Source: Candidatus Bathyarchaeia archaeon
GTDB taxonomy: Archaea; Thermoproteota; Bathyarchaeia; 40CM-2-53-6
Direction: 5' to 3'
Length of the DNA: 64,000 nt
Assembly (NCBI GenBank): GCA_050013255.1
Contig: JBEKFP010000001.1
Coordinates: forward strand, 640,001 to 704,000
Numbering within the stretch: the first letter of the stretch is position 1; each line of letters begins with the position of its first letter. The position numbers and the translations under genes were made by a program. Shown here one piece after another: positions 1 through 64,000 of this stretch. The notes under the pieces are model-generated. The model was not told the origin of the DNA and ran no database searches. It was given only the letters and a program-made list of their open reading frames with translations.

Positions 1-557
1 CCGTTGGGAAGAAATGGGGAGAAGTTTTTCAGGGCCACATTGTGGAATGATGCAACTATTGTGGCGAGCAGCAACGCTACTATCGCGACCACCACAGCCA
101 GCTGTACTTTATTGCTTACCACTATTCCCTTGTAATTAATCGCGAACGCGGCGAATATTATAGCGCCCGCGACTACGAAAACCTCCGGCCTACTCATTGG
201 AAACGCGAACGCAAGGTAAGATGCGGCGATCAATGTCACAGCTGGGGCGCCAGTAATGTACCACACTACAAAAAGCCACCCGGTCATGGACGCGACGTTG
301 TGACCTAGGCTTTCTTTTGCGAATGCATAAACTCCGCCCGACTCGGGCCTGCGAGCTGAGAGGGATGCGAAGGTGTAAGCAAACGCGTAGCTAGCTATGG
401 AGAGGAGAATCCAGGCAACAAGTGAACCTGGCCCCGCGATTTTGGCTGCAAGGCCCGGAAGGACGAGAACGCCAGAGCCGAGGACCGAGCTTACGTACAA
501 TGCGACTGCGTAGCGGAGCGTGATCGCCTTCCGCAGGCCCTTACCCGAATTTTGCAT
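1..557 (-). CDS. APC-family amino acid permease (5' part; runs off the window)
   Basis: Manual translation from ATG 557: MQNSGKGLRKAITLRYAVALYVSSVLGSGVLVLPG...PESGGVY, with APC TM1 GSG and GG.Y motifs; absent from the ORF track. Confidence 0.85.
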   Translation of the reverse strand, partial: MQNSGKGLRKAITLRYAVALYVSSVLGSGVLVLPGLAAKIAGPGSLVAWILLSIASYAFAYTFASLSARRPESGGVYAFAKESLGHNVASMTGWLFVVWYITGAPAVTLIAASYLAFAFPMSRPEVFVVAGAIIFAAFAINYKGIVVSNKVQLAVVVAIVALLLATIVASFHNVALKNFSPFLPN

Positions 558-662
558 ATTCAAACAATGAGCGAAGAGAAAAATCACTCATTAAAGCCTT
601 GCAGAGGCGTGCGGCGGCAGCGTATTCCCCGGCCATGGTCCAGAGGTAGTGGTATTGTGACT

Positions 663-1910
663 TTAGTCTGTCTCGATAAGAAGCAGTTTCGGGTCTTCCA
701 AGTACTGTTTGATGGCGTTCATGAATTGGGCGGCCATGGCGCCGTCTAGGACCCGGTGGTCGAATGAGACGGATAGGTATGTCATGTCTCGGATGACAAT
801 TTGATTGTCCTTTACGACGGCGCGTTTTGTGATTTTGTGGACGCCTAGAATTGCAACTTCGGGGTAGTTGATTATCGGTGTCGCGAAAACTCCTCCGATT
901 CCACCAACATTCGTTACCGTAAACGTGCTGCCCTGAATCTCATCTAACGTCAACTGTCCAGCACGAGTTTTCTCGCTGAGCTTGGAGATTTCTTCTGCTA
1001 AGTGTGTAATCGATTTGTGTTCGGCTGCTTTCACGACTGGGACGACTAGGCCTTGCTCGGTGTCGGTGGCGATTCCAATGTTGTAGTACTTCTTGAGCAC
1101 AATCTCCTGTTTCTCGTCGTCTAGGCTGGCGTTGAGGTACGGGTACTTCTTCAGGGCCAATACGAGGGCTTTGATGATGAATGGCAGGTAGGTGAGTTTT
1201 ATTCCCTGTTTCTCAGCTGAAGCCTTAGCCTTCTCCCGCAAGTGGACAACCTCAGTCATATCGACCTCGTCCACGTGCGTGACTTGGGCGGTGCTGTCCC
1301 TCGACTTCACCATGTGTTCCGCAACCTTCCGCCGTATCCCCCGCATCGGCACACGCTCCTCGACGCCACGCGGCCCAGTCACCGTGATGGCTACTGCTGC
1401 AGCGCTTCTTCCCACATCCTTGAACCGCCTCACATCGTCGTCTATGATTCTCCCCCCTGGTCCGGTCCCTTGAACCGTTGCAAGGTCAACTCCCATGTCC
1501 CTAGCGAGTTTGCGTGTTGCCGGTGTTGCAAGGATTTCTTGCGGCTTCTTCGGGGCCACTGCAAGGGGAGCGGGTGATGGAGTAGGAGCGGTGGCCTTAG
1601 CAGGGACAACTGCGGGTGTCTTCGCGGTTGTGATGGTTGGTGAAACCGCCGGAGGCGCTGAACCTTGTTCCCCTTTTTCGCCAATTACGAGAAGAACTTG
1701 GCCCACCTTGACCGTGCCACCCTCCTTCGCCATGAGCTTTAGAATCGTTCCTTTCCTCGGCGAAGGGATTTCCACATTGACCTTATCGGTCATTATTTCG
1801 ACGAGCGGTTGGTTCTCCTTAACGTCGGCGCCTTCCTTCACGAGCCATTTCACAACTTCCCCCTCAGCGACTCCTTCGCCGATGTCTGGAAGCCGGAATT
1901 CGAACGCCAT
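663..1910 (-). CDS. 2-oxoacid dehydrogenase E2 (dihydrolipoamide acyltransferase)
   Basis: Single lipoyl domain (TDKV), Pro/Ala linker, E3-binding GTGPGGRI, catalytic DHRVLDG. Confidence 0.95.
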   Translation of the reverse strand: MAFEFRLPDIGEGVAEGEVVKWLVKEGADVKENQPLVEIMTDKVNVEIPSPRKGTILKLMAKEGGTVKVGQVLLVIGEKGEQGSAPPAVSPTITTAKTPAVVPAKATAPTPSPAPLAVAPKKPQEILATPATRKLARDMGVDLATVQGTGPGGRIIDDDVRRFKDVGRSAAAVAITVTGPRGVEERVPMRGIRRKVAEHMVKSRDSTAQVTHVDEVDMTEVVHLREKAKASAEKQGIKLTYLPFIIKALVLALKKYPYLNASLDDEKQEIVLKKYYNIGIATDTEQGLVVPVVKAAEHKSITHLAEEISKLSEKTRAGQLTLDEIQGSTFTVTNVGGIGGVFATPIINYPEVAILGVHKITKRAVVKDNQIVIRDMTYLSVSFDHRVLDGAMAAQFMNAIKQYLEDPKLLLIETD

Positions 1911-1932
1911 CTTACATCAACCCGGAACTCAT

Positions 1933-2907
1933 TCAGAAATTGTGAACTTTCTCAATCGCGTTCAGCACGCGGTTAGCGTTAGGCATGTATTCTTCTTCCA
2001 AAGCGTACGGGAAGGGGACATCGAAACCCGCTACGCGAACGATAGGCGCCTCCAAATGTAGGAGGCATCGCTCAGCAATCTGCGCTGCAATCTCCGCGCC
2101 GAACCCACAGGTCTTGCAAGCCTCGTGCAAAATAACTACCCGGCCAGTTTTCTTAACGGAACTCATGATCGTTTCAATATCGAAGGGCAGCAGGGTTCTG
2201 ATATCGACCACTTCAACGCCGATTCCCTTCGCCGCAGCTAATTCAGCCGCTTCCATAGCAACGTGGAGCATCGCGCCGTAGGCGAAGATTACAACGTCGT
2301 CTCCCTCGCGGGTGACGTTCGCTTTGCCGATGGGTATTGTGTATTCGTCGTCGGGAACTTCGCCGCGGACTGTTCGGTAGATTTTCTTCGGCTCGAGGAA
2401 CATGACGGGGTCGGGGTCGCGCAGGGCTGAGGTGAGAAGTCCTTTCGTGTCGTACGGTGTGGCTGGTATAACGACCTTGAGGCCTGGTGTGTGGATGAAG
2501 AAAGCTTCAGTGCTTTGAGAATGGTAGTGGCTGCCCTTTATGCCGCCTCCGTAAGGCGTTCGAATCACGAGGGGTGTTGTGAAATGGCCTCCGGACCGGT
2601 ACCTGAACTTGGACAATTCGCTTTGAATTTGGTCGAAGGCCGGGTAGATGAAGTCCAAGAATTGAATTTCTGGGACCGGCTTAAGCCCGTAGAGCGCCAT
2701 CCCGATTGAAACGCCGATAATCCCTGATTCTGCGAGCGGTGTGTCTATGACGCGGTTCGGCCCGAATTCTTGGAATAGCCCTTCCGTGGCGCGGAAGACG
2801 CCCCCGTTGATTCCGACATCCTCACCTAGGATCACAATCTTGTCGTTTCGCTTCATCTCATCCCGAAGCGTATGATTGACAGCCTGAACAATGTTGAGAA
2901 GCGCCAT
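1933..2907 (-). CDS. 2-oxoacid dehydrogenase E1 beta subunit
   Basis: GEDVG..GGVFR, DTPLAE, EIQF, YHSQS motifs. Confidence 0.95.
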   Translation of the reverse strand: MALLNIVQAVNHTLRDEMKRNDKIVILGEDVGINGGVFRATEGLFQEFGPNRVIDTPLAESGIIGVSIGMALYGLKPVPEIQFLDFIYPAFDQIQSELSKFRYRSGGHFTTPLVIRTPYGGGIKGSHYHSQSTEAFFIHTPGLKVVIPATPYDTKGLLTSALRDPDPVMFLEPKKIYRTVRGEVPDDEYTIPIGKANVTREGDDVVIFAYGAMLHVAMEAAELAAAKGIGVEVVDIRTLLPFDIETIMSSVKKTGRVVILHEACKTCGFGAEIAAQIAERCLLHLEAPIVRVAGFDVPFPYALEEEYMPNANRVLNAIEKVHNF

Positions 2908-2910
2908 GGG

Positions 2911-3993
2911 TTACGTGCTCTCCCCTTTCTCTTCGCGAAGTTCACGAAGCTGTTCCTCAAGGTGCCACGGCATTTCCTCGTAAACGTCCGTGAAGAGAGT
3001 CTCCAATGCCGGCCGCGGCAATTTCTCGCAGTAAGCGACGGCTTCATCCAATTCCAGGGTAGCTTGTTCCTGCGCCTTCTTCTCGTCTGCCTCGTTCCAG
3101 AGTCTTTTTTTCTCTAGGTACCTTCGGAACCTGACGAGGGGGTCGCGGTTTTGCCATTCCGCCAATTCCGCCTCAGCCCGGTACCGTTTCGGGTCGTCGG
3201 ATGACGAGTGCGGCCCCATACGGTAAGTAACAGCCTCAATCAACGTTGGCCCATCACCCTTACGCGCCTTGTCCACAGCCTCCTTCGTTGTCCTGTAAAC
3301 AGCTAGAATATCATTTCCGTCGACACGCATGCCTTCGAAGCCGTACGCTTGAGCTTTGATGGCTATGGTTTCAGAGGCAGTCTGTTTTTCTACTGGGACG
3401 GAGATTGCCCAATGGTTGTTCTGGCAGAAGAATACCGTCGGCGTTTTGTAAACGCCTGCAAAGTTCATACCGGTGTGGAAATCGTTTGCGGAGGTGGCAC
3501 CGTCGCCGAAGTAAGCCATCGTGACAATCGGGTCGCCTCTAAGCTTCGCAGCGAGCGCCGTACCAACAGCGTGCGGGATCTGCGTGGCGATGGGCGCTGA
3601 GCCGGAAACGTAATTGACGGATTTGAGGCCGAACAAGTTCGTGATCTGGCGCCCTTTCTGAACATCCTCCGCGTTAGCAAAGTACTGGTTCAGAAGCTGC
3701 TTGAGCGTAATCCCCCGAACAAGCATTGAGCCAATTTCCCTGTAAGCGGGGAAAATCCAGTCCTCAGGGTTTAACGCATAGGCGCTTCCAATATGCGCCG
3801 CCTCCTGACCCAAGCCGCCTATGAAGAAGCCGATTCTACCCGACCGCTGCAACTGAAGACCACGTATGTCTAAACACCTGGCGAGAACCATAGTCCGGTA
3901 GAGCCGGCGCAGCTCGTCTTTCGAAATTTCCGGCTCCATCTTCTCAACGTACTCGCCTGTTGGTTTTATGACCTGCAGTAACTCAAGGCTCAA
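2911..3993 (-). CDS. 2-oxoacid dehydrogenase E1 alpha subunit
   Basis: TPP motif GDGATS...NN; YRMGPHSSSDD phosphorylation loop. Confidence 0.95.
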   Translation of the reverse strand: MSLELLQVIKPTGEYVEKMEPEISKDELRRLYRTMVLARCLDIRGLQLQRSGRIGFFIGGLGQEAAHIGSAYALNPEDWIFPAYREIGSMLVRGITLKQLLNQYFANAEDVQKGRQITNLFGLKSVNYVSGSAPIATQIPHAVGTALAAKLRGDPIVTMAYFGDGATSANDFHTGMNFAGVYKTPTVFFCQNNHWAISVPVEKQTASETIAIKAQAYGFEGMRVDGNDILAVYRTTKEAVDKARKGDGPTLIEAVTYRMGPHSSSDDPKRYRAEAELAEWQNRDPLVRFRRYLEKKRLWNEADEKKAQEQATLELDEAVAYCEKLPRPALETLFTDVYEEMPWHLEEQLRELREEKGEST

Positions 3994-4111
3994 ACTCTAA
4001 CCCTCTCGTGAGGTTGCCGGAAACGAACTCGAAAGCTGGACTAGCACTAGTAAATCTTTGCCCTTTTGGCGGTGACATTGAGAAGACATGTTGCGTCAGC
4101 GCTGTCAAGAA

Positions 4112-5059
4112 TCAAGCTAGAGCGTGTAGTCTCTTCTTACGTATCAGTGCTTCAACGAAGAATTCACCAGCTCTATACGAGCTGCGAACGAACGGGCCTG
4201 AAGCCACGTACAAGAATCCGAGTTCTTCAGCCAAAGTCTTGTAGTGTTCAAACGTTTCCGGGCTAACGTACTCGGTGACAGGGATATGGCCCCTGGAGGG
4301 TCGAAGGTACTGGCCTAAGGTCAGGATATCCACATCAACATCCCGTAGGTCCTTCATCGCTTTGACGAGATCGCCCTCAGTCTCGCCTAGGCCAAGCATA
4401 ATAGACGATTTCGAATAAACCGTCGGATCCAATTCCTTGATTCCCTTCAGAACCCAGAGGGATTGCTTGTATGTTGCCCTCGGGTCGCGAACCTTTGGCG
4501 ACAGCGGTTCCGTGGTTTCTATGTTGTGGGCTACGACTTCGGGAGCTGCGTCAACAACTTTCTTCACGTCATCAAGATTTCCCTGGAAATCAGGAATCAA
4601 CACTTCCGTAATCACGTTCGGGTCTTGCTGTTTGATGGCCTTGATCGTTGACGCGAAGTGGCCTGCGCCGCCGTCGGGAAGGTCGTCGCGGTCTACGGAC
4701 GTTATCACCACGTACTTCAAGCCCAAATGGGCAATCGTCTTAGCGACGTTCACGGGCTCAAAAATGTCCAGTAACCCGTGCGGGTTTCCGCTCTTAACCA
4801 TGCAAAACCGGCAGCCCCGCGTACAAGTGTCGCCCATTAGCATGAAGGTGGCTGTCCCACCACCCCAGCACTCCGCCACATTGGGGCAGTGCGCTTCCTC
4901 GCAAACCGTGTGAAGGTTGTGGTTTCGAAGGACGTCTTTAATTCTCTCATAATTCTGGCCAGTGGGATACTTCACACGTAGCCACTCAGGCTTCTCGGCA
5001 CCCTGAGTTTCTTGAATTTGCAGGACGTGTGAATAACGGGGCATGCGAGACCCAGACAA
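4112..5059 (-). CDS. lipA: Lipoyl synthase
   Basis: CEEAHCPNVAEC auxiliary cluster, CTRGCRFC radical SAM motif, C-terminal RSSY. Confidence 0.97.
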   Translation of the reverse strand: MSGSRMPRYSHVLQIQETQGAEKPEWLRVKYPTGQNYERIKDVLRNHNLHTVCEEAHCPNVAECWGGGTATFMLMGDTCTRGCRFCMVKSGNPHGLLDIFEPVNVAKTIAHLGLKYVVITSVDRDDLPDGGAGHFASTIKAIKQQDPNVITEVLIPDFQGNLDDVKKVVDAAPEVVAHNIETTEPLSPKVRDPRATYKQSLWVLKGIKELDPTVYSKSSIMLGLGETEGDLVKAMKDLRDVDVDILTLGQYLRPSRGHIPVTEYVSPETFEHYKTLAEELGFLYVASGPFVRSSYRAGEFFVEALIRKKRLHALA

Positions 5060-5142
5060 TGAAGCCTAGGCTAATTCGTCCTTTTGACCTTTACCTTGGA
5101 TAACTAATCCTCCCCTTTTCATCGAGTTTTCGAGCAAGATTA

Positions 5143-5541
5143 CTATCGTTTCTTTCCGTTCAGCATCATGTACGCCCCGACGCCGATGAAGACGAGCGAG
5201 GAGAGTAGATTGAACACGAACGTCAGGACAGCGACTGGGATGATTGGATTCGTGCAGTAGTATTCGTATGGTGGCAGCTGTTGAGTAACGCCATTGTTCG
5301 GCATTGTAACGTTTGTGAACGTTGTACTGCTTGTGACGGTTACTGGGTTCGTGACGGGAGTGGGTGGAGGTGATGGTATGCCTAGCATTCCTGAGACGAC
5401 TGGAATGTAACAGTTGTAACTTAGCACGTTGGCTACCAGGCTAGTTATTGAAATGAAGATTGAGACTACTGCGAGGGCTACAACGAACAGGCCGACCCAA
5501 TAGAGTAGAAACTCACGACGGTTTGCTTCACTTTCACTCAT
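5143..5541 (-). CDS. Two-TM membrane protein with Thr/Pro-rich loop
   Basis: Two hydrophobic segments; loop bracketed by two Cys. Confidence 0.6.
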   Translation of the reverse strand: MSESEANRREFLLYWVGLFVVALAVVSIFISITSLVANVLSYNCYIPVVSGMLGIPSPPPTPVTNPVTVTSSTTFTNVTMPNNGVTQQLPPYEYYCTNPIIPVAVLTFVFNLLSSLVFIGVGAYMMLNGKKR

Positions 5542-5665
5542 AATAGGGGAATCTCCTGTTAGGTCGTAAGAGAGAGCCGTGATAAAAGACCACAGAATAG
5601 AACAGAACTGAACGCTACCGTTTGGACTAAACTATAAATGAAGACCATCTCGGAACCGCAATCTG

Positions 5666-6571
5666 ATGACCATGAAAACCCTGGTACCGTTTTTCTTGAA
5701 CCGGAAACGATTCGTGAGCATTATCATCGTCGTGTTCGTGTTGGCAGGCGCCCTTGTAGGTTACGCATCACAGCCTCAAAACTCATCTATGCCGATTCTA
5801 GGCGGCTACGCTGTAGTGAATGGGCCCGCTGTTCCTGGAGTTAATCAGCAGGTTACTTACTTGACTACGACGGCTGCAACTAGAACCGGCTCTCCAGGCG
5901 CTTATTCAACATCGTTCGGCGGACGCATGGTTGAACTGGACGGCGGCCTGACGATTCAAGTAAGCGATGTGAAGGCAGCTTCTGATCAAACTGCCCGCTT
6001 GGCCGCGTTGCTCAATGGTTATGTCGCATCTTCATCCTTTGACGACAGCGGGTCGGGTGCAAGTATCGTCCTGCGTATACCCGAAGCCAATTTCTCCTCA
6101 GCAATGCGCAGCCTCTCTAGCCTCGGCATAGTGAAAGCCCAAACTGTCTCAAGCAACGACATCACGGAACAATACGTAAACCTTCAAGCCCAGCTTGATT
6201 CGTACACAACCGAAGACGCGGCATTGCTTCGGATATTGAATTCATCAAAAACTGTTACTGATGCGTTGAGCACGGAGGACGCGATCCAGAACACGCAAGC
6301 TCAGATTAATGACCTCGAAGGCCAACTGCAAGTAATGCAACGCCTAGTAACTTTCGGAACCATCAACATTCAACTCATACAGCCTGCGACGAATCCAACA
6401 TTGGATTTCGGTGATGCATTGAACTCAGCTCTCCTGGCATTCTACACCGTTGCGAAAGGCATGCTGATACTTGGGGCGTCGCTTGTTCCAATAGCCATGA
6501 TCGGTGGGATAGCCTACGTTCCCTACCGCCATTTTTCCCGGAAAAAACAGAAGCCCATTGAGGCTCAATGA
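5666..6571 (+). CDS. DUF4349-like membrane-anchored protein
   Basis: N- and C-terminal TM; LRIP..., DITEQYVNLQAQL coiled-coil pattern. Confidence 0.75.
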   Translation: MTMKTLVPFFLNRKRFVSIIIVVFVLAGALVGYASQPQNSSMPILGGYAVVNGPAVPGVNQQVTYLTTTAATRTGSPGAYSTSFGGRMVELDGGLTIQVSDVKAASDQTARLAALLNGYVASSSFDDSGSGASIVLRIPEANFSSAMRSLSSLGIVKAQTVSSNDITEQYVNLQAQLDSYTTEDAALLRILNSSKTVTDALSTEDAIQNTQAQINDLEGQLQVMQRLVTFGTINIQLIQPATNPTLDFGDALNSALLAFYTVAKGMLILGASLVPIAMIGGIAYVPYRHFSRKKQKPIEAQ

Positions 6572-7234
6572 TTGCCATCCGAAAGCGACGAGATTAGAAG
6601 ATTACTCAAACAACTCTACACGCTAAGGTTAATCCTGAGTCTAAGCTTCGTAATCGCCGTAGGAACTACGGCCCTCATCGTCGCCCCCGCATTCTTCCAA
6701 CCTGCAGGATATGGGCCTACAGTGCCTGTTCCGGTTGCTCAGACAACGTTCGCGAGCACAACAACCTTCGCAAGCACGACAGCTACGACGCTGCTTACGA
6801 GTGCCTCTTCGACTCCTGGAGGGTATGGCGTCGCAGGACCGACCACGCTAGGCCTAGTCAGCTATTACGGCTTAACCGCGCTACTCTCTTGGACAGTTTT
6901 TGGGGCGGCTCTAATCTGGCGCGGCCACGTGCGTTCCGTCTGGGGTCAAAGCCGCTTCAGCTACGACACCTTCAGGCTTCTTGTGAAAATGCGCGGGGCA
7001 CAAACACGCCTCAAGCTCATGCATTCCCTTAACGCACCCAAGAACAAGCTACAGATCGCAACAGCCCTAGGCATAGACTGGAAAGCCGTAGACAAACATG
7101 TACACGTCCTCGAGAAGAACGGCCTAATCCACGCGACGTCAACCAGTGGAACCGCAACCTTCTACGAGGTCACAGGGAAAGGCAGAGACCTGATTCAAGT
7201 GCTCGAACAACTGGGCGCTGAAAATCCCGCATAA
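6572..7234 (+). CDS. Membrane-anchored ArsR-like winged-HTH regulator
   Basis: TM, Thr-rich loop, TM, then GAQTRLKLM...IATALGIDWKAVDKHVHVLEKNGLI wHTH. Confidence 0.75.
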   Translation: MPSESDEIRRLLKQLYTLRLILSLSFVIAVGTTALIVAPAFFQPAGYGPTVPVPVAQTTFASTTTFASTTATTLLTSASSTPGGYGVAGPTTLGLVSYYGLTALLSWTVFGAALIWRGHVRSVWGQSRFSYDTFRLLVKMRGAQTRLKLMHSLNAPKNKLQIATALGIDWKAVDKHVHVLEKNGLIHATSTSGTATFYEVTGKGRDLIQVLEQLGAENPA

Positions 7235-7335
7235 CGCGAATTCGACATAATTTCAAGTCCGCAATGGTAAATGTTGGTGGAAATCTGGCATAATTTCATA
7301 TAACCATTAATCCAGCGAAGCCCCGCAGACCTGAG

Positions 7336-8976
7336 TTGGATGAATTGCTAATGGGCAAGGATTTTGAGAAATTGAGGTTGAGAAGGTTCTTTGTTGGAGG
7401 ATTGTTTGGCGGTATTCTTGCCACAGTCATATTGTTTGTTGGTACTGAGTTTCTTGGGTTCCCCTTCCCGCCCTTAGCAATCTTTCAAGCGCTAATCGCT
7501 CCGGTTCCGGGGTCGATTCAATCGGTCATGGTTGACACGTTTCGTGAATATGCCAAGTATTCGGCCTTCGTAGCCTCCTCCGCCATCTACGCCATAATAT
7601 ACGGCCTCATCGCTGTTGGCTTAGCGTTTGTGTTCAAGGGAGACTTGCACGGTAAAGTGAAGGAAGCAACGCTTGTTGGCGTCGGCGTGCCAACGGTGAT
7701 TGGCCTCGGCCTTCAGTTAGAGTTAGCGAACGCATTCCCAGCCATATCGTCCTTGTACGGTTGGGTTCTTGCCGGCATCCTCGTCATCGCAGTGAACCTC
7801 ATCTACGCTAAAACGGTCATCAACTACACGACAACTGTCCCAGCCGCCGTAACCGCGAAGCAAACGCCTATGACGGCCATTCCATCCGTGCGGCGTGGTT
7901 TCTTGAAGAAGGCTGTGGTCGCGGCGGCCGTTCTTGTGTTCGCTGGTGTTGCAGCTAAGATTGGACTGTCCATACTCTCAAACCAACCAGTCGTGACAAG
8001 CGGGTCAGCTGTGCCAATCAACCCTAGCGGGCCAATAATACCCACACTTCCTAGCGGTGCCCCGGATATTTTCAGTGACCCAAGAATCAGCAACTTAGTA
8101 GCCTCCGAGGTAACCGATAACCGGGTGTTCTACCGGGTAGACATTAACCCGATTCCCCCGCAACTGGACTTCGACAAATGGATGCTGAATGTTCACGGGA
8201 AAATGAACAACGCCCAGACGCTCGACAAGAACTCGTTGCTGCAACTGGCCACCGTTGACCAGTACGCTACGCTTGAATGCGTTAGCAACTCGACCTATCC
8301 GCCGGGTGGCCTTATCAGTAACGCCAAGTGGACCGGCGTCCCGCTCGCCACGCTACTCAAACAAGCGGGGCTACTCGCAAATTCAAATTATGTCGTGTTT
8401 CGGTGCGCAGACGGTTACACGGTCGGCATACCAATCGCACGTGCATTAGAGCCAGGGGCTCTCTTGGCGTACAAGATGAATGATACCATGCTTCCCAACG
8501 AGCATGGGTTCCCTCTACGTGCGATCGTTCCAGGGATTTATGGGATGATGAATGCGAAGTGGATTACGGAAATCGAAGTCACAGACCAAGTGTACTTGGG
8601 GTACTGGCAGGAACGCGGCTGGTCCAACGACGCCCGTATCAAAACAACCTCCATCATCTACTACCCCACAGGCAACGTGCAAATGAATGGCTCCACGCCG
8701 ATCGCAGGCGTCGCCTTCGCCGGCGACCGCGGCATCAGCAAAGTTGAGGCCAGCGTTGATGGCGGGAACACTTGGAATGAGGCCACTTTGAAGCCCCCGC
8801 GCTCACCCTACTCCTGGGTGCTATGGGCTTATGCGTGGAAACCTACGGCAACTGGCACCGCTAACATCATTGTGAGAGCCACCGATGGGAAAGGCCAACT
8901 ACAAGACCCAACCGTCACACAATCCTTCCCCGACGGAGCCTCAGGATACTCGTCCGTCCAAGTCACGGTTGCATGA
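7336..8976 (+). CDS. Sulfite oxidase-family molybdopterin oxidoreductase with N-terminal membrane domain
   Basis: Mo-ligand TLECVSN, HGFPLRAIVPG.YG..NAKW, C-terminal Ig-like dimerisation domain; internal RRGFLKK. Confidence 0.9.
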   Translation: MDELLMGKDFEKLRLRRFFVGGLFGGILATVILFVGTEFLGFPFPPLAIFQALIAPVPGSIQSVMVDTFREYAKYSAFVASSAIYAIIYGLIAVGLAFVFKGDLHGKVKEATLVGVGVPTVIGLGLQLELANAFPAISSLYGWVLAGILVIAVNLIYAKTVINYTTTVPAAVTAKQTPMTAIPSVRRGFLKKAVVAAAVLVFAGVAAKIGLSILSNQPVVTSGSAVPINPSGPIIPTLPSGAPDIFSDPRISNLVASEVTDNRVFYRVDINPIPPQLDFDKWMLNVHGKMNNAQTLDKNSLLQLATVDQYATLECVSNSTYPPGGLISNAKWTGVPLATLLKQAGLLANSNYVVFRCADGYTVGIPIARALEPGALLAYKMNDTMLPNEHGFPLRAIVPGIYGMMNAKWITEIEVTDQVYLGYWQERGWSNDARIKTTSIIYYPTGNVQMNGSTPIAGVAFAGDRGISKVEASVDGGNTWNEATLKPPRSPYSWVLWAYAWKPTATGTANIIVRATDGKGQLQDPTVTQSFPDGASGYSSVQVTVA

Positions 8977-9101
8977 TTCTTCAACCAGCACGCGCCCGGG
9001 CCCACTCCCTCGCAGTCAGAACTTCAAGGAGAAAATTCGCGAATATCCCGTACCAAGGAACGCTGCCGTTAAAGGAGGCTGAATCGTCCAGCAAAATAAA
9101 G

Positions 9102-9236
9102 ATCGCTGGTAACTACGACGCTAGCAACGTTTGGGTGTACACCGGTTCATGGGTGAGGGCTACGGGTTCAACGAGCCTCACGCCAGGCGAAGCCATGTGG
9201 ATCCTAATCACCACACCCGCAACACTGAGGCCATAA
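9102..9236 (+). pseudogene. 3'-end remnant of a surface-protein gene
   Basis: IAGNYDASNVWVYTGSWVRATGSTSLTPGEAMWILITTPATLRP*; paralogous to the 10249-10404 remnant; no convincing start. Confidence 0.55.
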
Positions 9237-9365
9237 CACCATCAGCGAGCCGTAACCTTAGCCACGCTCATTGTCAGCCTGACCCTATGAATGAAAGCGA
9301 ACAACCATCGGCGCCGGTTTGTTTCCCCAGCTGAAACGTCTACTGTGAGTGCACGTTCGACGATT

Positions 9366-9393
9366 GTGGGAAATACTCTTAATACGTGGGAAA
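9366..9393 (+). promoter_or_regulatory. Putative TA operator (GTGGGAAA twice, flanking a TATA-like box)
   Basis: Direct repeats at 9366 and 9386 just upstream of the antitoxin gene. Confidence 0.4.
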
Positions 9394-9417
9394 AACGATT
9401 TCTAGGGCAGATCGGCA

Positions 9418-9642
9418 TTGGGTGAAGTTGCGTTAGACGACAAGTACAGAGTCGCGCTTGATCGAAGGATAAGGGAAGTCGCGGGGATAAAAAAAGGCGA
9501 CCGGCTCGTTGCGATTCCCTTCAAAGGAGGAGTTATCTTGGTGGCGGCTGGCGACCGCAAATTTGCTGGTAGCCTGACAGGGTTTGGTTTCGCAGAGGAA
9601 CGGCATGAAGCATCACGTTTCATATTTCGTAGGAAAAAGTAA
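9418..9642 (+). CDS. AbrB/MazE-type antitoxin (VapB)
   Basis: LDDKYRVALDRRIREVAGIKKGD swapped-hairpin motif; abuts a PIN gene. Confidence 0.85.
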   Translation: MGEVALDDKYRVALDRRIREVAGIKKGDRLVAIPFKGGVILVAAGDRKFAGSLTGFGFAEERHEASRFIFRRKK

Positions 9643-10041
9643 TTGCCCGTATTGGACACTGTAGTCATTTTTGGTGCAGCGGATTCCAACGATAGGCATC
9701 ATGATCGCGCCAAGCGGCACCTTCAACGCATCGCCAACTCTGAAGTCTATCTGGGGACTTTCGCACTTTTAGAGTTCGACATCGTAATGAAGAGCAGGGG
9801 ACTCTCCTTTCAGGAGAGAATGGAGAAGCATGTCTCGCTTCTGAGAGACTACCCTGAGTTGAGCGAAAAGATGGTTGGCGTGAGCCCCGCCACCCTTTAC
9901 CTTGCTTCTAGGCTCGAGGGGGAAGCGGAATTGGAGTATTTTGACGCGGGCGTTGCTGCCGAAGCCCTTCAACTTGATGGAACCGTCGTATCCACCGACC
10001 GAGCATTCGACCGGGTCGAGGGGCTAAAGAGAATATGGTAG
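9643..10041 (+). CDS. PIN-domain toxin (VapC)
   Basis: VLDT, E, FD, STDRAFD acidic tetrad. Confidence 0.9.
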   Translation: MPVLDTVVIFGAADSNDRHHDRAKRHLQRIANSEVYLGTFALLEFDIVMKSRGLSFQERMEKHVSLLRDYPELSEKMVGVSPATLYLASRLEGEAELEYFDAGVAAEALQLDGTVVSTDRAFDRVEGLKRIW

Positions 10042-10206
10042 CGACACGGTGCACACACCCCGCCACACTGAGGTCGTAAGACTCAACAGCCAAGTCACAG
10101 TCACATAATTGCTCCAACAGAAATTATCTTGCACACTTCATCCGCTACAGAACACATGGCGTAAACGTTTTGTGAGAACTTAAAGTGTGATTCGAATAAA
10201 ACGAGC

Positions 10207-10441
10207 TGGTATCAGTTGGAGTAGAGTTTCATTTCGGCTCGGGGAACTTCATGGTCTGATGGTGGCGGGGGTCGTCACGTAAACCCAGAGCGCCTCCCCA
10301 ACAGGAATTAGAGTTGAACCGCTAGCTCGAATCCAGGCGCCCGTTGGGTTATCGTAAATCCAAACCGAATTCGTATTGTAATCGCCGCTTATGCTTGTAA
10401 GGTAAAGTCGGTTGGTATCAGTCGGGGTAGAGTTTCATTTC
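10207..10441. repeat. 29-bp imperfect direct repeat (10207-10235 and 10413-10441)
   Basis: TGGTATCAGT(T/C)GG(A/G)GTAGAGTTTCATTTC, 27/29 identical; second copy contains the msrB stop codon. Confidence 0.8.
10249..10404 (-). pseudogene. 3'-end remnant of a surface-protein gene
   Basis: YLTSISGDYNTNSVWIYDNPTGAWIRASGSTLIPVGEALWVYVTTPATIRP*; no start codon. Confidence 0.6.
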
Positions 10442-10830
10442 CTGGCGAATTTGAGGGAGGCGGAGTTTATGCAGTAGCGGAGGCCGGTTGGTGCGGGGCC
10501 GTCGTTGAAGACGTGACCGAGGTGGGCTTCGCATTGGCTGCATTGGACTTCGGTCCGCCTCATGAATAAGCTGTTGTCAGCCTCGGTATTGATGTTGTTC
10601 TGGTCTATGGGTACGCTGAAGCTTGGCCACCCAGTTCCAGAATCAAACTTAGCCTCGGAGCTGAACACGTTGTTGCCGCAACAGACGCATTTGTAGACTC
10701 CGGGCTCATGGTTGTCCCAGTACGCGCCCGTGTAGGCTCGCTCGGTCCCCTTTTTTCTAGCTACGTGAAATTGTTCTGGGGTTAGCTGCCGCTTCCACTC
10801 CTCCTCGCTCCTAACAACCTTCTGCGCCAT
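10435..10830 (-). CDS. msrB: Methionine-R-sulfoxide reductase
   Basis: [29 protein letters not shown]; two CxxC Zn sites. Confidence 0.97.
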
Positions 10831-10870
10831 CTATCTCAACCCAGTAGACTCGATCATAAGGCTGCGCACG

Positions 10871-11164
10871 CTAGCGAAGGCTCAACCATAGAAGAACCGC
10901 CAACCCCGCAGTCTGCACAACCGTAATCACCATCACAAGCATCTCCACATCCGCCGCATAGTACATGAACATTGCAACGTACGAATAGAAGGCTAACAAG
11001 TTCTGGAGCAGAAAGATCCCAGCGAAAAAGAGTAACCCTGCCGTAAAGGCGGCTTTAATTTTTCTGAAGCCATTAGCGTACACAGCAATCAGGCCGATTA
11101 GAAGTAAGATATTGACTAAGGAAAACACTGCCGCCGCCTGAAGCATCATCTCCGCCATGCTCAA
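10871..11164 (-). CDS. Small 3-TM membrane protein
   Basis: Three hydrophobic helices; follows a wHTH gene. Confidence 0.7.
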   Translation of the reverse strand: MSMAEMMLQAAAVFSLVNILLLIGLIAVYANGFRKIKAAFTAGLLFFAGIFLLQNLLAFYSYVAMFMYYAADVEMLVMVITVVQTAGLAVLLWLSLR

Positions 11165-11195
11165 CCACCTCCCCTTTCAACGCTCAAAACATTAT

Positions 11196-11531
11196 CTACT
11201 TTGGCCCAATTCTCTCCCAAATCTTGACGAACTCTTCATAATTCTGCTCTAGTTCAGGGGAGAGAAAATACAATGAACCATAACCCTCGCCCACCTCAAG
11301 GATTAGCCTATTCTTCAACAACACGCTCAGATGGTGCCGCACGGTCTTGTAATCCATTCCTAACCTCTGAGCAAGTTGATTCGCATTTAGTGGCTGGTTC
11401 TTGATAGTCAGTATGATTCGTGCGCGGTTCGCTCCGCCTCGGTTCCCTGTGATCACCCACCAGAGGATCCGGCGGACGGCGCTTGACATTCCGTATTTGG
11501 CCTCAGTAAGGCTTTCTGTTTTTCGATACAT
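11196..11531 (-). CDS. ArsR-like winged-HTH regulator (likely start about 11489)
   Basis: GGANRARII...NANQLAQRLGMDYKTVRHHL.VL. Confidence 0.85.
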   Translation of the reverse strand: MYRKTESLTEAKYGMSSAVRRILWWVITGNRGGANRARIILTIKNQPLNANQLAQRLGMDYKTVRHHLSVLLKNRLILEVGEGYGSLYFLSPELEQNYEEFVKIWERIGPK

Positions 11532-11636
11532 AAGTTGTGAATTGGCCAGAACATTTGGGTGAGACTATGGCAAGTCTAGGGCGTTAACCTGGCGTACTCA
11601 TAAATTGACTCCGACCTCCAGTCCCACCGATTTAAA

Positions 11637-12143
11637 ATGTCAACAAACACGAAAAGTAAAACAGTTCTAATCGCCGCAGTTCTCGTAGCCTTAATCGTTG
11701 GCGGCGCGGTCGGATACTTTGCAAGAGCAGGCGAGGTATCATCGTTGATGAACGAAAACACGATGATACAGCAAGAGATGCATTCAATGACAGCCGCGGT
11801 CTCGTTAACTCCAACCAGCGGGCCAATGCCCCCACATGACGTATGGTTCATCGTAGCACCCACCGGGGGCGGGGACTTCGCAATAGTTCTGAACGCGCAA
11901 GGGCTTGAACAGAACGGTTCCTACCTAATCGAAGGCGTCACGAGGGGCGGAAGCATGAATACCGTTCCCATCACAGGCAATGCCGCGGACTCAGAATTTG
12001 TGCCAGACATGCACGGTACCGGCGTATACTGGCATATACTGATGAGCGACCCACGCGTGAGTTACGAAGAAGTGGTGCTTCTTTACCTTCCTAACATGCA
12101 GATGTCCGCAGCACAACAAGTTGCTACCGCCAAACTAGGTTAG
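11637..12143 (+). CDS. Membrane-anchored Met/His-rich hypothetical protein
   Basis: N-terminal signal/TM; T-rich terminator-like tract at about 12165-12190. Confidence 0.65.
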   Translation: MSTNTKSKTVLIAAVLVALIVGGAVGYFARAGEVSSLMNENTMIQQEMHSMTAAVSLTPTSGPMPPHDVWFIVAPTGGGDFAIVLNAQGLEQNGSYLIEGVTRGGSMNTVPITGNAADSEFVPDMHGTGVYWHILMSDPRVSYEEVVLLYLPNMQMSAAQQVATAKLG

Positions 12144-12273
12144 CCCCCGAACTTGCCAAACCCATCTTTCCCTTCCCTTTTTTTCCCATTCCTAGCGCCA
12201 AACTAGGACCAGGGACGCCCCTTCCTCGCCAAACTGTCCCTACCTTGCAAAGAAACGACGCAAGTCAACACAG

Positions 12274-12936
12274 ATGGTTGAACCTCCTTCAAGCTTCTTA
12301 TGGAACTGGTGTGCAGGGAAGGGGAAGTTGGCCTTGACCGCCCCCATCGATGCAGGCACCGCCAACCTGCGGTGTCCTAGCTGTGACACTGAATCTATGC
12401 TAACGAGTCAGACGGAGTATGAGGTTGAGCATTTTGGTTCTGTCCTGTTGAGTGTCGTCACCTGCTGGAAGTGTGGTTACCGGCATACTGACGTTATGAC
12501 GTTGAGGGAACGTGAACCCATGGCCCTAACCGCCAAGATCAGTTCCCTCGAGGACCTGAACATGCGGGTCATAAAGTCTGGAACGGCTACGGTGAGCATA
12601 CCGGAATTCGGGGCAACTATCACTCCCGGCCCGTATAGTGAGGGTTACATTTCGAACGTTGAAGGCATCCTGGACAGAATTCGGGATGCGCTAATCTTCA
12701 TGCTCTCCACGGCGGATGGGAAACGGCTCGCGAAGGGCGAGAAGATGCTCAAACAATTCCGGTCCGCTAAGGAGTCTAAGCCCCGTTTCACCCTCACCCT
12801 TAAGGACCCCTTCGGCAACAGCGCAATCGTCTCACCAAGTCCCCGGAAAGTGAACAAACGGCGCCTCACAAAACGGGAACTTCTAACCGTTAAGTATGGA
12901 CAATTTGCATTAGCACAGGCACCAAGACATCGTTGA
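12274..12936 (+). CDS. ZPR1 zinc-finger protein
   Basis: CPSC...C.KCGYR, LNMRVIKS, PGP.SEGYISNVEG, DPFGNS. Confidence 0.92.
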   Translation: MVEPPSSFLWNWCAGKGKLALTAPIDAGTANLRCPSCDTESMLTSQTEYEVEHFGSVLLSVVTCWKCGYRHTDVMTLREREPMALTAKISSLEDLNMRVIKSGTATVSIPEFGATITPGPYSEGYISNVEGILDRIRDALIFMLSTADGKRLAKGEKMLKQFRSAKESKPRFTLTLKDPFGNSAIVSPSPRKVNKRRLTKRELLTVKYGQFALAQAPRHR

Positions 12937-12955
12937 GTTAAGAGCGAGCGGTTCC

Positions 12956-13978
12956 TTGCGGCAAGAAACAATCGGATGGGCCAACGGAATATCCTTTGAT
13001 ACTGGAACCTCACGTTTAATCTTCGACCCCACCAGCGGCAGGCCATTAGGCGAAACTTGGAACGTTTTCGTAACCCACGCACACTCCGACCATACCTACG
13101 GCTTTACCACGCACGCGAAGAAACATTCTACGCCTGAGACACTTCGAATCTACGAATCACTCCAAAACCGCCAAGTCAAGAACAGCCACACCCTCAAGTT
13201 GGGCGACGCGATTCGAATCGATGATGTTGAAGTCAGGGTCATTGACGCCGGCCACATGTTGGGCTCCTGCCAATTCGAAGTTGTGACTCCCGAATTTACG
13301 GGTGTATACACGGGGGACATCAATTGCGTGGAGACGCTGACCACACAGGCGGCGCAGGTTAAGCAATGCGATTACCTAATCATCGAAGCAACATACGGCC
13401 ACCCCTCCTATGTCTTCCCACAACGGAGCACAATCTACGCCGACATCATCAGATGGACTACGACCGAGCTGAAGGAGGGAAAAATTCCAACATTCCAAGT
13501 ATATTCCTCCGGGAAACCCCAAGACTTAGTTCGGTTGTTCAACGTGTACACGAAGGTTCCCGTCGTCTGCAGCCCAGGTATAGCCCGCGCCAACAACGCT
13601 CATGCCGAGAACGGCGTCCCATTAGACTTCTTGGACTCGTCTACGGGCGAAGGCAAACAGGCGTTGAAAGCTGGTGGCTGCATTTATGTTACCACGGGGT
13701 CGGAGCATATGCCGCGTAATGCTTCTCGCGCTGTAGCCACCGGTTGGGCGCTGCGCATGGCGTTCCGCCATTACGCCGCCTTCCCACTGAGCAGCCACGC
13801 GGATTACAGCCAACTATTGCAGTTCGTGAGCAGCGTGAACCCGAAGAGGGTGTACGTTTTCACCGGGTACACGGACCTGCTACCAACCGTAATAGAGCGT
13901 AAGCTGGGCATCAAAGCGAGCCCACTCCCCGTCGTAGCTCAAACGAAACTCTTGGACTTTAAAGAAGTCGTTACTTGA
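12956..13978 (+). CDS. Metallo-beta-lactamase-fold (beta-CASP-like) nuclease
   Basis: THAHSDH, AGHMLGS, YTGD, EATYG, SSHAD. Confidence 0.88.
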   Translation: MRQETIGWANGISFDTGTSRLIFDPTSGRPLGETWNVFVTHAHSDHTYGFTTHAKKHSTPETLRIYESLQNRQVKNSHTLKLGDAIRIDDVEVRVIDAGHMLGSCQFEVVTPEFTGVYTGDINCVETLTTQAAQVKQCDYLIIEATYGHPSYVFPQRSTIYADIIRWTTTELKEGKIPTFQVYSSGKPQDLVRLFNVYTKVPVVCSPGIARANNAHAENGVPLDFLDSSTGEGKQALKAGGCIYVTTGSEHMPRNASRAVATGWALRMAFRHYAAFPLSSHADYSQLLQFVSSVNPKRVYVFTGYTDLLPTVIERKLGIKASPLPVVAQTKLLDFKEVVT

Positions 13979-14150
13979 AGGTGATGTACATGAAGAGGCT
14001 TACCGCGACGAGGCCGATTGAGAACATTACCACAACCTCCGGCCTAATCTTAATCCCCGGAGTCTCTTCCTCGAAGAATCGGAGCAACCCGGCGCTTGCC
14101 GCAGGCATCGGAGCCTCACGTTTCCGCCTCTTCTCACGCGCGCTAGACAA
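13971..14150 (-). CDS. secG: Preprotein translocase subunit Sec61beta (archaeal SecG)
   Basis: Manual translation (59 aa, TTG start): ...AGLLRFFEEETPGIKIRPEVVVMFSIGLVAVSLF; below the ORF-track cutoff. Confidence 0.9.
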   Translation of the reverse strand: MSSAREKRRKREAPMPAASAGLLRFFEEETPGIKIRPEVVVMFSIGLVAVSLFMYITFK

Positions 14151-14212
14151 TCTACAAGCCTTCTAGACGCGACTGAGCTTGATACGGGCAATTAAACTTT
14201 AATTCCCAAGCC

Positions 14213-14593
14213 TCAAGTGTCGTTCTGCGTTTTCTGTCTGAGTCGCTGATCAAATCGGGCCGCATCTAAGACCGCTCGAACGTGTAACCCTTCGCCAATC
14301 TTCTCTTTGTCGTCCCAAGCCTCCACCTGGAACTTAAGCCGATCCCCATTAATCTCGAGCAGCGAGGCGCGAGCCCTCACGCGCATGCCAACAGGCGTCG
14401 GGGCAAGATGCTTTACGGCAACCTCAATTCCCACGGAGGTTTGTCCATCGAGCAGGTGCGCTTGAATCGCAGCAACACTCGCATTCTCCATCAGGGCAAC
14501 CATCGAAGGCGTCGAGTAAGCCTCTACAAGGCCACTGCCCAGCCTCGCGGCCATATCTTGATCAGTGACAACGCGGCTCACTTCACCGCTCAT
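14213..14593 (-). CDS. FlK-like hotdog-fold thioesterase
   Basis: LGSG...YSTP.MVALMENAS, SVG..V.VKHLAPTPVG. Confidence 0.88.
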   Translation of the reverse strand: MSGEVSRVVTDQDMAARLGSGLVEAYSTPSMVALMENASVAAIQAHLLDGQTSVGIEVAVKHLAPTPVGMRVRARASLLEINGDRLKFQVEAWDDKEKIGEGLHVRAVLDAARFDQRLRQKTQNDT

Positions 14594-14748
14594 TCCTAAT
14601 TCTAATCCTCCCATCGCATAGCACAACCACACGTACGAAACGTAATCGCGCAGCGACGGGTATCTGCTTTTTGATGCAAGCCTGGTTTGAGGGTAACGTC
14701 AAGTTCTCGACTGCTGAGTTGCCTTGTAACAAATCGTCTGTTACGAAC

Positions 14749-15132
14749 TTACTTGTAACCGAACCTTTGATTGTAAACCTTATGCGTCATTACTTCTATG
14801 ATCCACACAAACAAGGGCTCCGTGGGAGTCTTGATTAGAGAATATGCCATCCTGTAGTTGTCGTCCAAATCGATTCTGAAAAGACAGGGGATCGGCTCAT
14901 GAAATTTCAGGTATTTCTTGGGCCATCGATCGCGAGACACTGAGTCGCCTAATGTTCGACCTTGACTGAGTAGGTCTATGGCATCATCAATTAGCTTAAC
15001 TAGGTACTTGTCTTGACTACGTGTTGAGTTTCTTAATCCGTTGAGGTATTGCGCGAAGTCGGGGTGCCCTTTGACAAGACGGGACTTTCCTCCAATAGCC
15101 TGAGGAGCTTTGGATTGTCCGTGAACACCCAA
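14749..15132 (-). CDS. RelE-like toxin candidate
   Basis: LFRIDLDDNYRMAYS...MTHKVY..RFGY; overlaps upstream partner; start uncertain. Confidence 0.6.
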   Translation of the reverse strand: MGVHGQSKAPQAIGGKSRLVKGHPDFAQYLNGLRNSTRSQDKYLVKLIDDAIDLLSQGRTLGDSVSRDRWPKKYLKFHEPIPCLFRIDLDDNYRMAYSLIKTPTEPLFVWIIEVMTHKVYNQRFGYK

Positions 15133-15368
15133 ACGATAGACCCGTCCTCGGCGAAAACAATCTTCTGAGACGCTTCTAAGTATTGTAAAATCCTTACCAA
15201 TGTTCTGTATTCAATCTTATGAGGTAATTCCCGCATCAAAGCGCGGCGTGAGGGAAAACTTGCTTTATTTCGAATACAACGTTCGACCATTATCTGTGTG
15301 GTCAGCGTTGGGCTGTGGCCTCTGGACAGAATGGTCTCTGTCGCCGATCTTTGGGAAAACGCCTGCAA
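15033..15368 (-). CDS. Small wHTH-like protein, probable antitoxin
   Basis: PTLTT.IMVE...LP....YRTL..IL.YLE.S.KI...DG.IVW pattern; palindromic operator upstream. Confidence 0.6.
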   Translation of the reverse strand: MQAFSQRSATETILSRGHSPTLTTQIMVERCIRNKASFPSRRALMRELPHKIEYRTLVRILQYLEASQKIVFAEDGSIVWVFTDNPKLLRLLEESPVLSKGTPTSRNTSTD

Positions 15369-15388
15369 CTCTCACACCGTCAATATAC

Positions 15389-15404
15389 TTATACACGTGT
15401 ATAA
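15389..15404. promoter_or_regulatory. Perfect 16-bp palindrome, putative TA operator
   Basis: TTATACACGTGTATAA about 20 bp upstream of the 15368 start. Confidence 0.55.
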
Positions 15405-15463
15405 CTATATACACATTGCTAACCGTAACTCTGTCGGGTAGCTTCCAAGTCGTTCCGGTGGCG

Positions 15464-15736
15464 TCACTCGTACCCTCTTCCTCTGTGGAAGAGATCTGTT
15501 ACATACACTACGTTGCGTTCGACCGCGTGTATCGCACGAAAGTCGCCTATCCTTAGGCGAAAGAGATCATGTCGTTCCCTAGTTCCCCTCAATCTGGCTA
15601 TGTCGGCGCTCGGTCTCGGTTCGCATGGGTTTTCTTCTAATGCACGCACCCCATGTATGATTCGTGCTCTCACTTTAGATTCCATTCTTTGTAGAGCCTT
15701 TGCAACTTCTCTATGAAGCCGGATTTCGTAGCGCCA
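15464..15736 (-). CDS. RelE/ParE toxin, lacking an in-frame start for its N-terminal strand
   Basis: YEIRLHREVAKALQRM...FRLRIGDFRAIH...HRGRGY; first in-frame ATG is at 15685. Confidence 0.75.
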   Translation of the reverse strand, partial: WRYEIRLHREVAKALQRMESKVRARIIHGVRALEENPCEPRPSADIARLRGTRERHDLFRLRIGDFRAIHAVERNVVYVTDLFHRGRGYE

Positions 15737-15925
15737 TCAAAGCTCGTCCAAGGAGACAAACGCTTTTTTGTCCTTCAGACGCTCGTACTGCCTACCCATG
15801 AACTCTTCGTAAACGGCGAGTGACATCAATCGTTTAAGGATCTCATCGTAAGTCTCTCCTTTCTTTCCCAACGAGCGAAGACGGTCCCTAGTTTCCCTCT
15901 CAACAGGGATAGTAGTAGTCGCCAT
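15737..15925 (-). CDS. Ribbon-helix-helix antitoxin
   Basis: MATTTIPVERETRDRL..LG.KGETYDEIL.RL...FVSLDEL. Confidence 0.85.
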   Translation of the reverse strand: MATTTIPVERETRDRLRSLGKKGETYDEILKRLMSLAVYEEFMGRQYERLKDKKAFVSLDEL

Positions 15926-16145
15926 TTCCCTTACCCGAACTGACGTACTCAATAACGGACAACTATCAAGAACATAAGCTACTCTGTTAAGCATATAACG
16001 AAACATGAACAGCCGGCGTCTGGTAGCGGGGCGCGGTTTCCATGGAAAGATCCCAACTCAAATGAAAAACCGTTGCCAGAGATTGATTACGTTACCAAAC
16101 AAGCCAGGGGTTAAGTAAACGAAATCTCGTAGCTTGTTCGTAATC

Positions 16146-17342
16146 TTAGGTTGTATTCGTAGGGGTGTTCTGTTCTGTTTTGCGAAACAACGCGTAGAAG
16201 AGAGTTATGGATGCAACGTATAGGATTGTGCAAAGATAGAACGGCAAGCTGAGGTTCCCCGAGTTCAGTAGGGAGGCGCCGACAACAGTGCTCGCGGCGT
16301 TAGGGAGCCGCCAGATTACGACGTTAAAAGAGGAAGCGGTTGCCCGTTCGTCTTCCGCGATCTTGTTCATCAGAAACGTATCACCTAGCGGGCTAGACAT
16401 GTTCATCAGGACCGCCCGAACCACGTAAAGTGGTCCCGCCACGATCGGACTTGGGCTGAAGGGAATCGATAGTAGGAAGATGGTTGAAAGCGCTTGGGTC
16501 ATGACTATTCCCCTCACCAAGCCCACTCGTTTCGCGATGCTGGGTGCGACGAGGGCTGTTAGCCCCATTATTATGTTCGATGCGGCGACGAGGGGGCCGC
16601 TGAACACGTCGGTCACATTGAAGCGTAAGTAAAACCAGGTCGGTATGAGCGGAATGATAAGGCCCGCCCCCAAGCCGATCATAAGGTTCGCCGTTGAGAA
16701 CTTCGCAATTATTCCGAGTGATTTGCGTGGGAGAATTCCTTCGCGTGAGTTTTTCGGCTTGATGTTGACCGCCCAGCGTGAAACTGAGAATGGGGTTGCC
16801 AGGCATGCGAGACCAAGGATGATGAAAGTAAGTCGGTGGGCTGCTAACAAATCCATGGGTAGCAGAGGAAATAGGCCGGGGATGAATGTGCCTATGCCGA
16901 AGGCGATCGTGAAAGTCATGAAGGACATGCTGAAAGTAGCTGCCCTAGCGCCAGAGGTCGTTGTGTCTGCTAGGTATGCGTTCCAAGTGGACAAATACAT
17001 GGCCTCACCTATGCCACCGGCTACCGCTGACAGTTCTATCAGAAAAATGTCAGCTGTAACGCCCGGAATGAAAATGATGAAGCTTGCGATAAGCGCACCT
17101 ACTAGCATTATGTGTTTGCGGCCATAGCGGTCCGATAGCACCGCGAATGGAATGCTGAAGATTACGGTGGTCAGCCCGAAAATTGTGAGGAGGGCTCCTA
17201 CGTTTGTAACGGATATGCCTTCGAGGGGAAGAAAGACGGTTATTGCCACTTCGTAGAAGCCTAGGCCTAAAGCTAAGGGGCTAGCGCCGAGAACCACGTT
17301 AGCCGTGTTCCTTGGGACTTCTCCGAAAGGATGCAATCGCAA
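16146..17342 (-). CDS. MFS transporter
   Basis: About 12 TM; LSDRYGRK motif A. Confidence 0.92.
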   Translation of the reverse strand: MRLHPFGEVPRNTANVVLGASPLALGLGFYEVAITVFLPLEGISVTNVGALLTIFGLTTVIFSIPFAVLSDRYGRKHIMLVGALIASFIIFIPGVTADIFLIELSAVAGGIGEAMYLSTWNAYLADTTTSGARAATFSMSFMTFTIAFGIGTFIPGLFPLLPMDLLAAHRLTFIILGLACLATPFSVSRWAVNIKPKNSREGILPRKSLGIIAKFSTANLMIGLGAGLIIPLIPTWFYLRFNVTDVFSGPLVAASNIIMGLTALVAPSIAKRVGLVRGIVMTQALSTIFLLSIPFSPSPIVAGPLYVVRAVLMNMSSPLGDTFLMNKIAEDERATASSFNVVIWRLPNAASTVVGASLLNSGNLSLPFYLCTILYVASITLFYALFRKTEQNTPTNTT

Positions 17343-17435
17343 TAACCACTTGCACGGGGTTTGGTTACGATGCGCACGCTAATCGAAAAACACTCCGCCT
17401 TGTTTTCAATAGCTCACAACATAAAATTGGTGCAG

Positions 17436-17747
17436 CTACATTCTGAAGCCGAATGCGGATGCGAAGGATTCGACTTTCCTGAAATTGTTGAGGAACTCGA
17501 CGCCCTTCTGGGTTAAGCTGTAAGTCTTGTCGTCGATCCCGTTCTCCTGAATTACACCTAAGTTCTTGAGTTCGTCCAAATATTTGGTTAATCTGTCGTG
17601 GGACAGGTTTGCACCGTACAATATCCGCGTGGGTTTAGCTTCGTTGTTTTCGCGTTGGATGACGTGCATTATGTCGACGTAGATTCGAAACTGGGAACGA
17701 TATTTCGAGACGGGCTTGGCTGCTTGGCCCTGTTCGCTGGGGATCAT
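17436..17747 (-). CDS. Archaeal winged-HTH regulator
   Basis: RS...IY.DI...PTRILYGANLS..RL.KYL...Y.LT.KG. Confidence 0.85.
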   Translation of the reverse strand: MIPSEQGQAAKPVSKYRSQFRIYVDIMHVIQRENNEAKPTRILYGANLSHDRLTKYLDELKNLGVIQENGIDDKTYSLTQKGVEFLNNFRKVESFASAFGFRM

Positions 17748-18370
17748 GTGGAATGGTTCACCCTCAGCAGCATCGCTAGCAGTAGCAGGAAACCGAACAG
17801 TTGTGCGATGTGAGCGAACGGGAAGAAGACGGGGGCGAGCGTGAAGAGTAGGAAGAATAGGTGTGCGACTGAGAGCGAAGCGAAGGCGCCGAAAACGAGC
17901 AGCGCACTCGCAGACTTATTCATGCTGTAATTCATTGCGGTATGAGTTGCAATGTAAACGAGCAGGAAGATCAAGATGAGTTCGGTTACGAGGTTGTGTT
18001 CGAAGAAGAGGACGGGTACCGCGGCCGCCGCGATCGGAACCTGTGCGCCGACATTCCTCGTTTGCTGCATGTACGCGAAAACCAGGAGGCCATAAGCCAA
18101 GAACTGCGCAACGAAATCAATCGTATAGCCAAACGCGGAGAGAAAGAGAAAGGCTCTGTGGAAGCGAACTAGGAGAACGACCAAGTTCGCAAGGCCGTCG
18201 ATGAGCAACCCTGCCCCCAGCAAGCCGAAGCTCAGGTTCAGGTAGAGAAGAGTTCGTTCCTTCGAAAGCCTGTAACCTTTCAACGCCTGGTATGCGACTG
18301 CGCTCGCGATTGCAAAGCCGATGAACTCCATTAACGAGTCAAAGCCGAAGAACCAGAGAGGAGCAAGCAT
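17744..18370 (-). CDS. Polytopic (6-7 TM) membrane protein
   Basis: Hydrophobic throughout; 4-bp overlap with the wHTH gene. Confidence 0.75.
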   Translation of the reverse strand: MLAPLWFFGFDSLMEFIGFAIASAVAYQALKGYRLSKERTLLYLNLSFGLLGAGLLIDGLANLVVLLVRFHRAFLFLSAFGYTIDFVAQFLAYGLLVFAYMQQTRNVGAQVPIAAAAVPVLFFEHNLVTELILIFLLVYIATHTAMNYSMNKSASALLVFGAFASLSVAHLFFLLFTLAPVFFPFAHIAQLFGFLLLLAMLLRVNHST

Positions 18371-18469
18371 CAGCCTTCAACACAGTCGCCTAGAGCCCGT
18401 AAGGCGCACTTTTCAGGATTATGCATCCATCATTCAACGGAATTTGAGTTGTGAAAAACAGTATGGGGT

Positions 18470-18664
18470 TTAGGTTGCAGCTAACTGGACGAGTTTTCCG
18501 TTCATGAAGAACCCCTTAAGGCCGCACACTCCGCAGAGCGCTCCAAGCTGCAGGTCCGAGCCCTCTTCATAGTACACATCGAGGGTTTTCTGCCCGCATC
18601 TTGGGCAAGTGCCGCCTTCGGTTTTATCCATTCCTAACCATGCAATATACACACATGCATCCAT
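18470..18664 (-). CDS. Small Zn-ribbon protein
   Basis: CPRC...CGVC; true start probably MDKTEGG. Confidence 0.65.
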   Translation of the reverse strand: MDACVYIAWLGMDKTEGGTCPRCGQKTLDVYYEEGSDLQLGALCGVCGLKGFFMNGKLVQLAAT

Positions 18665-18776
18665 ATAGACCTGACAGATTAGTGAAACTAACAGAAATCA
18701 GTCTAGGGTTATGGGTACCGGCCAGAGGCAGGCCTATCCATTTTTCGGTTCAAAAATGCGTTTTTAACCACTCCAA

Positions 18777-19679
18777 ATGAAGGCGCCCAACATGGACAAC
18801 GTCTCCCTAATCGGCCTTCCACTCTATAGCCTCTCGAAATACCGTGGCATGGCCAAGGCCGTAACGGCCCTCCGCTCAGCTGGAATTGCCGAAACGCTGA
18901 GGAAATCTACTAAGCACTTTACCGATATGGGCGACTGCCATCTATCCGAGATCACCGAGGATTCAGGCCCACCCAACCTCAGAAACTTTCCGCAGTTCCT
19001 ACACGATACGGAAGTTGTGCAAGAAATCGCGGGCAGGGTTGGCGGCAATGATTTCGTCTTCTGCCTCGGCGGGGAATGCACTCTCATTACTGGCACGTTA
19101 GCGGGGTTCAAGAATAGGTTCAAAGGGAAACCTGGAATGCTCTGGGTGGACGCCCACGGCGACTTCAACACACCCGAAACAACTAGCTCAGGGTTCCTCG
19201 GTGGGATGCCTCTCGCGTTCGCCTGCGGCCGCGGCCCCAAACTTACCCAGAGCGTGGAACACGCACGGCCGTTGCTTGAAGAGGAGAACGTTGTGCACTT
19301 GGCGAGCAGGTCCGTTGACCCTCTCGAATTCGAAGCCATGTCATCCTCACCAATGAAAGTCTACTCCGACTCAACCGCACACAAGGAAGGTGTACCGAAA
19401 GTAGCCGCGGAGGCAGCAGCTTACCTCGCGGATCACTCCGACTGGATAACCTGCCACCTAGACGTGGATTCAATCGACCCCACAATCATCCCCGCAGTAA
19501 ACTACCCCGAACCGGGCGGCCTAAGCCTCGAAGAAGTCAAAACGGTTGTAAGGGCACTGCGGGGAACTGGTAAATTGAAAGTCTTCAACCTCACAGCCTA
19601 CAACCCAACATTAGACCAAAACCAAGCCTCAGCCCAGAAGCTTCTAACACTGGTCGCGGAACTGATGAGCAATCCATAG
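18777..19679 (+). CDS. Arginase/ureohydrolase family protein (divergent)
   Basis: DAHGDFNTP and HLDVDSIDP motifs; GGECT replaces GGDHS. Confidence 0.85.
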   Translation: MKAPNMDNVSLIGLPLYSLSKYRGMAKAVTALRSAGIAETLRKSTKHFTDMGDCHLSEITEDSGPPNLRNFPQFLHDTEVVQEIAGRVGGNDFVFCLGGECTLITGTLAGFKNRFKGKPGMLWVDAHGDFNTPETTSSGFLGGMPLAFACGRGPKLTQSVEHARPLLEEENVVHLASRSVDPLEFEAMSSSPMKVYSDSTAHKEGVPKVAAEAAAYLADHSDWITCHLDVDSIDPTIIPAVNYPEPGGLSLEEVKTVVRALRGTGKLKVFNLTAYNPTLDQNQASAQKLLTLVAELMSNP

Positions 19680-19705
19680 AACAGGGCGAAAGTTAGGAAT
19701 CGTCT

Positions 19706-20260
19706 ATGTTCATTGGGCGAGTTGTATCCGTTAACGTTGGGTTAGCCAGGGATGTGGTTTGGAACGACCACAGCGTGAGTACTGGGATATTCAAAGAGCC
19801 GGTAGCGGGACGGGTGAGAGTTCGTACGTTAGGGTTGGAGGGCGACCGGCAGGCTGACCTCACGGTTCACGGGGGGCCCGAGAAAGCTGTGTACGCATAC
19901 CCATCAGAGCACTATGAGTTCTGGAAGAAAGAATTGGGCCGAACATCAATGATGTGGGGGATGTTTGGTGAGAACTTGACGACGCAAGGACTCCTCGAAG
20001 ACACAGCCCGCCTGGGGGATGAGTATCGTGTCGGTTCTGCGACTGTTGTGGTGACGCGCCCACGCTTCCCATGCTATAAACTCGGCATCAAATTCGGAAC
20101 GATGGAGATGGTAAAATGGTTTCAGGGAAGCGGCCGGAGCGGCTTCTACCTTTCCGTTAGGCAAGAAGGAGACGTAGGGGTAGGGGATAGGATTGAGCTA
20201 ATCTCCAGTAACAAATCGAAACCGAGAATCTCAGAGGTCTTCTTGGAGCGAGTGGAATAA
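19706..20260 (+). CDS. MOSC-domain (YiiM-like) protein
   Basis: GD.QAD..VHGG..KAVY, FGENLT, PRFPCYKL. Confidence 0.92.
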   Translation: MFIGRVVSVNVGLARDVVWNDHSVSTGIFKEPVAGRVRVRTLGLEGDRQADLTVHGGPEKAVYAYPSEHYEFWKKELGRTSMMWGMFGENLTTQGLLEDTARLGDEYRVGSATVVVTRPRFPCYKLGIKFGTMEMVKWFQGSGRSGFYLSVRQEGDVGVGDRIELISSNKSKPRISEVFLERVE

Positions 20261-20297
20261 GATAATGCGCGCGGCAAAGGATCGTAGCGACCCGCCG

Positions 20298-21062
20298 TCA
20301 AGCGTAACGGTTTAGGAATGGGATCGTGGCTAGCCCGGATTCGCCTGCGATTATTCTCTTGAAGTCTAGCTTTGGGCCGTTCACGATCTTCAGCCACGCG
20401 CGATACTGTCCCTTGTTGATTTCGACCATGTTGTATGAGTTGGAGAAAAAGCCGCGGAGGCGTTCGGATGATAGGCTGCCGGCGTGAATTATGGGGATGC
20501 GGTTTAGAGCCCATTTCCACGGCCTGTGCCTGTGGCCGCAGAGAACCAAGCCTATCCCAGACCGGTCCAAGGCGCGAAGAACATCCCCCGCGTCCAAGAT
20601 CGGAATCGTGTTCGGCCCCGTATCCGGGACGGGGACTAAGTGGTGGTGCATCATCACGAGCTTGAATCTTCTTCTCTCCCGCCGTAGAAGGTTTTCAAGC
20701 CAAACGATTTGCCTGTGCCCCGCTTCACCATCATTTCGTTCTGGTCGGGCTGTACCTAAGGTCGCGACCAAGAGATCCCTTGTTTTTAACACTGGTTTTG
20801 AAGGGAAGAATCGCCGAAATAGCAAGTATCCCGTGCTGCGGTAGTCGTGGTTGCCGCTCGTGTAAAGCCGACGTCTGCAAGTGAACTGCTTCATCAACTC
20901 AGCGGCGCCCTCGTACTGTGACAGTAAACCGTTCTCGGTGAGGTCGCCAGTCACCAAAAGAAGGTCGGGGTCGAGTTCATTGATCTCATCAACCGCACGG
21001 TGGAAGACGTCGTCCCGAAACTCGGGACCAACGTGTATGTCGGAAATTTGGATAATGAGCAA
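20298..21062 (-). CDS. Calcineurin-like metallophosphoesterase
   Basis: DIH, GDLT, GNHD, HHH, GHRH. Confidence 0.92.
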   Translation of the reverse strand: MLIIQISDIHVGPEFRDDVFHRAVDEINELDPDLLLVTGDLTENGLLSQYEGAAELMKQFTCRRRLYTSGNHDYRSTGYLLFRRFFPSKPVLKTRDLLVATLGTARPERNDGEAGHRQIVWLENLLRRERRRFKLVMMHHHLVPVPDTGPNTIPILDAGDVLRALDRSGIGLVLCGHRHRPWKWALNRIPIIHAGSLSSERLRGFFSNSYNMVEINKGQYRAWLKIVNGPKLDFKRIIAGESGLATIPFLNRYA

Positions 21063-21160
21063 ATCAAGCCCACCTGCTTACCATGCGCCAGTTTAGTCCT
21101 CTTCCCGACTAGCTCTCTTAAGAGCATGTGTAGAAACATAGTTTTTGCCGGCGGTAAGAG

Positions 21161-21514
21161 ATGGCGCGAGAGTCGGACCAGGCCTTTGGGTTTCAGATTT
21201 GCCGGGAATGTGGATCCCGTATCAGGCAAGAATACAACTACTGCGAAAAATGCGGAACCCCGATAGACATGCCCCAAACGGGCGAATCGTGTGGCAACTG
21301 CGGCGCCACCCCCTACCCTGAAGATAGGTTCTGCACGAAATGCGGGTCGCCCCTACACAAACAGCCAACCAAAACGCCCTTGCCGAACGCCGCGAAAGCT
21401 GTACTAGCAATCGCTCTCCTGATTCCAGTCGCCGCGCTTGCCTACTACCAATTGTGGGGTTGGGTGTCGGTTGGCGTTGGATTGTGGGTTCTAGGCTTAC
21501 TAACCATCACATGA
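21161..21514 (+). CDS. Double zinc-ribbon membrane protein
   Basis: Four CxxC motifs and a C-terminal hydrophobic hairpin. Confidence 0.8.
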   Translation: MARESDQAFGFQICRECGSRIRQEYNYCEKCGTPIDMPQTGESCGNCGATPYPEDRFCTKCGSPLHKQPTKTPLPNAAKAVLAIALLIPVAALAYYQLWGWVSVGVGLWVLGLLTIT

Positions 21515-21614
21515 CCAGGCAGCCTTGCTGCGCGAGTTTACTGTGCGGGTTGGGCGATAGCTCGGAGCATTTAAGAAGATGGCCCAGCCGACCTAGCCGA
21601 GTCGAGGCCACAGT

Positions 21615-21896
21615 TTGATTACCGCTTTCGTTATGATGAACGCTGAACGGGACCGCATAGCAGTAGTCCCCGACGAACTTCTAAAAATCAGTGGAGTCAC
21701 AGAGGTTTACTCCGTTGCGGGCGACTATGACCTCGTAGCCATAGTTCGCGTCAAGGAAGCTGAAGACTTAGCTAAGGTGGTAACCGAAGGGTTCGTGAAA
21801 GTCCGCGGCATAACACGGACGATGACGCTCATAGCCTTCCGCTGCTACAGCAACTACGACCTAGACCACATGTTCCAGATAGGATTCAAAGGCTAA
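21615..21896 (+). CDS. Stand-alone Lrp/AsnC ligand-binding (RAM) domain
   Basis: GVTEVYSVAGDYDLVAIVR...GITRT.TLI; no HTH. Confidence 0.88.
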   Translation: MITAFVMMNAERDRIAVVPDELLKISGVTEVYSVAGDYDLVAIVRVKEAEDLAKVVTEGFVKVRGITRTMTLIAFRCYSNYDLDHMFQIGFKG

Positions 21897-22864
21897 CCGT
21901 ACTTCGCTAGGACTGAGGCCAGAGTTTTCAGTGAAACGTTCCCCCCACTCACAACCAAAACAACGTTCTCCCCGGCCTTAGGATGGACTTTCTCGAGTAG
22001 TGCCGCTATAACCGCGGCCGCTGAAGGTTCAATTGCCAAGTGACAATCATTCAGCGCGGTGAAAACTGCTTTCTCTATCTGTTCTTCGCTTACTAAGATT
22101 ATGTCGTCGACGTATCGTTTGACTATTTCGTAAGTTAGCGAACCGGGCTCGCGTGTGGCAAGCCCGTCGGCGATCGAAGTTGTGTCGGAGAGGCGTGTGA
22201 TTTTGCCGCTTCTAATGGATTGATACATGGAGGATGCCTTCTCCGGTTCAACGCCCAGCACCTTCACACTCGGTTTGAGGCTTTTGACTGCAGTGGCAAT
22301 TCCTGAGATGAGGCCACCCCCACCGATGGGTACGATCACCATGTTGACGTCGGGTAAGTCTTCGCAAATTTCCAGGCCGGCCGTTCCTTGCCCAGCGATA
22401 ATGTCTGGGTCGTCGAAGGGCGGAATTAGGATGGCTCCGGTGGCCTTCTGAATTTCCAACGCCTTCTCGAAGCGTTCATCGTGGAAGAGCCCGTGCTTGA
22501 CGACCGTAGCCCCGTATTCCTCGATCGCCTTAACCTTCTCCACCACCGCGTTCGTTGGAACCACAATGGTCGCGTGGGTGCCGGTCAATTTCGCGAGGTA
22601 TGATACGGCTAAGCCGTGGTTGCCTGAGGATGCGGCGATTAAGCCGCGTTTGAGCTCCTCGGGGTTGAGTTTGAGGATTTTGTTGGCTGCGCCGCGGATT
22701 TTGAAGACTCGGATGGGTTGGTAGGATTCGAGTTTCAGGTAAACGTTCGCGTTTGTCAGCGCGCTCAGCCGGGGCGAGAGGTATAGTGGCGTGCGGTATG
22801 CGACGTTTACGATGCGGGCTTTTGCTTCTTGAATTTCTTTGAGAGTAACTGGTGGGTTGTTCAT
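21893..22864 (-). CDS. Threonine/serine dehydratase (PLP-dependent)
   Basis: FKIRGA, SSGNHG, PIGGGGL, SGGN; no ACT domain. Confidence 0.92.
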   Translation of the reverse strand: MNNPPVTLKEIQEAKARIVNVAYRTPLYLSPRLSALTNANVYLKLESYQPIRVFKIRGAANKILKLNPEELKRGLIAASSGNHGLAVSYLAKLTGTHATIVVPTNAVVEKVKAIEEYGATVVKHGLFHDERFEKALEIQKATGAILIPPFDDPDIIAGQGTAGLEICEDLPDVNMVIVPIGGGGLISGIATAVKSLKPSVKVLGVEPEKASSMYQSIRSGKITRLSDTTSIADGLATREPGSLTYEIVKRYVDDIILVSEEQIEKAVFTALNDCHLAIEPSAAAVIAALLEKVHPKAGENVVLVVSGGNVSLKTLASVLAKYG

Positions 22865-23310
22865 GGCCCCGCGGACCTTGTGCTGCTCGTGGACGCGGCG
22901 ACCGAGAGTTTCCCCTTACCTAAGTAGCTTTGAACGCGGGGCTGCATAAGGTAATACATTATCACCAAGTTCAGAACCAGCGCTATAGCCTCGCCCACAC
23001 GAGGCCTCATGAATAGTGTAAAGGCTGAAAAAACAAGGCCAATCACAGCGAAGATCAGGGATCCAATCCACGCCCAACCCTTCCCCTTCCACAACCCATA
23101 AGCAAGAATGAACTCAACGAAAGCGAAAACAAACAACGCCAACCCGGAACCCATTGACCTTGGTGCAAAGAACCTCACATGCGGAAACATTTCCGGGAGA
23201 ACGAAACTAACGAAGGCCACGGCAACTGCACCTAGGAGTTCAAGAATTCCTAGGATAATTTGCAGAACGGCTAAGAGTGTGATGCCAAATGGGCGGGTTG
23301 TGTGTGGCAA
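22861..23310 (-). CDS. 4-TM membrane protein
   Basis: RPFGITLLA...YGLWKGK.WAW...YL.QP.V. Confidence 0.75.
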   Translation of the reverse strand: MPHTTRPFGITLLAVLQIILGILELLGAVAVAFVSFVLPEMFPHVRFFAPRSMGSGLALFVFAFVEFILAYGLWKGKGWAWIGSLIFAVIGLVFSAFTLFMRPRVGEAIALVLNLVIMYYLMQPRVQSYLGKGKLSVAASTSSTRSAGP

Positions 23311-23321
23311 TGCGAACTAGC

Positions 23322-23453
23322 CTATTTGCCTGTTTTGCCTTGCAGGGACAAAAGCTGCCTTATCTGTTCAGCAAGCTTCTTCCGTTCAGCTTCGTCCTTC
23401 GAAGACATCCACTGCAACTTCAGGTAGAAGACATCTTTGTCCTTTGAAGGCAT
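23322..23453 (-). CDS. Possible 43-aa hypothetical protein
   Basis: MPSKDKDVFYLKLQWMSSKDEAERKKLAEQIRQLLSLQGKTGK*; ends 11 bp before the next co-oriented gene. Confidence 0.45.
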   Translation of the reverse strand: MPSKDKDVFYLKLQWMSSKDEAERKKLAEQIRQLLSLQGKTGK

Positions 23454-23626
23454 TAGCGTCGCCTGAAACTAGATGCATTTTGAGTGGCGCAACAGTTCGA
23501 GAATGCGAAATATAACCTTAGACCGACGGCGCCACGCTTGCCTTCAAACAGAAACGCTTGAACAATTTCCGGTACGTCCCGTAACTGAGCGGCTTTATTC
23601 CGGCCTCGACGTGTTGGAATCCCGTG

Positions 23627-23914
23627 CTAACCTTTCACTGTGGCGGCGAATTCGTTCAACGTCATTGCTGGAAGCGTAGTAATCTCTACGGTTCCCCTTG
23701 AGCCAAGTTCCACTGAAACCTTGACCACCGTTTTGTTGTCTGGTGCGTCAACGATGTTAACGAAATCGTAGGCACCGAGCGTAGCGTATTGTGAGAGAAC
23801 TTTTGCTCCGAATTTTTCGATTTCTTTGTTGACTTCTTGGATGCGCCCTGGGTTCTCGCGTACTGTCTTCCGGCCTTCGGCTGTCAACTTCGAGAGCAGA
23901 ATGTAAACTGCCAA
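23627..23914 (-). CDS. GYD-domain protein
   Basis: YILLSKLT.EG...YATLGAYDFV.IVDAPD; TTG start chosen. Confidence 0.85.
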   Translation of the reverse strand: MAVYILLSKLTAEGRKTVRENPGRIQEVNKEIEKFGAKVLSQYATLGAYDFVNIVDAPDNKTVVKVSVELGSRGTVEITTLPAMTLNEFAATVKG

Positions 23915-23978
23915 GCTGTCTCCCTGCCTACAAGCTGGGCTCAACGCATTTGGAACTTTCTGTCCCCGACTCAAGTCT

Positions 23979-24422
23979 CTACTTCAAGGTTCTCCGCATT
24001 GCAACCGCAGACGCACACATCTCTCCAAACTCAACCGAGGCCTTAACACCCTCGTCAACGTCTTTTCGGTCAACGACTTCGAAACCGAAGCCGCCAAAAT
24101 AAGACTCAGCGTTATCGGTTAGCAAGTAGACCGTTTCGACGCCTTTCGACTTGGCATTCCTGAGCACCGCGTTTACTAAGGCTCGGCCCTGGCCCATGCC
24201 CCTAAACCGCCCATCAACTGCAACGGACCTCAATAGCCCGCCCTTACCGTAAACCTCAAGCCCAGCAATGCCAACCCAAGAACCGTTCTTGTCTTGAGCG
24301 ATGACGAAATTCTCAACACATTTGTCGACCCCAGATGTCGGCAACCCGTTCTCCTCAAGGAAACGGGAAATTTCTGCCAGGTCGCCCTTCATGGCATGCC
24401 TAATGCGGACGTCGGCCAACAT
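23979..24422 (-). CDS. GNAT acetyltransferase (ArsN2-like)
   Basis: LLRSVAV...RG.G.G..LV, YLLT..AE.YF..FGF, S.EF...C..A..M. Confidence 0.8.
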   Translation of the reverse strand: MLADVRIRHAMKGDLAEISRFLEENGLPTSGVDKCVENFVIAQDKNGSWVGIAGLEVYGKGGLLRSVAVDGRFRGMGQGRALVNAVLRNAKSKGVETVYLLTDNAESYFGGFGFEVVDRKDVDEGVKASVEFGEMCASAVAMRRTLK

Positions 24423-24492
24423 GGCTAAGTCAGGCGTTTGTTCTCTTCACTGGAATGAAAATCATTCGAAGGGACAACGCAAGGCGTTCAAT

Positions 24493-25038
24493 GTGCCACA
24501 CAAGAATCTTCCCCGTCCAGTGATCATAGTGTACCGGCGGCTTCCCAACGGTATACGGCAGTTGCCAGGGGTTCTCCGGCAAGTTTCTGCCGCAAGGTTG
24601 GTGATTGAAAGCCCGATAGTAGTTGAACGGCCGCAGCGAGTATTGGGCCGCGTCATAGCAGATTCAGGGTTCTTGGCGATCTGGTTCCTTTACAGGAATA
24701 CGTGGTATGATGTGGGCAAATTCTACGACCGGCAGCGCAACCTAGTTGGATACTACTGCGACATCATCAAACCACTAAACAAACTTCTACGAACGCCGGA
24801 GAAGACTAGCAGGATCACCGACCTCTTCCTCGACCTCTGGATAACGCCGGAAGAGGACTACGTTGTCCTCGATGAAGACGAATTCGAAGAGGCCTTAGAG
24901 CATGGACACCTGCCCAAGAACATCGCAGACCAAGCAAGGAAGCAAATGGATTCGCTAATTCAAAAGGTCAAAGCGAGACGTTTTCCCCTACTCTCTACTC
25001 AAAAAGTGGAACCGTCCACGGAACGGACTTCAAAATGA
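24493..25038 (+). CDS. DUF402-family protein
   Basis: GYYCDI...TDLFLDLWI...VLDEDEF; start moved downstream to avoid overlap with the GNAT gene. Confidence 0.8.
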   Translation: MPHKNLPRPVIIVYRRLPNGIRQLPGVLRQVSAARLVIESPIVVERPQRVLGRVIADSGFLAIWFLYRNTWYDVGKFYDRQRNLVGYYCDIIKPLNKLLRTPEKTSRITDLFLDLWITPEEDYVVLDEDEFEEALEHGHLPKNIADQARKQMDSLIQKVKARRFPLLSTQKVEPSTERTSK

Positions 25039-25106
25039 CCCCAAGACCAAGACAGTTATCAGATCCAAGGGAAGCATAGCTCTCCCTGAATGAAGAAGAT
25101 CGATTT

Positions 25107-27068
25107 ATGCCCCAACAAATAGTTGCGCCTTATGGCTCTTGGAAATCACCCATCACACCAGACCTGATAGTTGCAGAAACTATCTCGCTTGGAATCCCGC
25201 CAATCATACTTGACAGGGATGATGTATACTGGACAGAGTCTCGGCCAGCCGATGCTGGAAGATACGTCATCGTCAGACATTCTGCGAAGGGGAAAACCAC
25301 TGACATCACACCGAAAACATTCAACGCACGCACCACAGTCCACGAATATGGCGGCGGTTCTTACACCGTCGCAAATGGTGTGGTCTACTTTACGAATTTC
25401 GAGGATCAACGCGTGTACAAACAAGAACCTAACACCAATCCTACACCAATTACACCCGAGGTTCATTATCGATACGCGGATTTTGCCTTTGACCGGCATC
25501 GCGGATTGTTAGTTTGTGTGCGCGAAGATCACACTGCTGCTGGCCAGGCTGTCAACACGTTGGTGAGCCTCGACCCCGCTCGACATGATGGCGGGCGAGT
25601 GCTGATCTCAGGCAACGACTTCTATTCGTCACCTCGCATCAGCCCGGATCGGACGCGGCTCGCTTGGCTCACGTGGAACCATCCGAACATGCCTTGGGAC
25701 GCAACGGAACTTTGGGTAGGTGAACTCAAGGATAACGGAACTTTGGGCAATACAGAACGAGTGGCAGGCGGTGTCAGTGAATCTATCTTCCAGCCAGAAT
25801 GGTCACCAGCCGGCGTCCTTCACTTTGTTTCGGACCGAACTGGATGGTGGAACATATACCGCTGGCGCGAGGACCCTCCGCCCTCACGAATTGAGCAACT
25901 CTGCGAGATGGCTGCCGAGTTTGGAGTTCCTCAATGGGTCTTTGGAAGGTCCACCTACGGATTCGAATCAGCGGACCGCATTATTTGCACGTACATCAAG
26001 CAAGCGACTTCCCACCTAGCCAGTCTGAACGCTGTCACTGGAAAACTGGATACGATTGAAACGCCCTATTGGGGAATACGAAATCTTCTGGTTTCACCTG
26101 GGCGTGCGACATTTGTGGCTGACTCGCCCACCGAACCAACAGCAATAGTTCAGTTAGATCTTGACGGAGGTAGGCTGGAGGTCTTGCGCCGGTCAAGCGA
26201 TATTTCCATTGATCCAGGTTACCTTTCGGCTCCACAGGAGGTCGAATTCCCAACTGAGAATGGACTAACGGCATTTGGACTCTTCTACCCGCCTAAGAAT
26301 CGCGACTACACCGCGCCAGACACCAAGCCCCCCCTGCTCGTCGAAAGCCACGGGGGACCAACGAGTGCCGTTTGGACTGGTCTGGACTTAGAGGGGATCC
26401 AATATTGGACCAGTCGAGGATTTGCGGTACTTGACGTGAATTATGGTGGCAGTACCGGTTATGGTCGAGCATATCGGGAGCGGTTGAAGGGCAAGTGGGG
26501 AGTTGTGGACGTCGACGACTGCGTGAACGGAGCACTCTATCTCGTACGGCAGGGCGAAGCAGATGGGAATCGGCTCATCATTCGTGGAGGAAGCGCCGGC
26601 GGTTACACCACGCTTGCCGCGCTCACGTTCCGGAGTGTCTTCAAAGCCGGCGCCAGCTACTTTGGTGTCAGCGACTTGGAAGCATTGGAAAAGGATACTC
26701 ACAAATTCGAATCGCGTTACAGCGACAGCCTCGTTGGCCCATATCCGGAAAGGCGCGACCTCTACATGGAACGTTCGCCCATTCATTTCACTGATCGAAT
26801 ATCATGTCCAATCATATTCTTTCAAGGACTTGAGGACAAGGTTGTTCCCCCAGCGCAGTCTGTGAAGATGTTCGAGGCCCTCCGCTCGAAAGGCCTGCCG
26901 ACCGCATACGTTCCATTCGAAGGGGAACAGCATGGCTTCCGTAAAGGCGAAACTATCAAACGCGCGCTTGAGGCTGAACTCTACTTCTACTCAAAGGTAT
27001 TGGGTTTCGAGCTAGCAGAACGAGTGGAACCAGTGCACATTGAAAACTTACCAGCACACACCACATAA
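25107..27068 (+). CDS. S9 (prolyl oligopeptidase family) peptidase
   Basis: APYGSW.SP, HGGPT, GGSAGG, D..VP, EQHGF. Confidence 0.95.
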
Positions 27069-27134
27069 GTTGAAGGCGAGCAATACTGGGAAAACTATTA
27101 CGTGCGGAAGGGCAATGCCTGCGGGTGAAGAGGA

Positions 27135-27542
27135 ATGATAGATTTCACCACGAAGCTCGGTGTCAGTGCAGCTAAACGTCTCCAGACCGAACATCTCATT
27201 TGGCTAACAACCACATCATCAAATGGAACGCCTCAACCCAACCCCGTCTGGTTCTACTGGGACGGAGAAAGTATTCTGATATACAGCCAACCTGCCTCTT
27301 TCAAGTTAGGGAACATTCGCCGTAACCCAAAGGTGTCATTAAACTTCAACGCGGACGAAGAAGGAGGCAACATCATCGTCCTAACAGGCGTTGCGTCCAT
27401 AGACGAGAACCCCAAGCATGATTCAAGATTCATAGAGAAGTACCGTGAAGCAATCCCCAAAATCGAACATACAGCGGAGAGCCTTGCTGCCGCCTACAGC
27501 GTTCAGATCCGAATCATACCAAGCAACCTACGCGGCTTCTGA
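27135..27542 (+). CDS. PPOX-class (possibly F420-dependent) oxidoreductase
   Basis: WLTT...GTPQPNPVWF...K..NI.RNP.VSL. Confidence 0.85.
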   Translation: MIDFTTKLGVSAAKRLQTEHLIWLTTTSSNGTPQPNPVWFYWDGESILIYSQPASFKLGNIRRNPKVSLNFNADEEGGNIIVLTGVASIDENPKHDSRFIEKYREAIPKIEHTAESLAAAYSVQIRIIPSNLRGF

Positions 27543-27615
27543 GCCGACCTCCTTCCATTGATTGATTCCTTCGCAGATCCGGAATACGAACCTGCCCACG
27601 ATCTTGACTGCCCTT

Positions 27616-28545
27616 TCACGCATTGAACGTTTTAGTTTCCGTTGACGCTATCGCCGCCAAACTGTCGCTCTTCCACGCCCATGCCACATCGCTAAAGAAA
27701 AAATCTGGAGCACTGAAGATCGAGTTCAGAGATTTGCCGTTCCAGAAGAAGACCATTCCCTTAGCCATTCCAACCTGCGCGGTTGCCGTCACAATTGCCG
27801 CGATGTCGGCCGAGGGCTTCCAAGCGACGGCGACTGGGTAGACGTGCTTATTCTCGAACGGGACGGGTGAAACGGTCGTCCCGTTGAAATCGCCAATAAA
27901 CCCAGTATGCCAAACAACATCATACCCCACAACCAACGCCGACTCTCCAGTCCGCATCCAATCTACGCCGATAAGGTCCAGGCGTCCCTCGTTCAATGGT
28001 CTTACGATGCCCGTTTCAGCCTCGTAACTGAAGAGGTTAGGTGATGGGATGAATTCCTCGGCAAAGCAGTTGGATGAAATTAATGCGCTGCCGGATTTTG
28101 GCCGCCACGAAATATCCCGCAGATTCGCCCTTCCCGCGTCCACCATCACAACCTGTCCGTTTGTGAACTTGAACAAGGTCCCGTTATTACCGGCAAGAAG
28201 GGCCACGGAGCCATCATGGTTCCACGCCACCGTGCGGAGGTTTTCGAAGGTGGGCACCGTTATCTTCGTAAACCGTTCTCCGTCGAGAAGCAAAACTGTC
28301 CCAGCGTTACCAACAATTAACGCCGTTCCATCCGTGGGATTCACGGATACAGCCCTGAGGTTATGCCGCGTCCCAGAATCAATAGAAATAGGCCTGTCGC
28401 CCTGAACCTTTAGAACTCGGCCACCGTTGCCCACAATGATCGGAAACCGGTCCTGTCGGTCCCAAGCGAGCCCTCGAAGATGGCCCTGCAGGTTTACGGT
28501 ATGCAGGTCTTTCCCGTCGTAATAGAGCAGCTTCGAGGCCAACAA
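27616..28545 (-). CDS. Beta-propeller repeat protein
   Basis: Repeats of NLR.V.W.......L.VGN.G. Confidence 0.75.
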   Translation of the reverse strand: MLASKLLYYDGKDLHTVNLQGHLRGLAWDRQDRFPIIVGNGGRVLKVQGDRPISIDSGTRHNLRAVSVNPTDGTALIVGNAGTVLLLDGERFTKITVPTFENLRTVAWNHDGSVALLAGNNGTLFKFTNGQVVMVDAGRANLRDISWRPKSGSALISSNCFAEEFIPSPNLFSYEAETGIVRPLNEGRLDLIGVDWMRTGESALVVGYDVVWHTGFIGDFNGTTVSPVPFENKHVYPVAVAWKPSADIAAIVTATAQVGMAKGMVFFWNGKSLNSIFSAPDFFFSDVAWAWKSDSLAAIASTETKTFNA

Positions 28546-28603
28546 ATCACAACCAAGGTGCGCTGCTTCTCTCGCTCAGCCCAAGAGTAGATTTGAAAGC
28601 AAT

Positions 28604-28959
28604 AGTTCTGTTAACTTGCCGGCCCATTGGTTTCACCAATCTCTCATCCCTAAAGGTTAGAGGTGCCGGTAAGGAGCCTTGTCATCAGTTGATGAAGACT
28701 GCTCATTAGGTGATATGTGGGTTCTAAACCCGAAAGCTGAGCGGTCCGATGTTGGGTAAAGGTTGCTCCGACCAAGCGTAAAACCCTGACTTGCGAAGGG
28801 TCTAGCTGGCTTCGTGAATGCGAAGCGAGAGCCGTGAGGTTCGCGGCCGTCGCGTCTGCAACTGAAGCGATGGTACAGGAACCGCTGACTGAGCGCAATC
28901 CTGAAAGTCGATGCAGATGAGTTGACTCGGAAGCCAAGAGCCGAAGAGTTAACAGAACC
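28604..28959. mobile_element. Non-autonomous IS6-like mini-element 1 (356 bp, structured non-coding interior)
   Basis: Terminal IRs (A)GTTCTGTTAACT / AGTTAACAGAACC; flanking direct repeat AAAGCAAT at 28596-28603 and 28960-28967. Confidence 0.8.
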
Positions 28960-28974
28960 AAAGCAATATTAAGA

Positions 28975-29337
28975 ATGGGACAAGTGCCCCGCAACATGCC
29001 CAGGATCAAAACTCGGAGTTCACGAACCGTTCAATTGTATTCTGAACGGCACATCAACAATGAACGGGACCTCCTAGACTTCATAGAAGCGCTGGACGAG
29101 GATGAAGGGGTTAGAATCGAAGGAAACATCAAGAACCATGAAAACGGCGGCTTCGTATTCGTCGGAACCTACAGGGGCAGCTACTGCGTCAACATATGCG
29201 ACAAGGTGTGGGCCCCAAAGCTGAGACAGTACGTACCCGGCGGAAGAGATGAGTGGTACTACTTCGACAAGGGCAAAGAAGCATTCCGCTTCGTCTTGAA
29301 AGAAGCAAAAAGGCCCCTACGAGCTTGGCTATACTAG
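28975..29337 (+). CDS. Hypothetical protein
   Basis: Protein-like composition; start probably ATG 28996. Confidence 0.7.
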   Translation: MGQVPRNMPRIKTRSSRTVQLYSERHINNERDLLDFIEALDEDEGVRIEGNIKNHENGGFVFVGTYRGSYCVNICDKVWAPKLRQYVPGGRDEWYYFDKGKEAFRFVLKEAKRPLRAWLY

Positions 29338-29462
29338 TGCGGGAAGAGTTCCCGCGCTCATGGCGGACATACAATGGCTTGCTGCAAAGGCATCGGCCAT
29401 TAGGCTTCGCCCAGCATTCTCAACGCAAACGAACAATATTTTCTTGTTTTTGACGTCGGATT

Positions 29463-30281
29463 TCATGTTTCCTTCACCTTAATGCTGCTTCCTTGCTCTG
29501 AGGTCTTCCCGTATCTGTGGGCAGTGATCTCTGCCATTATGCTGAGGGCTATTTCGGCAGGCGTTCGGGCTCCTATGTCCAGACCTATGGGCGCCTTGAC
29601 TCTTGCCAGTAGCTCGTTTGATACGCCCTGCTGTTTCAGGTGAGAGAAGGTCGCTGCGACCTTTTCTTTGCTTCCTATCATGCCAATATATCCCGGAAGC
29701 AATTTCTTTGAGAGGCATTCCTTCAAGACAACCTCGTCATGCTGATGCCCACGAGTGACCATGACAACGCAGTCTTCCGCATGAAAATCCATTGACTTGG
29801 CCGCTCCAACGAAATCGCCCAACTTCACCTCATCAGCTAGAGGAAAACGCTTCCTGTCGGCGAAATCCTCTCGATCGTCAACAACGATTACAGCGAAATC
29901 AAGTGCCTTAGCGAACTCGACAAGAGGAACAGCAATATGTCCTCCGCCGAAAACATACATTGTCGAGGTACCCAAGATTGGTTCCACAAAGACCTTCACC
30001 TTCCCACCGCAAAGTACACCAATGCCATCAGCGCTTTGATCATCAAGCGTTAACTCCAGCAACCTTGGCGTCCTATCATGTAGGCACCGCAAACCTTCTT
30101 CTCGAATCTTCGCTTCAAGCAATCCCCCTCCAACCGTGCCCAGGATCGTGCCGTCAGCATAGACGAGCATACGGAACCCGGTCTTCCCCGGAGCCCCTCT
30201 TTCACCACCCACCACTGTTGCAAGAGAAGCTTTGGAACGTTCTCGCCTTATCCGTGCAATCTCTTCGAAAATATCAGGCAC
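29463..30281 (-). CDS. XdhC/CoxI-family Moco chaperone
   Basis: GTVGGG..E, CGG...VFVEP, FGGGH, TRGH..D, YIGMIGS, PIGLDIGA.TP.EIA. Confidence 0.92.
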   Translation of the reverse strand: MPDIFEEIARIRRERSKASLATVVGGERGAPGKTGFRMLVYADGTILGTVGGGLLEAKIREEGLRCLHDRTPRLLELTLDDQSADGIGVLCGGKVKVFVEPILGTSTMYVFGGGHIAVPLVEFAKALDFAVIVVDDREDFADRKRFPLADEVKLGDFVGAAKSMDFHAEDCVVMVTRGHQHDEVVLKECLSKKLLPGYIGMIGSKEKVAATFSHLKQQGVSNELLARVKAPIGLDIGARTPAEIALSIMAEITAHRYGKTSEQGSSIKVKET

Positions 30282-30300
30282 TTTGACCCATCAACTTCAG

Positions 30301-30726
30301 TCATGGTTCGCTCTCAATGGTTGGTTCGATTAGGACTGGTGGCTTTATCGAATTTGCAATCAAGCTGTACTTGCGAGCCCAATCAAGCGCCTTTCCCACT
30401 CGCTCAACGGATTCTGTCTTGACTTTAATTTTGGGTTTGAGAATGGTCTGGGTGAATGTGGAAGTCCGGTCTAGCAGATCCACTACGTGGCCTTCAGCTT
30501 CGCATTCATAAGAAACGAGTTGAATCTTCAACCGTTCAGCAGCCCAGATGAACATCATGTGAAAGCATGTGTTCAATGCCGCGACGTAAGCATCTTCGGG
30601 CGTCATGACTCCATAACGACCTTGAAGGGCTGGAGGTGCAGAGAAGCTCATGTTTGTGCCATTGCCGCAAGCTAGCTCTCCGTCGTGGCCTCCTGTCCAG
30701 ACTACCTTCGTTTTGTATACTGGCAA
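30301..30726 (-). CDS. OsmC/Ohr-like protein
   Basis: FSAPP...G......PED..VAA...C; second Cys position reads YSLIANS. Confidence 0.8.
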   Translation of the reverse strand: MPVYKTKVVWTGGHDGELACGNGTNMSFSAPPALQGRYGVMTPEDAYVAALNTCFHMMFIWAAERLKIQLVSYECEAEGHVVDLLDRTSTFTQTILKPKIKVKTESVERVGKALDWARKYSLIANSIKPPVLIEPTIESEP

Positions 30727-30730
30727 CCAT

Positions 30731-31147
30731 CTACACCCAGTGTCTTAGAACTTCGTCGACTTCTTCAGCGATCCTGTCAGCAACTTTTCGTGTAACCGTT
30801 AGGGTCTCATCGTTCAGTTTGCGACGAGTACCGAGCCTTGGACACTGCCAGTTCTTCAATATGTCAGTGACGACGATTGATGACGCCGGTTTTCCACTGT
30901 AGCGCTCCGTAGCGGTCTTGGCGCACATCCTGTCGCATCCGTCAACCGTAATTGTTGGGTAGTCTCGTGCGAAGTCTCTCTCTTCTCTACCTCCTGCGAG
31001 GAACAATGGAAGACAGATCGTCACAGTTTCATTTGGTTTCAGCTTTCCTAAGACTAAGCGTGTAGCTACTCGTGACATTGTACCTTCAACGCACTCTTCT
31101 CCGCTGCAGGATATGATGCCAACTTTCTTCTCTTGCACTTCAACCAT
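30731..31147 (-). CDS. DGC-domain putative Zn-binding protein
   Basis: CSG, CL, ITVDGC..MCA. Confidence 0.85.
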   Translation of the reverse strand: MVEVQEKKVGIISCSGEECVEGTMSRVATRLVLGKLKPNETVTICLPLFLAGGREERDFARDYPTITVDGCDRMCAKTATERYSGKPASSIVVTDILKNWQCPRLGTRRKLNDETLTVTRKVADRIAEEVDEVLRHWV

Positions 31148-31566
31148 TATTGTCCCACCACCAAGTTGTCCACCTGTTTGGCAATTTTCTCAGCAAGCGC
31201 CAACGCCATCTGCTGACCGTCGGGATCGAGGAAGGTAACACCTCTCGGTTTCAGATGCCTGTTTTCCTTGTAAACGTCAACCACTCGGACACTTCCGGCT
31301 AGATCACCGCCAGCGAGCTTGACGTTTTTCTCAGCGCACTGAAGTGGGCATCCGTCAACCGTAATGCACTTGTGGTTACGCACAAGCTGCAGAGATTCCT
31401 CGTCCCCACTCACAAGCAATGCGAGACATAGGGTCTGCGTGCCGTCTCTGCGAAGGTTTTCAGTGACCTCGTAAGTTGCGTCTCGGGCTATGCTTCCGAA
31501 TGCCTTACCGATTCCGCTGCATGGTATTACAATCACTTTCTTCTGATTTGGACTGTCCATTTTCAT
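31147..31566 (-). CDS. DGC-domain putative Zn-binding protein
   Basis: CSG, CLA, ITVDGCPLQCA. Confidence 0.85.
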   Translation of the reverse strand: MKMDSPNQKKVIVIPCSGIGKAFGSIARDATYEVTENLRRDGTQTLCLALLVSGDEESLQLVRNHKCITVDGCPLQCAEKNVKLAGGDLAGSVRVVDVYKENRHLKPRGVTFLDPDGQQMALALAEKIAKQVDNLVVGQ

Positions 31567-32021
31567 CTGGACTCCAGTTTGTCATGTCCGCTTTGCAGCT
31601 TTTCGAGCATCAACTTGTAATAATCGTCGGCACTCAACAGTGATGTACGGTCATCATCGAGGTTGCGTGGGGCGATGACAACCAGCCAGCCCTCTCCATA
31701 AGGATCGGAATTAACCAGCTCAGGCTTTCCAATGAGCTTGCTGTTCGTATCCTCAAGTTCTCCTGACATTGGGGAGAGTAATGCTACAGTCGTTTTTGCG
31801 CTCTCCATGGTCCCAAGCTCTTGGCCTTTCTCAACTGTCGAACCTGGTTTTGCTACTTCAACAAATGCTACATCGCCCGATGTCTTCTGAAGGTAGTCGC
31901 TCACTCCAACCTTCGCTTTGCCATTCTCGACACTGACCCAGAGGTCATCTTTTGTGTAGTAGAACCCTTTGCGCACCCGCAGCTCGAACTTGTCGTAGGT
32001 GGTTGTGAAATATTCGCTCAA
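31563..32021 (-). CDS. Glycine cleavage H-like lipoyl carrier protein
   Basis: VGVSDY.Q...GDV.FVE, lipoyl site ESAKT, N.DPYGEGW. Confidence 0.9.
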   Translation of the reverse strand: MSEYFTTTYDKFELRVRKGFYYTKDDLWVSVENGKAKVGVSDYLQKTSGDVAFVEVAKPGSTVEKGQELGTMESAKTTVALLSPMSGELEDTNSKLIGKPELVNSDPYGEGWLVVIAPRNLDDDRTSLLSADDYYKLMLEKLQSGHDKLESR

Positions 32022-32227
32022 GTCGAACCGTTCCTAGATGATGGCGCAAGGGCGACAGGCTCACAGTCCATGCAGTAATCGGTTTCCTTGTTCGTCCAGT
32101 AGACCTTACCACATCGAGGGCAGGTTGTTTTTCTGAGCCAGTCTTTCTTAGCAGGGGGAGCACGCATCAGGTCAGAATGCCTGGCAGCGCATGCACAAGT
32201 CCCCGGGTTCTCCTCATCCTGCAACAC
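32018..32227 (-). CDS. Small Cys-rich Zn-finger protein
   Basis: CAC, CPRC...CMDC. Confidence 0.7.
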   Translation of the reverse strand: MLQDEENPGTCACAARHSDLMRAPPAKKDWLRKTTCPRCGKVYWTNKETDYCMDCEPVALAPSSRNGST

Positions 32228-32240
32228 GGCGCAACCTCCG

Positions 32241-33314
32241 CTAGCAGACTCCGCCCATTCCGACTTTTTGAGCGGATTTGGTTTCTACGCTGATTGCTTG
32301 GAGGTGGTTTCGCCTTCGACGCGCCATCCAGACAATGGTAAGCATCACTGGAATTTCTATGAGAGGACCAACCACGGTCGAAACCGCCACCATCGGCATC
32401 GATGCAAAAGCTGTTAGCGCTATGGCTATTGCGAGTTCAAAGTTCCTTCCGGTGCAGTGAAAGCCCATAGTACATGCATCTTCATAGTTGTAACCCATGC
32501 GCTTGGTAGTGTAGTATACGAGGTTGAAAAGCAAGAAGAAGAACAGCACTACAGGAATGGCCATCTGCCAGATTAGGTTAGGATTATCAAGTATTACGCC
32601 TCCTCTAAGAGAGAACATTACGACCATCGTGAATAGTAGTGCCAGAAGCTGCATCGTGTTGAAGTAGGGAATCAACTTCCTATTCAACCAGTCCTCAGAT
32701 TTCCGTTTGATGACCTCCCTTCGAGTTATTACACCGAAGAGTAACGGTAATCCAAGATAGAGAAGAACGCTCTCTCCGATCAAACCGATATCAATGGAGA
32801 TGTATGTTCCTACGAGCAGAGCAATGTACAGAGGCGTTGTGATAACTTGGATAATGGAGTTCCACGCCATGAGAACAATTCCGAGTGGACCATTACCGTT
32901 CGCCAGATCAGTCCAGACTAGGACCATTGCAATGCAAGGCGCTACGCCAAGCAGAATCAAGCCTGTCCAGAGATAACGTGCCGTCTCAGCTGTGATTAGG
33001 CCGAAGTAAGGTAGAACCTGCTCGAAGAATACGAACCCGAGCGCATAGAGCAAGAAGGGGTTTACGGCGTAATTGAAGAAGGCGATTACGCCAACCTGCC
33101 TCTTACTTCGTAGCGCAACCTTCAACTCGTTCAACTCGATCTTCGTCATGGCCGGGTAGATCATCAGGAACAGCCCGATTGGAATGCCAATCTGAAGGTA
33201 CTTGCCGAGCTCAGGCAGGTACTTGCCGAGTCCAAGGCCGATGATTATGCAGGCCCCTATCCACACCGCCAAGAGTTTGTCGATCCAACCAAGCCTACTT
33301 GTTTTCTCATTCAT
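32241..33314 (-). CDS. acr3: Arsenite efflux pump Acr3
   Basis: APCIAMVLVW, NFELAIA, GPLIE.PV. Confidence 0.95.
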   Translation of the reverse strand: MNEKTSRLGWIDKLLAVWIGACIIIGLGLGKYLPELGKYLQIGIPIGLFLMIYPAMTKIELNELKVALRSKRQVGVIAFFNYAVNPFLLYALGFVFFEQVLPYFGLITAETARYLWTGLILLGVAPCIAMVLVWTDLANGNGPLGIVLMAWNSIIQVITTPLYIALLVGTYISIDIGLIGESVLLYLGLPLLFGVITRREVIKRKSEDWLNRKLIPYFNTMQLLALLFTMVVMFSLRGGVILDNPNLIWQMAIPVVLFFFLLFNLVYYTTKRMGYNYEDACTMGFHCTGRNFELAIAIALTAFASMPMVAVSTVVGPLIEIPVMLTIVWMARRRRNHLQAISVETKSAQKVGMGGVC

Positions 33315-33324
33315 GTTGACGATC

Positions 33325-33399
33325 TCCCACTCCTATGGCCATTGCTAAGAAAATCTAGAGCGTAAGAAACCTGTCGAGCAGCGACAGTCGCTGCGTCAT
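33325..33399 (-). pseudogene. N-terminal remnant of a second acr3
   Basis: MTQRLSLLDRFLTL*IFLAMAIGVG; TAG at 33355-33357 where Acr3 normally has Trp. Confidence 0.75.
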
Positions 33400-33446
33400 T
33401 TTTCCCAGACTCGTGATTCTATGCGCTGATGGTACAAAGGAAATGA

Positions 33447-34181
33447 TCAGCTAGGTTTCGAGGCCTTCCAGGCCATGCTCTTCACGTGAAGTTGCTGCGA
33501 CGCCGTTTCCTCGTTTATTGGGTGGGATTCATCCGATCCTTGCACTTCTATGAAACCCGCCTTTTCGAGGATACCTCGGTACTCGTTGGGCGTAACGGCC
33601 CCTGATATGCAAGCTGCCCATTCTTCTGGCTTGATTGGCTTTCGGCCTTCTTGAGTAGCAACCATGTCTGACACTGAAATTCTACCTCCGGGTTTGAGGA
33701 CACGGTAGATTTCTTTGAACGCTAATTCCTTGTTTGGGACCAAGTTCAGCACGCAGTTGCTTATGACTAGGTCCACAGAGTCACTCTCAATGGGCATGTG
33801 CTCTATCTCCCCGAGTCGAAACTCCACATTTTCATAATCATGTTTCTTGGCTGTTTCACGTGCGCGGAAAATCATTTCGGGAGTGGCATCAAGCCCGATT
33901 ATCTTGCCCGATTTGCCTACGAGTTTCGATGCACGGAAGACATCGACGCCTCCGCCACTACCAAGGTCCAGTATGGTTTCCCCCTCCCGAACCTCGGCAT
34001 GCGCTAGGGGCAAACCACAACTTGCAACGACATTCAAAGCCTCACTGGGAAGATCACCTTCCTCCATTACTCCCGTGGCGCAGCACGAGTTCTCGGCCCC
34101 TCCTCCGCAGCATGGTTCATTCAACACAGCCAGTTTGCTGTAGTGTTTTCTTACAGCTTCCTTGATTTGTTCTTCACTCAT
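33447..34181 (-). CDS. arsM: Arsenite S-adenosylmethionine methyltransferase
   Basis: CC-rich N-terminus, SCG.P, DLGSGGG.D, ISNCVLNL, W..CISGA; start set at MSEEQIK. Confidence 0.92.
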   Translation of the reverse strand: MSEEQIKEAVRKHYSKLAVLNEPCCGGGAENSCCATGVMEEGDLPSEALNVVASCGLPLAHAEVREGETILDLGSGGGVDVFRASKLVGKSGKIIGLDATPEMIFRARETAKKHDYENVEFRLGEIEHMPIESDSVDLVISNCVLNLVPNKELAFKEIYRVLKPGGRISVSDMVATQEGRKPIKPEEWAACISGAVTPNEYRGILEKAGFIEVQGSDESHPINEETASQQLHVKSMAWKASKPS

Positions 34182-34209
34182 GTTCGCTCGTCCACAAGAC
34201 ATCAGAACA

Positions 34210-34233
34210 ACATATTTAAGAATGTTGATATGT
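34210..34233. promoter_or_regulatory. Putative ArsR operator
   Basis: ACATAT-N12-ATATGT inverted repeat in the divergent arsM/arsR gap. Confidence 0.6.
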
Positions 34234-34250
34234 ATTCTGTTTTGGTCAGC

Positions 34251-34649
34251 ATGAGCGCAACAATCGCCCAAGCAAGAGTCAAACGCCTCGTAAACCTCGG
34301 GTTAGTCAACTCTAATTGCACCCCCAACGAACGAATTACGCAACTGAAATCGAGAATAAGCGAGGATGACGTCACCTTTCGAGAACTGAAGACATTCTTC
34401 TCCGCGCTTGGTGATTCTACTCGGCTGAGGATGCTTAGGCTGATTGGTGATGAGGAGTTATGCTCTTGCGAAGTCATGGCCACCCTTGAGCTGACACAGC
34501 CGACCACTTCGCACCACCTAGGAATACTCGAAAGGGCTGGGCTCCTCAGTTCACGGCGCAACGGGAAATGGGTATTCTACAAGATAGCGAACCCGAAAGT
34601 CAAGAACCTGATCACTAAAGGATTCAAACTCATTGAGGGGGCGGAGTGA
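34251..34649 (+). CDS. arsR: ArsR repressor
   Basis: F.ALGD.TRL, ELCSCE, QPT.SHHL..L..AGL, RRNGKW.FY. Confidence 0.92.
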   Translation: MSATIAQARVKRLVNLGLVNSNCTPNERITQLKSRISEDDVTFRELKTFFSALGDSTRLRMLRLIGDEELCSCEVMATLELTQPTTSHHLGILERAGLLSSRRNGKWVFYKIANPKVKNLITKGFKLIEGAE

Positions 34650-35047
34650 TGAAGCGAGTGCTCTTTGTCTGCGTAGAGAACGCGGGCAGAAGCCAGATGG
34701 CTGAGGCCATTGCACGCTCATACGGGATCGAGGCTACTAGCGCAGGCACGATCCCGGCGGCAGCAGTCAACCCAACCGTCGTTGAAGCCATGAAAGAGAG
34801 GGGGTTCAATCTGTCTTCCACCAAGCCGAAGCTTCTGACCCCCCAGATGATTGAAGCGGCCGACTACGTTGTTACAATGGGCTGCCGTGTCGAAGACGTT
34901 TGCCCAAGACCCCTGATCGTCAAGATGGAGAAGAAGCTTGTTGATTGGCACATCGACGACCCTAAAGGAAAACCGGTGGAGGATGTCCGCAAGATACGAA
35001 GCGAAATAGAAAACCGCGTTATTGAATTGCTCAAGAAACCAAGCTAA
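34646..35047 (+). CDS. arsC: Arsenate reductase (LMW-PTP fold)
   Basis: CVENAGRSQMAE, TMGC....CP, DW..DDP.G. Confidence 0.92.
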   Translation: MMKRVLFVCVENAGRSQMAEAIARSYGIEATSAGTIPAAAVNPTVVEAMKERGFNLSSTKPKLLTPQMIEAADYVVTMGCRVEDVCPRPLIVKMEKKLVDWHIDDPKGKPVEDVRKIRSEIENRVIELLKKPS

Positions 35048-36434
35048 TCCACGCAGCGATTCCATTCAGGCTAAGCACTGAAAAGCGGACCTTGTTTATG
35101 TAGCCCCTTGTCCTGCGACCTTGACGCGGCCGGAGGAACCATACAACGAACGCTGCTAGGAAGATGGCTGCGACAATGGCGAGACCGGGTAACGTTGGCG
35201 AGGGTTCGAAGTATGACCGCGTGGCCAAGATAGTCACATCATCGACGGCAGTTGCAATTCCCATTGTTATCGAGAGGGTTATGTTCTTTCCTGCGAAACC
35301 GGTCAAGTCACGCGTAATCACGCTGGCTGGTTCCGTTCCTAACGTGTTTTTGCCGAATGCGTAGGTTTCCGGTTCATCCAAGGTTCCGTTGAACATAATC
35401 CCAGCTGGAGTAATGCCGAGAAGAACCCAAGGTACATCCCCTCCGATACTGGTGGGATTATCCGCCCAAGCCTTGATCGACAGCGAGATCCTCGTCGCAT
35501 CATGAGGCAAGTGAACTTCTTGAAAAGCCTGACCTAGCGGAAAATCTGGGACCCCCTGCAGTTTCAGGTGAGGGTTTCCGGGAGACCCTTTTTCAGAGGC
35601 CGTCATGCAACAAGACGAAGTGTTTTGCTGATATTCGCTCCAATATTTCCAATGCTGAGTACCCTGAGAAAAATCTCCATTCTGGACCAAGTTTGTTTGT
35701 TGCGTGAACATTGGTTCGGGTGACGACGGGGCCGCAATTATGGATATGTCATCGACTGCGACTTGGTCCCCGGCAACACGGAAGATTAAGGGGTCACCAA
35801 GATTGAAGATCGTAATGTCACGGGTTATTGTAGTGAACTCACGTCTTGGGACTTGGAACAATTCATAGTTATCAAACTCAGCAGCGCTCGTCGCCTCCCT
35901 CATCAGCTGAGTAGTCAAATTGCCTCCGAGGCCTCTATCCAAGGCGACGCGCACGTAACTATAGTTACCCAAAGCCCAAGCTCTGAGGGAGAGGGTTATT
36001 CTAGCTGCGTCTTTGGGAAGGCGAAGTGAGTCCTTGTAAACATCCTGCTCGAACCGTTCCATCCCATACGCACCACCATTCCCTGTCCAGAGCTCTAGGT
36101 GCGGATTTCCCGGCGTCTCCTCATCCGAAACCATCACGCAACCGTAATACCCCCCAATGTCTGAAGGGTTACCTACTTGGCACGGGTTAGTTGGACCGTC
36201 CACAATCCAGTGCTCAAGGCCTTGAGAAAAATCTCCATTTTCCACAAGATTCTCCTGCGCGGCCGCGGGCACTGGAAACGCCGTTAACAGCATGTTGGCG
36301 ACTAGAATTCCACAGATCAGGGATAGTGAGGAAACGGCCGTCCTCAAAGAGGACCCTGACTTCATTCTATGAAACGCCTGATTTACACATTGAGCCCCGC
36401 ATACCCACGTGAACATCAGAGACAAGCAGCGCAC
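35031..36434 (-). CDS. Surface protein with two CBM4/9-like domains and a C-terminal anchor
   Basis: NLV.NGDFSQG..HW...PGNPHL...VDD repeated twice; start uncertain. Confidence 0.7.
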   Translation of the reverse strand: MRCLSLMFTWVCGAQCVNQAFHRMKSGSSLRTAVSSLSLICGILVANMLLTAFPVPAAAQENLVENGDFSQGLEHWIVDGPTNPCQVGNPSDIGGYYGCVMVSDEETPGNPHLELWTGNGGAYGMERFEQDVYKDSLRLPKDAARITLSLRAWALGNYSYVRVALDRGLGGNLTTQLMREATSAAEFDNYELFQVPRREFTTITRDITIFNLGDPLIFRVAGDQVAVDDISIIAAPSSPEPMFTQQTNLVQNGDFSQGTQHWKYWSEYQQNTSSCCMTASEKGSPGNPHLKLQGVPDFPLGQAFQEVHLPHDATRISLSIKAWADNPTSIGGDVPWVLLGITPAGIMFNGTLDEPETYAFGKNTLGTEPASVITRDLTGFAGKNITLSITMGIATAVDDVTILATRSYFEPSPTLPGLAIVAAIFLAAFVVWFLRPRQGRRTRGYINKVRFSVLSLNGIAAWISLVS

Positions 36435-36564
36435 CCCATTTCAAGCATATTCCTCCAAGTTGAATGTGCCAATTTACTTCGTTTTCGCGTAAGCACACGA
36501 TTAAGCTCCTTCGGCCTCTTGGTTTGTGTCGGTCTAATGGCGTGCACTTAACGATGGATTGAGC

Positions 36565-37044
36565 TTATCGGCCGGACATGATTGAGGCTAGGGTGAACAT
36601 TGTGCACCCCAACCCAAGAGGAACCAACCCAATCAACAAGAAAATTGCTGATAAGTTTGGCGCGGTCCTCGTTAGCGGTCGAAACAGCGAAAGGTAGAAT
36701 GAAAGTGAAATTTCTGCAGTGAACACCGAAAGTGTTAGAATCCCAAACAAAACTGCTGCTGCATTAGCTTTTGATTTCTCAAACGATAAAACTACAGCAG
36801 CTACAACAAAGGATGAAGCCATTGAAGCATTAGTTACGAATGGTGTCAACGCCCTAAGATAACCCGATCTGAAAGCTGCGCCTGCTCCACCATTTTCGGT
36901 GACTGCTCCCATCAAGATCGGGAGAAGTACCGAGAATGCAATCAATGCCAGTCCAACAATGGCCAAGAGAGCTTCAGGGAATCGTAGACGTGTGGAATGT
37001 TTCGTATCTTGATTATCGGGTTGTGTTGACGTTGATTTCACCAA
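36565..37044 (-). CDS. 4-TM membrane protein
   Basis: Hydrophobicity pattern. Confidence 0.6.
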   Translation of the reverse strand: MVKSTSTQPDNQDTKHSTRLRFPEALLAIVGLALIAFSVLLPILMGAVTENGGAGAAFRSGYLRALTPFVTNASMASSFVVAAVVLSFEKSKANAAAVLFGILTLSVFTAEISLSFYLSLFRPLTRTAPNLSAIFLLIGLVPLGLGCTMFTLASIMSGR

Positions 37045-37093
37045 GCAGTCTCAGCGACCGCGGCATGGGTCGGCGTGAACATGATAGGGCGTG

Positions 37094-37381
37094 TTAGTTG
37101 ACGGCTTTCAGCTTTGTTTGCATCGTTGCAGGTTTGTCGCGCCTATCATCAATTTTCAAAGTGGTGACAACCCTCTTGGCACCCGTCTCGACGACCGCTA
37201 GGTGAGCTGCCTTCACTGCGTCAAGAATCTCATCAATGCTAGCAGCTTCAAGCGAAGTCCCATTAGGCCCTGAAACCGTTTTGAGCCCTGACTTCTTCAG
37301 ACTCGCCACTGCGACCCTGACGAACCGGCTGATGCTTGACCCTTCACCGAGAACTGAAACACTAACCTCTGCAACTATCAT
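37094..37381 (-). CDS. MTH1187/YkoF-like thiamine-binding protein
   Basis: MIVAEVSV..LG.G.S.S.FV...RV.TTLKIDDRRDK. Confidence 0.88.
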   Translation of the reverse strand: MIVAEVSVSVLGEGSSISRFVRVAVASLKKSGLKTVSGPNGTSLEAASIDEILDAVKAAHLAVVETGAKRVVTTLKIDDRRDKPATMQTKLKAVN

Positions 37382-37536
37382 CTTACGATCGGCAATACTA
37401 GAACGGACCCACCAAATATCTTCGCCGTTACTGACCGGGTGATAGGACTCTTGCCGTTGAAGACCGTCTATGTGACGAATCTCCGCACCTTTCTTCGCAT
37501 CCCTCACGATTAACTCCCGTTAAAGACGAAGTTGTT

Positions 37537-38598
37537 CTAGCCACCTATCTTGCTGCCACATTCAGTGCAGAAGTTGGCCACAGTTGGCAAGGGGGACCCG
37601 CAATTCATGCAATAATTCCTTTCCTTCGCCCTCATGATGCCTGTCTGCTGCTGTTTCTTTCTCTTGTTACGAGCGTTGAAGGCGAACACGGCCACGAGGA
37701 TGAGCGCAGCTGCTCCTAAACCCCCCAATACGGTCTGGGAGATTGCCTTGATTAGGGTCGAGGTCAATGAGGCACCAGAATTGTTGAGAGGTAGAGTTGA
37801 AAGCAGCTCGCCGTCCTTCCTCAGCTGCTGACCCGTGCCGGCGATTATGTCAGTAGGCCCCAAGACTGTAACACCGTAAGGAATCGCTACGTCGCATTCG
37901 GGTTTCTCTACACCGCAACCTGAAATTGCGTAAAGAAATTTCACCAGGTGCCACTCGTTCCGCGCATAATATGAGGGAGTTCTAAATTCAACAGGCCCCA
38001 AGCTTCCACTCGCCGTAGCTGAGTTACCTCCTTCCTCCGCTACAACGGAAACGGGGTCCCTTGAAACCGTCCACGGGTAGTTCAGTTTCGAAACGGTTTG
38101 CCCATCAAGTAGAAAGGCCCACCCATTTGTAACATTGGCCATGATCTGGTAGAGGTGCCACGCCCCTTCCTGGCCGACTGAATTTCTTGGGCCGATAGCA
38201 AAGTAGTAGTTAGGGACCTTCGCATCCGGCCAGTACTCCCAAAACCATCGTGCATCACCATTCTCAACCAAGTCGAAAGATCCCGAGCAGGTCGAATTTC
38301 CTCCAGAACTATACCCGTACATGCAATAGTTTCCGCTAGTTGCTAGGTCGTAACCGAACTGTATGAAAGATCCGTTTTGTAGATTGCTTCCGACCCAGAA
38401 CGCAGCGCCAAAATCTTGATCACCAAGGGTGGAGACATGGGTGCGAATTTCAACGCCAACCCCCATGTTCCCCCGAGAAGCACTATCAGCAAAAGCCCCA
38501 ACCTGAATACTATAGGCCGCCTGCGCCGTTGCCTGTGGCAGAAAAAGCAGGAACATTAACAACGCAATAACCGGGAGAATTCTACGAACGCGCAACAT
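37537..38598 (-). CDS. Secreted beta-rich protein with TM and C-terminal zinc ribbon
   Basis: Signal peptide, TM, CMNCG...FCTECG. Confidence 0.75.
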   Translation of the reverse strand: MLRVRRILPVIALLMFLLFLPQATAQAAYSIQVGAFADSASRGNMGVGVEIRTHVSTLGDQDFGAAFWVGSNLQNGSFIQFGYDLATSGNYCMYGYSSGGNSTCSGSFDLVENGDARWFWEYWPDAKVPNYYFAIGPRNSVGQEGAWHLYQIMANVTNGWAFLLDGQTVSKLNYPWTVSRDPVSVVAEEGGNSATASGSLGPVEFRTPSYYARNEWHLVKFLYAISGCGVEKPECDVAIPYGVTVLGPTDIIAGTGQQLRKDGELLSTLPLNNSGASLTSTLIKAISQTVLGGLGAAALILVAVFAFNARNKRKKQQQTGIMRAKERNYCMNCGSPLPTVANFCTECGSKIGG

Positions 38599-38718
38599 AC
38601 AAGCTCACTCTCAGCTTCCCCCTAATCATCTAATCGGCAGGGAGCTAGTTTTTGCTCGAAACTGTTCGAGGGCTTAGGAGTTGACGTGAAACTTAGGCTT
38701 GCCTTCCAAAACTAATAT

Positions 38719-39264
38719 ATGCCAAAGAAACCGGGCGGCACTAAGATCCTTTTGCCAGATGAGATAGTAGAAATTGACGGTCCGAATCATCTCTTCAAGG
38801 ACAATCTCCTAGACGGCCTCGTTGGGAGGTGGAATGTAACCGGAACAATCGCGGGCCAATCAATCACACATTTCTGCGAAGCTGACTGGGTCCTCAATCA
38901 TCAATTCTTGAGAGTCCACTTCATCGATGTGGAATCCAGAAGCCTTCAAGATCAACGAGACAACAAGGAGCATCAGCACGCTCCGTACGAAGCAATCGTC
39001 TTTGTTGGCTATGATAACATGAGTGAGCGTTACGTAGTTCACTGGCTCGATATCTTTGGCGGCCGCTTTTCCGAAACTTTGGGGTTTGGCGAAAGAGAAA
39101 ATAACGAATCGATCAAGTTTGCGTTCGAGTATCCATCTGGCCCTCTTCATAACACCTTTAGCAGGAATGCAGACAAAGACGCATGGTCAGTCGTCATCGA
39201 GCAGAAAGATGACAAGGGCAAATGGACAGTCTTTGCGAACGAGGTTCTTGAAAGGACTAAGTAG
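38719..39264 (+). CDS. DUF1579-like beta-barrel protein
   Basis: LVGRW.V.G...WVL.HQFL...GYD....RYV.HW.D.FG. Confidence 0.7.
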   Translation: MPKKPGGTKILLPDEIVEIDGPNHLFKDNLLDGLVGRWNVTGTIAGQSITHFCEADWVLNHQFLRVHFIDVESRSLQDQRDNKEHQHAPYEAIVFVGYDNMSERYVVHWLDIFGGRFSETLGFGERENNESIKFAFEYPSGPLHNTFSRNADKDAWSVVIEQKDDKGKWTVFANEVLERTK

Positions 39265-39282
39265 CAAACCGCGCAGCGGTGT

Positions 39283-39377
39283 AGTGGTGGTGGGTCTAAT
39301 GGTGCGCACACACACTTTTACTAACGACGGACGACGGTTCAAATTACGATGCCCGCACCATTAGAGGCAAACACGCG
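39283..39377. repeat. Two copies of the 13-8-13 palindromic site (39283-39316 reverse; 39344-39377 forward, degenerate)
   Basis: GTGGGT-CTAATGGT-GCGCACACAC and CGC-ACCATTAG-AGGCAAACAC. Confidence 0.75.
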
Positions 39378-39721
39378 AAACTGGCCGGTTGCGTATGAGG
39401 AACCAGCCAAAGACATGATTATCAGATGTAGCAATCGGCCGAAAGCAATCCATCCGACTTTTAACCAATAACACCCGAGCAATTATGAAGAGCAAATTGA
39501 GGGTCGTCGAAGTTCGGAAGGATAAGACGATAGACCTCCCCGACAATGCTGTCCCAGTAAAACTGGAACAAGTAACCGAACCCACGGGACTCGTAAATCC
39601 CGCACCGTCTTCAGAAAGATTCGTCCTCTACTATCTTGAGAAAGAACGCTAAAGCCATCTCTGCATCAAGATTCCTTCTGACCGAAGACATCATACAAAG
39701 CAATGCGAAGGAGGTGAAATC

Positions 39722-40273
39722 ATGGCTAGAGTAGCACGCGAAATGGTAGTGAAGGCTGGCGTAAACGTCGACCAACTCCTCGACCTACTGGTCAGAAACG
39801 CGGCCGCTGAACTAACAACATTCTACTACTACACAATCCTCCGATGCAACCTAATCGGCCTGGAAGGCGAAGGAATCAAGCAACTCGCTGAGACAGCTCG
39901 AATTGAGGATCGCAATCACTTCGAAGCCCTCGTCCCACGCATATACGAACTCGGCGGCAAACTCCCAGACGACATGAAAACATTCCATGACTTGACCGCA
40001 TGCCCACCCGCTAGACTGCCCAAAGATCCAACGGATATCAAAGCAATGTTGACGGTGCTGGTAAATGCGGAAAGATGCGCAGTAGCCGGATACTCACACG
40101 TTTGCAACATTACCGCAGGCAAAGACCATCGCACATACGACCTATCCCTAGCAATTCTGAACGAGGAAGTGGAGCATGAATCATGGTTCAGCGAATTCCT
40201 AGGAGAAGGCCCATCCGGACACTTCATGCGGCAAGGCGACACGTCACCATTCGTATCGAAATTCCTGAAGTAG
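39722..40273 (+). CDS. DPS-like (DPSL) ferritin-family protein
   Basis: AELTTFYYY, EDRNHFE, AERCA, EEVEHE; Cys pair; SD GGAGGTGA. Confidence 0.9.
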   Translation: MARVAREMVVKAGVNVDQLLDLLVRNAAAELTTFYYYTILRCNLIGLEGEGIKQLAETARIEDRNHFEALVPRIYELGGKLPDDMKTFHDLTACPPARLPKDPTDIKAMLTVLVNAERCAVAGYSHVCNITAGKDHRTYDLSLAILNEEVEHESWFSEFLGEGPSGHFMRQGDTSPFVSKFLK

Positions 40274-40334
40274 AAGTCGAATCAACATATTCGTCCAGCT
40301 AAACCTCTTCTTTTCTCGACGGTTTTTCTTGTTT

Positions 40335-40368
40335 TGTGTGTGTGCGCACAACTATACTCACACACATG
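40335..40368 (+). repeat. 13-8-13 palindromic site
   Basis: TGTGTGTGTGCGC-ACAACTAT-ACTCACACACATG. Confidence 0.75.
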
Positions 40369-40425
40369 CAATAGAGATGATTTTTTCCTAGATTGGGCTT
40401 TCCTGTAAATTGAGTAACCCGCCGG

Positions 40426-40449
40426 GTGTGATCTTAGTGGTGCGCACCC
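40426..40449 (-). repeat. 13-8-13 palindromic site (degenerate)
   Basis: Reverse complement GGGTGCGC-ACCACTAAG-ATCACAC. Confidence 0.6.
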
Positions 40450-40522
40450 AGAGCTGAGTCCTGGCCGGTTAACCGTACCAAGGTCTTTCTAAGAGGGTTC
40501 TCCTATTGCGTCCAAGAATCTG

Positions 40523-41110
40523 ATGACCCCTGAGAAATCAGCCTCAGTAATCTCGCTCGTCTTCAACCCGGCCGTAACAGCGGCGTTCACATTCCTGATT
40601 CTGTTGTACCCTATGCGAAGCATGCAAACATTTCTCTTGCTGATGGCAACCTGTATCACATTTGGAACCATGGTCCCGCTTGTGATGATGTATCAACTTA
40701 CAAAACGCGGCCTCATTTCGGATTTCAATGTTTCAGAGAGGCAAGAACGGACAAAACCGTTCGTTGGAGCAGCAGTCAGCTATCTCGCCGGCAGTGGCGC
40801 TTTATTGTTGTTGAAAGCCCCAACCATAATCATCACATTGATGCTCTGCTACGCTTGCAACACGGTCATAATGCTGCTCATAACGCTTCGATGGAAGATC
40901 AGTATTCATGCGTCAGGCATCGCAGGTCCTACGACCGCTCTAGTCTACAGTATAGGTACGTGGGCTGCAGTTTTCTTTATCCTGCTCATCCCTGTTGGGT
41001 GGGCAAGAGTGCAACTAAAGGTGCACACTCCATGGCAGATATTCGCGGGAGCATTAGTGACCGCAATCGCGACATGGCTACAGCTGAAAATCTACTTCTC
41101 AATTCTCTGA
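40523..41110 (+). CDS. PAP2-like membrane protein
   Basis: R.ER..P, KISIH, WARV.LK.HT.WQ. Confidence 0.75.
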   Translation: MTPEKSASVISLVFNPAVTAAFTFLILLYPMRSMQTFLLLMATCITFGTMVPLVMMYQLTKRGLISDFNVSERQERTKPFVGAAVSYLAGSGALLLLKAPTIIITLMLCYACNTVIMLLITLRWKISIHASGIAGPTTALVYSIGTWAAVFFILLIPVGWARVQLKVHTPWQIFAGALVTAIATWLQLKIYFSIL

Positions 41111-41136
41111 GTGGTTAACACTAAGAGGTATTCGCT

Positions 41137-41703
41137 TTGACCGAAAACACGCGCAAGGCCGTGCATCTCTTAGCTTTACTCGTCCCACCCGTCTCTGAAC
41201 TAACCTCGAAACCTTTAGTTCTGGCTGCGCTTTCCATAATCACAATTGCATATGTTCTTGGGGAAGTACTGCGCCTCAAAGGCCACCACTTGCCGATTAT
41301 CACGCCATTCACACTGAAGATGAGCCGGCCCGAAGAGAGAAGAAGCTTCATCATACGACCGGCATATCTCGCAATTGGTATCATTCTGGCGTTGGTCTTC
41401 TATCCCAGCACGATCGCTTATGCGTCAATATGCATCGGGGCGATCGGTGATTCTGCCGCTGCCATTGTGGGAGAGAGATTCGGTCACAGGCGAATTGTTA
41501 GGCGGAAGACGGTAGAGGGCTTTGCTGCAGGCTTGACCGCTGCTTTCCTTCTGGCTTCCTTTTTCGTCTCTCCTTTCATAGCTCTACTAGGTGCAGTCGG
41601 AGCTATGATTATGGAACTTCTCGATGTGCCAGATGACAACCTCACAATGCCAATCGTCGCGGGGGCATTGATGACTCTCGCGACTCTAACAGTCCGCTTA
41701 TAG
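41137..41703 (+). CDS. Dolichol/phytol kinase-family membrane kinase
   Basis: RKAVH, GDSAAAIVG..FG....KTVEG, DDNLT.P. Confidence 0.85.
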   Translation: MTENTRKAVHLLALLVPPVSELTSKPLVLAALSIITIAYVLGEVLRLKGHHLPIITPFTLKMSRPEERRSFIIRPAYLAIGIILALVFYPSTIAYASICIGAIGDSAAAIVGERFGHRRIVRRKTVEGFAAGLTAAFLLASFFVSPFIALLGAVGAMIMELLDVPDDNLTMPIVAGALMTLATLTVRL

Positions 41704-41739
41704 CGGGCCCATTTGTGCTGTGTTATGTCGTGATGGGAC

Positions 41740-41773
41740 ATGGTGTGTGCGCACCATTAGACCCACACAGATG
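41740..41773 (+). repeat. 13-8-13 palindromic site
   Basis: ATGGTGTGTGCGC-ACCATTAG-ACCCACACAGATG. Confidence 0.8.
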
Positions 41774-41795
41774 AAAACTGCACGATGCAAAAGTG

Positions 41796-42240
41796 GGTTC
41801 TGTTAAGAACTAGCGTGTTGGTTGACCGTTAAGCATCGGGGTGTTGAGGGTATCATGTCTCAAGTTCCGTTGTATAAGGCTCTGTCAAAAATCGAAGGGT
41901 TCGGAGCGTTTGCCTCACGGCGAATAGAGAAAGAATCTCAAATTGCGGTTTGGGATGGACCTTATGCCCACGAACTGCCGAATGATGCTTCTGCGAAATA
42001 CTACTTGTATGTTAGACCGCATGTATATCTCGTAGGCTTCGGTGGGGATTACCCCGAATCTTTCATCAATCATTCCTGCAATCCGAATAGCAAAATCGTT
42101 TGGAACGGTGATATAGCGATTCTTGTTGCAATACGTGATATTGAACAGAACGAAGAGGTTACATTCGATTATGGGTCTGCAAGTTCATTATCGCCCGAGG
42201 GTTAGCAAGGATACCGAACACCCATCAACTTAACAGACCC
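41796..42240. mobile_element. Non-autonomous IS6-like cassette 2 (445 bp) carrying a SET gene
   Basis: IRs GGTTCTGTTAAG / CTTAACAGACCC; exact 8-bp duplication CAAAAGTG at 41788-41795 and 42241-42248. Confidence 0.85.
41822..42205 (+). CDS. SET-domain protein-lysine methyltransferase (likely ATG 41855)
   Basis: SKIEGFGAFA, FINHSCNPN, EEVTFDYG; no post-SET cysteines. Confidence 0.85.
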   Translation: MTVKHRGVEGIMSQVPLYKALSKIEGFGAFASRRIEKESQIAVWDGPYAHELPNDASAKYYLYVRPHVYLVGFGGDYPESFINHSCNPNSKIVWNGDIAILVAIRDIEQNEEVTFDYGSASSLSPEG

Positions 42241-42261
42241 CAAAAGTGTTAGTCATATATA

Positions 42262-42585
42262 GTGTTGAGTTTGATTAGGGCGGGATGCATTATGCCTGTT
42301 GTTATGATAATGAATTGGAAAGGCCTCACCCGCGAACAGTATGAGGCCATGAGGAAACCCATCAACTGGGAAGGAAACGTACCCAAAGGGCTGCGATTCC
42401 ACGTAGCGGCGTTCGACGCGAACGGGGCACACGTCACCGATATCTGGGACACCGCCGATAACTTCAACGACTTCGTCAAGAGCAGGCTTATGCCAGGCGT
42501 GAAACAGCTCGGGTTTAAAGGCGAACCTCAGGTAGAAATCTACCCAACCCACGCCATCTTCACACCCGCCTACAACCCAAAGTAA
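42262..42585 (+). CDS. Small alpha/beta-barrel-like hypothetical protein (likely start MPVVM)
   Basis: G.T.EQYE...P.GL.FHVA......V.D.W pattern. Confidence 0.7.
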   Translation: MLSLIRAGCIMPVVMIMNWKGLTREQYEAMRKPINWEGNVPKGLRFHVAAFDANGAHVTDIWDTADNFNDFVKSRLMPGVKQLGFKGEPQVEIYPTHAIFTPAYNPK

Positions 42586-42791
42586 GAACCCGAAGCTTCA
42601 GTGGGCGCCCCTAGCGTCAAGCTAAGTGTTCCCTCCCGGCGTACGGCTTCTAGCATCGTGTGATCACAGATCTCGCGGCCTGCGCTCCGGAAGGTCGTCC
42701 GTTCAATGTCCAACGCGAATTACGTTAGAAACGTAGCGGCTCGTTAAGAGTATGTAGTTCTAGTGGTGTTCATAATTTGAACTGCCATTTT

Positions 42792-42825
42792 CATGTGTGT
42801 GCGCACCATTAGAGGCACACCACAC
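42792..42825 (+). repeat. 13-8-13 palindromic site
   Basis: CATGTGTGTGCGC-ACCATTAG-AGGCACACCACAC. Confidence 0.8.
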
Positions 42826-42884
42826 GAAAAGACAGAAATGCGATCCATCGTATGGAGTACTGGGACGTCACCGGTTACAGATGA

Positions 42885-43304
42885 ATGATAACAGTCTCAG
42901 AATCCCTTGGCATCAGGGCCACAGCTGACAAAGTATGGGCCATCGTAAGAGATTTTGAGCATGTGAACCGTTGGGTCATTGATCTGGCGTCATCGGTACC
43001 TGAAGGTGAAGGCGTTGGAATGCTAAGGCATCTCATTCAAAGGGACGGGGCTCGAGTTCTTGAGCGTCTCGACTTGCTGGACGAATCCACCAAGACAATT
43101 GAATATCATATCGTGCAGTCGGACCTACCGTTCACTACCTATCGCTCAAGCATCAAAGTCAGGAGCACGGGTCCGGATTCTTGCGAGGTACTCTGGACAA
43201 GTGCCTTCGAACCGAAAGGAATAGACATCGACCAGATTTTGCAAACCCTCAAGACAAATTACCTGAGATATCTTGAAAGCCTCAGAAAGCTAACTTTAGC
43301 TTAG
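42885..43304 (+). CDS. SRPBCC/polyketide cyclase-family protein
   Basis: A.ADKVW..V.DF....W...GVG..R...ERL. Confidence 0.85.
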   Translation: MITVSESLGIRATADKVWAIVRDFEHVNRWVIDLASSVPEGEGVGMLRHLIQRDGARVLERLDLLDESTKTIEYHIVQSDLPFTTYRSSIKVRSTGPDSCEVLWTSAFEPKGIDIDQILQTLKTNYLRYLESLRKLTLA

Positions 43305-43650
43305 ATAGAAGCGTGAGTTGCCTGATAGCCACAAAAATCGTTTGGAAGGAAAGAGGAACCATCTTAGTGTGGTTAGGCATTCTTCGACTTGTGTGAATTC
43401 GACAACCGAAGCGGCAATTGGAGCTATAGGGGAAAACAAAGTTGATGGCACTATCATCTAATACAGATGGAGCATAAGAAAGAGCTGCTCCGATTCCAAT
43501 TAATGGAAGCTCACAGCCATGGAACCAAGAGGACTTTGAAATCGAGGAGCTCATTCACGCGGGTAAGATCATTGTGATGGATGGAAAGAAGTGAAGGATC
43601 AGATCTACCGGCTGGAAAAGAATATCATGATTTAGTCGGCCGTCGCAACT

Positions 43651-43690
43651 TGAACCGTCGTCCGTCGTCGTTAGTAAAAGTGTATGTGGA
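43651..43690 (+). repeat. Inverted copy of 39307-39342 with a degenerate site
   Basis: TTGAACCGTCGTCCGTCGTCGTTAGTAAAAGTGTATGTG matches the reverse complement of 39307-39342 with a 3-bp indel. Confidence 0.75.
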
Positions 43691-43710
43691 CGCATGATTC
43701 TAGCGGCTCG

Positions 43711-44175
43711 TCACGCCTGACGCATTGTTTGTAATTGTGCCGCTCGTTGTCTGAGAGCTACACTCATCTTGTCAAATTCATCTTTTGTGTTCTTTATTGT
43801 CTTTGACAGAAATGGTAGGAAAAGGCCGCTGAATTTCTCGCTTTGTACAAAGAGCACTCTCTCGCCACCCTGATTGTCTGAAATGGGTTTTATTTCAAAG
43901 ACATGTTCGCCATCGAACAGTCCGGGAATCCACAATTGCCCCTTCCAACGAAGTTCATGGCCCGGTTCCGCTACAAGTAATCTCACCGTGAATGAGGCTC
44001 CCTTACCGCTTTCAGTTCCCATGTAAACCTTCAACTTCGACCCTAAGCGGCGATCTTTGACTGCCTCCCGTATTTCACCTGGGACAAAGCCTGGGGAGCC
44101 GATTAGAAGCTGCCACACCTTATCAGGCGAAGAACCAATCTCTATTTCAGATCGGATCTCTTTCATTTTTCTCAC
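43711..44175 (-). CDS. SRPBCC-family protein
   Basis: EIEI..SPDKVW, ELRWKG.L.IPGLFDGEH.F, Q.E.FSG. Confidence 0.85.
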   Translation of the reverse strand: MRKMKEIRSEIEIGSSPDKVWQLLIGSPGFVPGEIREAVKDRRLGSKLKVYMGTESGKGASFTVRLLVAEPGHELRWKGQLWIPGLFDGEHVFEIKPISDNQGGERVLFVQSEKFSGLFLPFLSKTIKNTKDEFDKMSVALRQRAAQLQTMRQA

Positions 44176-44223
44176 TCATCCCTTCCGAATACGAATGCTA
44201 CTCATGAGATCGCACTAAGTAAT

Positions 44224-44514
44224 TTAGAGGGAGGGATGAGTTGGTTCGCCAGGGTGTCGGCGCGGGCTAAGAGCCCGAGTGATGAAGGCAAGCTTCCACA
44301 CGCGGGTGGCAAAGGTGAAGCATTTCCGATGCATTGGAGCTTCCATGACATCGCCAATGCGCCAGCTTGACGAAGTGAAGCCCAATGCTCTAGCTGAATC
44401 CAACAGCTTCTGCTGGCCATGGGTAATCTTCAGCCTCAACGACTTCGACCGACCGCGAATAATCGCCCCACAACCTACACAATGAACCTTGACCTTCTTC
44501 GACATAGCTTTCAC
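44224..44514 (-). CDS. Hypothetical protein, possible Zn ligands (CxxC...HxxC)
   Basis: Starts 1 bp after the cysS-like stop codon. Confidence 0.55.
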   Translation of the reverse strand: MKAMSKKVKVHCVGCGAIIRGRSKSLRLKITHGQQKLLDSARALGFTSSSWRIGDVMEAPMHRKCFTFATRVWKLAFITRALSPRRHPGEPTHPSL

Positions 44515-44515
44515 T

Positions 44516-45745
44516 TCATTTTGCTGGTGAATACTGGGGTAGTATGCCGAATACGTTTGCCATTCTTTGAAAGGTAGCTTCCGCGGCCAGTTTTGCTTCC
44601 TGGTTCACTCGCAAACTTGACAAGTTCTTTGCGAGCGCCTTCAGGACGCTGAGGGCTTTGGGCGTGTCGAAGTCGTTGTCCATGTTGCGTTTGAACGCCG
44701 ATTCAGATTTTTCGAGTAGGACCTGGAGTTTTCTCTCCTGTTTCGGGTTGGTGGGTGGTGGGGCTGTCGTGAAAGCTTGAAGGTTTTTGTTTATGGCAGT
44801 CAGTTCGGCCGTGGCCTTCCTGAGTCTGGTTACGGAGAGGACCATGGGTTGCCTGTAATGGAATGAGGCAAAGTAAAACCTCAGTGTGGGGACACCGTAT
44901 TCTTTGGTGGCGTCGCGTATGCGTACCACGTTGCCTAATGATTTGCTCATCTTGCGCCCTTCCACACTCAACAAACCCGTATGAAACCAGTACCGCACGA
45001 AGGGGGCCTTGCCGGTCAAGGCTTCGGCTTGCGCTATCTCGGCTTCGTGGTGGGGGAAAATGAGTTCTGAGGCGCCGCCATGCATGTCGTAGGTTTCCCC
45101 GAAATGCGCCATCGAAACCGCCGTATCCTCAATGTGCCAGCCCGGCCTCCCATAACCCCACGGGGAGTCCCAACCTAGGCCCTTCTCGTATTTCCTCCAT
45201 AACGAGAAGTCTTCGGGGCTGCGCTTCGAGGAGCACAATTCAAGGCGCCTCAAACCGAGCTCTTCATGGCTCTGTCCGGAGAGTTCGCCGAACCTTGGAA
45301 ACTTGGTCACTTGGAAGTATACGCCGGTCTCAGTCTCGTACGCCACCCCCTTCTTGACCAATCCCGCCACTTGGGCGATCATTTGTGGAATGTAGTCGGA
45401 GGCTCTCTCGTACTGGTCCACGCTAGTTATGCCTAGGCTTTGCATGTCTTCTAGAAAAGCTGCTTGATATTGACGCGCCAAGTCGAGCGGGTCCCTTTTG
45501 AGTTCCTCCGCTCGCTGCACAACACGCTCCGCCACGTCCGTGACATTCATCAAATAACGCACCCGATACCCCGAATACTTCAGGTAACGGACGATTGTGT
45601 CAAAGGCCAAATACGTCCTAGCGTGGCCTAGGTGAAGGTAATCATAGACGGTTGGCCCACAGACAAAGAACTTCACATCCCTGTCCATGGAAGCTGTGAA
45701 AAGCTCCTTACGGCGGGACAATGAATTATACACTCTGAGCGGCAT
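44516..45745 (-). CDS. cysS: Cysteinyl-tRNA synthetase-like protein (short)
   Basis: CGPTVY, HLGH, GRPGWHIE, FPHHE, KMSKS; ends after the DALR-like helix bundle. Confidence 0.85.
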   Translation of the reverse strand: MPLRVYNSLSRRKELFTASMDRDVKFFVCGPTVYDYLHLGHARTYLAFDTIVRYLKYSGYRVRYLMNVTDVAERVVQRAEELKRDPLDLARQYQAAFLEDMQSLGITSVDQYERASDYIPQMIAQVAGLVKKGVAYETETGVYFQVTKFPRFGELSGQSHEELGLRRLELCSSKRSPEDFSLWRKYEKGLGWDSPWGYGRPGWHIEDTAVSMAHFGETYDMHGGASELIFPHHEAEIAQAEALTGKAPFVRYWFHTGLLSVEGRKMSKSLGNVVRIRDATKEYGVPTLRFYFASFHYRQPMVLSVTRLRKATAELTAINKNLQAFTTAPPPTNPKQERKLQVLLEKSESAFKRNMDNDFDTPKALSVLKALAKNLSSLRVNQEAKLAAEATFQRMANVFGILPQYSPAK

Positions 45746-45792
45746 CCCCCAATCTTAACCTCCCTTACCGGTGCACCTGTTTTGCCTAACTC

Positions 45793-45901
45793 GGAACTGT
45801 CAAGTTGTCGTCTGCTAATTACTTTCATGCGCCTATTCGCCTAATATGCGGCCGCAACCACAGAGAGAGGAGTCATCAGTCGATGAAGACTTGACAGAAC
45901 C
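45793..45901. mobile_element. Non-autonomous IS6-like mini-element 3 (109 bp)
   Basis: IRs GGAACTGTCAAGT / ACTTGACAGAACC; exact 8-bp duplication CCTAACTC at 45785-45792 and 45902-45909. Confidence 0.85.
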
Positions 45902-46157
45902 CCTAACTCCTACCTTAGCCACTTGCCGCCCTGCGCTGCCTAGAATCCAGCTAGAGCCCAGTAAATACCCCTCGGTCATAGGCCCGGCTAACCCATCGAA
46001 TAGCCGTCACCTGCCGTCCAGAGACCCGCATACTTCCCTAACAGGATGCTCAATTGTATGTTCTTAGGCGCTCAATTGCCATGCTCTGGAAACCCTACGG
46101 TTGAAAGAGGGCCATTTGACCCTCAAACATGAACGGTTCCTAGAACTGGCTTGATTG

Positions 46158-46394
46158 CTAGCTAGGCGCGCGGGGTTTCTTCGGTTGAACGATGTAGTAG
46201 TTTTCGTCCACATCAATTTCCAGATCGGGCACGAAAGACAGGACGAACTCGATTAGTTCATCCATGCTGCGCTTACGCCTCTCTTTCAACTGGAGAAAGC
46301 CTTGAAGGCTTACCAATCGCTCGTACATGTCGGAGCTAATCTTTATGCTGCGGCTCAAGCGCCTTTTCTTACCAGGTTCGAAGATTCTTGACAC
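46158..46394 (-). CDS. Small RHH-like DNA-binding protein
   Basis: RSIKISSDMYERL...SMDELIE. Confidence 0.65.
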   Translation of the reverse strand: MSRIFEPGKKRRLSRSIKISSDMYERLVSLQGFLQLKERRKRSMDELIEFVLSFVPDLEIDVDENYYIVQPKKPRAPS

Positions 46395-46529
46395 TAGTTC
46401 TCCCTAGTAGAAATGTGGAACATTCGGCATTTATGATTTTTCCTCCAAGCCCCGTTATATACAAGAAAGGGGGTAAGGGAGGTTTACTGGATTATTGTGG
46501 AGACTATGATTCGCGGAGGTGAATAGAAG

Positions 46530-46604
46530 TTGGCAAAGAAACGCAAGGTTAAGATGAAGCTAGAGGGCCGTGAGGCACGGGATACTACAGAATACGTAGC
46601 ATAA
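46530..46604 (+). CDS. 24-aa peptide MAKKRKVKMKLEGREARDTTEYVA
   Basis: GGAGGTGA SD at 46515-46522, TTG start 7 nt later, hairpins and T-tract downstream. Confidence 0.55.
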   Translation: MAKKRKVKMKLEGREARDTTEYVA

Positions 46605-46627
46605 ATCCGCTAAAGCGGGTTCTGCTA

Positions 46628-46670
46628 GCCGGTTCCACTGGAACTGGCCTGTTCTCCTTTTTGTATTTTC
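46628..46670 (+). terminator. Hairpin plus T-rich terminator
   Basis: GCCGGTTCC-ACT-GGAACTGGC followed by CTCCTTTTTGTATTTT. Confidence 0.55.
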
Positions 46671-46730
46671 TTAATCTATGGGCTATTCTTGTGTTAACTC
46701 AAACGACACGAGGCCGTGCTGTTTGGCTGA

Positions 46731-47561
46731 ATGGATAATGTCTTAAGCAAAATCGGGCGTACGTGGGGGAACACGCGTTGTGTTCGCCTCATGCTGGAAT
46801 TAGTTGAAGGCCGTATAGCACAATTAGCCCTCCTAATCATTGTGCTTGCCGCGATTTACGGACTATCAAGAATTGCCCAAAAAAGGCAAATGAAGACTCG
46901 CGGGATCCCCGGCCTCGAAAGAATCGACGAATGGATAAAGGAAGCTGGAAAACTGGGCCGTAGCGTCTTCTACACGCCTGGAACAGGAGGCGTCACCTCG
47001 TCAGACACCTTGGCAGGATTGGCTCTGTTGGACTACGTGGCGAAACATTGTGTTGAACATGGCACTCCGCTGATCGTTGCAACCGCCGACGTGAACGTAC
47101 AGCAAGTTTCAGAAGATATCGTGAAAAGCGCCTATACTGCGGCGGGCAAAGGAAAAGAGTTCACGGCTGAGACCGTCCGATATATATCTGGTAGGCAGTT
47201 CGCCTATGCTGCCGGCGTGATGGGCATTCTTCGGCGGGAAAAACCAGCAGTCAACTTCTTCGTTGGCGATTTCTCAGCGGAGGCACTGGAAATTGCTGAG
47301 GCTGGCCGAAGCGAAGCAATATACCAGTTCGGTGGGACCTCCAATGTTGACCAGTTACCTTACTTCATGGCGACTTGTGACCAAACTCTGATCGGCGCAG
47401 AATTGTATACGGCTCAAGGTTTCCTTTCTGCTGACCCAGAGGCAACATCAACTTTAGTTGGGCCCGACGCAGGTAAAGTACTAGCCATACTCCTCATACT
47501 CTTAGGAGCATTCCTCCTCACCTTTGGTAATTCCATCCTAGTCGACCTATTGCAACTCTGA
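46731..47561 (+). CDS. DUF6754-like membrane-anchored protein
   Basis: RGIPGLE.IDE....G..V.YTPG.G, QFAYAAG, QLPY..ATCD..LIGAELY; TMs at both ends. Confidence 0.7.
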   Translation: MDNVLSKIGRTWGNTRCVRLMLELVEGRIAQLALLIIVLAAIYGLSRIAQKRQMKTRGIPGLERIDEWIKEAGKLGRSVFYTPGTGGVTSSDTLAGLALLDYVAKHCVEHGTPLIVATADVNVQQVSEDIVKSAYTAAGKGKEFTAETVRYISGRQFAYAAGVMGILRREKPAVNFFVGDFSAEALEIAEAGRSEAIYQFGGTSNVDQLPYFMATCDQTLIGAELYTAQGFLSADPEATSTLVGPDAGKVLAILLILLGAFLLTFGNSILVDLLQL

Positions 47562-47570
47562 GGAAATGAA

Positions 47571-48263
47571 ATGAGCGCAAAGAAACGGAAAATGACTCGG
47601 GGAGAATTGATTCTCCAGATACTTATTTTCTCGTTGGGATTCTTCTACGCGTTCGTCTATTACGTGAATGTCTCCACACCGGTTGACTTGCAGGCCGTTT
47701 CAGACCAGCTCTTTGCATACTTGACTGCGATGCTAACTGCAGCATTCGCTATAGGAATCATCAACCTAACGCGGGTCCACGTGAATAACGTCAAGCTGAA
47801 ACGCCCCGTCTGGAGGTACAGCATCGTCCTGATCATAAGCCTCTACGGCATGGCGATCATTAGCATGATTTCCTCTCCCTTCGCAATAGACCCTACAGGG
47901 GCCGTCATACCTGCCGGGCTCATTGACGCCGTGACCCCAATCTGGGAATTCTTATACTACAAGATCTTAGTTACCATAAACTCCAGCATCTTTTCACTAT
48001 TAGCCTTCTTCATCGCCTCAGCCGCCTACAGGGCTTTCAAAGCGAGAACCTTGGAGTCAACCATACTCTTGGCAGCGGGCTTGCTCGTCGTGTTGGGCCA
48101 GGCGCCAATAATGGACCTAGTTTGGCCGGGTTTCAGCGCGATACGTTCCTGGATTTTGTTGTTTCCAAACACCGGGGGTCAGAGGGGGATATTGATTGGA
48201 GCTGCCCTTGGCATACTCGCGTTCAGTGTTCGAAGATTGATTCGTTACCCGTGGGGAAGATAG
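47571..48263 (+). CDS. Polytopic membrane protein
   Basis: FSLLAFFIASAAYRAF.AR..ES..LL, R.ILIG.ALG. Confidence 0.75.
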   Translation: MSAKKRKMTRGELILQILIFSLGFFYAFVYYVNVSTPVDLQAVSDQLFAYLTAMLTAAFAIGIINLTRVHVNNVKLKRPVWRYSIVLIISLYGMAIISMISSPFAIDPTGAVIPAGLIDAVTPIWEFLYYKILVTINSSIFSLLAFFIASAAYRAFKARTLESTILLAAGLLVVLGQAPIMDLVWPGFSAIRSWILLFPNTGGQRGILIGAALGILAFSVRRLIRYPWGR

Positions 48264-49094
48264 ATGAACCCATCAAACTTACGGTCCGACCCCAGGCTGA
48301 TCTACTTGCTACTGATTTTGGTCATTACCGTTCCAATACTCACGCATTCTGTCCTGCCTGTTCCTGTAAGCTCAACCACGCAAGCTCTATACGATTTCAT
48401 CGAGAAGCTGCCTGCTAATAGCCTCGTGGTAGTCAGTTTTGATTATCCGACCAGCGTCGTTCCCGAGCTGCATCCCCAAGCCATAGTTGTTACGCAGCAT
48501 CTTTTCATGCGACCGCTGAAAGTTCTTTTTGTGGCGCAGTATCAAGACGGGCCGGCATTAGCCGATGCGGTTCTCGATGCAATCGATAAAGGAAACAAAA
48601 CATATGGTGTAGATTACGCAACGCTTGGTTTCATTCCGAATACAGCCACGTTCATTGGAATGATTACTAACATCCCCCAATTCTTCCCTGTTGACACGCA
48701 TGGCAACCCAGTGAACACTCTTCCAATTGTCAAGGAGTTCCCGGCCGGCAAGCAAGCCGCGCTAGTCATCACTTTTTCCGCAGGTGAACCAGGTTTGTTG
48801 GATTACTTGCAATATTGGCAGAGTAGTTTCAACATTCCAGTAGCGGTCGGCGCCACAGCTTCCAACGCTCCGGGTTACCTGCCCTTCTATAATTCCGGCC
48901 AGCTCGTTGGGATCCTAATCAGCATTCGTGGGGCGGCGGAGTATGAAATTCTAATTCACAGAATGGGAATAAGCGGCGCGACCTCAGCCATGGTCGCCCA
49001 GTCAACGTCCCACCTTCTGATAGTTGTCATGGTAGTGTTCGGCAATGTTGCCTATTTCGTTGAGAGAGGCAGAAAGAAGGGGGTTGCCAAGTAA
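48264..49094 (+). CDS. Membrane-anchored alpha/beta protein
   Basis: FDY....PEL.PQ, YGVDY..LGF, GQL.G....RGAAEYE, QS..H. Confidence 0.75.
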   Translation: MNPSNLRSDPRLIYLLLILVITVPILTHSVLPVPVSSTTQALYDFIEKLPANSLVVVSFDYPTSVVPELHPQAIVVTQHLFMRPLKVLFVAQYQDGPALADAVLDAIDKGNKTYGVDYATLGFIPNTATFIGMITNIPQFFPVDTHGNPVNTLPIVKEFPAGKQAALVITFSAGEPGLLDYLQYWQSSFNIPVAVGATASNAPGYLPFYNSGQLVGILISIRGAAEYEILIHRMGISGATSAMVAQSTSHLLIVVMVVFGNVAYFVERGRKKGVAK

Positions 49095-49859
49095 ATGGTG
49101 AACATAATAGACGTCCTTAGCATTTGGGTGGCCGTCTTTGTGACGTTGATGGTCCTTAGCTTTCTGTACAAAGAGAACCCATTTTTCCGATTAACAGAAT
49201 ACGTTTTCATCGGTTTGAGTAGCGGGTATGGGTTCGCCGCGGCGTTGCGCCTCTTCCTCAACCAAGCCATAAACCCCATCGTAAGCGGCAGCCTGGACTT
49301 CATAGTCCCAGTCGTTTTGGGCTCATTCTTCTACGCACAATTCACGAAGAAGTATTCGCTACTTTACCGCCTTCCGTTGAGTTTGGCGATCGGTTACGGT
49401 TTGGGCGTAACCATCTGGAGTGTAATGCAGGCCTATTTCGTCAGGCAGATCGAGGCCACGATGCTTCCGCTCTTCACCGGAAACTTGTTGACTACAGTAG
49501 ATAACTTGGTTCTGGTCGTGGGCACCATCCTGTCACTATCCTACTTCATCTTATCACGCGAGCAGACGGGAAGTTGGGGGACCATAACGAGGATTGGAAA
49601 ATACTTCATACTAATTACGCTTGGCGCCGTTTTCGGTAGCACGGTCCTGGGAAGAATGCAGATCATAATTCAACGCATTCAGTTCCTAACGGGTGACCCA
49701 GCCTTTCCTTGGCTCGCACTAAAAATGGGAACTGCGGAAGCGGGAACCTTTGCGCCCTTTGCAATCTTGGTGTTCCTGGTGGTTTTCGGTTTCTACCTTT
49801 TCAGGGAACGAAGGAGCAATGCAAACGGTGAAGCGAAGCCCAGACGGGTTAAGGCTTAG
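49095..49859 (+). CDS. Polytopic membrane protein
   Basis: SFLYKENPFFRL.E..FIG...GY, G.YF..I.LGA.FG.TV..R. Confidence 0.75.
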   Translation: MVNIIDVLSIWVAVFVTLMVLSFLYKENPFFRLTEYVFIGLSSGYGFAAALRLFLNQAINPIVSGSLDFIVPVVLGSFFYAQFTKKYSLLYRLPLSLAIGYGLGVTIWSVMQAYFVRQIEATMLPLFTGNLLTTVDNLVLVVGTILSLSYFILSREQTGSWGTITRIGKYFILITLGAVFGSTVLGRMQIIIQRIQFLTGDPAFPWLALKMGTAEAGTFAPFAILVFLVVFGFYLFRERRSNANGEAKPRRVKA

Positions 49860-50127
49860 ATTTCGATAGCTCCTCGATTCGTTCTATTATTCTACCGACA
49901 TTCTCTTTCTTCATGAACAGACCTGTGTACTTTGGTCCCTGCAGCTCGAATAACCATTCCAGGGGTCCCAGCGCTACGATTGCAAGCTGGGACGCGATGA
50001 AGGAGAGCGGCCGCGTGGCCTCCAGGAACATGATTGCGGGTGATTCAAGCCCCTTATCCACGACGAGTTTGGCGATGTTGTTGATTAGCTTCCGTTCTTC
50101 TTCCTCGGTCAGGTCGAACTCAGACAT
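49849..50127 (-). CDS. Conserved-looking hypothetical protein
   Basis: IAK.VV.KGLE.PAIMFLE..RPLSFIASQ. Confidence 0.7.
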   Translation of the reverse strand: MSEFDLTEEEERKLINNIAKLVVDKGLESPAIMFLEATRPLSFIASQLAIVALGPLEWLFELQGPKYTGLFMKKENVGRIIERIEELSKSKP

Positions 50128-50147
50128 AGGCGGTTGATCTTCTAGGC

Positions 50148-50912
50148 TTAGACGGAGCGGAAGACGGTTTCCTCAGGGTAAACTTCGATGCCCTCGGCGG
50201 TTATCCTGTACGGGCACAACCTATCGGTGTGTTTAGCCCCACGCATCTTCCTAACCTCCAAGGCTTTCACGTTCGACTCTTCCACTCTGTACATGTGAAG
50301 AACGATAACTCCCTGCGCGAGGAAGGCCTCGGCACCGAACCTTGTCATATCCTGCCTGTCCTCTGGGTTCTCCGCAAGCATTATCGTTGTGAGGTCCATT
50401 TCCGTTAGGTCTTTGATTAGGTGCAGTGTCTGTTGGCGTATCTCGAAGTCGTCTTTGTACTGCAACGTGAGCGCTGAAATTGAGTCTATGACGCAACGCT
50501 TCGCGTCCACCTTCTTCTTGACTTCCTTTATTGCCGCTATAACTTCATCTAGCTTGAATTTCTCAGCACCCAAGAAATTCTGCCCAAGCGAAGGAGGAAC
50601 GAAAGTGGTGGTTTTAATTGCACGCTTGATTGGTGAAACATCAACGAAAGCGAGTTTGCCCTGCTTCTCCGCGTCGGAAATTTTCCACCCATACCGTTCA
50701 CTATTGAAAGTGATGGAGTAGGGAGGTTCATCAAACGTAACGTACATCCCATTCTCCCCGTAATCGCTAAGTCCCTTGTACAGGTATTGCACGCCAAAGG
50801 TCGTCTTACCTGTCCCTGGTCCTCCGAGCAACAGGAAGCCGTAACCCCGCGGTAGGCCACCTTCGATAAGTTCATCCAATCCCTTAATTCCGGTCTTAAC
50901 TCTCTCACTCAT
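50148..50912 (-). CDS. Single-domain KaiC/RecA-superfamily ATPase
   Basis: KTGI.GLD.LI.GG.P, GGPGTGKT, VIDS, V.KMRG..H. Confidence 0.92.
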   Translation of the reverse strand: MSERVKTGIKGLDELIEGGLPRGYGFLLLGGPGTGKTTFGVQYLYKGLSDYGENGMYVTFDEPPYSITFNSERYGWKISDAEKQGKLAFVDVSPIKRAIKTTTFVPPSLGQNFLGAEKFKLDEVIAAIKEVKKKVDAKRCVIDSISALTLQYKDDFEIRQQTLHLIKDLTEMDLTTIMLAENPEDRQDMTRFGAEAFLAQGVIVLHMYRVEESNVKALEVRKMRGAKHTDRLCPYRITAEGIEVYPEETVFRSV

Positions 50913-51040
50913 AATGGAAGACTCCTCTCAACGGCGAGTAATGCATTTGCCATTAAGTTCCAGTTGGCCAAATAGGGCTATCGGTAAGTTCTTCAGTTCA
51001 GTCAGTCAAGTTTCACGAAAGAAAACTGAGGTTCGAGACG

Positions 51041-52537
51041 TTGGAGCAACTGCGACGCCTGGTTCAGGAACTTGCGTTAGCAGGATACCAGCTCGACCGT
51101 TCAGCGTATGATTATCTTAGGTCGATGAACGAACTTGACGCAACAAGGTTCGCTAAGAACCTCCTGATAACGATAGGTGAGACCCCTGAAGCAGGACGAA
51201 TTCTTACCAAGCAAGAATTGTTGGAACTCACTGAGCCACCGCAGGCGCTCCAAATCCCCGTCCCAGTCTCAGCAACCATTCCGGCAAAGCAAATGTCCTC
51301 GAGGTTAGAAATCGTAAGGGACCCTTCCAAAGAGATCGGGACAGGTGGCAGCATCGATGACTTCTCACACTACTTCCGAGATAGATTCCACAAGTTGTCA
51401 TCAGCCTTTCGTGAACGATACGATGCAAGGGACGCAACAAACATCGCCAATGCCCTAACCGCCGAACAAAATCAGAAAGTGAAATTCATTGCTATGGTTA
51501 TGGAGAAACGCGAAAGACAAGGGAAACTCTTCTTACAAATCGACGACTTAGAGGACTCAGCCACAGTGCTCGTCTCGGCCGACGCTCGAGCTGCTTACGA
51601 AGTGGCGCAGAAGACCCCTCTCGATCAAGTGATCTGCGTTTCCGGCGTACGGGCGAAGGGAGACCTAATCGTTGCAAAGGAGATCTTACTTCCTGACATC
51701 CCTGACCACAAGCCACACCTCGCCGACGAGGAGGTTTGGGCAGTGTTGCTCTCAGACCTGCATGCCGGTAGCAAGAAGTTCCTCGGGGCTGAGCTCGCTA
51801 GGGTTTTCGATTGGTTGAACCTGAAGATCGGCGGCCCGGACCAACGGGCTATTGCTGAACGAACCAAGTACCTAGTCATCTGCGGGGACATCGTCGACGG
51901 AATCGGAATATACCCACGTCAGGAACAGGAATTGGCAATCGTAGACCTCTATGAACAGTATCGTGAAGCCGCAAAGTACGTGGGCAGGATACCTGAACAC
52001 ATTGAAACGGTTGTGCTTCCAGGAAACCACGACCCAGTGAGACAGGCACTCCCGCAACCTCCCATACCGAAAGATTTCGGGGAATCACTCTACGAGTCAC
52101 GCAAACTTATTTCCTTAGGCAACCCTGCCGAGGTTTCGATGCATGGAGTCAGGCTTCTACTTCACCACGGCCGCAGTCTCGACGACATCATCACAAGCGT
52201 TCCCAACATTGACTTCACGCAGCCCGAGAAGGCGATGAAACTTCAACTGCAATGCCGGCACCTAGCCTCGGAGTACGGGAACAGGACAGCCATAGCCCCC
52301 GAGAAAGTCGACCACCTAATCATAGAAAACATACCTGACATTTTCCAATCAGGGCACATACACGTCGTCAAATATGAAAACTACCGAGGCACGCAAATCA
52401 TCAATTCCGGAGCCTGGCAAGCCCAAACCGATTACCAACGCCGAGTCGGCTTGGTTCCGACACCTGGCATACTAACCGCGGTCAACCTACATACGCTACA
52501 AGTACGATTGATGAACTTCATGGAAACTTCACCATAG
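51041..52537 (+). CDS. polB: DNA polymerase D small (exonuclease) subunit DP1
   Basis: OB fold; SDLH.GS, GD.VDG.G.YP.Q, PGNHD, HG.S, GH.H, NSG.WQ.QT. Confidence 0.95.
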   Translation: MEQLRRLVQELALAGYQLDRSAYDYLRSMNELDATRFAKNLLITIGETPEAGRILTKQELLELTEPPQALQIPVPVSATIPAKQMSSRLEIVRDPSKEIGTGGSIDDFSHYFRDRFHKLSSAFRERYDARDATNIANALTAEQNQKVKFIAMVMEKRERQGKLFLQIDDLEDSATVLVSADARAAYEVAQKTPLDQVICVSGVRAKGDLIVAKEILLPDIPDHKPHLADEEVWAVLLSDLHAGSKKFLGAELARVFDWLNLKIGGPDQRAIAERTKYLVICGDIVDGIGIYPRQEQELAIVDLYEQYREAAKYVGRIPEHIETVVLPGNHDPVRQALPQPPIPKDFGESLYESRKLISLGNPAEVSMHGVRLLLHHGRSLDDIITSVPNIDFTQPEKAMKLQLQCRHLASEYGNRTAIAPEKVDHLIIENIPDIFQSGHIHVVKYENYRGTQIINSGAWQAQTDYQRRVGLVPTPGILTAVNLHTLQVRLMNFMETSP

Positions 52538-52745
52538 GTTAGGAAAAATAGGAATCATCTGTAATAACATCATATCGGAGGAGCGGATCAAATAGCTTAC
52601 GCAGGGGACAAGAAGAAACTCAGTGTTTCTGATGTTTCCAGTAGGCGTCGAATGCGGCCCACGAATTCTTGGAACAGTAAGACTCGTCACAGAGCGGAGC
52701 GATTAGGCTGAACACCTTTTCTAATGTCAGCGAGCGCCCATTCGC

Positions 52746-52910
52746 CTATCTCGTCAGTCTTCTTCCTAATCTGCGTAACCGTTTGCCGATTGTGAGACGC
52801 GCGCCCCTCGTATGTTTCCGGATGGCCCGCTTCGTTTTTCTTCCAGTATGAGCCCTTCTTTTCCTAGGTCTTCGTTTCCTGCTAACACGCCTTCTTGTTC
52901 GTCTTGCCAT
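52746..52910 (-). CDS. 54-aa Arg-rich protamine-like protein
   Basis: MARRTRRRVSRKRRPRKRRAHTGRKTKRAIRKHTRGARLTIGKRLRRLGRRLTR*; TTTTATTT box 25 nt upstream of the ATG. Confidence 0.6.
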   Translation of the reverse strand: MARRTRRRVSRKRRPRKRRAHTGRKTKRAIRKHTRGARLTIGKRLRRLGRRLTR

Positions 52911-53050
52911 GGGCGAACATTGCTCAATATGAAGGAAATAAAACTTCGCAGGTTTTATGAGACTAAACTCAGGGGGTGTTTAGGATCCGTTACAGAAGCC
53001 TATCCCGGATATTCGCAAAACCAAAATGCATGCCACCCGTCCTGATTCGC

Positions 53051-53518
53051 CTAACACATCCAGCGGGGTACATGTTTCCTATACTGCAAGTATGCCTCGC
53101 CGAATTTCCGCTCGAGATATAATTCTTCGGGTTTCACTGTCCCACGTTCCACAACAAAGAGCAACAGTGGGAAGAGCAGAATCAACCAAAGAACATCCAG
53201 GAAAACTGCAATTCCGAGAAAGAAAACAAACATCGAGAGGTAAAGTGGGTTTCGGGTATAACGAAAGACACCCTTCTCGACCAAGGCCGTTGTTGGTTCC
53301 CGTGGATCAGGACTAGTATGCGCCCGACGCATTTCAATTATCCCAGAACCGCCGATCAGAAACCCCGGGACGAGTATTATGACCCCTGCTATCTGAACTG
53401 AACGGCCAGGGAAGAAGGCTAGTGGAAGAACCCAGTTCAATAAGAACCCTAAGATGAGGATCCCAAAGAAAATCACCGGCGCAGGAACAACCCTAGGGCG
53501 GTCAACTTCGGCGTTCAA
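53051..53518 (-). CDS. Isoprenylcysteine carboxylmethyltransferase-family membrane protein
   Basis: LV..G.FRYTRNPLY, EE.YL...FG.AY..Y...VPRW. Confidence 0.88.
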   Translation of the reverse strand: MNAEVDRPRVVPAPVIFFGILILGFLLNWVLPLAFFPGRSVQIAGVIILVPGFLIGGSGIIEMRRAHTSPDPREPTTALVEKGVFRYTRNPLYLSMFVFFLGIAVFLDVLWLILLFPLLLFVVERGTVKPEELYLERKFGEAYLQYRKHVPRWMC

Positions 53519-53581
53519 GATTCTAACCTTCGTTCATTTCGTAAATCCACTGAATCAAGTGTTGTTTGGCGGTTAAGGTTT

Positions 53582-53606
53582 CATGTGTGTGAGTCTAATG
53601 GTGCGA
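53582..53606 (-). repeat. 13-8-13 site (one arm degenerate) overlapping the DUF99 stop codon
   Basis: CATGTGTGTGAGT-CTAATGGT-GCGA. Confidence 0.7.
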
Positions 53607-54245
53607 GCGTCGGAATTTGGACTTGTTTCCGCGTGTTTGCGTGGTCAAGACGCTGAGGCCTCTAGCGAGGATGCCGGCGACTCGGATCGGTTCGGGTAAT
53701 CTGGAAATCATCGCTGCAGATGCAATGGCTTTCTTGGCGAATGAAAGGGGGGCACCATTCACTTCGAAGTATAGTTTAGGTTCTTGCGGAAGTGGTTTGA
53801 AGGCGTAGAGGCGTCCAGCATTCCGAACTATGCGCCAGCGCTCTTTCCAATCGCTAAAATGTTTTCGCAAAGCCCGCAGGACGGCTGGGTTGTCCGGCTT
53901 CTCTCTACTGATAGCGATAACCGGCTTCCGCGTGGATCGGGTGAGTTGATGGATGTCGACGAGGTTAAATCCTCCGAAAGAAATGCCGGAAAGCATCACA
54001 ACGTCAAACCGCAAGTTCTTGAGAAGGGAGTTTAGGACGCGGTTGGCGTCCCTCCCATCAACTTCTATGCGTCCGAGTCTGACATCGGAAATAGTTGAGC
54101 CCTGGAAGAGTACTGCGACTAGGAGGGCGTATTGCTTCACTCTCCTAATTGCTGGAATTGCCCCGTCGTCGATTCCAACAATTCTTAAGCTAGGATTGGT
54201 GTTTCTGGAGGGACTTTGGGACATATCCGAAGAGTCTGCCTGCAA
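53595..54245 (-). CDS. DUF99 (endonuclease V-like) protein
   Basis: GIDD, VDG.DA, G..FGGFN.VD, PEP.RVA. Confidence 0.88.
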   Translation of the reverse strand: MQADSSDMSQSPSRNTNPSLRIVGIDDGAIPAIRRVKQYALLVAVLFQGSTISDVRLGRIEVDGRDANRVLNSLLKNLRFDVVMLSGISFGGFNLVDIHQLTRSTRKPVIAISREKPDNPAVLRALRKHFSDWKERWRIVRNAGRLYAFKPLPQEPKLYFEVNGAPLSFAKKAIASAAMISRLPEPIRVAGILARGLSVLTTQTRGNKSKFRRSHH

Positions 54246-55416
54246 GGTTGTCCTCGGCGTACGTGTCTGTGATCACTCGCGGTGAGATGCCTATTCTTAT
54301 TTTCTTGGTTCGGCCATACCGGCCGAAACTCACCACCCGCGCATTCAGTATCCCCAGCACGTCCAATTCGTTAATCAGCCCGCTAACCCTACGCTGCGTT
54401 AGGGGTTCCAGGTCGCTGTGTGAACAGAGTTCATGGTAGACTTCGTACACGTCGCCCGTAATCGCGCCTGCGGGAAGGTTGTTGCTGAGCAGGAAGGCGC
54501 TGACTAAGAGTATCTTAGAATGCGCTGGAAGGGACTTCAATACCTCTGACACGCGGTCGTGTTCAATTTTCTGTTGCGCCAGACGAACATGTTGTTCCAC
54601 GATGTGTGTGGCACCTTCACGTTCCGCCAATTCTCCAGCCACTCTAAGCATGTCCAAAGCGCGCCGGGCATCACCATGCTCCCCAGCCGCGAGAGCTGAA
54701 CAAAGCCTCAGGGCGTTCTCATCAAGGCGGCCGTTAATGAAAGCCAGCTTAGCGCGGTCCATCAAAATATCGAAGAGTTCATTCGCCAGGTATGGCCGAA
54801 AGACCACCTCCTCTTCACTTAGAGAACTGAGCACCCGCGGATCCAGAAATTCCTTGAAATGAAGATCGTTTGAAATTCCCACGATGCTAATCCAAGAGGA
54901 GTTCAAGTTCTCATTGATCCTCGTCAACTCGTAGAGTAGCGAGTCGTCCGCGCTATGCTTTATGAGGGCATCAATCTCGTCCAAAGTAACCAGCAACGCA
55001 GTCCGGTCCGCATTTATCCCGCTACAGAACCGGTCGAGCAACTCACCGACTGCAATCCCCGTGAAGGGCACTTCCACGCCCACGGCCCTACAGATCTCAG
55101 CAAGCACCCGGTAATTCGTTCCCGCCAAACGGCAGTTTATGTAAGCAATCCTAACCGGTGCTCCAATCTCTCTCGCTTTCTTCTCAAGTTTGTCAAGCAC
55201 AAATTTCGTGACAATTGTTTTACCGGTCCCCGTTTTACCGTAAACGAACAGATTCGAGATCTTAGACTGCTGAAGCGCGGGAGCTAGCATGCCGGCCAAG
55301 CGCTGGATATGTTCGTCCCTGTGGGGTAGGTGGCTGGGCATGTAGTCATGGCGTAAGACATCACGGTCTTCGAAAATGTTGGCGGTCGACAGATATTTGT
55401 CGAATAAAGTCTCCAT
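54190..55416 (-). CDS. cdc6: Orc1/Cdc6 replication initiator
   Basis: Y.P..LPHR, GKTGTGKT, LDEID, GDARRA, C-terminal wHTH ending GRYGRT. Confidence 0.97.
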   Translation of the reverse strand: METLFDKYLSTANIFEDRDVLRHDYMPSHLPHRDEHIQRLAGMLAPALQQSKISNLFVYGKTGTGKTIVTKFVLDKLEKKAREIGAPVRIAYINCRLAGTNYRVLAEICRAVGVEVPFTGIAVGELLDRFCSGINADRTALLVTLDEIDALIKHSADDSLLYELTRINENLNSSWISIVGISNDLHFKEFLDPRVLSSLSEEEVVFRPYLANELFDILMDRAKLAFINGRLDENALRLCSALAAGEHGDARRALDMLRVAGELAEREGATHIVEQHVRLAQQKIEHDRVSEVLKSLPAHSKILLVSAFLLSNNLPAGAITGDVYEVYHELCSHSDLEPLTQRRVSGLINELDVLGILNARVVSFGRYGRTKKIRIGISPRVITDTYAEDNLAGRLFGYVPKSLQKHQS

Positions 55417-55972
55417 AACATCTACGGTTGGCGTATTGAAACCTCCAATGGCAAAGGTGCTATTACATGTTGAAAACTAGCTAACCATTCTTGTACAAGA
55501 AAACCAACAAGAGCAACTGGAACTTCAACCGTAAATGAACCATGGACTCGCAAAAATTGTTGTAAAATCTCAAATGTAACTAGTAAATAACCCCCTCACC
55601 CCTACATTTCCACTCCAAATGTAAGAATAACTCGGGGTGTTTGAGAGATTGATTAGAAGAACTCTGTGGTGTTAATGCCTTTCACTGGTATAGCGTAATG
55701 CGTTTACTCAATTGTATAATATGCTCTAATTTTCATAAATAGCTGAATTGAGGATTGAGGCATGCTTCAAGGTTTGTCCAGTCGAAATGAAGGGGTTAGG
55801 GAGGCCTTTTCTGAATATTATTGGCAGTCTTAACATGTTGTCATCTGTGGAATGTCACAATAACCCCTCTATTTCCACTGTAAGCACAAAATTGCTACTG
55901 GAAATCTATGCGTTATCCCATCCACAATTAAGTTCAACTTATTACATGTGAATCGCTAACTGTGTATGTGTT
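55417..55972. other. Chromosomal replication origin (oriC) with ORB elements
   Basis: AT-rich gap upstream of cdc6; ORBs at 55598-55618 (-), 55777-55796 (+, TCCAGTCGAAATGAAGGGGT) and 55863-55883 (-), each with a G-string. Confidence 0.85.
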
Positions 55973-56365
55973 ATGAAGAAGCGTATCAAACTAGAATTCT
56001 TTGATCGACAGGGTATGAAACATAGCATTGCAATTGAAGGCGAAGTTACAGCCGACAAAGTCAACCACTTGCTAGAGTACGCTGAGATCGTGGCCGGTTC
56101 AAATCAGAGAGCCCCATTACTGCCCGGAACCCAGGATAGTAAGATAAGTAGATTGTTGGATGTAATCAACACGCGGCTAGTGGACCGTAGCTTTGATTCA
56201 CGTGAAATTTTGCAGGCTTACAGGGAAGCTTGGGGGGATGATTTTACGCTCGGGGCCGTATCGACCTACTTGTCCCGTTTGGTTGATCGGGGAACGTTGG
56301 AGAGGACTGGTTCGGCGTCCCACTGGTTCTATAAGCTTAAGCCTTCTCCGACTCTTTCTCCGTAA
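55973..56365 (+). CDS. wHTH-containing hypothetical protein
   Basis: F.S.EI...Y.......L..VSTYLSRL.DRG.LER.G. Confidence 0.75.
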   Translation: MKKRIKLEFFDRQGMKHSIAIEGEVTADKVNHLLEYAEIVAGSNQRAPLLPGTQDSKISRLLDVINTRLVDRSFDSREILQAYREAWGDDFTLGAVSTYLSRLVDRGTLERTGSASHWFYKLKPSPTLSP

Positions 56366-57074
56366 CCTCCGTGCCGGCGGGCTGCAGGGCAGAACGGGCC
56401 GTCTCGCTCAACTTATACCTGAATGGGGCTCGGTTTGATTCGCGGTCCACATACCCTTCCAAGTACAATTTCTTCATCAGCCGCGAGGTGTGCTCCCTCG
56501 ACTTCCTTAGCCGTTGCCCTAGTTCGGGCGCCGCCTTCAAGCCTTCAGCGTTCAAAATCATGAGTGTCTCACGCTCCGTGGGTGTCAACGAGGACAGGAT
56601 GTCTCCTTCACTGACGACGCCACCCAAGTTCGTGCGTTTAGTCGGGGGTTGGACTACTGCACCTATGTGTGGCAGGGAGGCGAACCTAGCTTTCAAATTC
56701 TCAAGGTCGGCTACGAAACGTTTGTCATTGCTTAGGACTTCTTCGAGGCGCTTGAGCAGCTGAAGGTTGGACGAGCGAAGCGCCACCTGCTCCCATTCCA
56801 CCCCACCAATGCGCGTTTTCAAGTCATCCACCTCACTCTGCGCTTGGCTGACGACGGACTCGGATTGCTCAATGCGGGACGTAAGGGCGTCCACAATTAC
56901 GTTGATGATTGAGGCTGATTCCATAAGGGCCTGCTTACTTTGTTTGAAGGCGTGGACAGCCTTGGCTGCTAAGAGGACGAGGATTACGAGGACGGCGGCA
57001 GAAACTGCGTCCACAGCGATTGTGAATGGGTCCAAGGTGGATGAGACCTTACCGATTAGGTATTTCAAAGTCAT
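56337..57074 (-). CDS. Membrane-anchored coiled-coil protein with C-terminal wHTH
   Basis: N-terminal TM, heptad region, LTPTE...SREHT.RLMKKLY.EGYV.R...PFRY. Confidence 0.8.
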   Translation of the reverse strand: MTLKYLIGKVSSTLDPFTIAVDAVSAAVLVILVLLAAKAVHAFKQSKQALMESASIINVIVDALTSRIEQSESVVSQAQSEVDDLKTRIGGVEWEQVALRSSNLQLLKRLEEVLSNDKRFVADLENLKARFASLPHIGAVVQPPTKRTNLGGVVSEGDILSSLTPTERETLMILNAEGLKAAPELGQRLRKSREHTSRLMKKLYLEGYVDRESNRAPFRYKLSETARSALQPAGTEVTEKESEKA

Positions 57075-57080
57075 TTACAC

Positions 57081-57290
57081 GTGTGATGTCACACTGGTCG
57101 TTTGACGTCACAATGATGACGCGGTGATGAAAGTATGATGCCCTCTCATATCACAACCTCACGAAACCAGGTTCGCTATGGCTAGATGGAGCTGAGAAAG
57201 TCTCATTTTTAGCCTTTCGCAATGTTTGACTTCATTATCGTGATGTTGGGTGGACGCCTGAAGCTCGATGGATATCACGTGATGTCACGT
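57081..57290. repeat. Array of TGAYRTCA-like boxes
   Basis: Boxes at 57084, 57103, 57114, 57125, 57136, 57146, 57227, 57241, 57270, 57280; 14-bp palindromes at both ends. Confidence 0.65.
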
Positions 57291-57304
57291 TAGAGCTAGA
57301 ACTC

Positions 57305-57901
57305 TTAGCCTTCGAGAGTGTCCTTGAAGCTTTGACGTTTGGCTAGGGCGGAAATGCTGTCGCGAAGCCTTTGATTCAGTTGTTCGATAGCTTCATGGTC
57401 TGTTTGGCCAATTTGTCTAGCTTGTTGGATGTAGCCTTGGATTGTGTCAGAGAGCTCCGTGAACGGTTGAAGAGAGGGCGTATCGAAAAGCCCTACGTAC
57501 CCAAGGAGAAGAATGGTGTAAATCGAGCGAATCACATTGTTTTGGGCTTGAATTAAGGTCCGATTATAAGCGCCACGGCTGACACGTCTCCCGGAGGGCC
57601 TAAACAGGCGCCTATGCGCCTTCAATGCCCCTTTTTCGCTTGAGAGAGAATCGGCGAGAATTGTCTCTAACTGGGGCAGAGTCAGTTGGCTGCTTCGGAG
57701 AAGCAGCTTGGTAACGGGATCGCTGAGCGTATCACGAATTGAGGCACGAGCCTCTGACACCATATCGGGACGGTCAGACGTATGAACAGCCTCATGGATA
57801 CGGTTTTGTATTCGCTTAAGGCTTTTTCGACAACTTGGACTTAACCTACAAAGTTGCCGCCGAGAAATTGTTCCGTTCCATGATGCCTCCCCATTCTGCA
57901 A
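57305..57901 (-). CDS. Hypothetical protein (likely start MVSEARAS)
   Basis: LL..S.LT..QLET...VSRGAYNRTL.QA..NVIRSIYT.LLLGY.G, HTH-like. Confidence 0.75.
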   Translation of the reverse strand: MQNGEASWNGTISRRQLCRLSPSCRKSLKRIQNRIHEAVHTSDRPDMVSEARASIRDTLSDPVTKLLLRSSQLTLPQLETILADSLSSEKGALKAHRRLFRPSGRRVSRGAYNRTLIQAQNNVIRSIYTILLLGYVGLFDTPSLQPFTELSDTIQGYIQQARQIGQTDHEAIEQLNQRLRDSISALAKRQSFKDTLEG

Positions 57902-57984
57902 TGGTGATGTTGAAAGTCATGGAATCTGCAATCTTGAAATACGGCGGGATTCATGTCGCCTCCTGACAAAGAAGGGGATTCTAG

Positions 57985-58248
57985 TTGGGTAGGCGTAGGA
58001 GAAGAGTCGTCAAGGTAGTCAAGAAGAAACTTCCATCCGTTTTCACTTGCCCCTCATGTGGCGAGGAATCAATACGCGTCAAATTGCCCCAGGGGCCCGG
58101 CCCTGCTATCGTTCAATGCGGCGCATGTGGACTCAAACGTGAATTCGAAGCCACACCATCCAGCCAGATTGTCGACATATACTGCATGTTCACGGACTCC
58201 TATTACTCAAAAGAGAAACCGCCCGAAACCCCTCAGCAAACATCGTAA
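57985..58248 (+). CDS. elf1: Transcription elongation factor Elf1
   Basis: MGRRRR...LP.VF.CP.C...C..CG...VD.Y..F.D. Confidence 0.9.
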   Translation: MGRRRRRVVKVVKKKLPSVFTCPSCGEESIRVKLPQGPGPAIVQCGACGLKREFEATPSSQIVDIYCMFTDSYYSKEKPPETPQQTS

Positions 58249-58335
58249 CCTCCAACGTACTCGTATAATCAGTTGGATCATCCAGCCTCTCAGTGTTAAA
58301 TTACGGTTAGCCCTTCTGTAAACTGGGCTAGCCTA

Positions 58336-61300
58336 ATGGCAGCAACTGTTCTCAGCGAGCACGATGCGTATTTCCAACGCCTCAAAGAGCAGTTGGATAG
58401 AATTTACGATCTTGCTAGGCAGGCGAGGGCGAAAGGGTTCGACCCCTCACCAGAACCTGAATCCCTACTGACCCATGATGTCGCAGAGCGTGTCGAGAAG
58501 GCTGTTGGCCCAGTTGGAGTAGCGTCCCGAATCCGTGAGCTCTCGGATGTCATGCAGCGCGAGCTTGTCGCGCTCAAGATTGCTGAGGAAATTGCCCTCG
58601 GCAAGTATGGAGGTATAGAGGAAGGGGCAGCGGAGCAGGCTGTGCGGACCGCTTCAGCCATACTAGATGAAGGGGTGACCGCGGCGCCGATAGAGGGAAT
58701 CTCCAGCGTCCGCATTAGAACAAATCAGGATGGGAGCAGGTATCTTGCGGTCTACTTTGCCGGCCCCATAAGGTCCGCAGGCGGCACCGATATGGCTCTT
58801 ATTCTCGTTATCGCCGATTACGTTCGCCATCAACTCGGCTTGGGTAAGTACAAGGCTACGGAACTTGAAGCGAAACGATTCGTGGAAGAGCTCCGCATCT
58901 ATGAGAGAGAAGTCGCCAGATTTCAATTCAAAGTCTCGGATGAGGAGTTGTTCAACGCCATCATGCGGCTGCCGGTGGAGGTTAACGGGGTTGAAACCGA
59001 CCCGGTCGAGGTGAGCGCGTACCGAAATGTTCCGAGGGTAGATACCAACAGAGTCAGGGGTGGGGCGCTCAGGGTCGTTCACGATGGTTTGATTGGGAGA
59101 AGCCACAAGGTACTGAAGATTGTCGACAGTCTCGGTATCGAAGGGTGGAGTTGGCTGAGGGAGATTAAGCCCCCCGTCGCTGAGGCGGAGGAGGCGCGTG
59201 AGTTCATGTTCATGGAGGACGTTCTCGCAGGCCGGCCGATATTCTCCTTCCCACAGTTCACAGGAGGCTTTAGGCTTAGATATGGACGGGCTCGAAACAC
59301 GGGGCTTGCGGCCATCGGGCTCCATCCATCAACTATGCTGGTCCTTGGAAAGTTCATTGCAGTTGGGACGCAATTGAGGCTTGAGAAGCCTGGAAAAGCG
59401 GGAATTGCTGCGACGGTCGACTCCATCGAACCCCCAATCGTGAAACTGAACGACGGATCCGTCGTAAGGCTCTTCGACCCTAAGGAAGCGGAAAGGCTGC
59501 TTAATTCAATCAGCAAAATCCTCTTCCTCGGTGACATTCTTGTGGGGTTCGGGGAATTCCTTGAGAACAACCGCCCCCTGCTACCGTCGGGTTTTGTTGA
59601 AGAATGGTGGCGTGAACTCGTTAGGCTTGAGGCTGCGAACTACGGCGGCCTTGAGGCTTTCGCGAAACATGTCGGTGTGAATGGAACCGAACTGATCGAT
59701 TGGGTTGCAGACTCAGGTGGAACCTTCCCAACCACCGAGGACGCACTGCGCATCGCGAGACACTCCAAAATACCGTTACACCCGAGGTACACGTACTTCT
59801 GGGAGAATATTGCCCCCCAAGACTTCGACCAGTTACGCTCTAGGCTGATGGACAAGGGCCAAACAGAAGCCTCCCCTAGGCGAATCGTGACTAGGAAAGA
59901 ACCCCTAACCAAGGCTATTCTGGAGAACCTCTGCATCCCACACAATGTCGACGGCGAATCCATTGTAATCGAGGCGGAGGCGCCCATACTGTACGAATGC
60001 CTCGGCCTGTCTTCCCCTGCGAAACCACTTGAGGGTGGAGACGTCTTCCAAAAGATCGCCCAAGCATCGGCCATACAAGTGATGAGGAAGGCCCCGGTTT
60101 ACGTGGGCGCTAGGATGGGGCGGCCGGAAAAGGCAAAACGGCGGGAAATGCGGCCATTAGTCCACTGCCTCTTCCCAGTGGGGTTAGCTGGGGGCCCAAG
60201 GAGAAGTATCGTGGAGGCGGCCACGGAGCATTCTGTTATTTCCGTCGAAATAGCGTATCGTAAATGCGGCGGCTGCGGCAACATAACCCACCTCAACTTC
60301 TGTGAAAGATGCGGCGAGAAAACCGCGAAAGTTTTTGTCTGCCCGAAATGTGGCGCTGAGGGCGCCAACAAGACCTGCCCCAACTGCCGGAGCATTTCGC
60401 GAGCGTACACGGAGAGAAGTGTGCCGCTTAGAGACTTGTTGAATTCAGCGGAAAGAAAACTCTCCCTGACGGTGATCCCTGAGGCTGTGAAAGGAGTGCG
60501 GGGGTTGACTAACGATGCTAAAGCCCCAGAACCCCTCGAGAAAGGCCTACTACGCGCGAAACATGACGTATCCGTCTTCAAAGATGGGACGGTTCGCTTT
60601 GACGCAACCAACGCGCCCCTCACACACTTCAAACCGGCCGAGGTCGGCGTTGAGGTTGAGAAACTTCAAGCGCTAGGCTACAACGTGGACATGAACGGCG
60701 AACCCCTCAAGTCGGCCGAGCAGTGCTGCGCTCTCAAAGTGCACGATATCATAGTGACCGAACAGTGCGGCGACTATTTTGTCAGGGTTGCAAAGTTCCT
60801 CGATGAACTACTACAAACCTTCTACGGTCTACCCCCATTCTACCAAGCAAGAACGAGGCAGGACATAGTCGGCCAACTGGTCGTCGGCCTCTCACCCCAC
60901 ACCTCAGTCGGAGTCATAGGCCGCATAATCGGCTTCACCCGCGCCGCCGTCTGCTTCGCACACCCCTTCTGGCACGCTACCAAGCGCAGGGATTGTGACG
61001 GTGATGAGGATTCTGTTAGCTTAGCTTTGGATATTTTGCTGAATTTCTCGAGGCAGTATCTGCCTTCAAGGATTGGGGGTATTATGGATGCGCCGCTCTT
61101 GTTGTCGGCGGCCATCAAGCCCAGCGAGATTGCACGTCAGGCCTTCAACCTTGAAACCGTGCAGCGCCTACCACTGAAATTTTTCGAGGAGACGCAGATA
61201 CGTACGGATCCGAAGGCGTTGACGGGGTTAATCGAGACGGTGCAGAAGAAGCTTGGCTCCGACGCCGTCTTGGGATCGCTTGGGTTCACGCATGACACTC

Positions 61301-61752
61301 ATGACTTTAACAGCGGAAACCTGGAAAGCGTGTACAAGAAGCTGGGGTCGATGCTCGACAAGTTGACTCTGCAACTCAAGCTCGCCGAGTCAGTTAAGGC
61401 GGTGGCAGCGGGGGAGGTTGCGAAACGAGTTCTCTCAACACATTTCATGCGGGACTTGACCGGAAACCTGAAGGCTTTTGCCAGTCAGCGGTTCCGGTGC
61501 ACTAAATGTAATGCGAAGTATCGAAGGATACCGTTGAAGGGGGTCTGCCCCCGTTGCGGCGGCAAACTATCCCTGACTGTCTACAGGGGCAGCGTGGAAA
61601 AATACTTGACCGTAGCGCAGGATCTGGTCAAGCGATACAATCTAGGCAAATACCATGAACAACGCCTACTCCTCCTCCATGAGGAAATTAATTCACTCTT
61701 CAACGAACAGGAGGAAAAGAAGAAACAACCTACGCTCGCGCAGTTTGTGTGA
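58336..61752 (+). CDS. polC: DNA polymerase D large subunit DP2
   Basis: YFAGPIRSAGGT, LRYGR.RN.G, RRDCDGDED catalytic motif, Zn fingers, PIP-box QPTLAQF; no intein. Confidence 0.97.
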   Translation: MAATVLSEHDAYFQRLKEQLDRIYDLARQARAKGFDPSPEPESLLTHDVAERVEKAVGPVGVASRIRELSDVMQRELVALKIAEEIALGKYGGIEEGAAEQAVRTASAILDEGVTAAPIEGISSVRIRTNQDGSRYLAVYFAGPIRSAGGTDMALILVIADYVRHQLGLGKYKATELEAKRFVEELRIYEREVARFQFKVSDEELFNAIMRLPVEVNGVETDPVEVSAYRNVPRVDTNRVRGGALRVVHDGLIGRSHKVLKIVDSLGIEGWSWLREIKPPVAEAEEAREFMFMEDVLAGRPIFSFPQFTGGFRLRYGRARNTGLAAIGLHPSTMLVLGKFIAVGTQLRLEKPGKAGIAATVDSIEPPIVKLNDGSVVRLFDPKEAERLLNSISKILFLGDILVGFGEFLENNRPLLPSGFVEEWWRELVRLEAANYGGLEAFAKHVGVNGTELIDWVADSGGTFPTTEDALRIARHSKIPLHPRYTYFWENIAPQDFDQLRSRLMDKGQTEASPRRIVTRKEPLTKAILENLCIPHNVDGESIVIEAEAPILYECLGLSSPAKPLEGGDVFQKIAQASAIQVMRKAPVYVGARMGRPEKAKRREMRPLVHCLFPVGLAGGPRRSIVEAATEHSVISVEIAYRKCGGCGNITHLNFCERCGEKTAKVFVCPKCGAEGANKTCPNCRSISRAYTERSVPLRDLLNSAERKLSLTVIPEAVKGVRGLTNDAKAPEPLEKGLLRAKHDVSVFKDGTVRFDATNAPLTHFKPAEVGVEVEKLQALGYNVDMNGEPLKSAEQCCALKVHDIIVTEQCGDYFVRVAKFLDELLQTFYGLPPFYQARTRQDIVGQLVVGLSPHTSVGVIGRIIGFTRAAVCFAHPFWHATKRRDCDGDEDSVSLALDILLNFSRQYLPSRIGGIMDAPLLLSAAIKPSEIARQAFNLETVQRLPLKFFEETQIRTDPKALTGLIETVQKKLGSDAVLGSLGFTHDTHDFNSGNLESVYKKLGSMLDKLTLQLKLAESVKAVAAGEVAKRVLSTHFMRDLTGNLKAFASQRFRCTKCNAKYRRIPLKGVCPRCGGKLSLTVYRGSVEKYLTVAQDLVKRYNLGKYHEQRLLLLHEEINSLFNEQEEKKKQPTLAQFV

Positions 61753-61761
61753 GATGATAGC

Positions 61762-62034
61762 ATGCCAAAGGCCCCTGCGTTCCATCCCAAAGCCTACCTA
61801 ACATCAAAAAGGAACGTCAAGGCGGGATTACTTTCCCGTTCGAAAATCCTGGTCGTTCTTGAGAGGGAGCTGAAAAGCGCGAGTGCCATAGCGAAAGAAG
61901 CTTCCCTATCGTACGAATGCGTCACATACCATCTGAAGGCGTTGAAAAAAGAACGGTTAGTAGACAAGTTGACCAAGACGAAGCCATTCACCTGGGGGCT
62001 CACCCCATTTGGGCAACAGAAGCTGCCCACGTAA
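61762..62034 (+). CDS. ArsR-like wHTH protein
   Basis: RSKIL..L...SA..IA....LSY..V.YHL..L. Confidence 0.8.
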   Translation: MPKAPAFHPKAYLTSKRNVKAGLLSRSKILVVLERELKSASAIAKEASLSYECVTYHLKALKKERLVDKLTKTKPFTWGLTPFGQQKLPT

Positions 62035-62162
62035 CGCGACGCCTTAGAGGCTGCATGCATTCAGGGCGAAGGATGGCGAACCCGATGGCATTTCATGAAC
62101 ACACTAAATACGAGCCTACCCATACTTCCTCCATCTCAGAAAATTAATGCCGGCGAAACGTA

Positions 62163-62930
62163 ATGCAAACAGAAGTCAAGTACCATCAAAAACCAGAACT
62201 AAACAACCCCGTAATGATTTGCGGGCTTCCAGGGATCGGGTCAGTGGCTTGGCTTGCTGTCAGCCACCTCCAGAAGGAGTTGAAAGCAGAACTTTTCGCT
62301 GAGGTTTTTTCTCCCATGTTTTCGCCGAAGGTTTGGCTTACGGATGAGGGGGTAGTGCAACTGATGAAGGGGGAGTTTCATTTTTGGAAGAACAACGCTG
62401 GCGGAACCGACCTGTTGCTCTTCTCGGCAAATGAGCAGCCATATTCGCCTGAGGGACAGTATGAGCTGGCTGAGGTTGTTCTGGAAATGGGGGAGAAGTT
62501 TGGCGTGAGAAGGGTCATCACGATGGGGGGGATGGCTACGGAGAGGTTCACCGAACAACCGAAAGTGTATGTCGGCGGTACGGATGTTGAGCAGGTGAAG
62601 GAATTGGAGGGCTTTGGTGCCGTAAAGCTTGCAGGGGGCGCGATAACAGGAACAAACGGCCTAATTTTTGGGTTGGCAAAACCAAGAAAAATGCCTGCTA
62701 TCTGCCTTCTGGCCGAAACTCCCGGTTACCTAACCCTAGACGCAAACGCTGCAAAAGCAGCTTTGCAGCTCGCATCCAAGCTACTAAACATCCCGTTCGA
62801 CGTGGCAGCGTTGGAAAAGCAGGCCAAAGAGAACGTGGAAGCAGTGAAACGCGCGAAGGATCTATCCCGAGGAACCTTCCCACCCGAGGCTAAGAAGGGC
62901 GGCGAGAGAGAACTCTCGTACGTAAGCTAA
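62163..62930 (+). CDS. PAC2-family proteasome assembly chaperone
   Basis: GLPGIG.V..LA..HL, QP, T.GG, I.G..GL, CLL.ET; C-terminal LSYVS. Confidence 0.9.
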   Translation: MQTEVKYHQKPELNNPVMICGLPGIGSVAWLAVSHLQKELKAELFAEVFSPMFSPKVWLTDEGVVQLMKGEFHFWKNNAGGTDLLLFSANEQPYSPEGQYELAEVVLEMGEKFGVRRVITMGGMATERFTEQPKVYVGGTDVEQVKELEGFGAVKLAGGAITGTNGLIFGLAKPRKMPAICLLAETPGYLTLDANAAKAALQLASKLLNIPFDVAALEKQAKENVEAVKRAKDLSRGTFPPEAKKGGERELSYVS

Positions 62931-62947
62931 CTCGCCCAGTGTTCGCG

Positions 62948-63109
62948 ATGAAGGTCATGTGCAACCAATGCGGAAAGGTGCTAGATCTTATGGGGGCGAC
63001 ATCCTTCGCATTGGAAGAATCCGGACAACTGAAAACATACCATTTCTGCACAGATGGCCACATGATGGAATTTGCCCGAAAGAAAGGGTTTCCATTAGGC
63101 AAGGATTAA
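62948..63109 (+). CDS. 53-aa TRASH/YHS-like metal-binding protein
   Basis: MKVMCNQCGKVL...KTYHFCTDGHMMEF; below the ORF-track cutoff. Confidence 0.7.
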   Translation: MKVMCNQCGKVLDLMGATSFALEESGQLKTYHFCTDGHMMEFARKKGFPLGKD

Positions 63110-63156
63110 CTGCCCGCGCAACCCCATACTGGCTGCCGTAAGGGCAGGATTATTGG

Positions 63157-63453
63157 ATGTCAGCCTCCGAAGATTTGAAGTCAGCCTCCACAACTTTCGC
63201 TGCGTTAGGTAACGTTGTGCGGCTTCGCATTCTACTGATGCTGATGGATAGCAAGAAACCCTTGCACATTACTGCTGTCGCGAGCAACCTGAAAATGGAT
63301 TACGGCGGGATTTACAGACACGTCGAAGTTCTAACGGAGGCAGGTCTCATACAGGTCTATGAGGTGGGTAGGTCGAGGGTTCTCTCACCTCTCAACGTGG
63401 ATCTTCTGCGCGACCTCGTTTCGAAAGCGAAAAGCTTCAGCAAAAAGCGATGA
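63157..63453 (+). CDS. ArsR-family regulator
   Basis: FAALGN.VRLRIL...IYRHV.VL.EAGLI. Confidence 0.85.
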   Translation: MSASEDLKSASTTFAALGNVVRLRILLMLMDSKKPLHITAVASNLKMDYGGIYRHVEVLTEAGLIQVYEVGRSRVLSPLNVDLLRDLVSKAKSFSKKR

Positions 63454-63495
63454 TCTAAGCCTATAATTGACATGACTTTATGATTATTTAGTGAA

Positions 63496-63533
63496 ATTGT
63501 CATAATGTAAGGGTATTGTTATAATGTAAGGGT
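63496..63533 (+). repeat. 19-bp tandem repeat
   Basis: ATTGT(C/T)ATAATGTAAGGGT twice. Confidence 0.75.
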
Positions 63534-63565
63534 TAAGTAGTTGTGACTTATTGTGCGCACAATTT

Positions 63566-64000
63566 GTGGTTTCGTTGGCCGACGGACTGTTTGCCAGGCG
63601 AAGCGTGGCGTTAACTGGTGCGGCCGTTTTTGGGAGCTTGGCGGCTCTAACAACAATTGTGCTTCCCGCCAACATTCAGCCCGCATTCCCATTATTGAGC
63701 TTCCTACGTTTTGATCCGGCTGAATTGTTCGATGTCCTAGCCTTCCTAATCTTCGGGCCTATACCCGCGCTGATAACCGCCACCGTTCACTGGGCAATCC
63801 TTGCAGAAACTGGAACTAATGGTATCTTGGGCCCGACGGGGAAGTTCGCCGCAGTCTTGTCGACGCTGTTAGGGCTATGGTTAGGAAGCATGGCATATCG
63901 GCGCATAGCACAAAAAAGCACTCGCACTTCTCTGGCTCTAGGCACGATGCTGGGTTTCGCAGCTTTAGCTCGTGTCGGGTTGATGCTTGTCGTGAACTAT
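63566..64000 (+). CDS. ECF transporter S-component (partial, runs off the window)
   Basis: AAVFGSLAA...PAFPLLSFLRFDPAE......LIFGP, a RibU-like pattern. Confidence 0.75.
   Translation, partial: MVSLADGLFARRSVALTGAAVFGSLAALTTIVLPANIQPAFPLLSFLRFDPAELFDVLAFLIFGPIPALITATVHWAILAETGTNGILGPTGKFAAVLSTLLGLWLGSMAYRRIAQKSTRTSLALGTMLGFAALARVGLMLVVNY

Follow-up and report, generated by a model that had tools for sequence, protein, structure and literature searches.

A non-autonomous IS6-type element of a Bathyarchaeia archaeon with a structured RNA whose 3' module resembles a TnpB omega scaffold

In current accounts, TnpB is mainly a homing nuclease that restores IS200/IS605 and IS607 elements after their scarless excision. 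Gene-less IS200/IS605 elements that bear an omega RNA are described as PATEs (PMC3119063), and the RNAs of such elements must serve TnpB in trans (PMC10055086). For DDE transposases with inverted terminal repeats, PMC10691335 describes associated TnpB branches, solo tnpB genes moved in trans among them, and a review (PMC13565253) names ISL2, IS630 and IS1031 as TnpB-linked DDE families and describes the benefit of TnpB to DDE transposons as unclear. IS6 is not named among the TnpB-linked DDE families in the main texts of these two sources. Among the main texts searched, none reports a link between TnpB and IS6-type elements, an omega-only MITE of a DDE transposon or the 5' RNA domain set out below.

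The MITE analyzed here occupies positions 28604-28959 (356 bp) of the window, a 64,000-nt stretch (C1:640001-704000) of a 2.46-Mb, 3-contig archaeal genome (G000), and was delimited by direct reading of positions 28300-29300. Like the PATEs of Haloquadratum (PMC3119063) and Geobacillus stearothermophilus (PMC10055086), it is a gene-less derivative of a tnpB element that has kept the right end with its scaffold, the transposase and TnpB being encoded elsewhere. PATEs, however, have neither terminal inverted repeats nor a target duplication and are characterized by subterminal palindromes and a Y1 transposase, whereas this MITE has IS6-type repeats, an 8-bp duplication and an extra 149-nt 5' domain, with no Y1 transposase found in the genome, and so falls outside the PATEs as they are defined. 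As in the DDE-linked TnpB branches (main text of PMC10691335; PMC13565253), tnpB in the elements studied here lies within inverted repeats with its 3' end near the element end, and solo tnpB is found with the ends of transposase-carrying elements.

In the omega RNA of ISDra2 TnpB (reRNA; PDB 8EXA, 8H1J), too, the scaffold reaches from within the tnpB 3' end to the right end and the guide is drawn from the flank, and in the present RNA a pseudoknot beside the guide may form as well; the RNAs differ in having no detectable sequence similarity and no Rfam model, and in that the candidate target-adjacent motif (TAM) here lies outside an 8-bp duplication that would form the first 8 nt of the guide. 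Another TnpB-type nuclease within DDE transposons that make target duplications is Fanzor (PMC3627910, PMC13565253); according to the review, the TAM it recognises includes the 5' target duplication, and strict short duplications (TA, TTAA) are made in some host superfamilies (PMC13565253). In contrast, the duplication at the present elements is variable, the motif lies just outside it, and the host is archaeal rather than eukaryotic. The ends (of GGTTCTGT / GGCACTGT type), the 8-bp duplications and the DDE_Tnp_IS240 domain are those of the IS6/IS26 family and its MITEs, but the transposases here (376-416 aa) have an N-terminal zinc-binding extension and fall below the NCBIfam IS6 cut-off, and the elements that carry them (2.5-4.7 kb) contain extra ORFs. 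The element is an unusual variant of the known omega-bearing, gene-less kind, with an RNA domain added in its left half, and not a new RNA class.

Element anatomy, insertion site and family

An initial annotation of the window had described IS6-type ends and an 8-bp duplication, and both were borne out: the terminal repeats AGTTCTGTTAACT and AGTTAACAGAACC are complementary at 12 of 13 positions, AAAGCAAT is repeated exactly, and the site is uninterrupted in two sister species, G014 and G018. In G018 the flanks are contiguous around one copy of the 8-mer (...GATTTG AAAGCAAT ATTAAG...), with TTTG followed by 20 nt identical to the right junction (28960-28979) at every position; in G014 they are contiguous around a single AAGGCAGT. 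BLAST coordinates of the flanks suggest an empty site in G021 too and, less clearly, in G004. The insertion of the MITE into the intergenic site is recent. Coordinates of the features are given in Table 1.

Table 1. Features of the MITE and its junctions, in window positions
Feature	Position	Strand	Description
Candidate TAM TTG	28593-28595	+	Directly 5' of left duplication; shared by the uninterrupted G014 and G018 sites
Left target-site duplication	28596-28603		8 bp, AAAGCAAT; single copy in empty sites
Left terminal inverted repeat	28604-28616	+	AGTTCTGTTAACT, 13 bp
Left end	28604-28680	+	13-bp inverted repeat and A/T-rich box CTAAAGG (28650-28656)
5' RNA domain	28681-28829	+	149 nt, 8 modelled helices; gene-less elements only (as far as found)
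3' RNA module	28830-28959	+	Homologue of tnpB 3' end plus right end, corresponding to the omega RNA scaffold
Hairpin-loop GGUUC	28838-28842	+	Near-invariant; candidate pseudoknot with terminal GAACC (28955-28959)
Right terminal inverted repeat	28947-28959	+	AGTTAACAGAACC; inner part is the last RNA hairpin, GUUGAC / GUUAAC
Right target-site duplication	28960-28967		8 bp, AAAGCAAT; exact repeat of left copy
Predicted guide segment	28960-28979	+	Expected from scaffold position at the element boundary, if transcription passes the right end

The element lies between divergent genes (27616-28545, minus strand; 28975-29337, plus strand). Only 15 nt separate its right end from the ATG at 28975, and the former upstream region of that gene has been pushed 356 bp further away; as a speculation, read-through from the element may contribute to expression of the 28975-29337 gene. 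No ORF within the element matched a protein family. The only long one (28650-29009, minus strand) had no Pfam match, and copies of the MITE are separated by frame-breaking indels, in agreement with the earlier view that the interior encodes no credible protein.

The MITE family has at least six copies in the genome, and 14 copies from 10 genomes were aligned. Among the five further copies of the same genome, four have 8-mers of their own, three of them exact (GGAATGTG, CTTAATGC, GGGCTAGG) and one matching at 7 of 8 positions (AATCGAT-); the left end of the copy on contig C3 is not recognisable, and the closest same-genome copy is only 86% identical to the one described here. Matches were found in 16 of 60 relatives searched, from three genera of one family, and every aligned copy has its own duplication. 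Scanning the genome contig collection for an exact 15-mer (GCGTAAAACCCTGAC) returned almost exclusively chance matches in bacteria, the pattern being too short for this collection.

Other elements of related layout were noted in the same and other genomes. A sister MITE (C2:82803-83527; L004:949-1673) has a ~375-bp insert within its 5' RNA domain, after CCGATG. At window positions 45793-45901 there is a 109-bp mini-element (duplication CCTAACTC, TTG just upstream) in which a MITE-family left end, followed by only the first RNA hairpin, is fused to the right inverted repeat, making it a core-deleted copy. In G008, a tnpB element has been reduced by deletion to 430 bp (L030:1194-1623; duplication GGCGGGAC, TTA before it); what is left is the coding part for the zinc finger and the C-terminus together with the right end, with no 5' RNA domain. 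Two IS6-ended elements have different cargo: a 445-bp non-autonomous element (window 41796-42240; ends GGTTCTGTTAAG / CTTAACAGACCC, duplication CAAAAGTG) carries solely a gene for a 127-aa SET-domain protein (PF00856, 53 bits), and a 1659-bp element (C1:1228749-1230407; L016:350-2008; duplication GGGGGTGG) carries a 267-aa ORF with only a weak DUF7310 match, and neither a transposase nor tnpB.

The RNA, its 3' module and its 5' domain

The whole element folded at -142.8 kcal/mol, with a z of -6.25 on the plus strand and -5.5 on the minus strand, values to which the terminal repeats contribute. The RNA body alone (28681-28959) folded at -100.1 kcal/mol on the plus strand (z -3.2, 0 of 200 shuffles as good) and at -85.0 kcal/mol on the minus strand (z -2.4). 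In an unfitted alignment of 14 copies, 95.9% of cells were paired and 27 of 66 pairs showed compensatory changes; covariation was 0.339, as compared with 0.04-0.09 for slid partners, and 0 of 500 shuffles reached the observed value. The many conserved G-U pairs fit the plus strand and would be C-A on the opposite one. By covariation and strand-specific G-U pairs, the cargo is a real structured, non-coding and presumably transcribed RNA on the plus strand, as had been proposed for this copy; its length is ~280 nt.

Several of the stems first drawn for this copy (GCTCA/TGAGC, GGGTT/AACCC, TCTGCA/TGCAGA) are supported by covariation, and others were replaced or dropped. The GGCTTCG of a supposed long-range TGGCTTC/GAAGCCA stem instead pairs locally with CGAAGC, which covaries; a helix placed around a GNRA loop is in a different register, the covarying one being GCCGU / GCGGC around the loop GAGGUUC; ACCCT/AGGGT is copy-specific; and CTTGCCGGC/GCCGGTAAG with its inner hairpins belongs to the left end, before the conserved RNA begins, and is not retained in other subfamilies. 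The helix of the last hairpin covaries with the terminal repeat sequence of other subfamilies (GUCAAG/CUUGAC, GUUACC/GGUAAC).

Rfam returned 0 matches at the gathering score in the window and, at a permissive E of up to 10 (28500-29100), matches at chance level only (best 11.1 bits against a threshold of 49), lending no support to the suggestion of a ribozyme-like cargo; the curated families so covered include ribozymes and group II intron domains. A hammerhead or box C/D motif built on UGAUGA near 28690 does not stand: these bases form the 3' side of a hairpin of 5 bp, and most copies have CCGA where the CUGA partner would be needed. A long-range pairing of GGU (columns 85-87) with the terminal ACC, proposed by RNAalifold, was discarded for showing no covariation.

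Two 1.26-1.28-kb elements of the same genome (C1:854024-855281 and C2:62149-63427) match the MITE at element positions 1-51 and 224-356. They share its type of ends, are flanked by 8-bp duplications (CGAACGAG/CGAACAAG and CAGGATCT), and each encodes solely one TnpB of ~383 aa (C1 gene at 854101-855249); these are the only two intact tnpB genes in the genome, both residing within IS6-ended, 8-bp-duplicated elements. TnpB was identified by the Pfam Cas12f1-like TNB domain, by NCBIfam guided_TnpB (127 bits, cut-off 100), by matches to solved TnpB and Cas12f chains (residues 162-355 against ISDra2, PDB 8EXA and 8H1J) and by the motifs GIDRN, VMEQL, DRDVNAA and two CxxC pairs. The tRNA-like sequence found ~45 nt past the right end of the tnpB element on C1 (about 855330-855440; L010:2800-2900) has an apparent intron.

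At its left end (positions 1-51) the MITE matches the tnpB-element left end at 85%. Its 3' 130 nt match tnpB-element right ends at a BLAST identity of 72-81% (76-81% to both same-genome tnpB elements), and matches to positions 224-356 were also found in dozens of tnpB right ends elsewhere. The shared 3' stretch comprises the last ~100 nt of tnpB and the right end. When 12 MITEs and 28 tnpB-linked right ends (40 sequences) were aligned, the 3' module had one fold, with 20 of 31 pairs compensatory, 96.4% of cells paired and a covariation of 0.402, against 0.04-0.06 with partners slid. In studied TnpB elements the omega RNA scaffold is encoded at the tnpB 3' end and right end (main text of PMC10691335; PMC13565253). 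Because of the homology to this region and its position, which is the usual one for the scaffold, the 3' module is classed as a TnpB omega (guide) RNA scaffold, which would bind TnpB and direct DNA cleavage. An RNA that the initial annotation could not place in any known class can thus be placed through its 3' part. The annotation had also proposed that a match of the interior to a decayed transposase would undo its reading; ~100 nt do come from the coding end of the tnpB C-terminus, but TnpB is a nuclease and not a transposase, and the stretch doubles as scaffold.

Position 28959 is the exact endpoint of both the last helix and the conserved AGAACC, so that the scaffold adjoins the element boundary and the predicted guide is flanking DNA. 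Pairing between the GGUUC loop and the terminal GAACC is possible in 99% of cells (39 distinct sequences); the columns hardly vary, and covariation is for this reason no test of the candidate pseudoknot. A pseudoknot next to the guide is reportedly seen in the ISDra2 structures, as in TnpB and Cas12 guide RNAs.

The 5' domain (element positions 78-226) has no counterpart in any tnpB element searched, and for this reason the MITE is not a plain deletion derivative. A covariance model of the domain (R1) matched only the six MITE copies in the host genome, none of 100 tnpB loci, none of 24 DDE-transposase or other IS6-ended loci, and 3 genomes, all of the same family, in a class-wide sample of 151. 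Weaker full-length matches in genus g2 (G023, G027) represent a second, diverged MITE group; in the one g2 copy that was read (L076), the 5' domain is joined to an omega-like 3' module in a small non-coding stretch. All copies examined have a 3' module after the 5' domain. Across 25 copies, 91.9% of cells were paired and 27 of 39 pairs were compensatory, numbers that are flattered by an alignment fitted to the model.

In the tnpB elements, an A/T-rich box (CCTAAAAG) precedes the ATG by 24 nt, a spacing that suits a leaderless archaeal mRNA. Of 15 MITE copies, most have an A/T-rich box (TTTAATT, CTAAAGG and similar) ~26-34 nt ahead of the point where conservation starts, at the G of GTCATCAG; in the present copy the CTAAAGG box is 25-31 nt before the conserved RNA, and the MITE left end is otherwise variable among copies. 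The box is likely an archaeal promoter. On this model the RNA would start near 28681 and read past the right end into the flank, where its 3' end would lie.

Flanking motif and candidate transposase

For analysis of the flanks, 31 independent omega-bearing insertions (distinct duplications) were taken from genomes and metagenome contigs and oriented by the RNA; 24 of them are full-length and 7 of MITE size. Upstream of the left duplication, position -1 is a purine in 31/31, position -2 is T in 29/31, and position -3 is T in 22/31 and A in 6/31; the commonest triplets are TTG (13) and TTA (9), giving TTR in 22/31. As a control, 13 DDE-carrying elements (about 12 independent, partly from other lineages) were oriented by their gene, and NTR was present in 3 of them, as compared with 29 of the 31 omega-bearing insertions (Fisher p 6e-6). 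With the right flank as guide, a TAM would have to occupy exactly the place of this motif, the order in an empty allele being TTR, 8-mer, downstream DNA, and the one-sided T-purine fits a TnpB target-adjacent motif. For the present copy, the uninterrupted G018 site has precisely this layout.

The MITE ends GGTTCTGTTAAC / GGTTCTGTCAAG match those (GGTTCTGTCAAA) of a 3139-bp transposase-carrying element (C1:182371-185509; L014:372-3510) with the duplication CGCATCAG. The 416-aa protein that it encodes (C1:183284-184531) combines a zinc-binding region at the N-terminus with a DDE_Tnp_IS240 domain (PF13610, 59.8 bits, cut-off 27), and a second DDE gene is present on C2 (PF13610, 56.1 bits, same cut-off). 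The best NCBIfam family of both proteins is IS6, at 114.8 and 102.1 bits, below the cut-off of 125. Since the ends and the duplication length are shared, and since this is the sole candidate found in the genome, an IS6-like DDE enzyme acting in trans is the likely mover of the MITE. Neither a Y1 transposase nor a serine recombinase was found in the 3-contig genome. No tnpB or omega sequence was detected by BLAST or tblastn within transposase-carrying elements, and tnpB and the DDE gene never occur in one element among the loci examined. The IS6-family enzymes studied so far transpose by replicative cointegrate formation (as IS26), and with such a mode restorative homing after excision may not apply.

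The additional cargo of C1:182371-185509 consists of four ORFs of 92-161 aa with no family matches. In relatives, transposase-carrying elements are 2.5-4.7 kb in length and occur in many copies. The element is found at apparently the same site in three species (duplications CGCATCAG / CGCATTAG).

Proposed mechanism, alternatives and significance

We regard it as most likely, and hold with reasonable though not full confidence, that the element is a non-autonomous IS6-type MITE with a ~280-nt RNA gene whose product reads into the flank and guides TnpB in trans. On this model, the left-end promoter, which would drive a leaderless tnpB mRNA in full-length elements, would drive an RNA from near 28681 in the MITE, and transcription through the right end would give this RNA a terminal guide made up of the duplicated 8 nt and downstream DNA. 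TnpB from the two full-length elements would load the MITE RNA in trans and cut insertion-free alleles at TTR plus target, and repair from the filled copy would spread or retain the MITE. The filled locus would itself be safe, its right junction presenting ACC in place of TTR and its left junction only 8 nt of guide match. Such targeting would explain the T-purine found 5' of fixed omega-bearing insertions and mostly absent from transposase-carrying ones. The TnpB-guide model leaves the 5' domain unaccounted for, and full-length elements do without it.

The flank signal could instead reflect only the insertion preference of a trans-acting transposase, the RNA being no homing guide. DDE transposases often favour palindromic targets, and a mirror YA is enriched on the right flank of the omega-bearing insertions (13/31), so that a palindromic target preference may account for part of the signal; this enrichment is, however, far weaker than the 29/31 on the left, and the transposase-carrying elements show little of either motif (NTR upstream in 3/13, YA downstream in 2/13), which makes preference alone an unlikely explanation. 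The same one-sided TTR, in pointing to use by TnpB, bears on a further reading, in which the 5' domain is the core of the RNA (for processing, stabilisation, self-cleavage or partnership with another protein) and the omega-like part is secondary. That domain is as conserved as the 3' module, covaries, lacks a counterpart in tnpB elements and always directly follows the putative start site, all of which would suit such a role; against it, there is no match to any Rfam family, ribozymes included, and the constant succession of 5' domain and 3' module, with R1 confined to gene-less elements, makes the two look like one unit. We judge a separate function of this kind to be rather improbable.

That the element is an inert relic, a decayed tnpB element whose RNA-like structure was inherited and has no present function, seems to us quite improbable. 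Elements reduced by simple deletion are indeed present (L030:1194-1623, with the tnpB C-terminal part, and window 45793-45901, with only the ends), and the closest same-genome copy is merely 86% identical; yet 96% of pairs are kept in the absence of coding constraint, with 27 pairs compensatory, and the 5' domain is kept in a second, diverged MITE family. Its absence from all 100 tnpB loci searched means that this domain is not a relic of tnpB elements. There is very little to recommend reading the pairings as single-stranded DNA hairpins for transposition, in the manner of IS200/IS605 ends. A Y1 transposase does recognise DNA hairpins of tnpB elements elsewhere (PMC13565253), but no such enzyme was found in this genome, the inverted repeats and duplications are as in double-strand DDE transposition, the opposite strand would have C-A in place of the conserved G-U pairs, and the structure extends over the whole 279 nt and is not limited to subterminal hairpins.

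Returning to the trans-acting TnpB guide, a stronger form of it is put forward tentatively, as a possibility to which we give less than even weight: the ~280-nt RNA is perhaps a composite guide RNA, distinct and self-propagating, made of an omega scaffold and an acquired 149-nt 5' domain, that uses an IS6-like transposase to jump and TnpB to home, both in trans. The 5' domain might enable an RNA acting in trans to compete for TnpB, or might be active in its own right. If the composite reading is true, the one-sided TTR would be the footprint of RNA-guided homing on an archaeal DDE transposon, and TnpB would benefit transposons that lack scarless excision.

The genome thus offers a compact archaeal TnpB with what would be a naturally trans-acting guide RNA bearing an additional RNA domain. 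With tnpB-only and guide-RNA-only elements both riding an IS6-like DDE transposase, the use of TnpB to a DDE transposon becomes testable with one transposase, one TnpB and one 280-nt RNA.

Follow-up and report, generated by a model that had tools for sequence, protein, structure and literature searches.

Gene organization of the locus

The cluster described here lies in a contiguous stretch of 64,000 nucleotides (the window) from a peat-derived Candidatus Bathyarchaeia archaeon. An arsR-arsC pair is divergent from an arm with the order arsM, acr3, a gene for a 69-aa cysteine protein, gcvH-like, two DGC genes, an OsmC-like gene and xdhC (Table 1). This arrangement had been predicted from the DNA letters. 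All ten gene positions of the original prediction are correct, and Pfam backs each product call except that of the 69-aa gene; the best NCBIfam matches agree with the Pfam-based calls. The tight spacing that had been claimed holds from acr3 through xdhC, where gaps range from -4 to 19 bp (acr3 to the 69-aa gene, +13 bp; 69-aa gene/gcvH and gcvH/DGC1, -4 bp each; DGC1/DGC2, -1 bp; DGC2 to OsmC, +4 bp; OsmC to xdhC, +19 bp). It does not extend to arsM: 132 bp separate arsM from acr3, which has a GGAG-type ribosome site in front of it.

Table 1. Genes and promoter element of the cluster, in window coordinates.
Feature	Position	Strand	Supporting match or property
ArsR/SmtB repressor, 132 aa	34251..34649	+	HTH_5 4.8e-15
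ArsC, low-molecular-weight phosphatase type arsenate reductase	34646..35047	+	LMWPc 1.4e-24
Palindrome CAACAT-N8-ATGTTG with TATA-like core	34208..34227	none	sole exact copy in window
ArsM, As(III) S-adenosylmethionine methyltransferase, 244 aa from ATG 34181	33447..34181	-	Methyltransf_31 6.6e-37
ACR3-family arsenite efflux permease	32241..33314	-	SBF 6.3e-40
69-aa cysteine protein, zinc-ribbon-like	32018..32227	-	CxC and two CxxC; no family
GcvH-like lipoyl carrier protein, lipoyl Lys76 in ESAKT	31563..32021	-	GCV_H 7.1e-34
DGC-domain protein 1, Cys C16, C47, C73, C77	31147..31566	-	PF08859 7.4e-16
DGC-domain protein 2, Cys C14, C45, C71, C75	30731..31147	-	PF08859 1.5e-16
Atypical OsmC-family protein	30301..30726	-	OsmC 1.5e-11
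XdhC-family molybdenum-cofactor chaperone	29463..30281	-	XdhC_C 1.2e-44 and XdhC_CoxI 1.6e-16

The actual start codons are ATG 34181 for arsM and ATG 34251 for arsR, where the start ATGAGCG agrees with the orthologues. The perfect 6-8-6 palindrome lies about 35 nt from both, and its position and sequence therefore identify it as a shared divergent promoter. Its core ATATTTAAGAA looks like an archaeal TATA box and is kept 5´ of arsR in 8 related loci, in which the arms are not strictly conserved. The palindrome proposed earlier as an operator is thus present, but its core is TATA-like and the operator function is only putative, making it a candidate ArsR site. ArsR itself matches the NCBIfam metalloregulator ArsR/SmtB model (92 bits, cut-off 55), and its CxC (CSC) site sits in the DNA-binding helix region; an As(III)-type CxC is kept in 74 of 76 ArsR sequences from loci with the four-gene module described below. 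At the arsR stop, 4 nt are shared with arsC, and the arsC product carries a CX5R motif and two downstream cysteines, with arsenate reductase (thioredoxin) as best NCBIfam matches, below cut-off. ArsM scores 252 bits as arsenite methyltransferase (cut-off 263) and shows N-terminal Cys pairs together with SNCV and C-x-x-GA Cys motifs.

Acr3 reaches 259 bits with TIGR00832 acr3, for which the cut-off is 283. In relatives, the same slot is filled either by this Acr3 type (82–88% identity) or by another (31–36%), and the presence of two distinct clades in one slot argues for selection on the pairing of the module with Acr3. The 69-aa protein had been called a Zn-finger. Its six cysteines (CxC, CxxC, CxxC) are invariant in 15 sequences and zinc-ribbon-like, but it has no Pfam or NCBIfam match. 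It was found by tblastn in 14/54 and 19/80 loci, its atlas neighbours are unnamed Chloroflexota/Bathyarchaeota clusters, and Chloroflexota DGC2 likewise has a CxC motif in its C-terminal extension.

Recurrence of the module beside ars genes

The genes for the GcvH-like protein, DGC1, DGC2 and the OsmC-like protein follow one another in this fixed order. The block was found in 52 of 401 Bathyarchaeia genomes (21 of 131 genera), and the species-genome collection has at least 571 stretches with it, spread over several phyla. Outside Bathyarchaeia, the module is seen in Aminicenantes/Acidobacteriota, Chloroflexota, Bacillota, Thermodesulfobacteriota and Verrucomicrobiota, and in bacteria it comes with additional thioredoxin-fold proteins and a membrane protein of the DsbD/CcdA type (DsbD_TM). 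For neighbourhood comparison, 134 loci were fetched and ars genes were counted up to 6 kb from the module in well-flanked loci only (24 and 50). An ars gene was present in 23/24 and 47/50 of these. None of the 8 flanking control genes recurs in any module locus while the block itself recurs beside ars genes, and the linkage thus exceeds chance. The notion that the linkage is unique to one genome clearly fails, as the neighbourhood survey finds the module across archaea and bacterial phyla. ArsC is encoded within the same distance in 10/24 and 26/50 loci, ArsM in 7/24 and 7/50, and ArsR/Acr3 without either of them in 9/24 and 18/50, the last group suggesting As(III) itself as the substrate. These observations support the lipoyl-carrier/DGC/OsmC genes as a genuine, conserved extension of ars operons.

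XdhC had been counted as part of the module, but it is present in few relatives only: 3/24 and 2/50 loci have an xdhC gene no more than 6 kb away, and the gene follows OsmC directly only in L041, L042 and L044. It is a lineage-specific operon add-on outside the core. In the same-genus genome G329 (L042), xdhC is placed between OsmC and arsC on one strand. The cluster XdhC is the second copy in its genome and is 35% identical to the other paralogue, which adjoins XDH-family enzymes; the genome encodes five XDH-family large subunits.

Features of the module proteins

The H-protein has the lipoyl Lys in ESAKT, as predicted, and K76 and E73 are each kept in 106 of 107 H-protein sequences. With 117.9 bits, it is barely at the PRK01202 cut-off of 117, and with 106.5 bits it falls below the TIGR00527 equivalog cut-off of 115.85. 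The canonical GcvH of the genome, which scores 163 and 146 bits, respectively, adjoins gcvT 208 kb from the cluster and is 43% identical to the cluster copy. In a quick tree, the module H-proteins form a clade apart from canonical GcvH with modest support (SH-aLRT 81). Sequence comparison thus supports a dedicated paralogue, and the existence of a separate canonical GcvH and a separate clade counters a role limited to glycine cleavage. The positions of gcvT (C1:460384) and gcvP (C1:94932-97219 and on contig 2) confirm that neither gene is nearby. LipA and a lipoyl dehydrogenase complex had been placed within the window. LipA (4112-5059) and E1alpha/E1beta/E2 (663-3993) are indeed inside, but E3 (Lpd) is encoded, with a lipoate ligase, just beyond it at C1:636.6-638.2 kb. 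Lpd or a full-length Lpd-like flavoprotein is found in nearly all good module-bearing Bathyarchaeia genomes, with Lpd above the equivalog cut-off in only 10/27.

The DGC proteins are cysteine-rich as claimed, each with four invariant Cys. An AF2 model of DGC1 (pLDDT 92.7) has a flavodoxin-like alpha/beta fold with the cysteines at C-terminal strand ends, and structure comparison of DGC1 found no close solved structure. DGC2 has homologues of 52–62% identity in at least six bacterial phyla, and both DGC-DGC and DGC-Thioredoxin_3 fusions exist, the latter being P0179. Some Bathyarchaeia variants combine 3–5 DGC genes with GcvH and have no OsmC, which implies that OsmC is dispensable.

The OsmC-like protein was compared by alignment to Ohr (1zb8) and Ta0195 (2onf). 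Among 96 sequences, Cys54 is kept in all and Cys75, a new invariant Cys relative to Ohr/OsmC peroxidases, in 95. Glu44 and Cys54 of the peroxidase site are invariant, the peroxidase Arg is replaced by His14 and the resolving Cys by Ser121 (His and Ser in 93/96 each). The AF2 model (pLDDT 92.4) superposes on 2onf with a TM-score of 0.86 and on E. coli OsmC with one of 0.77. Judged from alignment and model, the protein adopts an OsmC fold yet departs from the standard peroxidases. Two of the four Ohr/OsmC catalytic residues are missing, so that peroxide reduction by lipoyl-to-OsmC transfer is not directly transferable to this protein; the proposal of Ohr/OsmC-type electron uptake from lipoyl groups is weakened accordingly.

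Possible functions

The observations behind the original prediction are confirmed, and its interpretation is only partly supported. We consider it highly likely that the module is an ArsR-controlled accessory of the arsenic response in which four core proteins, an H-protein paralogue, a DGC pair and a re-tooled OsmC-fold protein, cooperate. Here it would act jointly with arsM, acr3, the small CxC/zinc-ribbon protein and a spare XdhC, expressed from the divergent promoter common to this arm and arsR-arsC. The module is probably a hitherto unstudied component of arsenic defence in anaerobes.

The mechanism that we favour, tentatively, is a relay of dihydrolipoyl and cysteine groups for the capture and transfer of As(III). 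Dihydrolipoyl dithiols are high-affinity ligands of trivalent arsenicals, and an invariant thiol site is present in each protein of the module (the lipoyl Lys, the four DGC cysteines, Cys54/Cys75 of the OsmC-like protein). The cellular ligase/LipA would lipoylate the H-protein, and Lpd, whose gene is about 30 kb distant, would keep it reduced to the dithiol. The swinging arm of the H-protein would chelate As(III) or methyl-As(III), by the same chemistry as in arsenite poisoning of 2-oxoacid dehydrogenases, and dock in the OsmC-like protein, a member of a fold family apparently built to accept dihydrolipoamide. Cys54/Cys75 and the Cys4 sites of the DGC pair may then receive the metalloid via thiolate exchange, such that As(III) is kept away from essential dithiols and delivered to Acr3 for export. 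The module would be an As(III) buffer and hand-off relay in anaerobes rather than a peroxidase. Against this, known Acr3 pumps to our knowledge function without a chaperone, a stoichiometric buffer would require high expression, the DGC Cys4 site could alternatively hold a structural Zn or an Fe-S cluster, the multi-DGC variants do without OsmC, and the H-protein clade has modest support. Moreover, the pairing of lipoyl and OsmC proteins is exactly that of known redox (peroxidase) relays, and the bacterial add-ons suit a flow of electrons no less than a transfer of the metalloid.

The main rival, which we regard as somewhat unlikely, builds on that pairing: a reductase relay from NADH through Lpd and the lipoyl-H-protein to the OsmC-like/DGC proteins and a substrate, which could be arsenic-stress peroxides, arsenate, pentavalent methylarsenicals or protein disulfides. 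It would be a catalytic redox system akin to the lipoyl-dependent Ohr/OsmC peroxidases. H-protein and OsmC are paired in Trichomonas hydrogenosomes according to the summary in PMC7946386, and Ohr is lipoyl-dependent, as indicated by a reference listed in PMC12440151 and by the titles of PDB 6ebg and 6ebd, which report Ohr crystallised with bound dihydrolipoamide. The intact Cys54 and Glu44, the thioredoxin-fold and DsbD_TM partners, the DGC-Thioredoxin_3 fusion and the widespread Lpd or Lpd-like flavoproteins agree with such a relay, and the many loci without a nearby ArsC leave room for an alternative arsenate reductase. The altered Arg and resolving Cys, the multi-DGC variants without OsmC, the scarcity of equivalog-level Lpd and the hosts themselves, strict anaerobes of peat, sediment and aquifers, speak against it.

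Arsenite inhibits both lipoyl enzymes and xanthine-oxidase-family enzymes, and the arm might instead supply arsenic-induced spare carriers for these two cofactors. The H-protein would be a second lipoyl carrier, with DGC and OsmC-like proteins proposed to free lipoyl groups of As, and the second XdhC of this lineage would re-mature arsenite-inhibited molybdenum hydroxylases. Both GcvH and XdhC are extra copies with housekeeping paralogues beside gcvT and XDH-family enzymes, and the five XDH-family large subunits and the xdhC position in G329 would fit. This reading is nonetheless improbable: XdhC accompanies the module in few loci, the 'de-arsenylase' activity is purely hypothetical, and the idea as a whole is one of analogy. 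More doubtful still is the suggestion that the lipoyl-H-protein replaces thioredoxin as electron donor of ArsC and/or ArsM. ArsC and ArsM require thiol reductants, and both are encoded in this window and near part of the other module loci. Their absence from the ArsR/Acr3-only loci makes feeding them an unlikely core role, a simple shuttle needs neither two DGC proteins nor an OsmC-like protein, and the ArsC found here has the thioredoxin-type Cys pattern. An ordinary glycine-cleavage H-protein lying with unrelated housekeeping genes beside ars genes by chance would account for the PRK01202 score and the identity to the canonical copy. We reject it as very improbable in view of the canonical GcvH beside gcvT, the separate clade, and a four-gene order that recurs next to ars genes across domains where control neighbours never do.

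Comparison with known systems

The cluster shares with classical ars operons (arsR-acr3/arsB-arsC, arsM, arsD/arsA, arsH and others) the ArsR CxC, Acr3, LMWP-type ArsC and ArsM, arranged round one promoter region. It differs in the lipoyl carrier, DGC and OsmC-like proteins; our literature search found no paper on such a module in ars operons, in keeping with the novelty claimed at the outset. Under the preferred hand-off relay, there would be a functional likeness to the ArsD to ArsA metallochaperone route, with soluble Cys-rich proteins as As(III) carriers that feed the efflux system. There is no homology to ArsD, the module is paired with Acr3, a pump with no known need for a chaperone, and the relay would include a protein-bound cofactor, lipoate.

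An orphan H-protein working with an OsmC-family protein in the absence of P or T proteins is reminiscent of the L-protein/H-protein/OsmC peroxide detoxification in the hydrogenosome of Trichomonas vaginalis (Nyvltova et al., 2016, as summarised in PMC7946386) and of the lipoyl-dependent Ohr peroxidases (Cussiol et al., 2010). In each, the lipoyl dithiol does the work, with Lpd as likely reductant. In contrast, the OsmC-like protein of the module lacks the catalytic Arg and resolving Cys and has gained Cys75, two DGC partners are obligatory while OsmC is absent in some variants, and the module is wired to ArsR/Acr3 instead of oxidative stress.

GcvH-like paralogues with non-glycine functions, encoded beside their partner proteins, are also found as the LbpA lipoate-binding proteins of the sHdr sulfur-oxidation system (Cao et al., 2018, PMC6067878). 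Here, partners and regulator are different, and the cluster has no Hdr, DsrE or TusA genes. In the GcvH-L stress operon of Staphylococcus aureus (PMC4518038, PMC12440151), a second H-protein likewise serves stress defence and not metabolism; the present cluster has no sirtuin, macrodomain or LplA2, and the stress is arsenic. Finally, the ArsR5 operon of Pseudodesulfovibrio mercurii ND132 encodes arsP, a thioredoxin-like 'ArsE' (PF13192) and a DGC-domain protein (bioRxiv 10.1101/2022.10.17.512643). It has a single DGC protein, to which its authors assign no function, and neither H-protein nor OsmC-like protein. Its expression is up under arsenic by RNA-seq (same source), and it shares with our cluster a PF08859 protein in an ArsR-controlled operon, paired with Thioredoxin_3 as in the bacterial module versions and the fusion P0179.

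Organization of the arsenic gene cluster

The cluster lies in a 2.46 Mb Bathyarchaeia genome, that of a peat archaeon to judge by the naming of near-identical proteins, and consists of two divergent arms. The ArsR/SmtB, arsenite efflux permease, ArsC and ArsM families of a typical arsenic operon were all detected with Pfam and NCBIfam, and the As(III)-type CxC motif of ArsR is kept in 74 of 76 sequences from loci carrying the module, that is, the genes for the GcvH-like protein, the two DGC-domain proteins (DGC1 and DGC2) and the OsmC-like protein. The tight gene spacing claimed in the original prediction holds from acr3 to xdhC, where successive junctions measure +13, -4, -4, -1, +4 and +19 nt, but not between arsM and acr3, which are 132 nt apart. 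This gap contains a 17-nt perfect palindrome (GCAGCGA-CTG-TCGCTGC, window 33378-33394) followed by T-rich runs; this element may act as a weak terminator, as an attenuator or as a protein site. The presence of a structured RNA or a terminator in the gap was considered and rejected as unconvincing, the fold of the whole gap having z = -1.9.

Features of the arsenic gene cluster, in window coordinates
Feature	Position	Strand	Evidence or remark
xdhC	29463-30281	minus	XdhC_CoxI 1.6e-16, XdhC_C 1.2e-44
OsmC-family gene	30301-30726	minus	Pfam OsmC 1.5e-11
DGC-domain gene 2	30731-31147	minus	PF08859, 60.8 bits vs cut-off 27
DGC-domain gene 1	31147-31566	minus	PF08859, 58.6 bits vs cut-off 27
GcvH-like gene	31563-32021	minus	Pfam GCV_H 7.1e-34
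69-aa cysteine protein gene	32018-32227	minus	CxC and two CxxC motifs
acr3	32241-33314	minus	Pfam, NCBIfam
arsM	33447-34181	minus	Pfam, NCBIfam
Perfect palindrome CAACAT-N8-ATGTTG	34208-34227		divergent arsM and arsR start codons ~35 nt to either side
arsR	34251-34649	plus	Pfam, NCBIfam
arsC	34646-35047	plus	Pfam, NCBIfam

The perfect palindrome predicted between the arms is present, but its reading as a conserved ArsR operator was rejected, because relatives keep only the TATA-like core and not the palindrome arms. Eight related loci conserve the core, ATATTTAAGAA, ~30 nt upstream of arsR. We read the region as one archaeal TATA region shared by both divergent arms, the transcripts of which are probably leaderless; judged from the sequence, the palindrome is a plausible putative site of ArsR binding.

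Distribution and linkage to arsenic genes

DGC1 was detected in 52 of 401 Bathyarchaeia genomes, representing 21 of 131 genera. Within the genus of the source genome, only 2 of 22 other genomes carry the module, which is therefore an accessory trait. Ten window proteins were mapped onto each of 54 Bathyarchaeia loci retrieved with DGC1. The GcvH-like, DGC1, DGC2 and OsmC-like genes were nearly always found together, in the same order and adjoining ArsR and Acr3; ArsC and ArsM were frequent yet optional. The Acr3 beside the module in these relatives is of two types, with 82-88% or 31-36% identity to that of the window. Six loci (L047, L048, L050, L066, L070 and L073) differ from the other Bathyarchaeia loci in Acr3 type at the identical position, and the pump has thus been swapped while its pairing with the module was kept.

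With an alignment of DGC2 only, at least 571 confirmed stretches were found in a search that took one genome per species. The best 80 of these come from Bathyarchaeia, Aminicenantes/Acidobacteriota, Chloroflexota, Bacillota (Pelotomaculum, Desulfovirgula), Syntrophales, Syntrophobacteraceae, Limisphaerales and a 'Proteobacteria' MAG. Among these best 80 loci, DGC1 was found in 79, the GcvH-like gene in 72, the OsmC-like gene in 66, ArsR in 61, Acr3 in 44, ArsC in 36, ArsM in 11 and XdhC in 3. Restricting the count to loci with 4 kb or more of sequence on each side, we found an ars gene no more than 6 kb from the DGC pair in 23/24 loci of the Bathyarchaeia set and in 47/50 of those from the best 80 of at least 571 stretches; these counts are descriptive and not a statistical test, since about a dozen loci belong to both sets and relatedness makes the genomes non-independent. 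None of eight control genes flanking the cluster in the window recurred in any of the 134 loci, those of the same genus included. The predicted association of gcvH and DGC genes with ars genes thus recurs well beyond this genome, in Bathyarchaeia and in several bacterial phyla. As the flanks are unshared even within the genus, the cluster moves as an island, and the sparse occurrence among the other genomes of the genus likewise suggests that it is located in a mobile, variable region.

Some loci depart from the common arrangement. In one variant (L077, L079, L081, L083, L084 and L086), three to five tandem DGC genes are followed by an H-protein gene and OsmC is missing; these Bathyarchaeia loci are still near ArsR/Acr3, and their H-proteins form a subclade of their own in a quick tree. 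Such OsmC-free variants identify the DGC/H-protein pair as the irreducible core. In bacterial versions, OsmC and acr3 are separated by genes for a Thioredoxin_3 protein, a further thioredoxin and a DsbD_TM protein.

XdhC was rejected as a core member, being within 6 kb in only 3/24 Bathyarchaeia loci and 2/50 of those from the best 80 of at least 571 stretches. A position directly after OsmC is confined to the closest relatives, and G329 (locus L042) has xdhC between OsmC and arsC. The cluster xdhC is the second copy in the source genome, the other being at C1:979366 beside XDH-family enzymes (C1:980766-985449), and the ars cluster itself contains no XDH-family gene that could be its client. 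The source genome encodes five XDH-family large subunits, and a sulfite-oxidase-type molybdoenzyme (Oxidored_molyb and Mo-co_dimer, 546 aa) is encoded at window 7336-8976.

An H-protein distinct from that of glycine cleavage

The ars-linked H-protein has the GCV_H domain with its E-[ST]-x-K lipoyl-lysine hairpin and, as predicted, retains the lipoyl lysine; K76 and E73 are each kept in 106/107 module H-proteins. It is one of three GCV_H gene products of the genome. The canonical GcvH is encoded beside gcvT at C1:460-464 kb (gcvT C1:460384, GcvH C1:463754) and gcvP is found at C1:95-97 kb and on contig 2. The ars-linked copy at C1:671.6 kb sits among ars genes with neither gcvT nor gcvP nearby, which agrees with the original prediction. 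It narrowly passes the PRK01202 model (117.9 bits vs cut-off 117) and fails the TIGR00527 equivalog cut-off (106.5 vs 115.85 bits), the corresponding scores of the canonical GcvH being 163 and 146.2 bits; the two proteins are 43% identical. In four of five bacterial module hosts checked, another GcvH encoded elsewhere scores better. A quick maximum-likelihood tree groups the canonical GcvH copies (SH-aLRT 90) and places all 106 DGC-linked H-proteins, archaeal and bacterial, in one clade apart from them, with modest support (SH-aLRT 81). An ordinary role in glycine cleavage was rejected, because the canonical GcvH is encoded by gcvT elsewhere and the module recurs beside ars genes while the control flanks never do.

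The third GcvH-like gene (G000:C1:1362903-1363262; L003:1429-2127; 232 aa, 90 bits on PRK01202) adjoins genes for a rhodanese-type sulfurtransferase (best match 3-mercaptopyruvate sulfurtransferase) and a phosphoribosyltransferase-like protein, and may represent another non-glycine use of an H-protein.

LipA and the E1/E2 complex are inside the window as predicted, but the E3 lipoyl dehydrogenase (Lpd) lies just to its left, together with a lipoate ligase. With LipA, ligase and Lpd encoded in or near the window, lipoylation and reduction of the H-protein are possible. Phyletic profiles do not discriminate dependence on lipoylation: a lipoate ligase family gene is present in 385/401 Bathyarchaeia genomes. 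An Lpd or Lpd-like flavoprotein is equally non-discriminating, being found at some level in 27/27 genomes and above cut-off in 10/27. The 2-oxoacid dehydrogenase operon at window 663-5059 is complete (E1alpha, E1beta, E2 with lipoyl domain, LipA), with Lpd and lipoate-protein ligase at C1:636.6-638.2 kb immediately upstream of the window; the lineage is usually held to be strictly anaerobic, which makes the operon notable. A single in-frame TGA was seen in the Lpd gene at G155:C151:7452-8813 and a single in-frame TAG in two DGC2 homologues (G282:C6:8022-8402 and G307:C5:53315-53707); these could be pseudogenes, assembly errors or cases of recoding.

Thiol sites of the DGC, 69-aa and OsmC-like proteins

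Both DGC proteins have the four conserved cysteines, including the DGC motif, that characterize the family, and C16, C47, C73 and C77 of DGC1 are invariant in 67 sequences. An AF2 model (pLDDT 92.7) predicts a flavodoxin-like sandwich with the cysteines at the C-terminal ends of strands 1-3 and where the following helix begins, the position at which flavodoxin-like folds usually bind their ligands. The PDB holds no sequence relative, a Foldseek search gave nothing below E 0.01, and a wide structural search returned generic flavodoxin-like or HybD-like matches only (best Z 8.9, an uncharacterised Wolinella protein); the fold therefore assigns no function. DGC-DGC fusions (304-444 aa) occur alongside one DGC-Thioredoxin_3 fusion of 258 aa, and the former suggest that the two DGC proteins may act as a pair. 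The 69-aa protein had no family match and no informative neighbour cluster in Pfam, NCBIfam or the atlas; Chloroflexota DGC2 proteins have a C-terminal extension of ~100 aa with a CxC resembling its own. Proteins P0121, P0125, P0205, P0179 and P0129 exemplify the fusions and this extension.

The OsmC fold is evident from Pfam and from an AF2 model with TM 0.86 to Ta0195 (2onf) and 0.77 to E. coli OsmC (1qwi). Cys54 aligns with the peroxidatic Cys61 in helix 1 of Ohr and Glu44, ten residues ahead of it, with Glu51, and both are kept in 96/96 sequences. The catalytic Arg19 in the N-terminal loop of Xylella Ohr is replaced by His14 (His in 93/96, Arg in 1/96), and the helix-2 resolving Cys of Ta0195 by Ser121 (Ser in 93/96); a new cysteine, C75, kept in 95/96, is on a beta-strand and differs from the resolving Cys. 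On these alignments, the protein keeps the OsmC fold while two of the four peroxidase residues are lost.

Possible function of the module

The module is co-located with ArsR/Acr3, has an invariant thiol site on every protein and includes a lipoyl carrier other than the one used in metabolism; all of its chemistry is what we infer from there. The reading we tentatively prefer, with less than even confidence, is a relay for capture and exchange of As(III) or trivalent methylarsenical, MAs(III). The reduced lipoyl arm of the H-protein would chelate As(III) or MAs(III), the arsenic would be exchanged with the Cys pair of the OsmC-like protein and the Cys4 sites of the DGC proteins, and in this way the metalloid would be withheld from essential dithiols and delivered to Acr3. 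We prefer it because the constant partners are an As(III) sensor and an As(III) pump rather than ArsC/ArsM, because the OsmC-like active site is remodelled and because CxC motifs recur. The main rival, possible if somewhat doubtful, is a lipoyl-driven catalytic reductase with peroxide, As(V), MAs(V) or disulfides as its substrate. Its models are the Trichomonas L/H/OsmC system and Ohr, and it gains support from the thioredoxin and DsbD proteins that bacterial versions add. If this is true, the module could fill the place of a missing anaerobic reductase of arsenate or pentavalent methylarsenicals.

Protection of cofactors, suggested by GcvH and XdhC as a pair of 'spare' copies in the operon, seems improbable. 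The original prediction also had the H-protein as a shuttle of reductant to ArsC and ArsM; this is very unlikely as the core role, since both genes are absent within 6 kb of the module in 9/24 Bathyarchaeia loci and in 18/50 of those from the best 80 of at least 571 stretches. What had been observed in the cluster is confirmed and its interpretation supported in part. Lipoate is known as an acyl or aminomethyl carrier and as a redox group. Extending the preferred arsenic relay, we speculate that the lipoate dithiol on a dedicated H-protein may have a third job, carrying As(III) via the DGC Cys4 pair and a re-tooled OsmC to Acr3, and that anaerobes may induce spare carriers of arsenite-poisoned cofactors, namely lipoate and, in this lineage, sulfurated molybdenum cofactor via a second XdhC; as a whole this is rather unlikely.

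Arsenite toxicity has been attributed for ~80 years to binding of dihydrolipoyl groups, and the module suggests that many uncultured anaerobes turn this chemistry into a defence. Among its hosts are Bathyarchaeia, Chloroflexota, Aminicenantes and syntrophs, groups that abound where arsenic is mobilised in peat, paddy soil, aquifers and sediments. For the reading of arsenic cycling from metagenomes, the module extends the gene catalogue by a new kind of gene. It provides the first functional context for the DGC family (PF08859) and for a distinct OsmC subfamily, and its four small, soluble proteins make it directly testable.

Comparison with known systems

In sHdr-LbpA sulfur oxidation, the GcvH-like LbpA is encoded with hdr-like genes and DsrE/TusA carriers. 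None of the Hdr, DsrE and TusA families was found among the genes at 29463-35047 and their neighbours, and a sulfur oxidation system of this type was rejected for want of these partners. Our literature search found no paper linking GcvH or lipoyl proteins with ars operons, and the module appears to be undescribed, as the original prediction had supposed. The sole paper found mentioning PF08859 concerns Pseudodesulfovibrio mercurii ND132, where an arsR5-arsP-'ArsE'(PF13192)-DGC operon is up with arsenic by RNA-seq and the DGC protein was left as unknown (bioRxiv 10.1101/2022.10.17.512643); no other experimental result hints at an arsenic response of DGC genes. The module is a real and widely distributed accessory of arsenic operons, and the archaeal version described here comes with arsM, a small CxC protein and an extra XdhC.

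Follow-up and report, generated by a model that had tools for sequence, protein, structure and literature searches.

The 64,000-nucleotide stretch of a Bathyarchaeia genome analyzed here (the window) contains eight copies of a 34-bp site set among accessory genes, which raises the question of what kind of machinery leaves such sites behind and how the genes between them were brought together. An earlier note on this DNA placed the eight copies, all confirmed here by coordinates, and read them as 13-8-13 sites of a tyrosine recombinase building an integron- or pdif-like array. We propose a different origin and consider it likely that the 34-bp sites are junctions made by a Cas1-family transposase (casposase).

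Anatomy of the repeated sites

The copies are real, but the 34-bp consensus that had been drawn from them has no match with three or fewer mismatches, and is thus a consensus of which no actual copy exists. The 17-mer GTGTGCGCACCATTAGA occurs three times exactly and five times with up to three mismatches (expected 0.11). The sites parse as 10+14+10, that is, a right-end tip ...GTGTGTG, a 14-mer of CGCACCA followed by N7, and a left-end tip CACACAC.... The palindrome is confined to the tips of about 10 nt, and the 14-nt centre is asymmetric; of the arms described previously as complementary at 11 of 13 positions, the tips are indeed palindromic, whereas the two mismatches are inner bases that form part of the asymmetric 14-mer. 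In a second form of the site, a tRNA-like leader (GGTTCAAATT-N8) stands where the left tip would be, and its span of 25 nt from the GG to the A of CCA equals that of this genome's real tRNA genes, among which tRNA-Gln (C1:1132371-1132498) has the 3' end CGCACCA. The segment TTGAACYG, which the earlier note saw upstream of three copies, is common to S1, S6, and S7 and is an inverted copy of the GGTTCAAATT motif within the unit ends.

The leftmost site, S1 (39293-39306), carries the 14-mer CGCACCATTAGACC on the minus strand between the tip GTGTGTGTG (39307-39315, reverse complement) and the degenerate tip CACCACCAC (39284-39292). The leader-proximal 14-mer CGCACCATTAGAGG of S2 (39354-39367, plus strand) is an exact direct repeat of that in S6 (42802-42815, plus strand). 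Between them lie S3 (40345-40358, plus strand), with a diverged 14-mer CGCACAACTATACT and a tip on either side; S4 (40431-40444), inverted, with CGCACCACTAAGAT on the minus strand; and S5 (41750-41763, plus strand), whose 14-mer CGCACCATTAGACC is the consensus. S7 (43691-43704, plus strand) is degenerate (CGCATGATTCTAGC), matching the consensus by eye at 9 of 14 positions with CGCA retained. The eighth copy, S8 (53581-53630, minus strand), is separate and one-ended, consisting in order of a leader-like GTCCAAATT-N8, the 14-mer CGCACCATTAGACT at 53592-53605, and the tip CACACACATGA; a 155-aa membrane-protein gene (53051-53518, minus strand) follows, and a search for a right end found none. By coordinates, inverted pairs bracket the DPSL gene (S1-/S3+) and the PAP2 gene pair (S4-/S5+) as had been claimed, and the DPSL gene also lies within the direct pair S2+/S3+.

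Palindromic-looking sites with an asymmetric centre, inverted pairs, and cassette-like modules between sites could all reflect tyrosine recombination with crossover in an 8-bp core, as in Cre/loxP, Xer/pdif, or integron-like systems, and the genome holds three such recombinase genes. We nonetheless regard this origin as very improbable, since the palindrome amounts merely to 10-nt tips, the leader replaces the left arm in 22 two-sided sites, cassettes elsewhere retain the tips and not the centre, and Cas1-bearing elements share the same junction. Two of the three recombinase genes adjoin tRNA genes, as classical integrated elements do, none lies in a site cluster, and the sites have neither the R''/L''-L'/R' anatomy of attC nor the 11-6-11 anatomy of dif. 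Resemblance to Cre/loxP, Flp/FRT, and Xer/pdif is limited to modules lying between sites and to a short site whose outer parts are inverted around an asymmetric centre; here the inner "arm" bases are noncomplementary, the centre is 14 bp rather than 6-8 bp, many sites are one-armed, and no tyrosine recombinase is associated with them. The sites do not fit the Cre/loxP or Flp/FRT type, the complementary part being only about 10 nt, the centre 14 nt, and the recombinase genes located elsewhere. Modules of the pdif type carry 28-bp, 11-6-11 XerC/XerD sites in alternating orientation, and the present sites do not fit that class, their anatomy being different and orientation within the arrays mostly direct.

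Integron arrays combine attC sites built of R''-L''/L'-R' boxes with co-oriented cassettes and an IntI gene next to attI, and integron gene-cassette arrays have been reported in Archaea too. The arrays described here are similar in their small one- or two-gene modules with recombination sites between them, in a fixed landing site, and in reshuffling across genomes. They differ in the Cas1-type transposase that we propose, in a junction made of tip, duplicated target, and tip with no cassette-borne attC hairpin, and in the absence of a common orientation or promoter logic. With no integrase gene at the arrays, no orientation bias, and 14-mers that are not cassette specific, the arrays do not fit the integron attC class.

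Units and genes of the window array

The array opens with the left copy of a long end repeat, TIR1 (39307-39353, plus strand; CACACACAC-TTTTACTAACGACGGACGAC-GGTTCAAATT-ACGATGCC), of which the inner stretch, 39336-39353, constitutes the leader of S2 and resembles a tRNA T-loop. TIR1 pairs as an inverted repeat with 43637-43688 (87-88% over 30-32 nt), and the terminal inverted repeats formed by 39307-39355 and 43637-43688 measure 45-50 bp. Every unit ends in CACAC.../...GTGTG tips; the units range from 0.07 to 1.3 kb and hold one or two ordinary genes each. U1 (39368-40344, plus strand; tips CAAACACGCG... on the left and ...TTTTGTGTGTGTG on the right) is a cassette with a Dps-like ferritin gene (39722-40273; Pfam Ferritin, E 2e-20). 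A 72-bp stub, U2a (40359-40430; tips CACACACATG...GGGTGTG), is probably a remnant or a solo end. U2 (40445-41749, plus strand; right tip ...ATGGTGTGTG) carries a PAP2-like gene (40523-41110) and a cytidylyltransferase-like membrane gene (41137-41703), both calls resting on weak Pfam matches. The cassette U3 (41764-42801, plus strand) holds a 107-aa gene (42262-42585) between end repeats CACACAGATGAAAACTGCA... and ...TGCCATTTTCATGTGTGTG, an inverted match of about 17 of 20 nt, and the cassette U4 (42816-43690, plus strand) holds an SRPBCC/polyketide-cyclase-like gene (42885-43304) and has as its right end (43637-43690) the inverted copy of TIR1. The end repeats of U1, U2, and U4 are weak past the first 5-10 nt.

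CGCACCATTAGAGG, present just twice in the genome, lies on both sides of the 3.4-kb block 39368-42801. For single units, S2/S6 aside, the flanking 14-mers are mostly nonidentical; these differences, together with the inverted S1 and S4, indicate that the array is not a plain series of insertions at one target.

U3 is interrupted at 41796-42240 by an unrelated MITE-like element of 445 bp (plus strand) containing a SET-domain gene (41822-42205), with ends GGTTCTGTTAAG and CTTAACAGACCC and an 8-bp duplication, CAAAAGTG, at 41788-41795 and 42241-42248. The same element recurs in the related genome G014, flanked there by CGCACATC, and is a transposon of another type.

Genomic distribution and Cas1-bearing elements

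A genome-wide motif scan, the check that the earlier note had suggested, recovered about 100 copies of the site family, clustered rather than evenly spaced behind genes: 90 of 116 sites are clustered, in clusters spanning 4.6% of the genome. Two-sided sites number 38, against none in a reversed-sequence control, 22 two-sided sites bear the tRNA-like leader where a left arm would be, and 84 of 96 sites lie outside ORFs. Genome-wide, orientation shows no bias with respect to either the gene upstream or the one downstream (about 50:50), which together with the clustering argues against the REP-like 3' repeat and the operator that had been offered as alternatives. The family does not fit a REP/REPIN with its RAYT, there being no PF01797 match genome-wide and the sites being clustered, not dispersed. 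At the RNA level, a GTGTGTG...CACACAC hairpin at mRNA 3' ends could act as a terminator, a stabilizer, or a tRNA-like processing signal; most copies in the window do lie 3' of the stop codons of plus-strand genes, and the A form of the site mimics a tRNA 3' end. Such an explanation of the sites is extremely improbable given the even split of orientations genome-wide, their location in islands and not behind genes generally, and the lack of any match to Rfam families or tRNAs, though a secondary RNA role may exist.

The two halves of the 14-mer behave differently, CGCACCA being conserved while the other half drifts, although the scan itself selects for CGCA. Pairs close together on the same strand share an identical variable half in 10.8% of cases, compared with 3.1% for distant pairs and 3.0% for nearby pairs on opposite strands (permutation p about 0.0015 for the excess), and S2/S6 is one such pair. 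Of 18 species sampled within the genus, 17 carry the family, which was absent from genomes of other genera in the order (0/12); a casposase homolog is present in 14 of 23 congeneric genomes.

Only two Cas1 matches exist in the genome, C1:1333420-1334640 and C3:231179-232381, both intact and full length and neither within the window. Their best solved match is the Methanosarcina mazei casposase 6OPM (E 4e-74), with a full-length alignment that includes the C-terminal region and reaches residue 402 of 407, whereas the best CRISPR Cas1 scores only 6e-24; judged by sequence, both proteins are casposases. The CGCA-contacting arginines R191 and R192 of 6OPM are H and Q in this genome's casposase. 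The Cas1-bearing element at C1:1330285-1346550 has inverted ends of about 40 bp (CACACACACACACTTTGAAACGGTTGG...) and an exact 14-bp repeat, CGCACCATTAGACC, bordered at one end by the tRNA-like leader and at the other by the tip of the next unit; it shares both its (CA)n tips and its 14-bp target with the window units. Its cargo comprises AIPR, a DNA methylase, and a DndB-like protein, and none of its ten large ORFs contains a family-B polymerase domain. The second element (C3:228092-239043) and a third in a related Bathyarchaeia MAG (L036, 7442-12587) have exact CGCACCAGCATACC flanks, and the 14-bp flanking repeats of both elements in this genome begin with CGCACCA. Neither Cas2 nor effector genes turned up in those Cas1 regions that were inspected.

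An unrecognized transposase of another kind could instead have moved a MITE- or REP-like family, the Cas1 link then being a coincidence of shared preference for tRNA-like targets. Short inverted tips and a largely intergenic location would suit such an enzyme, another small element with 8-bp duplications has been active in the same array, and G018, G016, and G013 are rich in sites yet have no detectable casposase. We consider this unlikely, as PF01797 (Y1, IS200/RAYT) has no match in a genome scored 100% complete, the C1 Cas1 element has identical tips and 14-mer, and the signature described in the literature for casposases is a 14-bp duplication beginning with CGCA at the 3' end of a tRNA (PMC4779613, PMC6977970).

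Cassettes in related genomes and a proposed casposase route

Cassettes recur singly in other species of the genus, in different combinations, with homology breaking at the tips, and the sites thus do separate accessory-gene modules as recombination junctions, as had been supposed. U1 is found in G014, G004, G033, and G018 at 84-89% identity in other contexts, its homology stopping at 39372 and at 40337-40344; the copy in G014 has tips and no recognizable duplication. The 107-aa gene of U3 occurs at 95% identity in G004 and G011, again in other contexts, and in G007 this gene alone forms a unit between two tip-14-mer-tip junctions. In G002, G032, and G008 the two U2 genes belong to ordinary chromosomal DNA, but in G015 sites flank them. 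The expectation that synteny would break at the sites was borne out, but not in the central core: across species the tips move with the cassette, and the 14-mer stays behind. For none of the cassettes taken singly could a clean empty site be found. In contigs from four peat and wetland metagenome runs the island was stably present with no excision, and the sole "empty" joint belonged to a relative about 91% identical.

These observations bear on whether the sites are old, immobile casposon scars, with modules shaped mainly by homologous recombination or deletion between 34-85-bp repeats. Between species, cassettes are roughly as diverged as core DNA (84-95% compared with 90-92%), each cassette is single copy in this genome, the metagenome contigs lack polymorphism, and most flanking 14-mers differ. 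Against this stand the two intact full-length casposase genes, the exact 14-bp repeats at the Cas1 elements and at the 3.4-kb block in the window, and the retention of CGCACCA beside a drifting other half, even if the scan favors CGCA. We judge this account improbable, though somewhat less so than that of another transposase; it is a question of timing, not of origin, and is compatible with the casposase explanation.

Under the casposase explanation, each 34-bp site comprises one unit's right tip, a copy of the 14-bp target, and the next unit's left tip. The target mimics the terminal bases of a tRNA gene, with CGCA representing the acceptor-stem end plus the discriminator base, followed by CCA because this genome encodes CCA, and the T-loop-like leader GGTTCAAATT, 8 bp upstream, may judging by its sequence also be used for specific targeting. 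The enzyme would link the unit's 3' ends to the target, one on each strand, at points 14 bp apart, and subsequent gap repair would duplicate the 14-mer; units could accumulate in arrays because each insertion regenerates the target, and the inward-facing leader copy in TIR1 would create new landing sites. The last recognizable event would have been insertion of the 3.4-kb composite 39368-42801 into the leader-proximal site, duplicating CGCACCATTAGAGG. As the window units encode no Cas1, they can only be nonautonomous derivatives, and we infer that they were moved in trans by the genome's Cas1 elements, most plausibly C1:1330285-1346550, about 650 kb away. Of the features that define casposons, the units lack Cas1 and the family-B polymerase and have the tRNA 3'-end target with CGCA and terminal inverted repeats, and the 14-15-bp duplication is seen at the Cas1 elements and at the 3.4-kb block; with a partner's tips and 14-bp target and no transposase of their own, the units conform to MITEs or nonautonomous transposons, although, unlike classic MITEs, they carry genes.

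Family-2 casposons make a 14-bp duplication with a conserved CGCA start overlapping the last 4 bp of tRNA-Leu, depend for targeting on about 30 bp of tRNA sequence lying upstream, and include tandem elements with one common duplication as well as solo end repeats (PMC4779613, PMC6977970). In A. boonei, nothing beyond the 5 terminal nucleotides of the end is critical (PMC6614799), and an artificial mini-casposon has been mobilized in vivo and landed in tandem (PMC10359463). The M. mazei casposons MetMaz-C1 and MetMaz1FA1A3-C2 thus agree with the present system in the homologous casposase, the CGCA-first 14-bp duplication, a target overlapping a tRNA 3' end, the upstream tRNA segment, tandem elements sharing a duplication, and solo ends. 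They differ in that the units here are small, carry ordinary genes, lack an HNH nuclease as well as Cas1 and polymerase, and occur by the dozen per genome in arrays; also particular to this Bathyarchaeia host are the (CA)n tips, the CCA within the target, the leader copy in the long end repeat, the nonconserved R191/R192, and a Cas1-bearing element without PolB.

We put forward more tentatively, and without being quite persuaded of it, the possibility of a living casposase-built gene-cassette system, in which Cas1-less units needing a tip of about 5 nt are captured serially at leader-bearing tRNA-like sites and a leader-bearing end repeat lets arrays seed arrays. We found no natural nonautonomous casposons in print. 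If true, this would be a natural counterpart of the integron built on the chemistry of CRISPR adaptation, and it would offer a plausible living view of how a casposon could pass into a CRISPR array. With Cas1-Cas2-built CRISPR arrays it has in common homologous integrase chemistry, a leader-adjacent target duplicated with each insertion, and a repeat-insert-repeat layout, which here would have arisen naturally by the chemistry that CRISPR later adopted; it differs in gene-sized inserts with their own ends, as opposed to 30-40-bp spacers, and in repeats of 14 bp plus element tips. Units consisting of a solo end and a 14-mer form head-to-tail repeats at 59-65 bp.

Sites and units of the array

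Direct reading of the region recovered every one of the eight copies that the earlier note had described as 34-bp loxP-like sites. Aligned on their invariant part, they lie at 39293-39306 (-, S1), 39354-39367 (+, S2), 40345-40358 (+, S3), 40431-40444 (-, S4), 41750-41763 (+, S5), 42802-42815 (+, S6), 43691-43704 (+, degenerate, S7) and 53592-53605 (-, S8). A repeat finder recovered the same families and, in addition, two inverted copies of 45-50 nt at 39307-39355 and 43637-43688, with the whole array between them. The 17-mer GTGTGCGCACCATTAGA occurred five times with at most three mismatches against 0.11 expected, and the 34-mer consensus itself had no match at the same threshold. A degenerate site-like relic, GTG-CACGCCATTAGACC-GACACAAAC, was also seen at 36522-36547 (-), outside the island, in DNA conserved with the closest relative, G014.

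The sites take two forms. Form A consists of a tRNA T-loop-like leader, GGTTCAAATT N8, followed by CGCACCA N7 and a (CA)n tip; in form B the same 14-mer stands between a (GT)n and a (CA)n tip. Form A measures 25 nt from the GG to the A of CCA, exactly as in the real tRNA genes of this genome, where CCA is encoded, and one form-A match is a real tRNA-Gln with a CGCACCA end. Scans with tRNA and Rfam models found no match in the array region, and what the sites imitate is only the 3'-terminal 25 nt of a tRNA. Given the two forms and the tRNA spacing, the 34-mer parses as 10+14+10 (CATGTGTGTG, CGCACCATTAGACT, CACACACATG) and the proposed 13-8-13 layout is not supported. Arms complementary at 11 of 13 positions had also been proposed, and here the two mismatched positions proved to be inner bases that are part of the 14-mer. 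The TTGAACYG segment shared upstream is real, being an inverted copy of GGTTCAAATT within the unit ends. Genome-wide, most tRNA genes contain introns (ARAGORN's count of tRNA genes rose from 7 to 30 when its intron option was enabled), and an encoded CCA directly follows most of the 19 Rfam tRNA matches.

Between the sites lie units that all start with CACAC (or CAAAC) and finish with GTGTG. By Pfam annotation, U1 (39368-40344) carries a Dps-like ferritin, U2 (40445-41749) PAP2-like and cytidylyltransferase-like genes, and U4 (42816-43690) an SRPBCC protein; U3 (41764-42801) encodes a 107-aa protein, and U2a (40359-40430) is a 72-bp stub. End repeats of U1, U2 and U4 are weak beyond the tips. 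The 14-mer CGCACCATTAGAGG is identical in S2 and S6 and has no other copy in the genome, and thus the 3.4-kb block U1-U3 lies between exact 14-bp direct repeats with the leader adjacent. Most single units are not flanked by identical 14-mers, and S1 and S4 are inverted.

Distribution in the genome and the genus

Across the 2.46-Mb, three-contig assembly, in which the window is C1:640001-704000, an nhmmer profile of the core gave 86 matches at E < 10. We also applied a rule-based scan for CGCA with a 5' (GT)n tip or GGTTCAAAT leader and a (CA)n tip 14 nt downstream, with the reversed genome as control. Two-sided sites were found 22 times with leader and tip and 16 times with two tips (0 in the control for both), and one-sided sites 36 times with the 5'-side tip only (control, 9) and 25 times with the leader only (control, 10). 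Nineteen clusters covering 4.6% of the genome hold 90 of 116 sites, and 84 of 96 sites are intergenic, though ORFs occupy ~86% of the genome. A terminator or operator was rejected because the sites showed no orientation bias towards flanking genes genome-wide; a REP/RAYT system was set aside because the genome has no Y1 transposase.

Among nearby pairs of sites on the same strand, 10.8% agree exactly in the variable half of the 14-mer, compared with 3.1% of distant pairs and 3.0% of nearby pairs on opposite strands (permutation p about 0.0015). Of 18 species sampled in the genus, 17 carry the 20-mer core; all 12 genomes from the order's other genera lack it, and the backwards sequence used as control gave zero matches. 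Solo units of TIR1, the long end repeat bracketing the array, plus 14-mer were also observed head-to-tail with 59-65-bp spacing (C1:630732/630797; C3:221476/221535 and 222308/222370), each regenerating the leader ahead of the next 14-mer to form a cargo-less miniature repeat array.

Casposase-type Cas1 and the probable origin of the array

The idea of a cassette array was right in substance, but its attribution to a tyrosine recombinase was wrong. None of the genome's three tyrosine-recombinase genes lies in a site cluster. Two of the three adjoin tRNA genes, as ordinary integrated elements do. A reading of the sites as att relics of tRNA-integrating elements with tyrosine integrases was dropped, since the junctions bear transposon tips and no integrase is encoded near them.

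Two Cas1 genes are present, both full-length (407 and 404 aa) and both within site clusters, and their elements share the junction type of the sites. The C1 protein (gene at C1:1333420-1334640) aligns with the Methanosarcina mazei casposase 6OPM, a Cas1-family transposase, at E 4e-74 over residues 4-402 (best CRISPR Cas1, 6e-24), and the arginines that contact CGCA in 6OPM are replaced by H and Q. Database relatives of the Cas1 gene of this genome are titled as Candidatus Bathyarchaeia MAGs from peat. On the minus strand, the C1 element (C1:1330285-1346550) reads leader, CGCACCATTAGACC, CACACACACACACTTTGAAACGGTTGG, ~16 kb of element, CCAACCGTTTCAAAGTGTGTGTGTGTGTG, CGCACCATTAGACC and the next tip; its inverted ends measure ~40 bp and its 14-bp duplication is exact. 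The C3 element (C3:228092-239043) has GC-rich tips, exact CGCACCAGCATACC on both sides and a leader on one, and exact CGCACCAGCATACC also flanks both sides of a Cas1-bearing element in a related MAG (L036 7442-12587). No family-B polymerase was found among the ORFs examined in the C1 and C3 elements. The two Cas1 loci (C1:1329000-1347500 and C3:220500-236500) carry defence-type cargo, namely AIPR, DNA methylase, DndB-like and GHKL ATPase-like proteins, and the C3 Cas1 is adjoined by a TIR-domain protein and an HNH nuclease. Across the genus, casposase presence correlates weakly with site number, and site-rich genomes without Cas1 exist.

The anatomy of the sites matches that of published casposons. 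Family-2 casposons of M. mazei produce 14-bp duplications with the first four bases, CGCA, conserved and overlapping the last 4 bp of tRNA-Leu, need ~30 bp of upstream tRNA sequence for specific targeting, and occur as tandems with one shared duplication between them and as solo end repeats (PMC4779613, PMC6977970). For Aciduliprofundum boonei, just the terminal five nucleotides of the end are critical (PMC6614799), and a laboratory mini-casposon mobilised in vivo landed in the left duplication to give a tandem, with inverted, transferred target copies also seen (PMC10359463). Array-like forms have been reported only as tandem pairs and solo ends, and mini-casposons only as laboratory constructs (PMC4779613, PMC10359463). 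Our literature search found nothing relevant on natural non-autonomous, miniature or MITE-like casposons, or on casposons in Bathyarchaeota.

Casposons have been proposed as ancestors of the CRISPR adaptation module, and those described so far are, to our knowledge, few, large and autonomous. The best reading of the window is that it probably holds mini-casposons without Cas1, arrayed at a tRNA-like target that bears a leader. If so, a whole genus of peat and wetland Bathyarchaeia would carry dozens of natural derivatives that lack Cas1, contain ordinary genes and lie stacked at sites with a leader, and a Cas1 integrase could drive an integron-like gene-cassette economy. Such arrays would offer natural material on the origin of repeat-insert-repeat arrays from a transposon, would account for one class of the accessory-gene islands of uncultured archaea, and would make concrete testable predictions in the tip, the 14-mer and the leader.

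Cassettes in sister species and peat metagenomes

In G014, whose flanks are 90-92% identical, 227 bp stand in place of 37534-44217, and in G018 an unrelated 1.1 kb. This 6.7-kb island comprises a zinc-ribbon protein, DUF1579, the array and a second SRPBCC gene; its boundaries lie away from the repeat sites, and no target motif is present at the G014 boundaries. Cassettes of the array were found singly elsewhere in sister species. U1 occurs in G014, G004, G033 and G018 at 83-89% identity, with homology stopping at 39372 and 40337-40344, which are the tips; in G014 its context is unrelated and the 14-mer absent. The 107-aa gene forms its own unit in G007 between two tip-14-mer-tip junctions, next to a cassette that in our genome sits in the C2:746-kb array. 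The 14-mers beside this cassette differ between the window, G007 and G004; they are part of the target and not of the cassette. Three species carry the PAP2 gene pair as ordinary chromosomal DNA, and sites flank it in G015 and in our genome. No clean empty site for any single cassette was found in G014, G004, G000 or the tRNA-Gln site; the C1:262-kb comparison with G004 and G000 was rearranged, and the real tRNA-Gln site is unoccupied.

The stretch was present in 20 runs from 19 peat and wetland studies, with no RNA run among those listed as containing it. Contigs of four DNA runs contain the island and are broken at the sites. The sole bridging "empty" joint (37492 to 44218) came from a relative ~91% identical, and short-sided joints at the sites were traced to repeats or to other organisms. 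These contigs, which cannot show rare forms, gave no sign of excision or circles within the strain. Several cassettes had depth far above their flanks, and therefore other, more abundant community members carry the same cassettes; 41272-41805 and 42340-42606 reached 4-10 times flanking depth at ~96% identity.

A repeat of ~100-200 nt at ~28740-28950, without an Rfam match, has at least seven genome copies (for example C1:262403-262531, C2:477687, C3:219888 and C2:83407) and is conserved in G004. The SET-domain gene nested in U3 lies on a separate 445-bp MITE-like element (41796-42240) whose ends read GGTTCTGTTAAG and CTTAACAGACCC; its 8-bp duplication, CAAAAGTG, lies at 41788-41795 and 42241-42248. 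A copy in G014 (locus L020) is flanked by CGCACATC. This element represents a second type of small, gene-bearing transposon, unrelated to the array units.
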